Assembly: GCA_029100965.1 (NCBI GenBank)
Contig: JAQXQC010000088.1
Coordinates: 1-44,168, forward strand
Direction of reading: 5' to 3'
Length of the DNA stretch: 44,168 nt
From: Bacilli bacterium
GTDB lineage: Bacteria > Bacillota_I > Bacilli_A > RF39 > UBA660
Made by a program: the position numbers and the translations under genes. Under the pieces are notes generated by a model. It did no database searches and was not told the origin of the DNA. It worked only from the letters and a program-made list of their open reading frames with translations. Below, one piece after another: positions 1-44,168 of the stretch (the first letter of the stretch is position 1; each line of letters starts with the position of its first letter).

Positions 1-758
1 GTATAAGAAATATTTTTAATTGAATCAGTTGTTGAAGTATTTTTAGGTAGTTTTAATACTTGACCAATACTTAGATTATTGGTTGAAAGATTATTTAATG
101 TTTTTAAATCATTTACACTAGTGTTATATTTTTTAGCAATATTATACAAACTATCTCCTTTTTTAACGATATAATAATTATTATTAATTGGAGTATAAGG
201 TACTTTTAGGTAAGTTGCTAAGGCAATAACAATTGCTTCTCCTATATTTTCTAGATTATTTTTTAAATAAGTGGCTTCTTTTTCATTATCAATATTTCCA
301 TAATAAATAATTATACTTTCATTATTAGCAGTATCTCTAATTAATTTATTATAATCTTTTGATGTATCACTAGGTAACCTTCTTTGATAGTATTTTTCTA
401 CTCTTAAACCAATTTTTTCAAGATTTTCTTGAACTAATTTAGCAAGCGTGTTGCTATTTCTTAAGGAATAGATAATTTCAGCATTTTTTCCCCCTGTCGT
501 TAAGGCATTAGAAATAACAATAACATTATTTCCTTTTCCATAAGTGGATTGAATTTTTTTTACCCGATCATCAATTGAAAGAGTATCATCATTATCTCTT
601 GTTAGATAAGTTTTAATATTTAAGTCTTTTAATCTTTTATAAATATATTTACTTAAGTCTAGGTTATAGTTTTTTTCAATGATGCCATGAATATTACTTC
701 CAATGTCCTCTCCTCCTCGATAAGGATCGATGATTACTTTCTTTTCTGCTCTTTCCAT
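1..758 (-). CDS. N-acetylmuramoyl-L-alanine amidase (Amidase_3)-like protein with LysM domain; 3' end runs off the window
   Basis: Not in the ORF track. Hand translation from ATG at 758 (RBS AGGTGA at 765-770) gives MERAEKKVIIDPYRGGEDIG...GIIEKNYNLDLS...YLTRDNDDTLSIDDRV, then the LysM repeat YIVKKGDSLYNIAKKYNTSVNDLKTLNNLSTNNLSIGQVLKLP. Confidence 0.85.
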   Translation of the reverse strand, partial: MERAEKKVIIDPYRGGEDIGSNIHGIIEKNYNLDLSKYIYKRLKDLNIKTYLTRDNDDTLSIDDRVKKIQSTYGKGNNVIVISNALTTGGKNAEIIYSLRNSNTLAKLVQENLEKIGLRVEKYYQRRLPSDTSKDYNKLIRDTANNESIIIYYGNIDNEKEATYLKNNLENIGEAIVIALATYLKVPYTPINNNYYIVKKGDSLYNIAKKYNTSVNDLKTLNNLSTNNLSIGQVLKLPKNTSTTDSIKNISY

Positions 759-806
759 AAAATATCACCTAATTTATTTTATGTTTTTTAGTTAATTTTG
801 GTTTGT

Positions 807-1748
807 TTATTCTATTTTGAAACTGGTTTCATCTAAAAAAAGATAGTTTTCATGATATTTTAGTTCTCTTACTAAACGAAATAGAGCATCATCTTTGGCT
901 TTGGCTTCTAACATAATATCAACATCTTGATTTTTTGGTTTTAAAAGATTTAAAAATTTGATGAAGGAATCGACTTCAATATAGTCATTATGGGCTCGGT
1001 ATTCTCTTTTGTTTTTAGGAGAACTAAAATGTATTTTTGGTGTCATTCCTTTTCTTTTCCAAGTGAGAAAGATATCGTTTAAGTAAGTGAACAATTCTTT
1101 GAATGTGGGATTGCATTGATGATGATGATAGTCTAAGACGACTGGAATATTTAACTTTTTAGCTAGAAATAAACAATCTTCTATGTTAAATACTTTATCA
1201 TCATTTTCTATGGCAATAATTTCTTTTAAATGATTGGGAAGTTTTTTGAATGTATGGATAAATCTTGATAAAGAGTTCTTTTTTCCAAAGGTATTACTGC
1301 CTATATGAAGGAGAATAATTTTATCTTGAATATCTAATATTTTGAGTAATTGGTAATGATATTCTAATATGTTAATTGTTGATGTGATTACTTCTTTTTT
1401 TACACTATTTAAGACACAATACTGATTGGGATGGAAATCTACTCGTATTTTACTTTTCTGAAGAATTGAAGTTATTTTTTTATAGTAAGGAAGGAATTTT
1501 TCTAGATAATCAAAAGAAACATTTAAGTGTGTTGCTAAGGGGATTATATTAGAAGAGATTCGATAAAAATGAATATGATTTTTATCGTTATAAATTAATG
1601 TTTGATAAAGAGATTCTAGATTTGAAGTGATAATATGATCTAACTTTTCTTGATTTTTTTCTTTTTTCCAAGTTGTATATGGATAAGGTGTTGAAGTTGA
1701 AGTTTTTATTGATTTACTTATTGCAACATAGCCTAATCTTATTATCAT
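807..1748 (-). CDS. uvsE: UV DNA damage repair endonuclease UvsE
   Basis: RLGYVA N-terminus, FYRISS, FHPNQYCVLNS, IENDDK, LDYHHH, PKIHFSSPK, DIMLEAKAKD motifs. Confidence 0.93.
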   Translation of the reverse strand: MIIRLGYVAISKSIKTSTSTPYPYTTWKKEKNQEKLDHIITSNLESLYQTLIYNDKNHIHFYRISSNIIPLATHLNVSFDYLEKFLPYYKKITSILQKSKIRVDFHPNQYCVLNSVKKEVITSTINILEYHYQLLKILDIQDKIILLHIGSNTFGKKNSLSRFIHTFKKLPNHLKEIIAIENDDKVFNIEDCLFLAKKLNIPVVLDYHHHQCNPTFKELFTYLNDIFLTWKRKGMTPKIHFSSPKNKREYRAHNDYIEVDSFIKFLNLLKPKNQDVDIMLEAKAKDDALFRLVRELKYHENYLFLDETSFKIE

Positions 1749-1765
1749 TTTTATTCACCTATATT

Positions 1766-1794
1766 TATTATGCTTCCTCTTCTTTTTTGTATTC
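1766..1794 (-). promoter_or_regulatory. sigma-G-type promoter upstream of uvsE
   Basis: Minus strand GAATA-N17-CATAATA matches the sigG consensus GNATR-N17/18-CATNNTA. Confidence 0.6.
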
Positions 1795-1814
1795 TAAAAA
1801 GAAAAAAGAAAAGA

Positions 1815-2717
1815 TTATCCTATTCTTTTTTCTTCTTTGGGTAAATAATCTAAGATTAGTTTATCTGTGATAAATAAATAGTCATAAAAATTTCTAATTT
1901 TTTGACATAATTCTAGTTCATTAGTATTAAAATCAATTTTTTGAGGAATGGAGATGAGAGCAAAAAAAAGTATTTTTTCTTCTTTTAGCATAGGATAATG
2001 CATTTCGTAAGTATGAAGAAGGCTGCAAAAATCGAATGTTTGATAATATTTTTGGTAAAAGTTTACTAAATCATAGATAGGAATATCTTTTTTACTTTTA
2101 TTCCAACTAATTAAATAAGGTTTTTGATCAAGTAAGTAATGTTCTAATTTTAGATTATTATGAATTTGAGTAATTCGAACTCTTTTCTTTTCTGAAATGA
2201 TTTGATACCATTTTTCCATTTGATTTTTGGAATAATTTAGAGCTAAAAAGAGTTTAGAAATGTTTCTGATGAAAAGATAAGAGGAAGGAGACATATATTC
2301 TTCTCTTTCGATTAATTCTGTGATATCTTGATAATAGTTAATTAAATACTCAATTTTATCTATTGTAGTTTCATAAAGTTCTTTGTAAGAATTTTCATCT
2401 ATTTCTTTATAAAAAGTAGTTTTGCTATGAAGAAGAGTAATTAATTTCATGATATCATTTGCTTTTTCTTCTTTTTGCAATGGAGTTTCTTCAATATAGC
2501 GATAAATATCATAATTTTTGGTTTGATAAAGAATTTCTGGAAAATAATCAAAAGATCTAGACTTTAAATATTTATATAAAGGGCCTAGATCATGTTCTTT
2601 TTTTTTGATTACTAATACTTCATTATCAGTTTCTATCATGCGAATGTTATTTTTAATGGTTATTTTTTTGATGATAATGTGATTTTCAGCGAGTAAATTA
2701 CGAATTTCTTTATTCAT
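1815..2717 (-). CDS. ysxE: Spore coat protein YsxE-like (CotS/kinase-like fold)
   Basis: YLKSRSFDYFP, LLHSKTTFYKE, YMSPSSYL, HNNLKLEH motifs; overlaps the end of spoVID as in the Bacillus spoVID-ysxE operon. Confidence 0.75.
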   Translation of the reverse strand: MNKEIRNLLAENHIIIKKITIKNNIRMIETDNEVLVIKKKEHDLGPLYKYLKSRSFDYFPEILYQTKNYDIYRYIEETPLQKEEKANDIMKLITLLHSKTTFYKEIDENSYKELYETTIDKIEYLINYYQDITELIEREEYMSPSSYLFIRNISKLFLALNYSKNQMEKWYQIISEKKRVRITQIHNNLKLEHYLLDQKPYLISWNKSKKDIPIYDLVNFYQKYYQTFDFCSLLHTYEMHYPMLKEEKILFFALISIPQKIDFNTNELELCQKIRNFYDYLFITDKLILDYLPKEEKRIG

Positions 2718-3465
2718 TTTTATTTGGAATGATGAGTTTCATACCAGGTTTTATTTCTTCTAAATTGTTATATAAACTAAGTGATTCTTTATCAATGTTA
2801 TATTTTTTCATAATGCTATCAATGGTATCTTGTTCTTTTACAATATATACATAATAAGTAACGTAAGTGTCTGAATTATCTATATTTTCAAATAAATTGA
2901 ATTCCTTTTTGGATGTTTTTTGCTGTTCTTCTCCAAAAATTATGGTATCTTTTTGGGGTGAAGTAATTTCTGGAATTAATTTTTCTTCTCTTTCCTCGGA
3001 AGATGTTTTTTCGAGATGTTCCTCTTTATTTTCAGGAAAAAATGAAGAAGTAATTTTATTTTCCTCAAGATTTGGAATTTCTATATTCATTTCTTTTGTT
3101 TGCTCTGTTGCTGGTGGTACTTCTATTATTTTTTCTTCTTTCTCTTTTTCTCCTTCAATATAAAGGTCAATATTCACCTGAAGGGCTTCATTGTTTACTA
3201 CTTCATAATAAAAGTTATCAATATCAATAGTTAAAGTAGAAGGAATATATTTGCTTTCTAGTTCAATATCAAAAGGGATTTTAAAGTTGAAGTTTTCTCG
3301 GTTAATTGAAGCCTCAGTCATTTTATAATCGCCAGTAATATGAAATTCTCCACTAATTTTTTCACTGTTTTTTATTGCAATACTATGTTCTAAAGATATG
3401 GAAGTAATTTCACTTACCTTTGTTTTAAATAATAGGTCTTTTTTAAATGGTATTATTTGTTTCAT
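2710..3465 (-). CDS. spoVID: Spore coat morphogenetic protein SpoVID-like (N-terminal domain, acidic linker, C-terminal LysM)
   Basis: EITSISLE...ITGDY...IPFDIEL...IDIDNFYY N-domain; C-terminal LysM YIVKEQDTIDSIMKKY...IKPGMKLIIP; linked to ysxE. Confidence 0.78.
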   Translation of the reverse strand: MKQIIPFKKDLLFKTKVSEITSISLEHSIAIKNSEKISGEFHITGDYKMTEASINRENFNFKIPFDIELESKYIPSTLTIDIDNFYYEVVNNEALQVNIDLYIEGEKEKEEKIIEVPPATEQTKEMNIEIPNLEENKITSSFFPENKEEHLEKTSSEEREEKLIPEITSPQKDTIIFGEEQQKTSKKEFNLFENIDNSDTYVTYYVYIVKEQDTIDSIMKKYNIDKESLSLYNNLEEIKPGMKLIIPNKNE

Positions 3466-3502
3466 ATTATCTTTCCTTTCAAGGAATTATATGAAATTTA
3501 TT

Positions 3503-5551
3503 TTATTTTATACTCTTTTTATAAGTGATATTTGAAAAACTTTTTAAGAATTTTTTTACTTTTTCTTCTTTTGAGATTGGGGCTAGGATGTAAAGCTTTT
3601 CTTTGACGTTAAGGATGTTTGTTGCTAGGAATAATTTTTTTTCATAGCACTCTTGTTTGCTTGGTGAATCTAGAAAAGTATTGTTCATGAGATTGGGTAA
3701 AATAATATTTGAATATTTCTTTTTTATTTGTTCTATTTCTAGGCAAAAATAATCATTTTTCCCGTTAGAAATATGGGTTGGACTTTGCCATTTAAATACT
3801 GAGTTTTTTGTTAAATCGCTTATTTCTTCTTTCTTGGATAATGCAATGACTACGGTATTTTTGTCTAATTGATTTAGGATATCATTTAATGTTAATGCCA
3901 AATTCTCTTTTTCTTTAAATCGATGGTTGTCTGGATAGAAAATGACTTCTATTTGGCATTTTTGCTGAAGAATAAGATGATTTAATGTATGAATATTTTC
4001 TTTGAGAAATTGTTCGGTCATTTGATTTCGTTCTTCAAAAGAAAGATAAGTATCAGAAAACAGTAGCCATTTTTGTTGATTTAAGTAATTTTTATATTCT
4101 AAATTTAATTTTAATTGATGATTTAAAATTGGGTTCTTTAAATCATTTTCTATGATGATAAGATAATTTTTTTTAGGAATAATATTTGTAATATTAAGAA
4201 GAATTGGGTAAGTATTTTCTAGAGAATCTTCTGTTCTTTTCTTTAAAGTGAATTCTTCTATATAATGATTTTTCTTTATTTCTTTTTGATAGTGATTTAA
4301 AAATTTCTTTAATTCTTCTTTTTGTGTAGGATTATAGTTTTCTATTTCTTTTGGATTTTCTGTTAAAGGAATTAGAACTTTGGAAATAAACTCAGTAACA
4401 TAACTGTTCATGGTGGTTATTTTTAATGTATTATAGATTGTATCCTCACTTCTTTTTTCCATTGGATACCTTCTTTTAATTAATTCGTAAGTTAATACTT
4501 CTAAAGTCTTTTTTGATGATTTATATTTTTGATATAAGTAAATGCAATTTTCTTTTGTTGGATAATTTGTAAAATCATCTATCTCTTGGTTAATATAGTA
4601 TATTTGTAATCCATCTTCTAGAAAAAATAGATGATTTTCTTTGTTATATGTATAGTTGATACTATTTAGGTAAAGAAAGTTAGCAATATTTACTTCTGTT
4701 TTTGTTTGCATTTTCTCGTTTAGAATTGTACGAAAATGTTCTTTTCTTTTGATTATTTCTTGTGCAATAAAATCTTTTAAAGATAATTTGCTTTCTAGAT
4801 ACATTCTTTTATAAAGGTAGGAATGATAGTCTTTAAAGGTATCAAAATCTTTATAATCTTTGTTCAGATAAAGATAATTTTTAAATTCTTTATAAAATTT
4901 AGTAAAGGCTTTTTTATCTTGATAAAGAATTTCTAAAAGATATTCCTTAAAAATATGATATTTGATTGAATAAGTTACTTTTATCTCTTTTTCGTTTAAT
5001 AGTTTTTCTTGATATTCTTCTAAAAAAAAGCAATTTATTTTTAACTGATTTTTTAATAATTTTGATTTGATTTCATCTCTACTTTTTTTCTCTTTTGTTA
5101 AGATGATGATGTTTTCTTCTTTTCTGTTTTCTTTTTTAATGAGAATTTTTATTTTTGCTAGGATAAAAGCAAGGTTATTTTTATTATTGAAATAAACTAG
5201 TTTATTTTCATTACTTAGAATCATATTTTTTTGATTATTGTCTAGTATTTCATTTTCTTTAAAGAAAGAAATATATTCTTCGTTTTTTCTTTTTAAGTAT
5301 TTTTGATTATGTAATTTTAATAAATCTTTTTCTTCTGTTTTTATTTTTTCTACTTTTTGATAGTCTGGGTTTTCTTGATATAAGAATTGATCTTCCTTTA
5401 ATTTTTGATAAAGATATTGATATTGATTCATAAACGCTTGATAAGTATTATTGTTGATATAAATATCTTTACTTAAGAAGCGTGTATATTTATTTAAAAA
5501 ATTATTAATATCATAAAGTACTAAATTTGTATTATCATTACTTTCTATCAT
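3503..5551 (-). CDS. Degenerate UvrD/helicase IV-like protein, probably inactive
   Basis: SF1 helicase layout recognisable (LDNNQK Q-motif; IIILTKEKKSRDEIKSKL; RTILNEKMQTKTEVNIANFLYLNSINYTY; YEKKLFLATNILNVKEKLYIL) but no Walker A or Walker B. Confidence 0.6.
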   Translation of the reverse strand: MIESNDNTNLVLYDINNFLNKYTRFLSKDIYINNNTYQAFMNQYQYLYQKLKEDQFLYQENPDYQKVEKIKTEEKDLLKLHNQKYLKRKNEEYISFFKENEILDNNQKNMILSNENKLVYFNNKNNLAFILAKIKILIKKENRKEENIIILTKEKKSRDEIKSKLLKNQLKINCFFLEEYQEKLLNEKEIKVTYSIKYHIFKEYLLEILYQDKKAFTKFYKEFKNYLYLNKDYKDFDTFKDYHSYLYKRMYLESKLSLKDFIAQEIIKRKEHFRTILNEKMQTKTEVNIANFLYLNSINYTYNKENHLFFLEDGLQIYYINQEIDDFTNYPTKENCIYLYQKYKSSKKTLEVLTYELIKRRYPMEKRSEDTIYNTLKITTMNSYVTEFISKVLIPLTENPKEIENYNPTQKEELKKFLNHYQKEIKKNHYIEEFTLKKRTEDSLENTYPILLNITNIIPKKNYLIIIENDLKNPILNHQLKLNLEYKNYLNQQKWLLFSDTYLSFEERNQMTEQFLKENIHTLNHLILQQKCQIEVIFYPDNHRFKEKENLALTLNDILNQLDKNTVVIALSKKEEISDLTKNSVFKWQSPTHISNGKNDYFCLEIEQIKKKYSNIILPNLMNNTFLDSPSKQECYEKKLFLATNILNVKEKLYILAPISKEEKVKKFLKSFSNITYKKSIK

Positions 5552-5628
5552 TTTAATCCCTATCCTTTTATATTACTTTTGTTTTATCATATCACAAATT
5601 GATTAAAAAGAAAATAGATATTGTTGAC

Positions 5629-5657
5629 TTGAAAAGTTGGGGATTTTTTGCTATACT
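5629..5657 (+). promoter_or_regulatory. sigma-A promoter with extended -10
   Basis: TTGAAA-N17-TATACT with TGn before the -10; RBS GAGGAG precedes ATG 5682. Confidence 0.65.
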
Positions 5658-5681
5658 CTAAGTATCTGGTGAGGAGTGTAG

Positions 5682-6791
5682 ATGATGAAAGATAAATTAA
5701 AAGAGATGGATAAGAAAAAACTTTATTTAGTTATTGGTTTTTTTGTTGCTATTATTATTATTTTATTTGGAGGAGCTTTTGTCTATAATAAGTTTTTTTA
5801 TAAACGTTCTTATACTGAAATTGAAAATATTATGGTGAATGCGTCTAAAAATTATTTGGCTAAGAATAAAAATCGCTTCCCTAAAAATTATAATGATGTT
5901 GTAACATTATCTGATAGTGATTTAGTTGGTGCTGAAGAGATGGATGCAATTAGTGAATATTTGAAAGATGAAACTTCTACTTGTAGTGGTAATGTTACGG
6001 TTACTAATATTAATGGACAATATCGTTATGTTCCTACTTTAGATTGTGGAAATAAATATAAGACAGTTACTTTTATTGATTATATTAAGAAGATGGTACC
6101 AATTAAAGAAAATGGTACTGGATTATATCAATTAAATGATGAACTTGTCTATCGTGGGGATTCTCCTAACAATTATATTAAGTTTAGTGGAAAGACTTAT
6201 CGTATTGTTAAATTTAGTGGAGATAGTGCTGTTATTATTTATACAGAAAAAGGTAGTAATATTGCTTGGGATGATCGCTATAATACAGAAAAGAAAATGC
6301 AAATGGGAATTAATGATTATTCGGTTAGTCGTATTAAAGATACAGTAGATGCGTTTTATAAGGATGATAAGAAAATTACTCCTGATAATAAATTATTGGT
6401 TATTGCTCATAATTTGGAGATTGGGAAAAGAGCTAGTAAAGATACAGATAAAACTGGTGGATTAGAAAAAAGTGCTGTTATCGAAAATCAATTTGCTGGA
6501 CTTTTACCTTTATATGATTATATGAACGCTTCTTTAGATAGTAATTGTACTACTTCTGTTAGTGCTTCTTGTATGAATTATAATTATTTATCTAAGTTTA
6601 TGTATTCTTGGTGGACCATGACAGGAAATAATCAAAATACTTATTCTGTTTATGAAATTGCTGGTTCTGGTAGTAGTTTATTAATGAATGCTGGAACAAA
6701 TGGCTATTGTCGTCCAGTCCTTTATTTATCTAAAGATGCTTTATATGTATCTGGAGATGGTAGTAGTGAAAATCCTTATATTGTAAAGTAA
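5682..6791 (+). CDS. Membrane-anchored surface protein with pilin-like N-region and C-terminal DUF6273/C-type-lectin-like domain
   Basis: Single N-terminal TM helix; YRGDSPNNYIKF, YRIVK, CxxxNYL, WWTMT and terminal RPVLYL...GDGSSENPY motif. Confidence 0.55.
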   Translation: MMKDKLKEMDKKKLYLVIGFFVAIIIILFGGAFVYNKFFYKRSYTEIENIMVNASKNYLAKNKNRFPKNYNDVVTLSDSDLVGAEEMDAISEYLKDETSTCSGNVTVTNINGQYRYVPTLDCGNKYKTVTFIDYIKKMVPIKENGTGLYQLNDELVYRGDSPNNYIKFSGKTYRIVKFSGDSAVIIYTEKGSNIAWDDRYNTEKKMQMGINDYSVSRIKDTVDAFYKDDKKITPDNKLLVIAHNLEIGKRASKDTDKTGGLEKSAVIENQFAGLLPLYDYMNASLDSNCTTSVSASCMNYNYLSKFMYSWWTMTGNNQNTYSVYEIAGSGSSLLMNAGTNGYCRPVLYLSKDALYVSGDGSSENPYIVK

Positions 6792-6821
6792 GTAGAAGAA
6801 AATACTTACTTTTTCTTTTTT
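6785..6821 (+). terminator. Intrinsic terminator
   Basis: AAAGTAAGTA-N8-TACTTACTTT stem followed by a T-rich run. Confidence 0.6.
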
Positions 6822-6900
6822 GTTTAAAATTTTATTTTGTATTCATTTATTGATATTTTGGTTGAAATAATCTTTATTCATCATATAATTTATTGGTGAT

Positions 6901-7650
6901 ATGATGAATACTGTTCAACTGGGTTTTCTTTTAGCGATATTAGCAGGATTTTCTACAATGTTAGGGTTATTTCCTATTTTTTTTAAGATATCTAATATTA
7001 ATAAATTTATTGCTGGTAGTCTTGCTTTTGCTAGTGGGGTAATGTTTTGCGTATCTGTTACAGATTTAATTCCAGAGTCTATTTCGTTAATTCAAAAATA
7101 TGTTTCTGATTTTGAAACTTTGCTTTTGGTCTTTGGTTTTATAATGATAGGAGTATTTCTTTCTTCTTTGATTCGAAAGAAGGTAAATACGGAATGTAAT
7201 CAGTCTTCTTTATTTAGAGTGGGAATTATTTCAATGATTGCCATTATTTTACATAATGTTCCTGAAGGAATGGCTACATTTATTTCTACTACAAAAAATG
7301 TTAGTCTTGGTATTTCTTTAGCTATCGCAATAGCTTTACATAATATTCCTGAGGGAATTTCTATTTCTGTTCCGATTTATTATTCAACCAAGAAAAAATC
7401 AAGAGCATTTTTCTATACTCTTGTTTCTGCTTTATCTGAACCACTTGGTGCAATTATTACTTATTTCTTTTTAATGCCTATTATTAATCCGTTTATTTTA
7501 GGATTGTTATTTGCTTCTATTGCAGGGATTATGCTATCTATTTCTTTTCTAGAATTACTCCCCTCTTCTTTTCAGTATTCTTATTTAAAAACTTCTAAAC
7601 TTTGTTTTGGTGCAGGAATTTTATTTATGTTGTTGAAATTTTTCTTTTAG
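6901..7650 (+). CDS. zupT: ZIP family divalent metal (zinc) transporter, ZupT-like
   Basis: Multiple TM helices; HNVPEG and AIALHNIPEGISISVP motifs; SALSEPLGA. Confidence 0.9.
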   Translation: MMNTVQLGFLLAILAGFSTMLGLFPIFFKISNINKFIAGSLAFASGVMFCVSVTDLIPESISLIQKYVSDFETLLLVFGFIMIGVFLSSLIRKKVNTECNQSSLFRVGIISMIAIILHNVPEGMATFISTTKNVSLGISLAIAIALHNIPEGISISVPIYYSTKKKSRAFFYTLVSALSEPLGAIITYFFLMPIINPFILGLLFASIAGIMLSISFLELLPSSFQYSYLKTSKLCFGAGILFMLLKFFF

Positions 7651-7656
7651 AATGTG

Positions 7657-8007
7657 TTAATGTTTTGGTTTTAGTAGTAAGCATAAGATGAATGCTGATA
7701 CTAGGGCAATACTAATTCCGGCACTAGTTAAATTGAAAATTCCAAATGCTAATCCTAATGGTCCAATTTTTCCTACAGTATCCATTGCTCCATGGATTAA
7801 TAAATGTCCAAAAGATGTGATAGGAATAATTGCTCCTGCACCACAATATAAAACAAATCTGTCATAGATGCCAAAAATATCTAAGAATGCACCTATTACT
7901 ACAAATAAAGATGTTACATGTCCTGGTGTAAGTTTAGTATTATCTAATATCAATTGTGAAATCAAACAAATTGTTCCACAAAACAAAAAAGAATTTAAAT
8001 AAATCAT
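7657..8007 (-). CDS. spoVAE: Stage V sporulation protein AE (SpoVAEb)
   Basis: FLFCGTICLISQLILD.TKLTPGHV, GAGAIIPITSFG; follows spoVAD. Confidence 0.9.
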   Translation of the reverse strand: MIYLNSFLFCGTICLISQLILDNTKLTPGHVTSLFVVIGAFLDIFGIYDRFVLYCGAGAIIPITSFGHLLIHGAMDTVGKIGPLGLAFGIFNLTSAGISIALVSAFILCLLLKPKH

Positions 8008-8999
8008 TCTACTACCTCCAAACCTACTGCATGAGCAATCGCAGGAAGAGATTCTTTTTGAAAATACATAGTGGGAGAAAATAATGCCCCTGTTGGAACA
8101 ATTAGAACCCGTTTTAGCTTCTTTTCTTTTAATTCGTGGTAAATATAACTAAAATTTACTAAAGCGCTACAAGCTGGTCCTGAGCCTCCTGCAAAGACAG
8201 GTTGTTTTTTGATATCATATAATATGGTTCCACAATCGTTATATTGTTTAGAAATATCTAGATGGTATACTTTTTTTAAGTATTCTATTAGGATCTCTTT
8301 TCCATATTTTCCTAAATCACCAGTTAAAATTAAATCATAATAATCGGGAGTTCTTTTTAATTTAGTTAAATGCTCATATATAGTTTCTGCGGCTGCTGGT
8401 GCCATTACTGCACCCATATGATTAACATCTTTTGTACCTTTATCAATAATTTTTCCTATGGTAGAGGATTCTATTTTTACTTTTGTTTTTTCGTTTGTTA
8501 AAAGAATGGCTGCTCCACCTGTTGCTGTAAATGTTGAAGTTTCTGGTTTTGGTGTTCCATACTCTGTTGGGTTTCGATATTGTTTTTCGGCAGCAGTGTT
8601 GTGACTTACTGTTGAAACGATACAATTTTTGGCTTTTTTGCCTTCGATAAAATTTGCAGCGATTATCATTCCTTCACTACTGGTGGCGCAGGCGTTATAA
8701 ATTCCTAGAAAAGGAATATTAAATTCTCTTAGGGCATAGTTACTTGATGCGATTTGATTGATTAAATCTCCAGAAATAATTAGGTCGATTTCAGATTCTT
8801 TTTTTCTTGATTTTCTTAATAATGTAGTAATAGTATCTTTTAGTAATTTAATTTCAGCTTTTTCCCAACTTTTTTCTCCAAAATATAAATCTTTTGTATA
8901 AGTTTTATCAAAATATTTTTTTAAAGGTCCATTTGCTTCATATATTCCTGCATGTGTAGCAGTTTCTTTAATAAATACATTTTTATAAGTTGTTGTCAT
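8004..8999 (-). CDS. spoVAD: Stage V sporulation protein AD
   Basis: EANGPL, SWEKAE, GDLINQ, AEKQYRNPTEYG, MGAVMAPAA, TGDLG, GGSGPACS. Confidence 0.95.
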   Translation of the reverse strand: MTTTYKNVFIKETATHAGIYEANGPLKKYFDKTYTKDLYFGEKSWEKAEIKLLKDTITTLLRKSRKKESEIDLIISGDLINQIASSNYALREFNIPFLGIYNACATSSEGMIIAANFIEGKKAKNCIVSTVSHNTAAEKQYRNPTEYGTPKPETSTFTATGGAAILLTNEKTKVKIESSTIGKIIDKGTKDVNHMGAVMAPAAAETIYEHLTKLKRTPDYYDLILTGDLGKYGKEILIEYLKKVYHLDISKQYNDCGTILYDIKKQPVFAGGSGPACSALVNFSYIYHELKEKKLKRVLIVPTGALFSPTMYFQKESLPAIAHAVGLEVVE

Positions 9000-9000
9000 G

Positions 9001-9441
9001 TTATCCTCCCATAATTAATATTCTTAGTATTCCAAATAAATAAACTGCTACAACACCGTATAAGATTACTGTTCCTGCTAATTTGAAAATATTTGCTCCT
9101 ATTCCTAGGACTAATCCTTCTGTTTTATATTCTAATGCTGCTGATGTTATAGAGTGAGCAAATCCTGTAATAGGAATAATTAAAGCACTTTTTACTTTTG
9201 TTACTAAAATATCAAATATACCAAAGGCTGTTAAAATAGAAGCAATTACGATAAGGGTTAAAATAACTAATACTCCTGATTCTTTTCTTGGTAAATGCAA
9301 AAGAAACATATAAATTTCTAGAAGTATTTCACTAGAAAGTCCAAGAAGTCCACCGACTAGGAATGCTATTAATCCATTTTTTGCCACTTTTGGTTTAGGA
9401 GTATACTTTTTAATAAATTCTTGATATTCTTGATTTTTCAT
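9001..9441 (-). CDS. spoVAC: Stage V sporulation protein AC
   Basis: AFLVGG, IPITGFAHS, EYKTEGLVLGIGANIFKLAG; start moved to ATG 9441, which has RBS GGTGA. Confidence 0.92.
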   Translation of the reverse strand: MKNQEYQEFIKKYTPKPKVAKNGLIAFLVGGLLGLSSEILLEIYMFLLHLPRKESGVLVILTLIVIASILTAFGIFDILVTKVKSALIIPITGFAHSITSAALEYKTEGLVLGIGANIFKLAGTVILYGVVAVYLFGILRILIMGG

Positions 9442-9455
9442 ATTTTCACCATTTA

Positions 9456-9485
9456 TAATATGGGTTTTTATTTTCTTTTTTATAC
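9456..9485 (-). promoter_or_regulatory. sigma-G-type promoter of the spoVA operon
   Basis: GTATA-N18-CATATTA; spoVA is sigG-dependent in Bacillus subtilis. Confidence 0.65.
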
Positions 9486-9504
9486 CAAAATAAAACAATG
9501 AAGT

Positions 9505-9759
9505 CTATTTTTCTTCATTGTCTATTCCTTTTACTAATGTTTCAAGATTGATTCCTAAAACATTTGCGATTTGGACTAAAGTATCTACTGAGAAATACTT
9601 TTTTCCATTGGGAGCTTCGATTCTTCTTATGAACTCATGTGAGTAATGTGCTCTATCTGCAAGTTCTGCTTGTGTAATCTTTGCTTCCTTTCGATATCTT
9701 TTGATATTTGCTGCAATAATTTCATAAACATCTTCATTTCTTCTATGTGTTGTCCCCAT
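9505..9759 (-). CDS. XRE-family helix-turn-helix regulator
   Basis: NIKRYRKEAKITQAELADRAHYSHEFIRRIE...SVDTLVQIANVLGI. Confidence 0.88.
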   Translation of the reverse strand: MGTTHRRNEDVYEIIAANIKRYRKEAKITQAELADRAHYSHEFIRRIEAPNGKKYFSVDTLVQIANVLGINLETLVKGIDNEEK

Positions 9760-9805
9760 CTGTTCATCACCTAATTTTTATTCTCTCACAAAATCAAGTT
9801 TTTTT

Positions 9806-9826
9806 ATGTAACCAATTCGGTTACAT
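9806..9826. promoter_or_regulatory. Palindromic candidate operator upstream of the XRE gene
   Basis: Perfect inverted repeat ATGTAACC-N5-GGTTACAT; not followed by a U-tract on the transcribed (minus) strand. Confidence 0.5.
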
Positions 9827-9844
9827 TTTTACCATATCCTTATT

Positions 9845-10543
9845 TTATAAGGGTTTACAGAGATTATTTTTTAATTTTTTTAGTATTTTTTTCTCATTTC
9901 TAGAAATTTGTACTTGATTTGTACCAAAAAATTTAGCTATTTCACTCTGGGTTTTGTCTTCAAAGTATCTTAAATTGATTAATTCGTATTCTTCATTTGT
10001 TAAGGATTTTAGTCCTTCTTGTAAGGAAATACTTTCTAGATATTGTTCACTGTCTGTATAATGATCAGCGATTTTATCTAGTAGTGTTAGTTTTTTTCCA
10101 TCTTCCATAATCACTTCATCGAGGCTTTTTACACTGGCTTGGCATTTTATTACATCATTGATTAAATTTTCTTCTATTTCTAAGAAAAGAGATAATTCTG
10201 TTGTACTAGGTTCTTTCATTAATTTCTGTGTTAATAAAGACCTAGCTTCTAAGATTTTTTTGTATAAGCTATAATAATCTCTTGATACTTTAACAAAATT
10301 TGATTTTTTAACATAGGCTAATACTTCTCCTAGGATATGTTTGTACATATAAGTTGTTAGTTTTACATTTTTGCTTGCATCAAAATTTTTGTACGCTTTC
10401 ATTATGCCAATTATACTTACTTGATATAAGTCATCGAATTCGTAATATTTGGTATACTTATTAATGATTGAACAAATTAATCCTTTATTTTCTTTGATTA
10501 AATTAAGTAATATTGTATCATTCATAAAAACCCTTCTTGTCAT
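9845..10543 (-). CDS. sigF: Sporulation sigma factor, SigF-type (alternative start at 10525)
   Basis: DDLYQVSIIGIMKAYKNFD, ILGE, region 4 LRYFEDKTQSEIA...QVQISRNEKKIL (QVQ as in SigF rather than the QAQ of SigG); lies between a spoIIAA-like gene and spoVA. Confidence 0.75.
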   Translation of the reverse strand: MTRRVFMNDTILLNLIKENKGLICSIINKYTKYYEFDDLYQVSIIGIMKAYKNFDASKNVKLTTYMYKHILGEVLAYVKKSNFVKVSRDYYSLYKKILEARSLLTQKLMKEPSTTELSLFLEIEENLINDVIKCQASVKSLDEVIMEDGKKLTLLDKIADHYTDSEQYLESISLQEGLKSLTNEEYELINLRYFEDKTQSEIAKFFGTNQVQISRNEKKILKKLKNNLCKPL

Positions 10544-10561
10544 TATCTAGATTATTCCTTT

Positions 10562-10867
10562 CTAGAGATAAGAAAATACATCTAATTCTTTATCTAGATT
10601 GGGAAGAAAATTTTTAAATAATCTGCTTTTTCTTTGATCGTAGATAATGAATAAATTTTTTTCTTTTCTATTTTCTTTAAAATTATAGATTTCTTTGATT
10701 TGTTCTATGGAAAGAAAATCTAGTTTTTTTAAATTAAGTACGATGTTATTAATTCCTAATTCATCAATGATATTTAATACTTCTTTTATTTTACTCCCAT
10801 TATCATTCCTCCCTATTATTCTTACAAAGAATACTCCTTTTCGATATTCTGTACTGATTCTTAACAT
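10562..10867 (-). CDS. spoIIAA: Divergent STAS-domain anti-anti-sigma factor, SpoIIAA-like
   Basis: FFVRIIG, NIVLNLKKLDFL, RLF; immediately upstream of sigF; DSSG motif absent. Confidence 0.6.
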   Translation of the reverse strand: MLRISTEYRKGVFFVRIIGRNDNGSKIKEVLNIIDELGINNIVLNLKKLDFLSIEQIKEIYNFKENRKEKNLFIIYDQRKSRLFKNFLPNLDKELDVFSYL

Positions 10868-10922
10868 TTAATTCACCCTTTGCTATTTTAATTTATCATA
10901 AAAATATTGTTGAAGAAAGCAA

Positions 10923-10929
10923 TTCGACA
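10923..10929 (-). promoter_or_regulatory. Spo0A box upstream of the spoIIA-like operon
   Basis: Perfect TGTCGAA on the minus strand; a one-mismatch copy (TGTCAAA) lies near 10960. Confidence 0.5.
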
Positions 10930-11082
10930 ATACTAGTTATTTTTTTTATCTTCTATTATTTGACAAATATTTTCCCTCTACTTATATTATTCTTTGTTAA
11001 TGGAAAAAAATCCTTCTTATTTCAATAAAAAAAATACTAATTTTGAAATAGTTCATTTGTCTACTTCTTTTTTAGTATTTTT

Positions 11083-12015
11083 TTAATGAAGAATAAATAA
11101 TTTTAAAGCCAAGTTTTTATCCATTTCTCCCAGTTTTATGTCATGGTCTATTTTTGCTAGTTTTTTGATGTTTTCTAAAATCATATCTTCAGAATAAGAA
11201 TAGATTTTTTTCACACTATATTTTACTCGGTATGGATTAACTTCTAAAATTTTGGCAATTTCTGATTCTGATTTATTTTTGTTTATTAGTCTTTTTACCT
11301 GAAATAAAAAATGAAATTGATTGGCTAATAAAAGGATAATTTGGATTTCATCATAGTTTTGATTTAAGAAACTATCTAGTAATTCTAGTGCTTTTTTAGT
11401 ATCTTTTAGAATGATAGCATCTGTTAGAGAAAAAATTTCTTCTTCTAATACTTTAGTAGTTGTTTTAGTAATGTCCTCGTTAGTAATTTTTTTGGTTTCT
11501 AATGCATACATTTTTAACTTGTCTAATTCATTATCAATGTTATTTAAGTTTGTTCCTACTCTTTCTAAAAAGAAATTAATATCATTCATTTCATATCCAG
11601 CTTCTTTTAATTTACTATTGATATGTTTGATTAGAAAAGCTTTATCTACTTTATTTGCTTCTATTACTTTATGATGGGATAATAATTTATTTATTTTTTT
11701 TCTTGAATCTAATTTTTCAGCATTACAGATAAAAATTAAATAGCTATCAGAATTATAGTGTTCTATATATTGTTCTAATTTTTCTAGATTGTCGATTGTC
11801 TTATTGGCTCCTAAGAAGTAACAGTCTTCTAAAATAATAATTTTTTTCTTATTAAATAGATTTACAGTTGAAGCATCTTCAATTACATCTTCTATTAATG
11901 TATTTGCCATATCATATTTTATTATATCTGTATCTTTTAGAGAATTTATAATCTTTTTGGTTTCTTCTTTGATTAATCCTTTATTTATTCCATATATTAC
12001 ATAAAAATTTTCCAT
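11083..12015 (-). CDS. holA: DNA polymerase III delta subunit
   Basis: YVIYG, EKLDSRKK, NELDKLKMY, IFSLTDAI, VNPYRVK, DHDIKLG. Confidence 0.92.
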   Translation of the reverse strand: MENFYVIYGINKGLIKEETKKIINSLKDTDIIKYDMANTLIEDVIEDASTVNLFNKKKIIILEDCYFLGANKTIDNLEKLEQYIEHYNSDSYLIFICNAEKLDSRKKINKLLSHHKVIEANKVDKAFLIKHINSKLKEAGYEMNDINFFLERVGTNLNNIDNELDKLKMYALETKKITNEDITKTTTKVLEEEIFSLTDAIILKDTKKALELLDSFLNQNYDEIQIILLLANQFHFLFQVKRLINKNKSESEIAKILEVNPYRVKYSVKKIYSYSEDMILENIKKLAKIDHDIKLGEMDKNLALKLFILH

Positions 12016-12016
12016 A

Positions 12017-12913
12017 TTATTTTCCTAATCTTTCTTGACATGAATAGCCATCTTCTTTTTCACGCGTTAGTGCTTCTTCATAATTTGTTGGTTTGTTATA
12101 GCTAGAATCTATCGTTGTTTTTAAAGTTGTTTTAAATGTATTGTTTTTCTCATCTTGGGAGAAAGAGCTGTTCTCTTCATCTTTTTCGATATATTTGTTA
12201 AAGATTCCTTCTTGAATAAAATCTTGATAAGAATCTTTAGATAAAAATTGATATTGTTTTGTTCCTTCAATATATTCTAATTCTTCTTGAAGAGAGAAAT
12301 GGTAAGTATTTTCCTCTTTTACTGTTGCATCTAGGGTATTGCTTTGGTATTCTTTGGTGCAAATAAATGTTTTAACTGTATCTTTTACTTCACTTGTTTT
12401 TGTATTCTTTTTTGTCATGAAGAAATAGATGCTTCCTCCTATTAAAATTAATAATAAAAGAAGGATTATTTTAGGAGATTTTTTCTTTTTGGGTTTGGTA
12501 ATTTGTTCTTTTGGTTCTTCTGTTTTTGGTTTAGGAATAGTTAAATTAATAAGACTTTTTAGGACTTCTTCTTTTACTTCTATTTTATTAGAACCAACAA
12601 TTTCAATTCCTTCAATGGTATCTAATGAAATATTTTCAAACTCTTCTGTATTTTCTTGATGAATTGTTTTAAAGATGTATTCTTTAACAATTTCTTCCTC
12701 TTCTTTTTTTGTAGTTGCTAAGGATAATATGGAATTGTTTTTGATATAGCTACTTCCATAAGAAATATAACTATATGTAGGATTTGTATCTGAATAAATA
12801 ATATAAAGATTGTTATTTTTCTTATAGCGAAATACTCCATATACATTAATATAGTGATCAGTTGCTCCAAAACTTAAATTATATTCTACTACTTTTAATA
12901 CTTTTCCGTTCAT
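12017..12913 (-). CDS. Hypothetical bitopic membrane protein
   Basis: 298-aa ORF with RBS GAAGGTG; central KKKK followed by a hydrophobic helix; extracellular domain with two Cys. Confidence 0.7.
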   Translation of the reverse strand: MNGKVLKVVEYNLSFGATDHYINVYGVFRYKKNNNLYIIYSDTNPTYSYISYGSSYIKNNSILSLATTKKEEEEIVKEYIFKTIHQENTEEFENISLDTIEGIEIVGSNKIEVKEEVLKSLINLTIPKPKTEEPKEQITKPKKKKSPKIILLLLLILIGGSIYFFMTKKNTKTSEVKDTVKTFICTKEYQSNTLDATVKEENTYHFSLQEELEYIEGTKQYQFLSKDSYQDFIQEGIFNKYIEKDEENSSFSQDEKNNTFKTTLKTTIDSSYNKPTNYEEALTREKEDGYSCQERLGK

Positions 12914-12968
12914 TTTGCACCTTCCATTCTTATGATATTATAGCAAAAAAAAGAAGTTCTTACAACTT

Positions 12969-14762
12969 TTATAAACTTCTTTTGAACATTTTTTCTAATT
13001 CGTAAATAGTAAATTCAATAATTGTTGGTCTACCATGGGGGCAGTTAAATGGGTTATTGCAGTTTCTTAGTTGAGAGATAATACTTTCCATATCTTCTTT
13101 TGTTATTCTGGTATTTGCTTTAACACTTGCCTTACAGGCTATCGTAGCAGCTAAGTGATCTCTAAATTTAGCTAAATCAAAGTGGTTTTCTTCTTTGATG
13201 ATTTGTTCCATGATATTTTTTAATATTCCTTCTGCGTTATTTTTGGGAAACCATGTAGGATGTGAAGTTACTCGGAATGCACTAGTACCAAATTCTTCTA
13301 TTTTAATATTTAATTCTTCTAAGATATGAATATTTTTTTTGATGAGTAAGAATTCGTTCATTGGTAATTCTATTACAATAGGAATTAGTGTATCAATGGA
13401 ATTTTTGCTTGGATGAGAAAGGAGATAAGAATATTTTTCATAATTAATTCTTTCTTGAGCAGCGTGCTGATCAATTAAATATACCCCTTTTTCATTTTCA
13501 CAGACAATATAAGTTCCTAATGCTAATCCAACAGGATATAATTCAGGAAGTTTATCTTTATCTGATTGGATTTCTTCTATATAAGTATTATTTTCTACAT
13601 TAGTTAATTCTTCTAATTCTTCATTTTCTATTTCTTTGAAGTTAATAAGATTAGATAATCTTTTTTTGTAATCATTGTCTACGCTATCTTCTTTCACTAA
13701 ATTTCTTTCTAAGTTTAGGGATAAATTTTGATATTTTGAAGGTATCTCTTCTTTTTTTTGTTCAATTTTTGGGATAAGTAATTTTTTTTGAATAGTTGTA
13801 GTAATCATATTGTGAATTAATTCTTTTAAATCTTCAAAGTTTCCAAACTTAATATCTAATTTAGATGGATGAACATTTACATCAATTAAGGATGGATCTG
13901 TTTGGATAATTAGGATGGTAATGGGATATCTAGTATCTTCTTTGAAACTACTGTAAGAATCATTAATGATTTTGTTTAAGGCGGCGTTTTTAATTACTCG
14001 GCCATTTACAATGGTTGTCATATAATTTCTACTAGCACGATTAATTTCTGGCATAGAGATATATCCTTCTATACTATAATCTTCATTTGCTGCTTTAACT
14101 GGAAGCATTTTTTTGGTAATGTCAATGCCGTAAATTGCTTTAATTACTTTTAATAAATTTCCTGAACCATCGGTATTTAATAGTTCTTTTTCATCATTGA
14201 TTAATAAAAATTTTACTTTATTGTAAGATAAGGCCATTTTATTTACATAATCCGTAATTGCGGCTAATTCTGAATAAATACTTGATAAATGTTTTAATCT
14301 TGCTGGTGTGTTATAAAATAAGTTACTTACTGTAATACTAGTTCCTGTTCTTTCTTCTGCTTTGGCATTTTCTAAAAGATGTCCTCCTTTAATGTGAATT
14401 AATGTTCCTTTTTCATTTTGACAAGTTTTCAATATGACTTCGCTGACGGAAGCGATTGAGGGTAATGCCTCACCTCTAAATCCTAATGACGAGATATGAA
14501 ATAAGTCATCTGCATCATATAGTTTGCTTGTAGCATGGCGTTGAAAGGCTAATTCTGCATCTTCTTTATCCATTCCTATTCCATTGTCAATTACTTTAAT
14601 TTCACGAATTCCAGCTTCTTTTAGTTCTATTTTGATTTCTGTTGCCTTAGCGTCAATAGCGTTTTCTACTAATTCCTTTACGATAGAAACGCATTTTTCT
14701 ACTACTTCTCCTGCTGCTATTTTATTGGCTAGTAATTCAGACATTACTTTTATTTTGCTCAA
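12969..14762 (-). CDS. mutL: DNA mismatch repair endonuclease MutL (TTG start)
   Basis: IAAGEVVE, KELVENAIDA, GFRGEAL, DVNVHPSK, DQHAAQER and CPHGRP endonuclease motifs. Confidence 0.97.
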   Translation of the reverse strand: MSKIKVMSELLANKIAAGEVVEKCVSIVKELVENAIDAKATEIKIELKEAGIREIKVIDNGIGMDKEDAELAFQRHATSKLYDADDLFHISSLGFRGEALPSIASVSEVILKTCQNEKGTLIHIKGGHLLENAKAEERTGTSITVSNLFYNTPARLKHLSSIYSELAAITDYVNKMALSYNKVKFLLINDEKELLNTDGSGNLLKVIKAIYGIDITKKMLPVKAANEDYSIEGYISMPEINRASRNYMTTIVNGRVIKNAALNKIINDSYSSFKEDTRYPITILIIQTDPSLIDVNVHPSKLDIKFGNFEDLKELIHNMITTTIQKKLLIPKIEQKKEEIPSKYQNLSLNLERNLVKEDSVDNDYKKRLSNLINFKEIENEELEELTNVENNTYIEEIQSDKDKLPELYPVGLALGTYIVCENEKGVYLIDQHAAQERINYEKYSYLLSHPSKNSIDTLIPIVIELPMNEFLLIKKNIHILEELNIKIEEFGTSAFRVTSHPTWFPKNNAEGILKNIMEQIIKEENHFDLAKFRDHLAATIACKASVKANTRITKEDMESIISQLRNCNNPFNCPHGRPTIIEFTIYELEKMFKRSL

Positions 14763-14849
14763 AATACTTCACTCTTCTTTCTGTTTCTATGTTAATTATA
14801 CCAAATTAAAGATTGCTTCTCAAGAAAAAAGACAAGTAATTTTTACTCA

Positions 14850-15752
14850 TTACTTGTCTTGTTCAGTTTTATCTTTTTTTAAACTTTCACTTAGGGTTAC
14901 TCCTAATGAAGCAATATTTTGTAAATCTGATGGAATAATAATTTTAGTTGCTTTTCCATCTGCTACTTTTCCTAATGCATCTAAACTTTTTAGTGCAATT
15001 ACTGATTTATCTGCTTTTGCTTCTTTTAGTAATTTTATTCCTTCTGCTTCTGCTTGTTTTAATTTTAATAGAGCTTCTGCTTCTCCTTCGGCCATTTTAA
15101 TTTTTGATTGTTTATTTGCCTCTGCTCTTAATATTGCACTTTCTTTCTCTCCTTCTGCAATTAGGACACTAGATTTTTTCTCTCCTTCTGCTTGAAGAAT
15201 TTTTTCTCTTCTTTCTCTTTCTGCACGCATTTGTTTTTCCATAGCTTCTTGGATATCTCTTGGGGGTATAATATTTTTAACTTCTACACGATTGACTTTA
15301 ATTCCCCATGGATCAGTTGCTTCATCTAGGATTGCTCTCATCTTTGTATTAATAATATCTCTTGATGTTAGGGTTTGATCTAATTCTAGTTCTCCAATTA
15401 GATTTCTAAGTGTTGTTGCAGTTAGATTTTCAATTGCACTAATTGGATTTTCCACTCCATAGGTATATAATTTTGCATCAGTAATTTGAAAATAAACTAC
15501 AGTATCAATTTGCATGGTTACATTATCTTTGGTAATTACTGGTTGTGGCGCGAAATCTTTTACGATTTCTTTTAATGTTACTGCTCCTGCTACTCTATCA
15601 ATAAAGGGGATTAGAAAATGTAATCCATTTCCCCATGTTTGGTAATATGAACCAATTCTTTCTACAACATAACTTTTTGCTTGTGGAACTATTTTTATAC
15701 AAGGTATGATAAAAATAGCAACAAGTACTAATATAATAATAAATATCGGCAT
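14850..15752 (-). CDS. SPFH/band 7 (stomatin-like, QmcA-type) membrane protein
   Basis: VITKDNV, LRNLIGELELD, WGIKVNRVEVK, MEKQMRAERERR. Confidence 0.92.
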   Translation of the reverse strand: MPIFIIILVLVAIFIIPCIKIVPQAKSYVVERIGSYYQTWGNGLHFLIPFIDRVAGAVTLKEIVKDFAPQPVITKDNVTMQIDTVVYFQITDAKLYTYGVENPISAIENLTATTLRNLIGELELDQTLTSRDIINTKMRAILDEATDPWGIKVNRVEVKNIIPPRDIQEAMEKQMRAERERREKILQAEGEKKSSVLIAEGEKESAILRAEANKQSKIKMAEGEAEALLKLKQAEAEGIKLLKEAKADKSVIALKSLDALGKVADGKATKIIIPSDLQNIASLGVTLSESLKKDKTEQDK

Positions 15753-15755
15753 TTT

Positions 15756-16175
15756 TTATTCCTCCCACTCTTCTACTTCTAATTTAACGCCTTTCATTTT
15801 AAGTACTTTTACCGTACTTCCTTTTGGTAAGTTTTTGCTAGAGATAGCAGACCATCTTTTCCCGTCTACTTTTACTTCTCCTACTTCCATTTTTTTGATT
15901 TCCTCAGTTACTATTCCTTTCATTCCAATTACTCTGTCTAAATTGGTTTTTTCTTTTCTTTTCAATAATTTCTTTTCTATATTTTCTTTTGTTAATAACA
16001 TTAAGATGATTCCTCCTACGACAAAGATACCAAATTGAAGGACAAAATTATCGGTAAAGAATGAAAGAATTAGGGAGCATAATCCACTGATAACAAACCA
16101 AATACTTACCAAATTGATTGTTATCGCTTCTAATATTCCTAAAAAAATAATGAGTACTAACCAAAAATAAAACAT
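15756..16175 (-). CDS. NfeD-family membrane protein
   Basis: N-terminal TM helices plus OB domain GEVKVDGKRWSA; paired with an SPFH gene. Confidence 0.88.
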   Translation of the reverse strand: MFYFWLVLIIFLGILEAITINLVSIWFVISGLCSLILSFFTDNFVLQFGIFVVGGIILMLLTKENIEKKLLKRKEKTNLDRVIGMKGIVTEEIKKMEVGEVKVDGKRWSAISSKNLPKGSTVKVLKMKGVKLEVEEWEE

Positions 16176-16201
16176 ACTTCCCTCCTATCAGTTCTATTGT
16201 A

Positions 16202-16603
16202 TCATAAAAAATTCATTTCGTTATCTGTTTTTGCTAATTTTTTTATGATACTCATATCAATTTCATTTAGTTCATTTAAAATTGCTTGATGAGGAAGAAA
16301 ATGTTCAAAATAAATATCTTTATTTCCATAATAATCTTCTAATTTATTGATGTCATTTACTATTTCCCAATTTGACTTTTCCACAATTCCACTTGCATCA
16401 TAAACTTGTTCTTGGTAAAGAAAGGCAATATGATTTTTTTCTTCATTGAGTACGTATTGTCCCTCCGGGTAATAATGTTTTAATACTTTGGCTAATTCTA
16501 GACATCCTCCGTTTAAAAAATAATACTTTATTGATACTGGAGATAAATATTGATAAAATTCATCGCTGACTAAATCTAAAATAAATCTAATAAAATACTC
16601 CAT
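16202..16603 (-). CDS. Hypothetical protein with possible Cys-His-Asp (papain/transglutaminase-like) triad
   Basis: FLNGGCLELAK...NHIAF...VYDASG; RBS AGAGG; TGA stop. Confidence 0.6.
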   Translation of the reverse strand: MEYFIRFILDLVSDEFYQYLSPVSIKYYFLNGGCLELAKVLKHYYPEGQYVLNEEKNHIAFLYQEQVYDASGIVEKSNWEIVNDINKLEDYYGNKDIYFEHFLPHQAILNELNEIDMSIIKKLAKTDNEMNFL

Positions 16604-16620
16604 AATTACATCCTCTCTTT

Positions 16621-17322
16621 TTATTTTACGATTGATCCAATTTTTTCTCCTGTTAATGCTTTTTTGAGATTTTCTACTTTATTGATATTAAAAACTTGGA
16701 TAGGTAGATTGTTTTCTAGACATAGAGAAACCGCGGTTAAATCCATTACTTTTAATTTTTTCTGTATTACTTCTAGATGACTAATCTCTTGGATGATTTC
16801 ATAGTCATCATATTTTCTTGGATCTTTATCATAAATGTAATCTACATTGGTTGCTTTTAGTAATATATCTGCTTTTATCTCTATTGCACGAAGAGCTGCT
16901 GCTGTATCAGTGGAGAAAAAGGGAGAACCAGTTCCTGCACCAAAGATTAGTACACGTTTTTTTTCTAAATGTTTTAATGCACGTGCTCGAATAAATAATT
17001 CTGCGATTTGTCTCATTTCAATACTGGTTTGTACTCTAGATTCTACTCCTACTTGAAGAAGGGCATCATTTAGAGCAAGGGCATTCATGGTAGTTGCTAA
17101 CATGCCTATATAATCTGCTGTTACAGAGTCCATCTGGGTATTGCTTCTTCCTCTCCAAAAGTTTCCTCCTCCTACTACAATGGCTAGTTCAAGATTAGTA
17201 TTATTCATTACTTCTTTAATTGTTTCTGCAATTTCTAATAATTTGTGATAATTAATTCCTGTTCCGTTATCTTTTGCAAGAGACTCTCCACTTAATTTAA
17301 GTAATATTCGTTTATTTTTCAT
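16621..17322 (-). CDS. pyrH: UMP kinase
   Basis: RILLKLSGESL, VVGGGNFWRG, DYIGMLAT, PFFSTDTAAALRA, VMDLTA. Confidence 0.97.
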   Translation of the reverse strand: MKNKRILLKLSGESLAKDNGTGINYHKLLEIAETIKEVMNNTNLELAIVVGGGNFWRGRSNTQMDSVTADYIGMLATTMNALALNDALLQVGVESRVQTSIEMRQIAELFIRARALKHLEKKRVLIFGAGTGSPFFSTDTAAALRAIEIKADILLKATNVDYIYDKDPRKYDDYEIIQEISHLEVIQKKLKVMDLTAVSLCLENNLPIQVFNINKVENLKKALTGEKIGSIVK

Positions 17323-17608
17323 CTTTTTCCTCCACTTTTTTTAAGATAAAGTATTTACAATCTACGGCACAATTTTCTTTTAAATAAACTTCTAGATTGT
17401 TATAGTTATTAATTGGTTTTACTTTTTTATTTTTTTGATCATAGAAGCCTTTTAATCGAAGTTTATTATAAGCAATATCTCCTACAATATAATCATATGG
17501 TTCAAAGTAAGAAGTATATCTTTCTTTAACAACTTCTTCTTGAAAAGCTTCTTTATAATTTTTGATTAATTCATATTGATTGTTCTCCATTACAATTTTT
17601 TTCATCAA
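17312..17608 (-). CDS. YutD-like (DUF1027) protein
   Basis: YDYIVGDIAYNKLRLKGFY...YLKENCAVDCKYF. Confidence 0.85.
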   Translation of the reverse strand: MMKKIVMENNQYELIKNYKEAFQEEVVKERYTSYFEPYDYIVGDIAYNKLRLKGFYDQKNKKVKPINNYNNLEVYLKENCAVDCKYFILKKVEEKDEK

Positions 17609-17743
17609 AACACTCCTTTCGTTTATTTTTTTAAATATGAAATCTTTTCTTTTGGTTTCATCTTTAAAATTTGTTTCATGATTTTGAAGTATTATATCAT
17701 AATAAAGAAAAGGAAAATACCCTTAAAAGATATTTTCTTATTT

Positions 17744-18682
17744 TTAAGATACTCCAATACCATAAGTGATAACAAAATAAGTAATTACTCCTCCTACGAT
17801 AAAAATCATTAAGAATAGTAAAATAATTTTTAAAATACTACTTTTTTGATTTAATTCTGAAAAGTCGTCATCAACTTGCATGAAATCTTTTTTAGAAAAC
17901 TCATATGAGCTGGTAAAAAAATCGTCATTTACTGGGGCTACAGATGGTTTTATAATATCAATATCACTATTATCTTTTTCAAAAGTAATTGCTGGTGTTT
18001 CTTTTTGATGTGAGGTTACTTCTTCTTCATGAATTGGTTTTGTAATAATCGTATTTCCTGTTGGTTTTAAATCAGAAAATAAATCTAGTGATAAATCTTC
18101 TTGTGGTTCTTCTTGATTTTCTTCTTGGGCTAGATTTTGATATTTAAGTTCTCTTGTCATTGATAAATCGTTTTCTAAGGAATCTGATTGGGATTGAGAG
18201 GTTTGTTCTTCTTCATGATTTAAATCGACAATATTTTCGTTATTTTGGTAATCTTGATAACTTTTACTAGCTTTTTTTAATTCTTCTAAAGATAATTCTG
18301 TACTTTGAAGAGTATTTAAAATTTGTTTATTAACTTTAGGGATTGATTGAGTAGTTTCTTTTAATTTATCGTTTTCATATTTTGCTTTTTCTAAAATTTT
18401 GTTAATGTCATATACTTTTTGTTCATCAATATTTCTTTTCCTTTGCTCGATAATATTTAGATTTTCTTTGATGGGGTTATCGTTCTGTTTTCCTTCGGAT
18501 AATACTAACTCCTTTAATTTAGCCATATCGATTTCATCCGTATTATCTTCTAATGGTAAGTTATCTAAATCATTATATTTTCCATAGACTTCTTTATATA
18601 ATTTTTTATTTCTACTACTTCTTGTGGAAGGAATGCTATCTATGTTGTTTTCTGTGTAGTATCTATCGCTTCTACTATCCAT
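17744..18682 (-). CDS. Hypothetical acidic protein with C-terminal membrane anchor
   Basis: 312-aa ORF, RBS GAGGTG, single hydrophobic helix at the C-terminus. Confidence 0.7.
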   Translation of the reverse strand: MDSRSDRYYTENNIDSIPSTRSSRNKKLYKEVYGKYNDLDNLPLEDNTDEIDMAKLKELVLSEGKQNDNPIKENLNIIEQRKRNIDEQKVYDINKILEKAKYENDKLKETTQSIPKVNKQILNTLQSTELSLEELKKASKSYQDYQNNENIVDLNHEEEQTSQSQSDSLENDLSMTRELKYQNLAQEENQEEPQEDLSLDLFSDLKPTGNTIITKPIHEEEVTSHQKETPAITFEKDNSDIDIIKPSVAPVNDDFFTSSYEFSKKDFMQVDDDFSELNQKSSILKIILLFLMIFIVGGVITYFVITYGIGVS

Positions 18683-18742
18683 ATTGCCACCTCTTACTTT
18701 TCTTTATCATACCATACTTTTGGTGAAATTAAAATATTTTTA

Positions 18743-18771
18743 TTGCTTTTTCTAAAATTAATTGCTATGAT
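18743..18771 (+). promoter_or_regulatory. sigma-A promoter of the ferredoxin gene
   Basis: TTGCTT-N17-TATGAT with extended TGn. Confidence 0.55.
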
Positions 18772-18795
18772 AAATAGGAAAAGGAGGAAATAAAA

Positions 18796-18996
18796 ATGTG
18801 TGTTAAACTTGACCGTGAAAAATGTATTGGATGTGGAAGTTGTGTTTCCTTAACTGATCAGAAAATATTTGATTTTGATGATGAAGGAAAAGCTTATGTT
18901 GTTTCTGAAAAAATTGCTGATGAGGATATGGATACTGTGAAGAATGCTATTGATTATTGTCCAACTTCTGCTATTTATTTTGAATCAGAAAAATAA
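18796..18996 (+). CDS. Monocluster ferredoxin
   Basis: CIGCGSC...CPTSAI; RBS AGGAGG. Confidence 0.92.
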   Translation: MCVKLDREKCIGCGSCVSLTDQKIFDFDDEGKAYVVSEKIADEDMDTVKNAIDYCPTSAIYFESEK

Positions 18997-19075
18997 ATTT
19001 AAAAAACTTCTAAAGATTGTGTTTTCAAGAATTTTGACTTGCCTAAGTTCAATTCTTTTTTTTAGTATTTTTTAT

Positions 19076-19285
19076 TTATGGAACTTTATCATAACCTGAT
19101 CCTCCCCAAGGATTACATCTTAAAATTCTTTTTATTGCTAAATACCATCCCTTAAAAAAACCATATCTTTCGATGGCTTCTAGGGCATAATTAGAACAAG
19201 TGGGATAAAATCTGCAATTGTTGTGCCACGGTCCAGGAATTTTTTGATAAATTCTAATTAGAAGACATGATATTTTTTTTAACAT
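19076..19285 (-). CDS. yidD: Membrane protein insertion efficiency factor YidD
   Basis: [15 protein letters not shown]...[14 protein letters not shown]. Confidence 0.93.
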
Positions 19286-20499
19286 TGGTTTGCTTTTTCA
19301 TTAATTTCTTTAGAGAAGTTTCCATTCTCAAAAATTACTACTTCTTTATTTTGATCAGTTGTTGCGATAATAGATAAATCAGATGTTCCAATCATGAAAT
19401 CTACATGAATTTTGGAAGAATTAATTCCTTGTTTTGTTAATTCTTCTTTGGAAGTGTTTAATCCATCTTTTAGACATTCAGCAAATCCTGCACCTAAAGC
19501 TAAATGGCAACTTGCATTTTCATCAATTAAAGTGGTTCCGAAGGTAATATTTAAATTAGAAATTGGACTGTTGTATTCTACAAGGGCACATTCTCCTAGG
19601 TAACAACTTGTATCATCGCCTTCTATAATTGCTTTTAGAATTTCTTTTCCCACTTTTGCATCATAATCCACTGCTCTTCCTTCGACAAATTTAATCCAGA
19701 ATTCATCTACTTTTTTCCCATTATAATATAAAGGTTTAGCATTATAAACGATTCCTTCTGTTTTTCTGTAGTCTGGACTGGCAAAAACTTCATATGATGG
19801 CATATTTACAATTACTTTTTGATCTTTAGCACTGGAAAATTGGTAATTTTTAGGTAAATATACATCCAGTGATGTTCCTAATGAATTTTGATAATGTAAT
19901 TTTGTTAAGTTTAAATGATTTAAAACATTCATTAATTTTTGAATTTTATTTAGGTGGTTATCCCAACAATCTAAAGGATTTTCTTTTTCTAACATACAAG
20001 TTGTAAAAATTGCCTGTTTTAGTTTTTCTTCACTATTTTCTTCATTATTAAATACAGATTTTGCCCATTCTTTTCCAGGATATGCTGCTATACACCAAGA
20101 AAGGGTACATTTTTCTACCATTTTACGATAGATAGGTCTCGTTTCTCTTTTTCTTTTTGCTGCTAAGGCAATTAAGTTATCAGGAATATCTTCCATTAAA
20201 TTGGGATACTCTGTTTCCATAATAAGAAAACTAGCATTTTTTTTGGCATATTCATCCCAAATACTACTATCAAAATATTTACTTTCTAAAATACTTTTTT
20301 CTGTGCTTTCCTTTAATAAACTGTGAGTTTTGTAGATATCTTCACAATCTAAATATATTTCTGATATTCCTTTATCTTTTGCTTTTTTGATTAATTTTTG
20401 AATAAAGTTATCAATTTCTTTTTGATAATGAATAAAAAGAATTTTACTTTGTTTATCTATACATTTTTCTAGTAATAGTTCTATATATTTTTCTTCCAT
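19279..20499 (-). CDS. M29 family aminopeptidase (AmpS/PepS type)
   Basis: [39 protein letters not shown]. Confidence 0.93.
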
Positions 20500-20537
20500 G
20501 TTATATCACCTCTATTATTTTATCATACTTTTTTGGT

Positions 20538-21005
20538 TTAGGATATAATTTGCGTTAATGTTGTGTCCTTATCCTTATAAAGGGTTAACATTTCTAATAC
20601 TATTTTTTTTAATTCTTCTTGATTTGTTGTAGATATCATTTTTTTATCATATTCTTTTATCTTATTGTTTAAAGTTTTATCTTTAGAATAATATTCGCTT
20701 ACTATGACTTCATCTTGATAAGTACTTTTAATTTTTTCAATGTTTTCTTTATTTTCTGTTAGGCCTATGATTGATTTGAATAATCCATCTTGATCTTTGT
20801 AGTAAATATAATTACTAATTGAGGTATTGTGAACCATGCTATCGTATGATTGATATGCTCCAGCTTGAATTAAATATATTTTTTCTCCTGTGATATCTGT
20901 TTCTAATTTTTTATCATAGATTTGATAAATTAATTTGCCACATATTGCTCCGCAAATGACAGATAAAAAAATAGGAGTTACTACTTTTTTGATTTTCTTT
21001 AACAT
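20538..21005 (-). CDS. Membrane-anchored SPOR-like protein (SpoIIB-like)
   Basis: N-terminal TM helix, then YLIQAGAYQS (SPOR-type QxGAF/Y motif); start moved to ATG 21005, which has RBS GGTGA. Confidence 0.5.
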   Translation of the reverse strand: MLKKIKKVVTPIFLSVICGAICGKLIYQIYDKKLETDITGEKIYLIQAGAYQSYDSMVHNTSISNYIYYKDQDGLFKSIIGLTENKENIEKIKSTYQDEVIVSEYYSKDKTLNNKIKEYDKKMISTTNQEELKKIVLEMLTLYKDKDTTLTQIIS

Positions 21006-21078
21006 TTTTATCACCAATTAAAGTATACTTCTATTTTTGTTCTTTTTTTGTCGATTATTATTTTTATTTCTATTTTTA

Positions 21079-21750
21079 TTATTCTATTATATATGGATCA
21101 CTATAAGTTCCACTTCCTTCAGTAACTTTAACTGTTGATCTTAGGCGTAAAACTGGACGAATTCCACTTGCATTAGATGATTGTATGCTTGAAACACTTG
21201 TTTCACTAGGACTCCAAAGAAATATTTGGGTAGTATTACCAAATACACTATTATTTTTTACATATTCTGGGGGAGTATGTGTGGCAAACCAATAATAACT
21301 TCCGTTATTGATTAAATCATTATTTTTGTAATTTTCAGGATTTTGAAGATCATTGTTATCAATTAAAGACATTCCAGTTATTTGCTGAAAATCTTCAATA
21401 TTGATATTCCGAGAATTATTATTATTACATTTACCTTCGTATGAGAAGTTAGAGTTACAATAATTTAAAGCCAGTGAATTTAAATTATTTAAGTGATTTA
21501 TGCTATTGGTAGTTGTATCATGAATTTGTGGATTACAACTAGTAAAGTGTTGAGTATTATTTTCTGTACATATACATTCAGGAGAACCAGCACTTATCAA
21601 ATAGACTGTTTGTTCTTTAATATAATCTATTCTCCAACCACTTGAACTATTTGCATTGCGACCATCACATAATTCACCTGAACATCCATTATTACCAGTA
21701 TATTTAACATAAGTGCCTTTTTTCTTTTTGTTCAAATAAGCACTATTATC
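21079..21750 (-). pseudogene. DUF6273/lectin-like domain; in-frame continuation of the upstream pilin beyond a TAA
   Basis: Same frame as 21751..22296; no RBS before TTG 21735; motifs GWRI, YYWFAT, GIRPVLRL...GSGTYSDPY. Confidence 0.55.
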
Positions 21751-21767
21751 TTAAGTGCTATTATCTT
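21738..21767. repeat. 15-bp imperfect tandem duplication spanning the pilin stop codon
   Basis: Minus strand AAGATAATAGCACTT AAGATAATAGTGCTT (13/15 identical). Confidence 0.85.
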
Positions 21768-22296
21768 CAATGAGTGTTTTTGCAGCAGTTTTTGCTAAGA
21801 GTTTGATGCTATAATCATCATTAGTGTACATTGATTCTAGTATAATTTTAATTGTTATTATATTTTCATTTTCGTTATTGATTTTTATTTCTTTAAATAA
21901 TAAAGATTTTTGTAAGTTTTTCTGATAGTAGGAACTGTCATTTTTGTCGAAAGAACCATCATTGTTAAGTTTTCCATATGTTATTGTTACTTCTTTATTT
22001 TCTGGATTATTGATTTGGATTTTTCTTTTTTCTTCTGTTCCGCTAGATTGGGTTGTTAAAATTACTTCATTATTTTCACTTTTTTCGATTTTGGTAATGA
22101 CTTGTTTATCTAAATCATTCATTATATTTTTAGTGATTGCTATTTTATCTGAGGAATAACTAATGGATTGATAGATATCCTCATCTTTATTTTTAAATTG
22201 ATAAATAAGATTTAATAGGTATAAGGCAATACTCATTGCTAATACTGATGCTAAAACAATTTCTACTAACATATATCCTTTTTTATTTAATTTCAT
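21751..22296 (-). CDS. Type IV prepilin-like protein
   Basis: Class III signal MKLNKKG|YMLVE followed by a hydrophobic helix; RBS GGGGGA. Confidence 0.85.
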   Translation of the reverse strand: MKLNKKGYMLVEIVLASVLAMSIALYLLNLIYQFKNKDEDIYQSISYSSDKIAITKNIMNDLDKQVITKIEKSENNEVILTTQSSGTEEKRKIQINNPENKEVTITYGKLNNDGSFDKNDSSYYQKNLQKSLLFKEIKINNENENIITIKIILESMYTNDDYSIKLLAKTAAKTLIEDNST

Positions 22297-22307
22297 TATT
22301 TATCCCC

Positions 22308-22853
22308 CTACTCGATTGGAATACTAGCATAATAATTTTTTTTATTATTTTCTATTTCTGTTATTACTATGTATGTGTAATGATTAGAATCTGTTCCAAC
22401 GTTGGCATCCTTAATGTTATAATAATTAACAATATAATCTATATAGTCTTTAAATGTTTCATTAGTTAAATCTATTTTCTTCTTTTCTAGAACATTTTCA
22501 TCATAATAAGTAAATATCATGTTTTTTATTTGATATAAATTTTGTAAAGTTGTACAAAAATTATTTTTATTGATATAATTACTTTCTTCAGAATTACAAT
22601 TGCCATCTTCAATTAGATTTATTGTTTCTTTATCGTTATGAGTATTGAGAAAGGTGTTTAAATTATTTTCTAACAATGTATTAATCATTTCTTTTGATGC
22701 ATAAAATGCATCAATATCATGATACACTTCTCTTTCTTTATATTTAGAAAAAAGAGAGTTAAAACTAGAATAAAATAAAATCATTCCTGTTAAAATTACT
22801 GTTGAAGTGATAATTACTTCTACTAACATGAAGCCTTTATTATTTTTAAACAT
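22308..22853 (-). CDS. Type IV prepilin-like protein
   Basis: Class III signal MFKNNKG|FMLVE followed by a hydrophobic helix. Confidence 0.85.
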   Translation of the reverse strand: MFKNNKGFMLVEVIITSTVILTGMILFYSSFNSLFSKYKEREVYHDIDAFYASKEMINTLLENNLNTFLNTHNDKETINLIEDGNCNSEESNYINKNNFCTTLQNLYQIKNMIFTYYDENVLEKKKIDLTNETFKDYIDYIVNYYNIKDANVGTDSNHYTYIVITEIENNKKNYYASIPIE

Positions 22854-22870
22854 TCTTTTTTCACTACTCC

Positions 22871-22899
22871 TTGCTATTTTTATAAAACTATTATATAAT
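22871..22899 (+). promoter_or_regulatory. sigma-A promoter of the pilus ATPase gene
   Basis: TTGCTA-N17-TATAAT. Confidence 0.55.
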
Positions 22900-22930
22900 A
22901 ATTATAGTTTAATGTAAAGAATAAAAAGGA

Positions 22931-24220
22931 ATGGGATTTATGGCAGAAATTAAGAAAGAAGAGTTATCTACTTCTAATGTAGGAGCGACTAATTTTAATG
23001 ATTTGGCAACGAAAAAGGTAATTAATTTTGAAACAACTCCAATTGTTGATATTGTAAATTATATCTTAGTAACTGCCTCTAAGAAAAATGCTAGTGATAT
23101 TCATTTTGATCCAGCTGATAATCATATGAAAGTTAGATTTCGTATTGATGGGAAACTAGATACTTTTATTATCGTTCCTAATACCGCTAAACAAAATTTA
23201 ATTGCTAGATTAAAGATTATGGCCGGAATGAATATTACAGAAACTCGTCTTCCACAAGATGGAGCAATTCGTACAGTAATTGAAGGGATTAGTTTGGATA
23301 TGCGTGTTTCTTCTCTTCCAACCAAACGGGGTGAAAAAATTGTTATTCGTATTATGGATTATTCGATGAGTTTAAAAGGGTTAGAGTCTTTATGTTTTAA
23401 TGATGTTAATTATAAAAAAATATTAAAGATGATTAGTGAACCAAATGGAATTATTTTAGTAACTGGGGCTACAGGTAGTGGTAAATCAACTACTGTTTAT
23501 TCTCTTTTACAAAGATTAAATACTGAGGATACAAATTTAATTACAGTAGAAGATCCTGTTGAAATGGAAATTGAAGGAATGAATCAGGTTCAAGTTAATA
23601 GTGAAATAGGACTTACTTTTGCTACTGTATTGAGAAGTATTTTGCGACAAGATCCTAATGTTATTATGATTGGGGAAATTCGTGATAGTGAAACTGCACA
23701 AATTGCAGTTCGGGCTTCCATTACTGGACATTTAGTTTTATCTACTATTCACACCAATAATAGTCTTTCTACTATTGAAAGATTATTAGATATGGATGTT
23801 GAACGATATTTACTAGCTAGTGCATTGGAAGGAATTATTTCTCAAAAGTTGGCAAGAAAGCTTTGCGATAAATGTAAAAGGCTAAGACCTACTAATAATT
23901 ATGAGAAAAATCTATTTAGAACTATTTTAGGGTTAGAAGTTAGTAAGGTATATGAACCTGTTGGTTGTCCAGAATGTAGTTTTGGATATAAGGGAAGAGT
24001 TGCTTTGCATGAAGTTCTTCTAATTAATCAGGATATAAGAGATGCTATTAGTAATAATGTTTCTAAAGAAGATTTGAGAAAATTGGTTTATAGTAAAGAT
24101 GTTATTACTATGGTACAAGATGGATTTTATAAGGTTCTTGCTGGTTTTACTACTATTACTGAAGTTTTAAAACTAATTGATTTAGATGATGAGATAGAAG
24201 AAAAAAAGAAATCTAATTAA
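22931..24220 (+). CDS. GspE/PilB family type IV pilus assembly ATPase
   Basis: ASDIHFDP, RLPQDG, Walker A GATGSGKST, TVEDPVE, LRQDPNVIMIGEIRD, TGHLVLSTIH, Zn motif CDKC...CPEC. Confidence 0.95.
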   Translation: MGFMAEIKKEELSTSNVGATNFNDLATKKVINFETTPIVDIVNYILVTASKKNASDIHFDPADNHMKVRFRIDGKLDTFIIVPNTAKQNLIARLKIMAGMNITETRLPQDGAIRTVIEGISLDMRVSSLPTKRGEKIVIRIMDYSMSLKGLESLCFNDVNYKKILKMISEPNGIILVTGATGSGKSTTVYSLLQRLNTEDTNLITVEDPVEMEIEGMNQVQVNSEIGLTFATVLRSILRQDPNVIMIGEIRDSETAQIAVRASITGHLVLSTIHTNNSLSTIERLLDMDVERYLLASALEGIISQKLARKLCDKCKRLRPTNNYEKNLFRTILGLEVSKVYEPVGCPECSFGYKGRVALHEVLLINQDIRDAISNNVSKEDLRKLVYSKDVITMVQDGFYKVLAGFTTITEVLKLIDLDDEIEEKKKSN

Positions 24221-24239
24221 TTATTATTTGAATACAACG

Positions 24240-24277
24240 AAAGAGCACAGAAAATATTTAAAATTCTGTGTTCTTTT
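24240..24277. terminator. Bidirectional terminator between the convergent pilus ATPase and nrdG genes
   Basis: AAAGAGCACAGAA...TTCTGTGTTCTTT stem. Confidence 0.7.
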
Positions 24278-24278
24278 A

Positions 24279-24845
24279 CTATACATAGAGAAGATGTTTT
24301 TTACTTCTTCCTCGATTTGATTTTTCTTCTTGATTATGAGGTTGATATAAAACAACTTCTTTTTTGGTTAAACTCTTTTTTACATCAATTAACCTTTGAT
24401 TTTTGGATCCTCTAAAAATTACATCATAACTTTTTTGCTGGTAAATAAATTTTCCATCTACTAAAATGTCAATTTGTTTTAAAAATTCTAATATATCTAG
24501 ATTGGACTTAGATTTTTCTAATAGTTCTTCAAAGGTATATCCAGTATAACACCATACGTTTAAATTTTTTTGATGACAATACTTTGCTAAAATAGAACAA
24601 GCTAGGGGTTGTTCCATCGGATCTCCTCCTGAAAATGTAATTCCATCTTGTCCTTCTAGAGAATTTATTTTTCTTTTGATGTCCTCAATATCAATAAGAA
24701 ACCCATTCTGATAAGAGTGGGTTTCTGGATTGTGACAATAAGGACAATGATGAGGACAGCCTTGTGTCCAAATTACAGTACGGATACCTTCTCCATCCAC
24801 AATGCTATCTCTTTGTATCTCATCTGTTGCTAGCCTTATTTTCAT
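24279..24845 (-). CDS. nrdG: Anaerobic ribonucleotide reductase activating enzyme (radical SAM)
   Basis: DSIVDGEGIR, QGCPHHCPYCHNP (CxxxCxxC), GITFSGGDP, WCYTGY, FRGSKNQR. Confidence 0.96.
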   Translation of the reverse strand: MKIRLATDEIQRDSIVDGEGIRTVIWTQGCPHHCPYCHNPETHSYQNGFLIDIEDIKRKINSLEGQDGITFSGGDPMEQPLACSILAKYCHQKNLNVWCYTGYTFEELLEKSKSNLDILEFLKQIDILVDGKFIYQQKSYDVIFRGSKNQRLIDVKKSLTKKEVVLYQPHNQEEKSNRGRSKKHLLYV

Positions 24846-24847
24846 TA

Positions 24848-25024
24848 TTATTTCGCTTCTTCCAATATTCCTTCTGTACCGTGTTTTACGCGATCGTGTT
24901 CTTCTGCTCTTTTTCCGTTGTTGAAACGATCTACTGTTCCTACTAAATATCCTGTAATTCTTCTGATCCTTTCAAAGCCAATTCCCTCTCCGATAGTTTT
25001 AACTTCTTTTTCTTCTGTTTTCAT
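24848..25024 (-). CDS. 58-aa stand-alone glycyl-radical segment of class III ribonucleotide reductase
   Basis: Below the ORF-track cutoff. Hand translation: MKTEEKEVKTIGEGIGFERIRRITGYLVGTVDRFNNGKRAEEHDRVKHGTEGILEEAK*. RBS AAAGAGGGA lies 8 nt before the ATG; stop is 2 nt before the nrdG start. Confidence 0.9.
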   Translation of the reverse strand: MKTEEKEVKTIGEGIGFERIRRITGYLVGTVDRFNNGKRAEEHDRVKHGTEGILEEAK

Positions 25025-25050
25025 AAAAATATTCCCTCTTTCTTAATTTA

Positions 25051-27348
25051 TTAACAGCAAGCATTTTTCTTAAAGTCATTTACTTTTTCAACGCTAACCC
25101 CTTCTCCAGCTTTTCGGCCACATCCAGGACAAACATCTCCAATAATTCCAACATATCCACATACTGGATCTCGATCAACTGGATGATTAATTGCTGCATA
25201 TCCCATATTATTTTCTTTCATGATACGAACAATTTTTTCAAAAGCATCTAAATTTTTTGTTGTATCTCCATCTAATTCAATATAACTAATATGTCCAGCG
25301 TTTGTAAGAGCGTGGTATGGAGCTTCTTTTTTAATCTTATTAATGATAGATATATTATAATATACTGGTACATGGAATGAATTTGTATAATAGTCTCTAT
25401 CTGTAACTCCTTTAATTTTTCCGTAAATTACTTTATCAATATTAACAAATCTACCACTTAATCCTTCTGCTGGAGTAGCTAGGCATGTAAAGTTTAGATT
25501 ATATTTTTCCGAATATTCATCGCATTTTTTTCTCATGAAGCCAATAATTTTTAATCCTAATTCTTGTGCTTCATCACTTTCACCGTGGTGTTTTCCAATT
25601 AATGCTTTTAAACATTCTGCTAATCCGATAAAACCAATACTTAAAGTTCCATGTTTTAGTACTTTTCTTAATCGATCAGTTGGCTTTAATTTTTCTGAAT
25701 CAATCCATACTCCTTGTTCTAATAGGAATGGGAAATTATATAATCTTTTGTTGCATTGTATCTCAAATCTTTCTAGTAACTGCTCACAAACTAAATCCAT
25801 TAATTCTCCTAATTCCTTATAAAATCCATCTAAGTCTGCTTTTTCGTTACTAACAATTCCATGTTTGATTCCTAGTCTTGGTAGATTGATTGATGTGAAT
25901 GATAAATTTCCTCTTCCTGGGGTAATTGCTTTATTAGGGTCCACTATGTTACCAATTACTCTTGTTCTACATCCCATGTAGCAAACCTCTGTATTAAAAT
26001 CACCTTTATAATATTGTGCATTAAATGGAGAATCCATAAAGGAAAAGTTTGGAAACAACCTTTTTGCTGACACTTTGCAAGATAATTTGAATAAGTCATA
26101 ATTTGGATCTCCTGGATTGTAATTAACTCCTTCTTTAATTTTAAAGATAGAAATTGGAAAAATAGGTGTTTCGTTTTTTCCTAATCCAGCATCAACTGAT
26201 AATAGATAATTTTTCATTACCATTCTTCCTTCTGGTGAAGTATCTGTTCCAAAATTGATGGAAGAGAATGGTACTTGTGCTCCTGCTCTTGAATGCATGG
26301 TATTTAAATTATGTACAAAAGCTTCCATTGCTTGATAAGTAGCTCTATCCGTTTTTGCAATTGCAGTATCATATGCTTTTTCAAAAATTCTTCTTACTTC
26401 TTTACTTTCTTTATAAAAGTTTTCAAAGATTCCAATATCAACTGTAATAGAATTTAATTTATCAATTGCTTGTGCTACTTTATCTATATTTACAAAACTG
26501 ATAAAGTCCGTAAAATCAAGTAACTCATATAATGCTTGCTTATATTCTTTTTTAAAAGTTTTTAACACTCCTGGTGCCATATAAAAGTCAAATGCTGGAA
26601 TACTCTGACCCCCATGTTGATCATTTTGATTGGATTGTACAGCGATAGCAGCTAGAGCACTATAAGCATTAATTGATTGTGGCTCTCTCAAGTGACCATG
26701 TCCAGTAGAAAAACCATTTTTAAATAATTTATTTAAATCGATTTGCATACAAGTGGTTGTCCCCATTGCTAAGAAATCCATATCGTGAATATGAATATCT
26801 CCATTTTCATGCGCATCGGCAAATTTCTTTTTCATTAAATATGCTTTAGCAAATTCCTTTGAAACTGTTGAACCATATTGAAGCATCGTTCCCATAGCGC
26901 TATTTCCATCAATATTTGCGTTTTCTCTTTTTGCATCTTCTTCAAATGCAGATTTTAATCCTAATCCTTCTAGTGATTTTAAAAATTTGTGCATCTTTTT
27001 TTCGTCCGAAAATAATTTTCTTGATTTATCTCTTCTATCTCGGTAATCTGAAAATGCTTGGTAAACATCTTCATATTTGTTTTTCTTTAGCATTTCTTCG
27101 ATTAAATCTTGAATTTCTTCAATTTTGATTTTTTCGGCATCTTTATATTTTTTACAAATTTCTTTGATTACACTTTGATATACTTTTTGAACATCTTTAG
27201 CTGTATATTTTGCTTCTTCTTCTTCATGTACTGTTCCATCAAATCCTTTTTTTATTGCAATAGCAACTTTTGCTGTATCAAAAGAAACTTTTTTTCCATT
27301 TCTTTTTACTACCTTTAAATTGTCTATTACGTCTTCATTTATTGTCAT
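25051..27348 (-). CDS. nrdD: Anaerobic (class III) ribonucleoside-triphosphate reductase, large part with ATP cone, lacking the glycyl-radical motif
   Basis: VVKRNG ATP cone, KRENAN, HIHDMDF, QHGGQS, YMGCRT, GNLSFTSINLPR, TPAEGL, YYTNSFH, DRDPVCG...CPGCG; ends TAA TAA with no RxxGY. Confidence 0.95.
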   Translation of the reverse strand: MTINEDVIDNLKVVKRNGKKVSFDTAKVAIAIKKGFDGTVHEEEEAKYTAKDVQKVYQSVIKEICKKYKDAEKIKIEEIQDLIEEMLKKNKYEDVYQAFSDYRDRRDKSRKLFSDEKKMHKFLKSLEGLGLKSAFEEDAKRENANIDGNSAMGTMLQYGSTVSKEFAKAYLMKKKFADAHENGDIHIHDMDFLAMGTTTCMQIDLNKLFKNGFSTGHGHLREPQSINAYSALAAIAVQSNQNDQHGGQSIPAFDFYMAPGVLKTFKKEYKQALYELLDFTDFISFVNIDKVAQAIDKLNSITVDIGIFENFYKESKEVRRIFEKAYDTAIAKTDRATYQAMEAFVHNLNTMHSRAGAQVPFSSINFGTDTSPEGRMVMKNYLLSVDAGLGKNETPIFPISIFKIKEGVNYNPGDPNYDLFKLSCKVSAKRLFPNFSFMDSPFNAQYYKGDFNTEVCYMGCRTRVIGNIVDPNKAITPGRGNLSFTSINLPRLGIKHGIVSNEKADLDGFYKELGELMDLVCEQLLERFEIQCNKRLYNFPFLLEQGVWIDSEKLKPTDRLRKVLKHGTLSIGFIGLAECLKALIGKHHGESDEAQELGLKIIGFMRKKCDEYSEKYNLNFTCLATPAEGLSGRFVNIDKVIYGKIKGVTDRDYYTNSFHVPVYYNISIINKIKKEAPYHALTNAGHISYIELDGDTTKNLDAFEKIVRIMKENNMGYAAINHPVDRDPVCGYVGIIGDVCPGCGRKAGEGVSVEKVNDFKKNACC

Positions 27349-27381
27349 TTACTTCACTCCTCTATTTCTTATCACATGTTC

Positions 27382-27411
27382 ATTATACATGTATCCTTCT
27401 TCTTTTGTCAA
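27382..27411 (-). promoter_or_regulatory. sigma-A promoter of the nrdD operon
   Basis: TTGACA-N18-TATAAT. Confidence 0.75.
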
Positions 27412-27853
27412 TATAAAAAACGAACATTTTTCGTTTTTTTTATTTTTTTCATTTTTTTGATTTTTTGGTAAGAGAAAATTTTCATTTTTTCATTTTTTTT
27501 TTTTTTATTTGTTTCCTATTTCTACTTAAAGTCTTTATTTCACTAGGTTTAGGTATTATATTATAGGAATATGTATTTTATTTTTATTTCGTTTTTTTAT
27601 ATTTTTTGTTTTTTAATCTAATTTTATTTTGCTAGTTTTTTGATTTTTTGATTTCTTGTTTTATGGTACTGTGTTCGTATTTTTTTATATTCTTTATAGT
27701 TAATTTTTTTAATAAAATATTGATTTATATATCTTAAATTAGTTACCTAATTATTTAGTGGTGTTTGTATTTATTTTTTTCTTGATTCTGCTAAAAAAAT
27801 AAAGAAATGGTTTCTTCTATTTTGAATCTTATTCATAGAAAAAGAAAATCTTT

Positions 27854-28810
27854 TTAAGAATTTAGATTTTCTATTTTATAAATTTCTTGATTATCAACAA
27901 ATAACATTACCGTTTTAACGTTATAATTTTCTTCCATAGAAAGACCTAATGTGTAGATTACTTCCTCTAAAATATGTTTATTATTATCACTAAGAATAGA
28001 CTCGTTGAAATTTAATTTTAATTGATTTTCCTCCAGAGAATAATCTTTTAATACAACATTTGCATCTAAATAACTCATTAAGTTTGTTTCATATATTGGG
28101 GAGGTGGATAATTCATCAACAATAATTTTAATCTTGTCTTCTCCTTTGTTATTGATGTATTTTGTTATAGGAACATAGTATTGATCATCATTTTGTTGAC
28201 ATACATAGTAAACTGTATATGATTCAATTGATGATGTTGTGGTTAAATCATATTTTTTATTAATTCCATATTTTTTATCTTGGGGGAAAGTGATGTTTTT
28301 TTTACTATGAGGAAGGTTTTCTAATGTTTTTCCTTCTACTTGAATTGTGACTTTGTCGATTCCCTCAATGCTCGTTAAGGAATATATAATGGCTTCTATC
28401 ATTTTTTCTTCATCTTTTTCGTTAATATTTAATAGATCTTTAGAAAGATTTATTGTTAGAATTTTGTTTTCTAAATTTAATCCTAATATTTCTGTTCCAG
28501 CAGGAATAATTGCTCGAAACCCATTTGGAATGATGTGACTTTTTTCTCCATCAATAATTAATCCCTTTGTTACATCTAATGCTGTTTCTTTTGGGTCTAA
28601 ATTTTCACTTTTAATGGTCGTTCTTGCTACATAGCCATTTGTATCTAATAGATAAATTACTTCCTTTTGATTGCTATATTCATATTCTAAACTTGTATTT
28701 TTAATTTTGTAATCTAATTTTTCGCTATTTGGCATTAAATATAAAAGAAAAAGGGCAAATAGTGCTAGTGTTGCTACCATGATTTTTCTAGTATAGATTT
28801 TCTTTAACAT
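27854..28810 (-). CDS. gerM: Sporulation/germination protein GerM (two GerMN domains)
   Basis: IYLLDTNGYVA, PNGFRAIIPAGT, EAIIYSLT, YYVPITK, second GerMN repeat. Confidence 0.85.
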   Translation of the reverse strand: MLKKIYTRKIMVATLALFALFLLYLMPNSEKLDYKIKNTSLEYEYSNQKEVIYLLDTNGYVARTTIKSENLDPKETALDVTKGLIIDGEKSHIIPNGFRAIIPAGTEILGLNLENKILTINLSKDLLNINEKDEEKMIEAIIYSLTSIEGIDKVTIQVEGKTLENLPHSKKNITFPQDKKYGINKKYDLTTTSSIESYTVYYVCQQNDDQYYVPITKYINNKGEDKIKIIVDELSTSPIYETNLMSYLDANVVLKDYSLEENQLKLNFNESILSDNNKHILEEVIYTLGLSMEENYNVKTVMLFVDNQEIYKIENLNS

Positions 28811-28847
28811 ACTATCACCTAATAATATATATGAATAATGGAAAAGA

Positions 28848-28905
28848 AAAATACTTATCTCAAAAAAGTTCCTTAAAATTAAGTCTTTTTCTGGATAAGT
28901 ATTTT
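28848..28905 (-). terminator. Long hairpin downstream of gerE, probable terminator
   Basis: AAAATACTTATC...GATAAGTATTTT with additional inner pairing. Confidence 0.5.
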
Positions 28906-28909
28906 AATT

Positions 28910-29113
28910 TTATAATTGTATACTTCCTAGTCGAATTAATTCTACAACAGCTTGAGCCCTACCTTTAACCCCTAGTTTTTGCATTGCATTGGAAATATGA
29001 TTTCTTACCGTTTTTTCACTGATGCCTAACTCTTCTCCAATTTCTTTGGTTGTTTTATTTTCTACTAATAGGGAAAATACTTCTTCTTCTCTTTTGGTCA
29101 GTATTTTCTTCAT
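28910..29113 (-). CDS. gerE: Spore coat transcription factor GerE
   Basis: LTKREEEVFSLLVENKTTKEI...ISEKTVRNHISNAMQKLGVKGRAQAVVEL, very close to recalled Bacillus GerE. Confidence 0.93.
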   Translation of the reverse strand: MKKILTKREEEVFSLLVENKTTKEIGEELGISEKTVRNHISNAMQKLGVKGRAQAVVELIRLGSIQL

Positions 29114-29152
29114 CTTAATTCCTCACTTCCCAAGGGGGGATACAATCAATAG

Positions 29153-29181
29153 TATTGTATGTGAGAAATCTTTTTTTGGTT
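29153..29181 (-). promoter_or_regulatory. sigma-K-type promoter of gerE
   Basis: AACC-N16-CATACAATA; gerE is sigK-dependent in B. subtilis. Confidence 0.65.
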
Positions 29182-29187
29182 CATTCT

Positions 29188-29688
29188 TTATGATTGAAAT
29201 TGTACTGAAATATACATTTTTTTATCAAATTCTTCTTGGACAGTACGCATAATGTTATTTGCTAATGATTTTGAATTTTCACATTTATCTACGACAACTT
29301 TGATCGAGCTGTCTTCTATCTTAGCAAAAGTTTCGCATTTATAAGTCGATTTTATCTTTTTTTCAATGGATTCTTCTGTTCCACTATTTGCTTGAATTGT
29401 TTTAATTTTTTCATAAATTGTATTCTTTTCTTCTGTAGTAGTGTCTTTATTCGTTAATTTATCTTGTAGTTCTTCCAAAGTATCATTTGTTTTTGAACTA
29501 TTTTCTACTTTTAATGCTGAAATGGCATCACTTTCTTCTACGGAAACATTAATATCTTCTTTTTTCTCTGTTTTTGTTTGTCTGCTAGTAGATGCTGCTA
29601 GTAAATCATTTGGCATAGTGACATAATAAATACTAAGTACTAATACTAAACTAAATAATGTTAAAAACCACAAATTTTTCTTATTCAT
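29188..29688 (-). CDS. spoIIIAH: SpoIIIAH-like protein
   Basis: LWFLTLFSLVLVLSIYYVTMP N-terminus, coiled region and C-terminal ring-building-motif-like domain. Confidence 0.8.
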   Translation of the reverse strand: MNKKNLWFLTLFSLVLVLSIYYVTMPNDLLAASTSRQTKTEKKEDINVSVEESDAISALKVENSSKTNDTLEELQDKLTNKDTTTEEKNTIYEKIKTIQANSGTEESIEKKIKSTYKCETFAKIEDSSIKVVVDKCENSKSLANNIMRTVQEEFDKKMYISVQFQS

Positions 29689-29725
29689 ATATATTTCCCC
29701 TTTTCTAGTAAAATATATGTTTTTC

Positions 29726-30229
29726 TTATGAATAAATACCTAATAATTTTTCTTGGCCCTCTTTACCTAATGGTTCAACTTTCCATTGATTATTTTTATC
29801 CTGTTCTACTTTAAACTTAATGGTGTAAGTTACTTTCTTTTTTACTTTTTTTAAGTTTTCTAGTAATTTTTTAGAATAGTCTAAATCTTTTTCTTCTTCT
29901 AATTTTCTTATTTCCCTACCATAGTCTAAAACTGTAATTTCTGCGGTTACTTTTGCTTTATTCCCATCGATTTCTTCTTCTTTTATAGAGTAACTTAAAT
30001 TTCTATATTGTTTTTTGATTAATTTTTGGTATTCTTCTTTATTATTTTCTGTTAAAGCTTCTTCATCAATGAGAAGAACTTCATTAATATCAATACTTTT
30101 ATCTAATCGTTGATATTTAGATAAATATTCTTCTACTTGAGAAGTTGGCGTATTCGCTAAATCACAACCTGCTAAAAAGCCCATACAAATTATTATTGTT
30201 GGAAGTAAAATTATTTTCTTTATTTTCAT
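29726..30229 (-). CDS. Hypothetical lipoprotein (NTF2-like fold possible)
   Basis: Lipobox LAGC; TPTSQVEEYL; EEIDGNKAKVTAEI; WKV. Confidence 0.75.
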   Translation of the reverse strand: MKIKKIILLPTIIICMGFLAGCDLANTPTSQVEEYLSKYQRLDKSIDINEVLLIDEEALTENNKEEYQKLIKKQYRNLSYSIKEEEIDGNKAKVTAEITVLDYGREIRKLEEEKDLDYSKKLLENLKKVKKKVTYTIKFKVEQDKNNQWKVEPLGKEGQEKLLGIYS

Positions 30230-30245
30230 TATTATTCACCATTTT

Positions 30246-30274
30246 TAGTATGAGAAAAAAATTTGGTAATATGT
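30246..30274 (-). promoter_or_regulatory. sigma-G-like promoter of the lipoprotein gene
   Basis: ACATA-N17-CATACTA. Confidence 0.45.
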
Positions 30275-30286
30275 AAAAAAAGAACC

Positions 30287-30859
30287 CTATTTTTTAGATT
30301 CTTCTTTTGTTGTATCTTGATTTTGTTTTGATAAATAATCCTTATCTATAGAATGATCAATTTCTTTTGCAACAGTATCATTATATTCAGTATCTTCAAT
30401 GATATCCCATGGTTCTTCTTCCTCTTCTACAGCAACTTTTACTTTGGTATCTCCCACGATTTCTATTCCTAATTCTTTTTCAATTTCTACTTTAATACTT
30501 TTTCCGTTTTCTTTTGCATTGGTACAATTTGGTTGTTTTAAACTTCGAACAACAATATCTTTTACTGTTGAATCAGTGCTTTCTCTTTGTCGGACCATTA
30601 CTGATTCACTATAAGGTATTTTTTGGGTAATTACTGTTGTTTTTGTATCATTATCGTAAGAATACCAAATATTGACATCAAAACTACCATCTACTACAAT
30701 TTTTCCTCCTACTTCCGAACCTTTAAACTTATGATTGATTACCCAACATCCTAATACGGTTGTTGGAATATTTTCGGTTTCTATTGTATAAGAATTTTTA
30801 TAATATTTTTTCCCTTTACCAATAATCGCTTTTGTTACAATTTCTTTAAAAGCTGACAA
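30287..30859 (-). CDS. cotE: Outer spore coat morphogenetic protein CotE
   Basis: EIVTKAIIGKGKK, PTTVLGCWVINH, DVNIWYSYDNDTKT, QPNC; TTG start at 30859 with RBS GAGGGGTGA. Confidence 0.93.
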   Translation of the reverse strand: MSAFKEIVTKAIIGKGKKYYKNSYTIETENIPTTVLGCWVINHKFKGSEVGGKIVVDGSFDVNIWYSYDNDTKTTVITQKIPYSESVMVRQRESTDSTVKDIVVRSLKQPNCTNAKENGKSIKVEIEKELGIEIVGDTKVKVAVEEEEEPWDIIEDTEYNDTVAKEIDHSIDKDYLSKQNQDTTKEESKK

Positions 30860-31255
30860 AATTATCACCCCTCTAATGTAATTTATGTCAAAACTTTAAA
30901 TAAAGAACATTTTATTAGTGTTCTAGGAAAATATTCAATTAAAAAGTCTTTTGTGATGATATTTGTTTTATTAGAAAAATACTGATTTAGATTCTAACTT
31001 AATGTTTAAATCAAAGAATGGGTAATCTTTTTAAAAGTTTAAATTTTTTACCTATTGAGAAAAAAGAACTTATTACAATTCTTGAGAATATGATTTTATG
31101 GTATTCTTAGAGTTAATTTATAATTGTTTACATTGTCAAATTAATCTTTAATTTAATATTATTCCTCGCTTTAACAAAAATATATTAGAATAAATATTGC
31201 ACTGTGTAGAGGAGAGGTGACTTTACTAAACTAAATCTAAGATTAGTGAGATATT

Positions 31256-31930
31256 ATGAAAAAAGAAATCATACAAAAGAAGGAAAAATTAGAAAAATTA
31301 ATTTTAAATAATTATACTGAAATTAATATTATTATTTATTTTTTACTTGTGAATCATAAATTAGATGATATTATAGATAAATTAGATGAAAAAAAAGTAA
31401 TTTTAGAACAGTCTAGTGTAGTGAAAAAGGGCTATTTAACTAGTGAGGAGCAATTATTAGATACATTAAAATATGTTATTGATTGTTTTGATAATGAATT
31501 TTGGTTTATTAAAACTAACCGAAATATTATTATTGATTGTTTAATTCATTCCTCTAAAGCTCAAGAACTTATTTATTCCAAAAAATATGTTGGCGATAAT
31601 CAGCATCTTGATTATTTTTTTGGGCTATTTCAAGAGATTATGATTGATAATTTTAAAAAAATTTTACTTTATTCAACAATTGATTTACAAGAAATATTTG
31701 AGAAAAATAAAATAAAAGATTTGGATGATAAAAAAAATATATATCGACTACTTAAATTAATTTGTTTATGTAATTGTACTTCTTATAATTTAATTTATTT
31801 ATTTGATAATCATCTTAATACTTCAGGAAAGAATTTTTGCCTTATGCAATTAGAAATTTTATTTGATAGAACATATAAGTTACAAGATGATGCGTTTAAT
31901 TTTATTCATAAAGGACACTTTTTAGCATAA
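31256..31930 (+). CDS. Hypothetical protein
   Basis: 224-aa open frame in AT-rich DNA; no recognisable motif. Confidence 0.6.
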   Translation: MKKEIIQKKEKLEKLILNNYTEINIIIYFLLVNHKLDDIIDKLDEKKVILEQSSVVKKGYLTSEEQLLDTLKYVIDCFDNEFWFIKTNRNIIIDCLIHSSKAQELIYSKKYVGDNQHLDYFFGLFQEIMIDNFKKILLYSTIDLQEIFEKNKIKDLDDKKNIYRLLKLICLCNCTSYNLIYLFDNHLNTSGKNFCLMQLEILFDRTYKLQDDAFNFIHKGHFLA

Positions 31931-31939
31931 AAGAAGAAC

Positions 31940-32563
31940 CTAATTATTGCTACTTGGTTCTTCTTTTAATTTCTCTAATAAAAGATTTAAATCCCCTTCT
32001 TGATATTCTGTTTTTTCTATTATTGTTCCTGTTTTATAGGATAATATTCCATATTGATTATCTTTTTTTACGATAATATTTTGAAAGTTATATCCTTGAA
32101 GAAGATTATTATTTAATATTCCTATTTGGTTATAAGTCACAGGAACGATGTTTTTTCCTGTGCTATCTATAATCCCTTGTTTTGCGTTTAATGTTACAAC
32201 AAAATGATCTTGGTCAATAACTATATAATCTTCATAAGAATTACTAATCATTTTTCCTGTTCTATAATTAAATAATAATGTTTTATTACTGTTGTTATAT
32301 TCTAATATTACATAGTTGCTGTCTATACTTTTTTTATAAAATGGGCATTCTTTTTCTCCACAATCATACTTAGAGTAAATTAAGTTTTTCTTTTCTTGTG
32401 CTTCCGATACACAGAGATTTCCTTCGCATTCATAAAAATATAATTCATTTTTGGTTAAATATTGATAATTAATTTTATAATCCATTACCATGAATAATAT
32501 TTCTATTAATAATAAGAATAAAGATGTAACCCATAATATTCTTCCAAAGTTATGCTTTTTCAT
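31940..32563 (-). CDS. Membrane-anchored protein with WG-like repeats
   Basis: N-terminal TM helix; KQGIIDSTGKNIVPVTY and KKDNQYGILSYKTG repeats; ATG 32563 directly follows the upstream stop. Confidence 0.65.
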   Translation of the reverse strand: MKKHNFGRILWVTSLFLLLIEILFMVMDYKINYQYLTKNELYFYECEGNLCVSEAQEKKNLIYSKYDCGEKECPFYKKSIDSNYVILEYNNSNKTLLFNYRTGKMISNSYEDYIVIDQDHFVVTLNAKQGIIDSTGKNIVPVTYNQIGILNNNLLQGYNFQNIIVKKDNQYGILSYKTGTIIEKTEYQEGDLNLLLEKLKEEPSSNN

Positions 32564-32564
32564 C

Positions 32565-33410
32565 TTATTCCCCACTTTCAAAACTTTCAATTTTCGTTAA
32601 TTTAAAATCATAGTTATTTTTGTATTCATTCCAATCATTGGGGATAAATTCTATTTGAGCTTTTGCTAATGAATCGCCTTTTGATAGATAAGTAAATGCA
32701 GGTGCCGTTCCATCGTCACTTGTAATAGTTAGATTTTTAAATATATAAGTCTTTCCTTTTTGGTTTACATCTAATCTTATATTATAGTATCCTCCAGATG
32801 TAGTATTTAGAATTTTTTGATATTGATTTGTGTTACAACTTGTCGAATTCATGCATATCCAATCCTCTTTTGTTGCTCCTCTTGATGATGGATATATATA
32901 TACTTCTACGGTATCGCTTGTATTATCTCCTTCAGTTGATGCCCAAATTCCAGTTGTTTCGCAAGAAAAATGGTAGGTTTTTCCTTCTTGTAAATATACT
33001 TGAATTCCTTCTAGTTCTCCATAACCGTCATTATTTATTGTACTTAATGCTGTAACGGTTATATTTTTATTTTCATCAATACTGTATTGCATTTTACCGC
33101 TACTTGATGTAATTAATCCATTAGTTTTATTCAATCCTTCTATTGGTATATTATTAGTATTAATTTCAAAAAGATATTTTCCTGTTGTTAGAGCTTTTCC
33201 TTCTGTAAGTGCTTTTTCAATACCAATATTACTATCGTTAGTTACATCTTTTGATTTAAAACTTTCTTCTAGTTTTACAGTTGATCTTTCCAACATTTGT
33301 TTTTTCGATTGTAATCCATTTAAAATAGAAAACATTAATAGAATAAATAAAATAAATAATGTATATAAAATTCCTGTGATAGCAAATCCTTTGTTGTCTA
33401 GTTTTCTCAT
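32565..33410 (-). CDS. Minor pilin-like protein (no Glu+5) with beta-sandwich C-terminal domain
   Basis: MRKLDNKG|FAITGILY followed by a hydrophobic helix; start moved to ATG 33410, which has RBS GAAGGTGG. Confidence 0.65.
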   Translation of the reverse strand: MRKLDNKGFAITGILYTLFILFILLMFSILNGLQSKKQMLERSTVKLEESFKSKDVTNDSNIGIEKALTEGKALTTGKYLFEINTNNIPIEGLNKTNGLITSSSGKMQYSIDENKNITVTALSTINNDGYGELEGIQVYLQEGKTYHFSCETTGIWASTEGDNTSDTVEVYIYPSSRGATKEDWICMNSTSCNTNQYQKILNTTSGGYYNIRLDVNQKGKTYIFKNLTITSDDGTAPAFTYLSKGDSLAKAQIEFIPNDWNEYKNNYDFKLTKIESFESGE

Positions 33411-33521
33411 GATACCACCTTCTATTCTACTAACATTATAAACGATATTTTCTAAAATAGCAACCAACTTACCCACTAAAATTTTATGTTAAAACAAAAG
33501 TACTAATTCAGTATTTTTGCC

Positions 33522-33551
33522 AAAAAAAAAGATGCTTTTCAATAAACATCT
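33522..33551 (-). terminator. Terminator of the ribosomal protein superoperon
   Basis: Minus strand AGATGTTT-loop-AAGCATCT followed by a long T run just after rplQ. Confidence 0.7.
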
Positions 33552-33560
33552 CCTTCTTTA

Positions 33561-33902
33561 TTAAACTAACTTTAAGATAACCATTAAAGCGTTATCTCCA
33601 CGTCTTTCTTCAGTTTTAATAATTTTTGTATATCCACCTTGTCTATCTTCATATCTTTTTGCAAGGTCATTAAACACTTTATTTACGCATTCTTCGTCAT
33701 TATGTAAAAATGCTAATGCAAGTCTACGTGTTACTAAAGTATTTTTCTTTCCGTAAGTAACCATCTTATCGAAACATTTTCTCACTTCTTTTGCTCTAGT
33801 TTCAGTAGTTGTAATGCTTTCGTTTAAGATTAGTTGTTTTGTTAGGCTTGCTAACATGCTTCTTCTATGTTTGTTATCTCTACCTAATTTTCTATAAGCC
33901 AT
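33561..33902 (-). CDS. rplQ: 50S ribosomal protein L17
   Basis: YRKLGR, ITTTETRAKEVR, GGYTKI, RRGDNA. Confidence 0.97.
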   Translation of the reverse strand: MAYRKLGRDNKHRRSMLASLTKQLILNESITTTETRAKEVRKCFDKMVTYGKKNTLVTRRLALAFLHNDEECVNKVFNDLAKRYEDRQGGYTKIIKTEERRGDNALMVILKLV

Positions 33903-33918
33903 AATATCCTCCTTCTAA

Positions 33919-34875
33919 TTAATCATCATCTCTAAAGTTAAGACCCATGCTTTTTACTTTATCGATAACTTCTTTTAATGATTTCTTTCCTAAGTTACGG
34001 ATTTTCATCATTTCATTTTCACTCTTATCAACAAGATCATGCAACGTTAAAATACCAGCACGTTTTAAGCAGTTATATGCTCTAACACTTAAATCTAAGT
34101 CATCAATAGAAGTCTCTAATGCCTTTTGATTTGGATCTTCTGCCTTAGAACTCATTAATCCTGTTTCATCAGCAATTTCATTTAAATCTGCTAAAATATT
34201 AAAGTGCTCAATTAAAATTCTACTTGCTAGGGCAACAGATTCTTCTGGAGTAATGGAACCATTTGTCCATACTTCTAATATTAATTTGTCATAGTTATTA
34301 TCTTGTCCAACACGAGCGTTTTCTACTTCATAATTGATTCTTTCGATAGGAGAAAATAGACTGTCAATAAATATTGTGTTTTGTTTTGCTCCTTCGCCAT
34401 ATAAAGTTTTGTTTTCTTCTGCTCTATTGTATCCTCTTCCATGACCAATTGTCATTTCCATATCGATACTAGCACCTTCTGCTAAGGTACAAATTAATTG
34501 ATCTGGATTCAAGATTTCGATATCTGTATCAGCTTCAATATCTCTAGCATATACTTCTCCTTCAGTATTTTTATGAATTCTTAAAATATAGTCATAATTA
34601 TCAGAATGATTTTTAATCACAACGCTTTTTAAATTTAAAACGATTGCCGTTACATCTTCAATTACACCATCTATTTTTTGAAATTCATGGGCAACACCTT
34701 CGATTTTTACGCTAGTGATTGCATCTCCTGGTAAACTTGATAGCATTACTCTTCTAAGGGCATTTCCTAGAGTTGTACCAAATCCTCTTTCTAAGGGTTC
34801 GATTTCAAATTTACCATAATTGTCGCTTTCAACATATTCTTTTACTTTATAATCAGGTTTTTCAAATTTTAACAT
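33919..34875 (-). CDS. rpoA: RNA polymerase alpha subunit
   Basis: EPLERGFGTTLGNALRR, LDLSVRAYNCLKRAGI, RNLGKKSL. Confidence 0.98.
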   Translation of the reverse strand: MLKFEKPDYKVKEYVESDNYGKFEIEPLERGFGTTLGNALRRVMLSSLPGDAITSVKIEGVAHEFQKIDGVIEDVTAIVLNLKSVVIKNHSDNYDYILRIHKNTEGEVYARDIEADTDIEILNPDQLICTLAEGASIDMEMTIGHGRGYNRAEENKTLYGEGAKQNTIFIDSLFSPIERINYEVENARVGQDNNYDKLILEVWTNGSITPEESVALASRILIEHFNILADLNEIADETGLMSSKAEDPNQKALETSIDDLDLSVRAYNCLKRAGILTLHDLVDKSENEMMKIRNLGKKSLKEVIDKVKSMGLNFRDDD

Positions 34876-34904
34876 TTAAAACACTCTCCTTTACTTATTT
34901 TATC

Positions 34905-35297
34905 TTATCCACGACGTTTTTTTGGTGGACGACAACCATTATGTGGAATTGGTGTTTCATCAGTAATTTTCGTTACTTTTAAACCTGTAGCTTGTAATGA
35001 ACGAATTGCCATTTCACGACCAGCACCTAATCCTTTTACTACAACTTCAACTTCTTTCATTCCCATTTCTACTGCTTTAGCTCCTGCAATTTCTGCACTT
35101 TTACCAGCAGCATATGGAGTAGATTTTTTACTTCCTTTAATTCCTTGTGTACCACTTGATGCCCAACATAAAGCATTTCCTTCTTTATCTGTAACTGTTA
35201 CTACAGTATTATTAAATGTTGATTGAATATGTACAACACCTGATGGAACATTCTTCTTTACTTTACGTTTTCTTGCATTATATTTTCCATTTGCCAT
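34905..35297 (-). CDS. rpsK: 30S ribosomal protein S11
   Basis: [29 protein letters not shown]. Confidence 0.98.
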
Positions 35298-35315
35298 AAA
35301 AGATTCCCTCCTTCA

Positions 35316-35681
35316 TTATTTCTTCTTATTAGCAACTACTTTACCTTTACCTTTACGAGTTCTTGCATTTCTTGATGTTCTTTGTCCTCTTACTGGTAGG
35401 CCTTTGATGTGTCTTTTTCCACGATAGCATCCAATTTCTTTTAAGTTTTTAATACTTAAAGCAACTTCTCTTCTTAAGTCACCTTCTACTGGATATTTAT
35501 CGATTTCTTTTCTAATTGCTGCTAATTCTTCATCTGTTAAGTCTTTTGCTTTTTTATTTAAATCAACATTAGCATCACTTAAAATTGTTTTTGCTAATTG
35601 TCTTCCAATCCCATAGATATAAGTTAATGATACTTCAATTCTTTTTTCATTAGGGATATCAACGCCTTTAATACGTGCCAT
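35316..35681 (-). CDS. rpsM: 30S ribosomal protein S13
   Basis: [27 protein letters not shown]. Confidence 0.98.
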
Positions 35682-35697
35682 TTAAAATTACCTCCTA

Positions 35698-35811
35698 TTA
35701 TCCTTGCTTTTGCTTATGTTTTGGATTTTCACAAATAACCATAAGCTTTCCATTTCTTTTAATAATTTTGCATTTATCACAAATAGGTTTTACTGACGCT
35801 CTTACTTTCAT
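35698..35811 (-). CDS. rpmJ: 50S ribosomal protein L36 (Zn-binding type)
   Basis: Not in the track; hand translation [37 protein letters not shown]. Confidence 0.97.
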
Positions 35812-35822
35812 AATTCTTCCTC

Positions 35823-36041
35823 CTATTTTTTATTATAGATTATACGCCCATGTGTTAAGTCGTAAGGTGACAATTCTATAACAACGGTATCACCTGGTAA
35901 GATACGTATATTGTTTACGCGCATTTTACCAGAAACATGGGCTACTACCTCGTGTCCTCCATCAAGTACAACCTTGAATTTACCACCGGGTATTAAATCT
36001 ACTACCTTTCCTTGAGTTTCGATAACATCACTTTTACTCAA
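35823..36041 (-). CDS. infA: Translation initiation factor IF-1
   Basis: [27 protein letters not shown]; TTG 36041 fits the spacing from RBS AGGAG. Confidence 0.96.
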
Positions 36042-36095
36042 AATAATCATCTCCTGTTAATTATTTATCACCTATATTTAAGTAATATTTATTTA

Positions 36096-36132
36096 TTTTA
36101 AGTAAAGTACTGAAGAAGTATTTTACTTAAAA
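36096..36132 (-). terminator. Hairpin between adk and infA
   Basis: TTTTAAGTAAAGTACT-N5-AGTATTTTACTTAAAA. Confidence 0.5.
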
Positions 36133-36145
36133 CTTTTATCTTTGT

Positions 36146-36808
36146 TTAATTATTTTCTAATATCTTTTTTATTTTATTAAAAATATCTTCAGCAGAATCT
36201 AATTCTCCTACTATAATATCTTTCAAAATTCCCTTTTCTCTGTAGTAATCAATAATTGGTGTAGCTTCTTTTACGTAAGTAACAAACCTTGCATTAAAAG
36301 TCTCTTCACTGTCATCACTACGAGTTGCTAGAGTATGTCCACATTTATCACAAAAACCATCAATTTTTGGTGATAAAGCAGGAACGCTTTTATTATAACT
36401 TGCTCCACAACTAGAACAAATTAATCGATCTAATGAACGCTTTAAGGCTAAATTTTGGTCAATATCCATATGAATAACTATCCCTTCGTCTAATCCTTGC
36501 TCTTTCATTAAATTTTCATAAACTTTTGCTTGTTCTAAAGTTCTAGGAAAGCCATCTAGGATATAACCATTATTACAATCTACTTGTTGGATGCGATTTC
36601 TTAATAAGTTGACGATGACATCATCTGAAATTAATCCACCTTGATCCATAATGCTTTTTAAGTATTCTCCCATACTACTTCCACTGGAAACTTCATCACG
36701 AAGTAAATCTCCAGTTGAGATATGAGGAATATTATATAAAGCACTAATCATTTTTGATTGTGTTCCCTTCCCTGCTGCAGGAGGGGCAATTAATATAATA
36801 TTCTTCAT
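36146..36808 (-). CDS. adk: Adenylate kinase
   Basis: APPAAGKGTQ, HISTGDLLR, LDGFPRT, Zn lid CSSC...CDKC. Confidence 0.97.
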   Translation of the reverse strand: MKNIILIAPPAAGKGTQSKMISALYNIPHISTGDLLRDEVSSGSSMGEYLKSIMDQGGLISDDVIVNLLRNRIQQVDCNNGYILDGFPRTLEQAKVYENLMKEQGLDEGIVIHMDIDQNLALKRSLDRLICSSCGASYNKSVPALSPKIDGFCDKCGHTLATRSDDSEETFNARFVTYVKEATPIIDYYREKGILKDIIVGELDSAEDIFNKIKKILENN

Positions 36809-38070
36809 AGACTTTTCCTTCTTTTATTGTAACTTCTATTGACAAGACTACTTTCTAATTGACGCATTGTCTCTAGGGCAACACCTACAATAATTAATAT
36901 ACTAGTTCCACCTACACTTACACTAGTTGGTAAGTTTGTGCTCATGAAGCTTGATACAACAATAGGAAGTCCTGCAATAACACAGATGAATATTGCTCCT
37001 ATTAGTGTGATTCTACTAAGTACTGTTTTAATATAACTAATTGTTTCTTTTCCTGGACGAACACCTGGGATATATCCACCTTGTCTAGATAAATTTTTAG
37101 ATAATTCTTCTGGATTAACTTGGATAAATGTATATAAGAAACTAAATGCAAAAATTAAAACTAAGTAAACAATAAAACCAGTTGGTGTTGTATAAGTTAC
37201 ATATTTTTTTACAAATGTTACAAATCCATTTTCACTTTTCATTAAATTAGCAATAAATGTTGGTACCGTAAAGATTACTGATGCAAAGATTACTGGCATA
37301 ACATTTGCTGAATTTAATTTAAATGGAATATAGTTTTGTTTTGCTCCATAAGAGGAGTTGGTTTGATTAGAATACTGAATAGGAATTCTTCTTTCTGAAT
37401 TTTCGATAAATACAACGGCTACGATTATTGCAATATAAACTGCAATAAATAAGATAAATTCTAATATTCCAAGAAATAAACTTGAATTATCTAAAATTAA
37501 TGCTTTAAATGTATCGACGAAAGTTTTTGGAATGGTAGATAAAATACCTGCCATAATAAGAAGCGATATCCCGTTTCCTAATCCTTTTTGTGTGATTTGA
37601 TCTCCTAACCATAATAGAAAAGCTGTACCTGCAGTTAATATTACTGTTATTCTTAAATAATCGATTGCCGTTGCATCTTTTACTAGAGCAAAAGACATGG
37701 CAAATCCTTCAATAAAAGCAATAATAATTCCAAGATAACGATTAATTTGATTAATCTTTTGACGTCCTGCTGCACCACTTTCTTTTAATTCTGTAAAATA
37801 TGGTAGGATATCCATTTGTAATAAACTAGTAATAATTGTTGCTGAGATATAAGGCATAACCCCTAAAGCAAAGATAGAAAATTGCTTTAGTGAGCCTCCA
37901 GTGATTGCATTTGCTAAATCACCAAAATCTACATTCTTTAGAGAAGTTACTCCAGGAACTGGAATCGTTGTTCCAACGATAAAAATAAATAAACAAAGTA
38001 ATGTAAATCCTAATCTCTTTCTAATATCTTTATTCTTAGGACTAAATATTAGCTTAAGATTTTTAAACAT
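36805..38070 (-). CDS. secY: Preprotein translocase SecY
   Basis: FSIFALGVMPYISA, GLGNGISL, IPGVRPG, GGTSILIIVGV. Confidence 0.97.
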   Translation of the reverse strand: MFKNLKLIFSPKNKDIRKRLGFTLLCLFIFIVGTTIPVPGVTSLKNVDFGDLANAITGGSLKQFSIFALGVMPYISATIITSLLQMDILPYFTELKESGAAGRQKINQINRYLGIIIAFIEGFAMSFALVKDATAIDYLRITVILTAGTAFLLWLGDQITQKGLGNGISLLIMAGILSTIPKTFVDTFKALILDNSSLFLGILEFILFIAVYIAIIVAVVFIENSERRIPIQYSNQTNSSYGAKQNYIPFKLNSANVMPVIFASVIFTVPTFIANLMKSENGFVTFVKKYVTYTTPTGFIVYLVLIFAFSFLYTFIQVNPEELSKNLSRQGGYIPGVRPGKETISYIKTVLSRITLIGAIFICVIAGLPIVVSSFMSTNLPTSVSVGGTSILIIVGVALETMRQLESSLVNRSYNKRRKSL

Positions 38071-38071
38071 A

Positions 38072-38509
38072 TTAGATCACCTCGATTGTTCCGCCAACGC
38101 TTTCAATCTTTGTTTTTGCTGTTTTTGAGAAACTTGTTGCTTTAACTGTTAATTTTTTAGTTAATTCACCGTTTCCTAAAACTTTAACGCCATCTAATTG
38201 TTTTTTTAATAAACCAGTTTCAATTAATAATTCTGGTGTAACTACTGTACCATCTTCGAAACGATTTAAATCGCTTACATTAACTGTTGCATATACAGTA
38301 GCAAATCTAGTATTGTTGAATCCTCTTTTTCCTAATCTTCTGAATAGTGGTAATTGTCCACCTTCAAATCCTACTCTTACTCCACCACCTGATCTAGCGT
38401 TTTGTCCTTTTTCACCTTTACCAGCAGTTTTTGAATATTTTCCACCACGACCAATTCTCTTACGAGATTGTTTTGAGCCGTATGCTGGACTTAAGTTTTC
38501 TAATTTCAT
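38072..38509 (-). CDS. rplO: 50S ribosomal protein L15
   Basis: [24 protein letters not shown]. Confidence 0.97.
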
Positions 38510-39129
38510 TATCCTCTGATCTCCTCTATTGTTTTTCCTCTTAACTCAGCAACGTGAGATGGGCTTTTTTGTTCAGCAAGTGCTCTTAGAGTTGCACGAG
38601 CCATATTAATTTTAGTACTTGATCCAAGACTTTTAGAAAGGACATCTTTAACACCAGCTAATTCTAATACATCACGAACAGGTCCGCCAGCTTTTACTCC
38701 AGTACCTTCTGTTGCAGGTTTTAACATTACACGAACTGCTCCTTCTTTAGTAATGATTTCGTGAGAAATAGTACGATTATCGATTAATTCAACATTGATT
38801 AGATTTCTTGATGCTGCTTGAGTTGCTTTTTTTACAGCATCTGGCATTTCTTTGGCTTTACCAACACCAATACCAACTTTTCCTTTTCTGTTTCCTACTA
38901 CAACAGTGGCAGAGAAACGGAATTGACGACCACCTTTAACAACTTTAGTAACACGTTTAATATCGATTACTTTATCTTCTAAATCTGTTTTTGGTTTAGA
39001 AAAATTATTGTTACGACGAGGACGTCTATTATTATTGTTGTTACGTCTAAATTCTTTTTTACCAGTTTCAGATGAAGAAGTATTTTCTTCTGTTGTAACA
39101 ACTTCTTTCTTAACGTTTTCTTCGTTCAT
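38509..39129 (-). CDS. rpsE: 30S ribosomal protein S5 with low-complexity N-terminal extension
   Basis: [18 protein letters not shown]. Confidence 0.97.
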
Positions 39130-39144
39130 TAGTTATCCTCCTTA

Positions 39145-39507
39145 TTAGAATTCTAAGCCGTTTTCACGTGCTGCTTCTGCTAAAGCTTTTACACGTCCAT
39201 GATATAAGTATCCACCTCTATCAAAAACAACTTCTTTAATATTTGCTTTATTTGCTCTTTTAGCAATTTCAGCTCCAATGATTTTAGCAGCTTCTACATT
39301 TCCACCATTTTTAAGGTTTAATTCTTTTTCAAGACTAGAAGCACTAACTAATGTTACGCCTTTTTCATCATCGATGATTTGAGCAGTAATGTTTGCGTTT
39401 GAACGAAAGACATTTAATCTTGGACGATTACTAGTACCAGCAAGATTTTCACGAATTCTTGAATGTCTTTCTCTACGTATATCATTTCTTGAAACTTTAC
39501 TTATCAT
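39145..39507 (-). CDS. rplR: 50S ribosomal protein L18
   Basis: [25 protein letters not shown]. Confidence 0.97.
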
Positions 39508-39531
39508 ACGAATTAGTCTCCTTTACTTTAT

Positions 39532-40071
39532 TTATTTAGATGCTTTCTTTCCTTCTTTACGACGGATATGTTCACCAACATAGTGAATTCCTTTACCTTT
39601 ATATGGTTCAGGTTTTCTTAATTCACGAATTTCTGCCGCAAATTTTCCAAGAGCGCATTTATCAATTCCGGATAATTCGATTTCAGTATTGCTAATTTGT
39701 TTTACTTCAATACCTTCTGGAATATCTACATTATCTAAATGAGATTTACCATCTTGAACAGTTAATACTTTTCCTTTTACTGTAAAACGATAACCAACAC
39801 CAACAATCTCTAATCCTTTTGTATAACCTTCTGTTACACCAATTAACATATTTCTAATATTTGCATTAGTAGTACCATGCATTTCATTAGTATGTTTTAA
39901 ATTATTTAATACTTCAACAGCAATTTCATTATCTTTAATGTTTACTTTAATGTTTTTATCAATTACTAAAGATAATTCTCCTTTAGGTCCTTTTACTGTT
40001 AAATTTTGTCCATTTAATTCTACATTAACTTTTTCTGGTATTGTTAAAATTCTTTTTCCAATACGACTCAT
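39532..40071 (-). CDS. rplF: 50S ribosomal protein L6
   Basis: MSRIGK, PEPYKGKGI. Confidence 0.97.
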   Translation of the reverse strand: MSRIGKRILTIPEKVNVELNGQNLTVKGPKGELSLVIDKNIKVNIKDNEIAVEVLNNLKHTNEMHGTTNANIRNMLIGVTEGYTKGLEIVGVGYRFTVKGKVLTVQDGKSHLDNVDIPEGIEVKQISNTEIELSGIDKCALGKFAAEIRELRKPEPYKGKGIHYVGEHIRRKEGKKASK

Positions 40072-40089
40072 AGTAACCTCCTTTTGGGC

Positions 40090-40482
40090 TTACCAAATGT
40101 AAGCAATTACCTCTCCACCAACATTATTTTTTCTTGCAAGCTTATCTGTCATTACACCTTTAGATGTTGAAATAATAGCTATTCCAAGTCCGTTTAATAC
40201 TTTAGGAATATTATTTGCCTCAGCATATACACGAAGACCTGGTTTTGAAATTCTCTTTAAGCCAGTGATTACTCTTTCTTTATTTTTACCATATTTTAAA
40301 GTCAATGTTAAGATATTTTGAACATCATTTTTTTCAATACTAAAATCAGTAATGAAACCTTCATCTTTTAAAATAGATGCAATTGTCTCTTTCATTTTAG
40401 AAGATGGCATTGACACTTCTTTTGCATGATTTTGGTTTGCATTACGAATACGTGTTAGCATATCTGCGATTGGATCTGTCAT
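40090..40482 (-). CDS. rpsH: 30S ribosomal protein S8
   Basis: [30 protein letters not shown]. Confidence 0.97.
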
Positions 40483-40513
40483 TAAAATCCCTCCTTCTTT
40501 TATTCAAATTGGA

Positions 40514-40699
40514 TTACCAACTAGATTTTTTTACACCTGGTATTTGTCCTTTATACGCTAATTCTCTAAAACAAATACGGCAAATACCAAACTTACTCAT
40601 TACAGCGTGTGGTCTTCCACAACGAGAACAACGAGTATATTCTCTTACTTTATATTTTTGTGGTCTAGATTGTTTTACAACCATTGATTTTCTTGCCAT
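40514..40699 (-). CDS. rpsN: 30S ribosomal protein S14 type Z
   Basis: RCSRCGR...CRICFRE, 61 aa. Confidence 0.97.
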
Positions 40700-40710
40700 G
40701 TTTTTCCTCC

Positions 40711-41250
40711 TTATTTCCTAAAAGGAACTCCAAGTTCTTTTAATAAATCATAAGCTTCTTCATTTGTTTTTGCGGTAGTAACAATAACAATATCCATACC
40801 TCTTACTTTTGTTACTTCATCAAAGTTAATTTCAGGGAAAATTAATTGTTCTTTAATTCCAATTGTATAATTTCCTCTTCCATCAAAACTTCTTGGAGAT
40901 AATCCTCTGAAGTCTCTTACCATAGGTAAGCTGATTGAAATTAACTTATCAAGGAATGTATACATTTTATCTCCTCTTAAAGTAACTTTGCAGCCAATTT
41001 TGTTTCCTTCTCTTAATTTAAATGAAGAAATTGATTTTTTAGCAGTTGTTTCAATAGGTTTTTGACCAGTAATTTTCTCTAAATCTTCAAGAGCTGCTTC
41101 TAATAATTTAGAATTCGATAGAGCATCTCCTACACCCATATTTACAACAATTTTATCAATTTTAGGTACTAGCATTACTGTGCTATAACCACGCTTAGAC
41201 ATTAAACTTGGAACAACTTCATTTCTATATTTTTCTTCTAGGCGGTTCAT
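40711..41250 (-). CDS. rplE: 50S ribosomal protein L5
   Basis: [21 protein letters not shown]. Confidence 0.97.
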
Positions 41251-41288
41251 TTGAAATCCACCCTCCTTCCAAAACGTTTATCGCGATT

Positions 41289-41534
41289 TTATTTTTCTTT
41301 TTTATTTTTTGATTTTTCTTTTACTTCTTCTAATTTTACATTTGAACGATGAATAGGAGCTTCTGTTTCTCTAATTTCTCCTGTACCGTTGTTGTATTTA
41401 GGTTTGATATGTTTTTTTACAATATTTACACCTTCAACGATTACTTTATCATCAACTACTTTTAAAACTTTACCAGTTTTTCCCTTGTTTGCACCTGCAA
41501 TAACAGTAACTTTATCACCAGTTTTTAATTTCAT
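41289..41534 (-). CDS. rplX: 50S ribosomal protein L24, short (81 aa)
   Basis: KOW motif [23 protein letters not shown]; ATG 41534 with RBS GGAGG. Confidence 0.93.
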
Positions 41535-41632
41535 GAATATCCCTCCTAACATTTATAAATGTATTGTTTCTTTCGTTAAAATACTTAAAAGTTTTGAATC
41601 TTTAAATTATAGTGTCAAACCCAAGAAGTATT

Positions 41633-42001
41633 TTATAGTACATCTTTCGCTAAACTTACGATTTTCATGAAACCTTTTTCTCTAAGTTCACGAGCTACTG
41701 GGCCTAAAACACGAGTTCCCACTGGGCTTTTGTCATCTTTAATAATTACGCAAGCATTATCATCAAATTTGATGTAACTTCCATCTTCTCTTCTTACACC
41801 AAATTTTGATCTAACAATAACTGCCTTTACAACTTTTCCTTTTCCAATATTTCCATTAGGAGTTGCTTTTTTTACAGTTCCTACAACAATATCTCCAATA
41901 TTCCCAGTTTTTACTTTACTTCCTCCAAGAACTCTAATTACTAATAATTCACGAGCTCCACAGTTATCAGCCACTTTTAAACGGCTTTCTTGTTGTATCA
42001 T
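41633..42001 (-). CDS. rplN: 50S ribosomal protein L14
   Basis: [26 protein letters not shown]. Confidence 0.97.
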
Positions 42002-42028
42002 TTAAATTCCTCCTTCCAACAAAAGAGA

Positions 42029-42289
42029 TTATAATATAACAGCTTTTTCAATAATTTCTGCTAACTCATATCTTTTGGTTTTTGATAATGGTCTAGTCAT
42101 AACAAGTCTTACCTTGTCACCAACGTGTGCTTGATTTTCCTCGTCATGAGCAGCAAACTTTTTAGAACGTTTTACTCTTTTTCCGTAGATTGGATCTTTT
42201 CTAAAGTAATCTACTCTGACTGTGATTGTCTTATCTGCCTTATCACTTACAACTGTACCAATTAATTCTTGTCTTTTGCTTTCGTTCAT
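42029..42289 (-). CDS. rpsQ: 30S ribosomal protein S17
   Basis: [23 protein letters not shown]. Confidence 0.97.
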
Positions 42290-42306
42290 AAGGACTATAC
42301 CTCCTC

Positions 42307-42513
42307 TTAATTTTCTATTTTACGACTATTTAGAATTGTTTTAAGTCTAGCAACATCTTTTCTAAGTTCAGGAATGCGTGCTGGGTTCTCCAAAGTACCT
42401 GTTGCTTGTTTCATTCTTAATTTTAACAATTCTTCTTTTGCATCTTTAATTTTCTTATTAATCTCTTCAGTGGTTAAATTTTGAAATTCTTTCATTTTGT
42501 CTTTATGCTTCAT
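42307..42513 (-). CDS. rpmC: 50S ribosomal protein L29
   Basis: [22 protein letters not shown]; start uncertain (ATG 42513 has RBS GGTGA). Confidence 0.93.
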
Positions 42514-42934
42514 TCTTATCACCACTTTCTTCTTTCTTTACAAATTTACATTTGATTGGAAGTTTATGAGAGGCAAGTCTTAAAGCTTCTCTTGCAACAT
42601 CTTCTGTAACTTCGTCAATTTCAAACATAATTTTTCCTTCTTTAACAACAGCAACCCAAACTTCTGGTTCACCTTTACCTTTACCTTGACGAGTTTCAAG
42701 AGGTTTTTTTGTTAAAGATAGATTTGGGAATATATTTACCCATACTTTTCCGCCACGTTTCATATATCTTGTCATTGCAACACGAGCTGCTTCGATTTGA
42801 TTTGCTGTAATCCAAGCTCCTTCTTTGGCCATTAATCCATATTTACCAAAGTGAAGTTCTGTATTACCACGTGATTTTCCTTCATATTTTAAACGGAAAG
42901 TTTTTCTATGTTTAGTTCTTTTTGGCATTAACAT
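42503..42934 (-). CDS. rplP: 50S ribosomal protein L16
   Basis: [23 protein letters not shown]. Confidence 0.97.
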
Positions 42935-43586
42935 GAGAATTACCTCCCTTATTATCTTTATCTAAGATTTCACCTTTATAAATCCAAACCTTTACGCCAA
43001 TCTTACCATAAGTAGTATCAGCTTCAGCAGTAGCATAATCGATATTTGCTCTTAGGGTATGCAAAGGAATTGTTCCTTCTGAATATCCTTCTCCACGAGC
43101 GATATCTGCTCCACCTAATCTTCCAGATACAAGAGTTTTAATTCCTTTTGCACCTGCTTTCATTGTATTTCTAATTGCTTTCTTTTGAGCAACTCTGAAC
43201 GATACACGATTTTCAATGTTGTGAGCAATTGTTTCTGCTACTAATTTTGCAATCATATCAGGATTTTTTACTTCAACAACAGAAATTTGCATATCTTCAT
43301 TTACTAACTTAGAAAGTTCTTTCTTAACTTTTTCTATTTCTGTACCATTTTGACCAATTACTAGACCAGGTTTTGATACATACATAATTACTTCTGCTCT
43401 TTTAGCATTTCTTTCGATTACGATTTGAGAAATTCCAGCAGTTTTAAATTTCTTTTCTAAATATCTTCTAATTTTTACATCATTATTTAAATATTTAGAG
43501 AAATCTTTATTGTTAGCATACCATTTTGCATCCCAGTCTTTATTAATTCCAATTCTAAGTCCAATTGGGCTAACTTTTTGTCCCAT
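42912..43586 (-). CDS. rpsC: 30S ribosomal protein S3
   Basis: [31 protein letters not shown]. Confidence 0.97.
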
Positions 43587-43604
43587 CTATGGTCCTCCTT
43601 TACT

Positions 43605-43946
43605 TTATTTTTCTGCTACAATCACTGTAATGTGACTTGTTTTATGATCATTTCTTCCAACGTGTCCGCGTGAATCCATTTTTGCTCTTTTTAGAACCAT
43701 ACCTTCATCAACGAAACAAGTTTTAACATATAAATTTTCTTCGTTCATATTATAATTATTCACTGCATTTGCAACACTAGAGTTTAATACTTTTTCAATT
43801 ACTCTAGCTGCGCGTTGTGGTTGATTAGCTAAAATGCTTCTAGCATCCATAACGCTTTTTCCTCTGATTAAATCAATGATTAATCTTGTTTTACGAGGGG
43901 CAATTCTTACAGTTTTTAAAACTGCTTTTGCTTCAGTATTTGCCAT
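43605..43946 (-). CDS. rplV: 50S ribosomal protein L22
   Basis: RIAPRK, FVDEG, TSHITV. Confidence 0.96.
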   Translation of the reverse strand: MANTEAKAVLKTVRIAPRKTRLIIDLIRGKSVMDARSILANQPQRAARVIEKVLNSSVANAVNNYNMNEENLYVKTCFVDEGMVLKRAKMDSRGHVGRNDHKTSHITVIVAEK

Positions 43947-43972
43947 TCTTAGTTCCTCCTTACAACAGTTTT

Positions 43973-44168
43973 CTATTTCTTCTTATCTGCGCCGTGTCCA
44001 CCAAATTTACGAGTCATAGAGAATTCTCCTAATTTATGTCCTACCATATCTTCAGTAACATAAACTGGAATGAATTCCTTACCATTATGTACTGCAAAAG
44101 TGTGTCCAATAAAATCAGGATAAATTGTTGAACGACGAGACCAAGTTTTAATTACTTCTTTTTTTCCA
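43973..44168 (-). CDS. rpsS: 30S ribosomal protein S19 (5' part outside the window)
   Basis: Hand translation: [25 protein letters not shown]...MVGHKLGEF...GHGADKKK*. Confidence 0.96.

Follow-up and report, generated by a model that had tools for sequence, protein, structure and literature searches.

A probable two-chain class III ribonucleotide reductase with its radical glycine on a separate 58-residue chain

The window, the whole stretch of DNA analysed here, comprises 44,168 nucleotides of contig JAQXQC010000088.1 from a gut-dwelling Bacilli bacterium (assembly GCA_029100965.1), a draft genome of 93 contigs that is 95.7% complete. The minus strand carries nrdD, a small open reading frame (ORF) and nrdG in that order, with the features listed below.

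27382..27411, minus strand: putative promoter-like sequence TTGACA-18-TATAAT upstream of nrdD, 12/12 consensus positions, called by consensus match alone
25051..27348, minus strand: nrdD large chain, 765 aa, stop codon included (ORF list and NF005497)
27025..27315, minus strand: ATP-cone domain, residues 12-108 (PF03477, E 1.2e-13)
25963..25980, minus strand: finger loop YMGCRT with the thiyl-radical Cys, residues 457-462 (translation)
25120..25161, minus strand: putative zinc-site region C730 ... C740-P-G-C743, on the large chain (invariant Cys)
25054..25113, minus strand: large-chain tail, residues 746-765, KAGEGVSVEKVNDFKKNACC, with a Cys pair at its end (tail comparison)
25025..25050, minus strand: 26-nt spacer, the second TAA first, then the ribosome-binding site AAAGAGGGA (25033-25041)
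24848..25024, minus strand: small chain, 58 aa, stop codon included (NF005497 710-745 of 746)
24279..24845, minus strand: nrdG, radical-SAM activase, 188 aa (TIGR02491, 144.2 bits, cut-off 126.1)

The nrdG gene starts 2 nt past the stop of the small ORF, and no terminator-like site was found on the minus strand between nrdD, the small ORF and nrdG. An RNA-library contig of 169 nt matched positions 24859-25027 exactly, a weak hint of transcription; RNA libraries may also contain DNA. Among the RNA-library pieces listed (all contigs), none spans the interval from the nrdD stop to the small-ORF start, uncovered parts carrying no meaning in these libraries.

The large chain was matched by NF005497 over positions 3-713 of 746 (1016.5 bits, cut-off 764) and by the NRDD model PF13597 over positions 1-531 of 562 (632.9 bits, cut-off 26.2), and it aligned with residues 9-704 of the solved Prevotella copri NrdD chain (8p23). 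The original prediction of a large chain that has an ATP cone and the YMGCRT loop and ends at TAA TAA without an RxxGY motif was borne out by the translation, PF03477 and NF005497; the C-terminus reads ...CPGCGRKAGEGVSVEKVNDFKKNACC. Residues M458, G459, C460, R461 and T462 are invariant across 38 split large chains, as are C730, C740 and C743. The zinc site had been assigned to the large chain, and the three invariant cysteines agree with this assignment, although the place of the fourth Cys is taken by Asp (DPVC). The region aligned with 8p23 up to chain residue 704. The accessible text on the solved relative puts the zinc site before the radical loop, inside the C-terminal domain.

The small chain matched only the ends of the same models, positions 533-562 of 562 in PF13597 and 710-745 of 746 in NF005497, and aligned with chain residues 708-740 of 8p23. 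It consists of a variable Lys/Glu-rich leader, the radical loop GEGIGFERIRRITGY, a short helix and a tail. The ORF was initially taken to be the normal NrdD C-terminus, which is correct from the radical loop onward, but it falls short of the complete glycyl radical domain, whose putative zinc-binding half remains on the large chain. The predicted radical glycine is Gly25 (codon 24950-24952), located in RITGY. G25 and Y26 are invariant in 38 small-chain sequences and R33 is found in at least 90%. By alignment, Y26 and R33 correspond to Tyr712 and Arg719 of the P. copri enzyme, which link the radical domain to the active-site flap according to the accessible part of the description of that structure. 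Pooled dN/dS of the small-chain core came to 0.028 inside the genus and 0.109 across 57 sequences, values that show strong purifying selection on the small ORF.

The nrdD gene terminates at TAA TAA and the small ORF begins 26 nt on, in another frame, at its own ATG. The spacer with its ribosome-binding site, the frame change and the 58-aa ORF are all present as first noted. Together, the two matches to NF005497 tile the model without a gap. The cut lies approximately 7-11 residues ahead of the radical glycine, between the zinc site and the radical loop, and is flanked by GEGV on the large-chain side and GEGI on the small-chain side.

Relatives with an nrdD lacking RxxGY followed by a short ORF had been anticipated, and they were found in abundance. 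Forty-one close relatives were searched; 25 had a match, and a 58-76-aa frame was present in 20 of these. Within the order, where 101 of 201 genomes searched had an NrdD match, 82 carried a 54-78-aa frame and 19 a long frame. Every large chain of 38 further split loci stops after the zinc site. The spacers in these loci range from 1 to 41 nt, with a length modulo 3 of 0, 1 and 2 in 9, 15 and 14 loci, respectively, and a GGAGG-like site precedes the small-ORF ATG in all 38. One-chain and split forms are mixed inside the family, even inside genera, with no visible ecological divide, and split NrdD is also found in records titled Clostridia, Fibrobacter and Desulfovibrio. The conservation of the break across genera, the variable spacers and the separate ribosome-binding site all indicate, as proposed at the outset, an evolved fission and not an indel. 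Neither a split NrdD nor an NrdD spare part was described in the literature searched, a body of partly accessible texts with most subscription journals outside its scope. The two-chain NrdD is conserved, widespread and seemingly undescribed in that literature, its absence from print being unproven.

The GEG(V/I) motif on both sides of the break is real and extends to a longer similarity between the large-chain tail and the small chain. The tails are collinear with GEGVxFERIRR of the small chain, at an equal offset from the zinc site. The mean ungapped BLOSUM62 score of tail versus small chain was 16.9, compared with -9.2 for shuffled tails, and the tail score beat 95% of its own shuffles at 96 of 101 loci. 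A Cys pair is found in 58 of 101 large-chain tails, and the tail motif EKLxELRKK[YF]PxMPxF occurs in records titled Clostridia or Fibrobacter. As the tail represents a degenerated copy of the beginning of the radical segment, the split appears to have arisen by duplication and decay. The segment after the zinc site would have been duplicated; the copy kept on the large chain would have lost its glycine and decayed into the new tail, and the second copy would have acquired a separate start codon and ribosome-binding site.

The tree of the catalytic body showed 5 state changes between the split and one-chain forms. The possibility was considered that the split has a single origin inside the family, and it was rejected by the AU test of one clade (p 0.00012, a value weakened by the choice of the test after tree inspection). 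Given the 5 changes and this rejection, the history was more complicated than one gain of the split that was kept thereafter. Recombination of a 3' cassette was likewise rejected as the cause, the trees of alignment columns 1-650 and 651-883 needing 6 and 8 changes, respectively, with little resolution in the short C-terminal tree (columns 651-883).

The radical segment also occurs in free-standing proteins of 87-100 aa (script ORF calls; open frames of 92-114 aa) that end in NrdD positions 709-745. These proteins are present in 14 of 400 scored genomes of the class. The same search gave a full-length NrdD-type match in 13 of the 14 carrier genomes, confirmed with PF13597 in 5 of 5 tested. One complete genome encodes a 748-aa NrdD ending without the glycine together with a free-standing protein. 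A free-standing protein is also present in a record of the cultured Ruminococcus flavefaciens FD-1 (L162). The existence of the free-standing proteins argues that the NrdD radical segment can act in trans. In one family, the free-standing gene directly follows a superoxide reductase (desulfoferrodoxin) gene at 6 of 6 loci, the desulfoferrodoxin call being made with Pfam and NCBIfam for locus L091 and by eye for the other five. AlphaFold2 predicted a strand-helix-strand-strand N-domain (pLDDT ~80) and gave the radical loop low confidence (mean pLDDT 68.8). A word-based search with the N-domain returned 10 proteins, too few for an estimate of family size. A search for phage copies of the free-standing protein in 50,697 records gave only 3 unannotated fragments from faecal samples. 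The Atlas holds 91-aa clusters with automatic names and some viral members, which are leads only.

A profile search of the rest of the host genome found no NRDD match beyond the split pair, and the class I/II barrel PF02867 was not found in this genome. Since no other reductase was found, the two-chain enzyme would be the only reading that allows de novo synthesis of deoxyribonucleotides. The small chain is thus predicted to be obligatory in its own genome. The two-chain NrdD put forward in the original prediction is well supported, on sequence grounds, as a functional enzyme. Complex prediction with the large and small chains gave a score of 0.58, the best control reaching 0.00, with at least 86% contact agreement between runs and a partner pLDDT of at least 66. 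Of 80 solved complexes, 58 attained the mark, against 2 of 110 mismatched pairs; at scores of 0.60 or below, only 7 of the 80 attained it, along with both mismatched pairs that passed. The modelling of the complex that was suggested earlier exceeded its controls and gives weak support to binding of the two chains. The pass may also reflect memory, because structures of one-chain NrdDs have been solved (P. copri 8p23, phage T4 1h78/1h79 and Thermotoga maritima 4coi).

Overall, the three genes are best explained as one operon that probably encodes a two-chain class III ribonucleotide reductase. The large chain would supply the ATP-cone, the ten-stranded barrel with the thiyl-radical Cys and the zinc site, and the small chain would supply only the radical loop with Gly25 and the short helix and tail that follow. 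The loop of the small chain would plug into the barrel of the large chain in the manner of the attached C-terminus of one-chain NrdD. NrdG would install the radical on Gly25, and catalysis would then proceed as in ordinary NrdD. Oxygen cleaves glycyl-radical enzymes at the radical glycine. In the two-chain enzyme, this cut would hit a 58-aa chain that the cell can synthesize and charge anew, and the 765-aa chain would be spared. Replacing an oxygen-damaged small chain at low cost is a plausible advantage of the split, its chances being about evenly balanced. A small chain on its own may further be more accessible to NrdG. The free-standing proteins with this terminal segment in other genomes, some of them encoded next to superoxide reductase, lend indirect support to charging and exchange of the small chain and to a saving after oxygen damage.

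The split may instead be a neutral fission, in which two chains work as one with no benefit and no exchange after oxygen damage. The coexistence of split and one-chain forms in the same family and genera would be expected of neutral fission too, several transitions are needed on the tree, and duplication with complementary decay is the classic neutral route, which the decayed tail fits. However, the split is the majority form of the family (82 of the 101 with a match) and turns up under record titles of several phyla, the new tail shows distinct conserved features (the Cys pair and the Clostridia/Fibrobacter motif), and the free-standing copies of the segment adjoin superoxide reductase. A neutral origin and maintenance is on this evidence rather unlikely.

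The possibility was also considered that the split serves activation, the radical being set on an accessible free chain and then delivered, so that the amount of small chain tunes activity. The small ORF and nrdG are tightly coupled, with 2 nt between them here, and at 37 of 38 split loci the start of a radical-SAM ORF falls between -26 and +14 nt from the small-ORF stop. The radical glycine of the solved relative is, in the accessible account of that structure, fully buried, and its domain must move for activation. Furthermore, YfiD is charged as a free protein by the pyruvate formate-lyase (PFL) activase, as stated in the accessible text of PMC8683613. The coupling to nrdG is not specific to the split, however, because nrdG lies equally tight against nrdD in 22 of 22 one-chain operons; moreover, a radical carried by a free peptide would be unprotected and short-lived. 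A role in activation as the reason for the split is improbable.

A single chain could in principle be made by stop-codon read-through or ribosomal frameshifting, and the closeness of the two ORFs is all that speaks for it. Two consecutive TAA stops are present here, each small ORF has a ribosome-binding site and ATG of its own, the 38 loci share no slippery or read-through context, and spacers with a length divisible by three hold further in-frame stops (as in L004). Read-through and frameshifting are rejected, being very improbable, because of the variety of the spacers, which run from 1 to 41 nt through all three frames. Sequencing or assembly error or a recent pseudogene, which the draft state of the genome might suggest, is rejected as having almost no likelihood, since the identical break occurs in many independent assemblies, the stretch is near-identical in 16 sequencing runs that each contain at least half of the sampled words (the 20 runs holding the stretch come from 14 studies), the small-chain core is under the selection described above and the pair is the sole reductase found in the genome.

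Returning to the two-chain enzyme, a broader interpretation may be offered tentatively and at somewhat less than an even chance, namely that class III reductases have detachable radical 'cartridges' charged by NrdG, of an obligatory grade (split) or a back-up grade (free-standing). Such cartridges would occur in many gut and rumen anaerobes, the back-up being the 87-100-aa protein with its small folded N-domain, encoded next to superoxide reductase in genomes whose NrdD is intact. If this is true, spare-part repair extends from pyruvate formate-lyase to the synthesis of DNA precursors, and the split form is an end point at which the parent chain has surrendered its own copy. GrcA/YfiD for pyruvate formate-lyase is the only known remedy of this kind, and the split NrdD is a candidate for a second class, in an essential enzyme. 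A separate radical piece can be produced, labelled, mutated and titrated alone, and the access of the activase to a buried glycine, the entry of the loop into the barrel and the occurrence of exchange thereby become testable. The split is common among bacteria of the gut and rumen, and annotation pipelines built around a one-chain NrdD may flag its large chain as truncated and overlook the small ORF or give it a wrong name.

The system resembles one-chain NrdD/NrdG in its matches to NF005497, PF13597 and the ATP-cone model, its finger loop, its putative zinc site and the adjacent activase gene, and it has the same RITGY radical motif followed by the same helix and tail. Unlike one-chain NrdD, the chain here is cut, with a new tail on the large chain and a new leader on the small chain. 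A separate downstream chain that corresponds to the C-terminal part is also found in the split class II reductase NrdJa/NrdJb of Pseudomonas aeruginosa (PMC9669993, in its accessible text, citing Crona et al. 2015). That enzyme, however, belongs to the B12-dependent class, and its detached part is a folded IscU-like and zinc-finger region that holds the reducing cysteine pair and no radical-bearing loop.

There is also a parallel with GrcA/YfiD of E. coli and Y06I of phage T4, in which a separate small protein likewise bears the radical glycine. The accessible texts of PMC8683613 and PMC13450708 describe the activase of the parent enzyme charging this cofactor and the active site being completed in trans. 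The 2021 paper (PMC8683613) speculated, in the same accessible text, on further spare parts, and a 2026 review, as far as its accessible part goes, knows them solely for formate lyases. The parallel with GrcA drawn in the original prediction holds as one of analogues but not of relatives: GrcA is related to the PFL C-terminus (PF01228), whereas the small chain matches NRDD (PF13597) only. GrcA coexists with an intact PFL, which it backs up after oxygen cleavage, whereas the parent chain here is without any radical segment. Because the small chain would be obligatory in its own genome, it is not a spare part in the sense of GrcA, and the free-standing 87-100-aa proteins are a closer analogue of GrcA than the 58-aa small chain.

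Three minus-strand ORFs, located by translation, abut one another in the window:

25051-27348, minus strand: nrdD ORF encoding the large chain, 765 aa
24848-25024, minus strand: ORF encoding the small chain, 58 aa
24279-24845, minus strand: nrdG ORF, 188 aa (TIGR02491, 144.2 bits, cut-off 126.1)

The large chain was identified as NrdD by every model (NF005497 at 1016.5 bits, cut-off 764, together with PF13597 and the ATP-cone), and its match spans just 3-713 of the 746 positions of NF005497. Its C-terminus, ...CPGCGRKAGEGVSVEKVNDFKKNACC, lacks the RxxGY motif. The gene ends in TAA TAA, followed by a 26-nt spacer containing AAAGAGGGA and an ATG in a different frame. The sole match of the small chain in profile searches was to NF005497 positions 710-745, and the radical glycine is its Gly25, within RITGY. 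The nrdG gene starts 2 nt past the stop of the small ORF. A TTGACA-18-TATAAT sequence upstream of nrdD is perfect as a consensus match, and a consensus scan found no minus-strand terminator-like sites between the three genes. The original prediction had described the ORF coordinates, double stop, spacer with its RBS, frame change and RITGY ORF, and every descriptive detail was borne out by the ORF and profile data; the observation of a split nrdD is confirmed. At 21079-24220, upstream of the operon in window coordinates, translations alone showed prepilin-like N-termini (KGFMLVE or KGYMLVE) on three minus-strand ORFs. A 429-aa ORF on the plus strand there has a Walker A motif and looks from its translation like an ATPase of type II/IV secretion or competence.

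Small-chain matches were found in 25 of 41 close relatives. Twenty are frames of 58-76 aa, all within the family of the window, and the five long frames lie outside it, one belonging to the order's second family and the remaining four to other parts of the class. Across the order, 101 of 201 genomes matched; the frame measures 54-78 aa in 82 of them and 454-983 aa in 19. A further 38 split loci were fetched out of those 82, and all 38 have the arrangement sought in relatives, an nrdD without RxxGY followed by a short RITGY ORF. Each upstream ORF encodes an NrdD that stops shortly after the zinc site, the spacer is 1-41 nt long, with a length modulo 3 of 0, 1 and 2 in 9, 15 and 14 loci, and a GGAGG-like site precedes each small-ORF ATG. 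A radical-SAM ORF starts -26 to +14 nt from the stop of the small ORF in 37 of the 38; at one-chain loci it directly follows nrdD in 22 of 22. The recurrence of the split in 82 of the 101 matching genomes, together with the variable spacers of the 38 fetched loci, upholds the earlier reading of an evolved fission rather than an indel.

The selection analysis that had been proposed for the small ORF gave a dN/dS of 0.028 for its core (GEG..VKH), 0.39 for the leader and 0.47 for the tail (pooled Nei-Gojobori, 17 loci of the genus); for the full set of 57 distinct small chains the core value was 0.109. An intact nrdD elsewhere in the genome had been named as part of what would speak against the two-chain reading, and a genome-wide search of the 95.7% complete assembly found neither another NRDD match nor the class I/II barrel PF02867. 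A near-identical stretch (half or more of sampled words) was detected in 16 public runs, and the stretch occurs in 20 runs from 14 studies, mostly of pig gut. Sequencing error and pseudogene formation were set aside given the recurrence across genomes, the low core dN/dS, the lack of another reductase and the near-identical stretch in public runs; recoding was set aside given spacers of all three modulo classes and a GGAGG-like site at each ATG. One RNA library contained an exact 169-nt contig over 24859-25027, a weak hint that the small ORF is expressed. The pyruvate formate-lyase-like gene of the same genome (contig C13:21710-22033) is a normal one-chain gene, a 754-aa frame with PF01228 complete, so the split is specific to NrdD.

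The position of the cut was placed by reference to the nearest solved enzyme, Prevotella copri NrdD (8p23), whose chain numbering was taken as 4 ahead of that in the paper because the deposited chain has 743 residues vs. 739 in the paper. Chain residues 9-704 align with the large chain and 708-740 with small-chain residues 17-49. In the published account of this enzyme, the C-terminal domain consists, in order, of a structural zinc site, a buried loop with Gly711, a short helix and a surface tail. The alignments and this order put the cut inside the domain, between the zinc site and the loop, about 7-11 residues ahead of the glycine. The half corresponding to the zinc site stays on the large chain, and the small chain comprises loop, helix and tail. 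In the same account Tyr712 and Arg719 link the radical domain with the flap that covers the substrate; among 38 small chains the equivalent of Tyr712 (Y26) is invariant and that of Arg719 (R33) is kept in at least 90%.

In one-chain relatives the zinc site runs straight into the radical motif, e.g., ...CPGCGRTEADGVKFERIRRITGY; at the same offset in the split forms the large chain reads GEGVSVEKVN... and the small chain carries GEGIGFERIRRITGY. When the first 17 tail residues were compared with the small chain of the same locus (ungapped BLOSUM62), the mean was 16.9 over 101 split loci, vs. -9.2 for shuffled tails, and 96 of the 101, which are kin and so not independent, beat 95% of their own tail shuffles. 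This likeness implies that both chains carry a copy of the ancestral junction. Longer tails in Clostridia- or Fibrobacter-titled records, EKLxELRKK[YF]P... and in some cases EKLRKLGVY, appear recognisably to be decayed ERIRRITGY. The split would so have arisen by duplication of the radical segment and subsequent decay of the large-chain copy. Since then the tail has acquired traits of its own: a Cys pair (CC, CxC or CxxC) occurs in the last 12 tail residues at 58 of the 101 split loci and 29 of 39 in the family, including the window itself (NACC, 25054-25065); a few loci (L018, L046, L104) have a Cys cluster at the small-chain end, additional to or instead of that in the tail. The tail pair might serve as a metal clasp or act in redox chemistry.

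The distribution of the small chain was also evaluated in wider collections. The best 150 of 2056 matching representatives (50% identity, E up to 0.001) were all 54-136 aa long. Among scored proteins of 31-102 aa, 7989 of 8000 matched, part of which will be contig-end fragments, and the best 120 were 56-83 aa. A scan at one genome per species gave at least 598 loci, the best 80 of which were sorted as follows.

Classes among the best 80 loci
58 loci: split beside a cut-down nrdD, by script
5 loci: the same, by eye (L111, L115, L140, L144, L149; longer spacers or GC-rich frames)
7 loci: one-chain
3 loci: free-standing type
6 loci: small ORF with no nrdD within 1.5 kb upstream
1 locus: L143, unclassed; its high-GC upstream frame looks spurious by eye

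Record titles among the sorted loci include Bacilli or Tenericutes MAGs, many Clostridia, Fibrobacter, Desulfovibrio and Succinivibrionaceae. The six small ORFs without a nearby nrdD (L131, L133, L134, L139, L152, L172) have short leaders and an NrdD-type radical segment, under the titles Anaerovoracaceae, Succinivibrionaceae, Desulfovibrio and a Deltaproteobacteria MAG. Bacilli-type split loci under Muribaculaceae, thaumarchaeote or Rickettsiales titles (L101, L120, L124, L128, L137, L170) probably reflect MAG binning or labelling errors and not the true range. In a family whose genomes are small and single-contig (G316, G325, G385, G391, G433, G451, G469, G517) the NrdD frame is broken by TGA, leaving only 170-177 aa open, as expected if TGA encodes Trp there.

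Of 400 scored genomes sampled from the class, 14, belonging to four families that do not include that of the window, carry a 92-114-aa open frame with an NrdD-type radical segment at a locus apart from nrdD. For 13 of the 14 the same search also gave an NrdD-type match at full length (773-822 aa), and PF13597 confirmed full-length NrdD in 5/5 tested. Thirteen of the loci were fetched (L083-L095, e.g., L091:2875-3147:+, L083:2961-3224:-, L093:2414-2701:-); by the first start codon the proteins are 87-114 aa, and 87-100 aa in 12. The 50-aa N-part had no Pfam or NCBIfam match and was predicted by AlphaFold2 as strand-helix-strand-strand at a pLDDT of about 80, with the loop left uncertain; NrdD model positions 709-745 follow it, with the breakpoint as in the window. 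At six of six loci of one family (L087-L092) the free-standing gene directly follows a 122-127-aa gene, which in L091 (2505-2873:+) encodes desulfoferrodoxin, a superoxide reductase (PF01880; TIGR00320 at 123 bits, under the cut-off of 146.9). Pfam also confirmed a Crp/Fnr-type regulator nearby in L091; by eye, the other five genes are desulfoferrodoxin-like, and most of these loci have similar 222-243-aa neighbours. Thus this very segment occurs as a free-standing protein in genomes not needing it for a minimal enzyme, in one family beside an oxygen-defence gene, and these proteins are candidate spare parts for NrdD. In L135 (titled Bacillota bacterium) a full-length nrdD with its own radical motif is directly followed by a 98-aa frame of this type, a possible intermediate toward the split. 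The complete genome G321 encodes a 748-aa NrdD (L096:1587-3833:-) ending ...GLERIPRINLESE without the glycine, with nrdG 3 nt downstream; it also encodes the free-standing protein, at a distance of 1.4 Mb, and a second, different type of NrdD (732 aa); its relative G264 has a full-length 784-aa NrdD (L097:1602-3956:-) reading ...GFERIRRITGY.... G321 thus shows a split into unlinked genes or else a break of recent date.

Judged from the genes, two conserved, apparently separately translated chains complete one NrdD, with the activase alongside and no other reductase found in the genome; support for a functional class III reductase of two chains is good, and such an enzyme is very probable. By analogy with solved one-chain enzymes, the small-chain loop would enter the barrel beside Cys460, NrdG would make the radical on Gly25, and catalysis would then proceed as usual. 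The complex modelling that the original prediction had suggested returned a pairing scored 0.58, the best control scoring 0.00. Of 80 solved complexes, 58 reached the mark, as did 2 of 110 mismatches; with scores of 0.60 or under, only 7 of those 80 reached it, plus both passing mismatches. Runs agreed in at least 86% of contacts, with a partner pLDDT of at least 66. The predicted complex lends weak support to the pairing; one-chain NrdD structures are solved, so the model may be reproducing them.

As to benefit, oxygen cleavage at the radical glycine would cost the 58-aa chain and not the whole enzyme, as originally proposed; this is plausible, with the chances about evenly balanced. Alternatively, a free small chain may be easier to activate, or the fission may be neutral and of no benefit. 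Neutral fission is favoured by the catalytic-body tree of 61 rows, in which split and one-chain forms are intermixed with five changes of state, and by the AU test, which rejected grouping all split rows in one clade (p 0.00012); part-trees of the alignment did not restore monophyly, and both forms occur within each of genera g29, g71 and g85. The intermixing might stem from re-fusion through a deletion between the two GEGV copies, from transfer of the operon within the family, or from tree error.

We know of no description of a split NrdD or an NrdD spare part. A full-text literature search, with most subscription journals outside its scope, found no account of either. The original prediction that similar short ORFs might already be in databases was correct: they carry automatic names, one at JGI being 'anaerobic ribonucleoside-triphosphate reductase', and the Atlas labels its clusters of free-standing proteins 'hypothetical' or 'domain-containing protein'. 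A two-chain class III reductase common in gut anaerobes would be of high interest to radical-enzyme workers. The known split reductase is the class II NrdJa/NrdJb (PMC9669993), and PMC8683613 speculates that other spare parts may exist. Compared with GrcA, the autonomous cofactor of pyruvate formate-lyase, the free-standing 87-114-aa proteins would be closer analogues than the small chain of the window.
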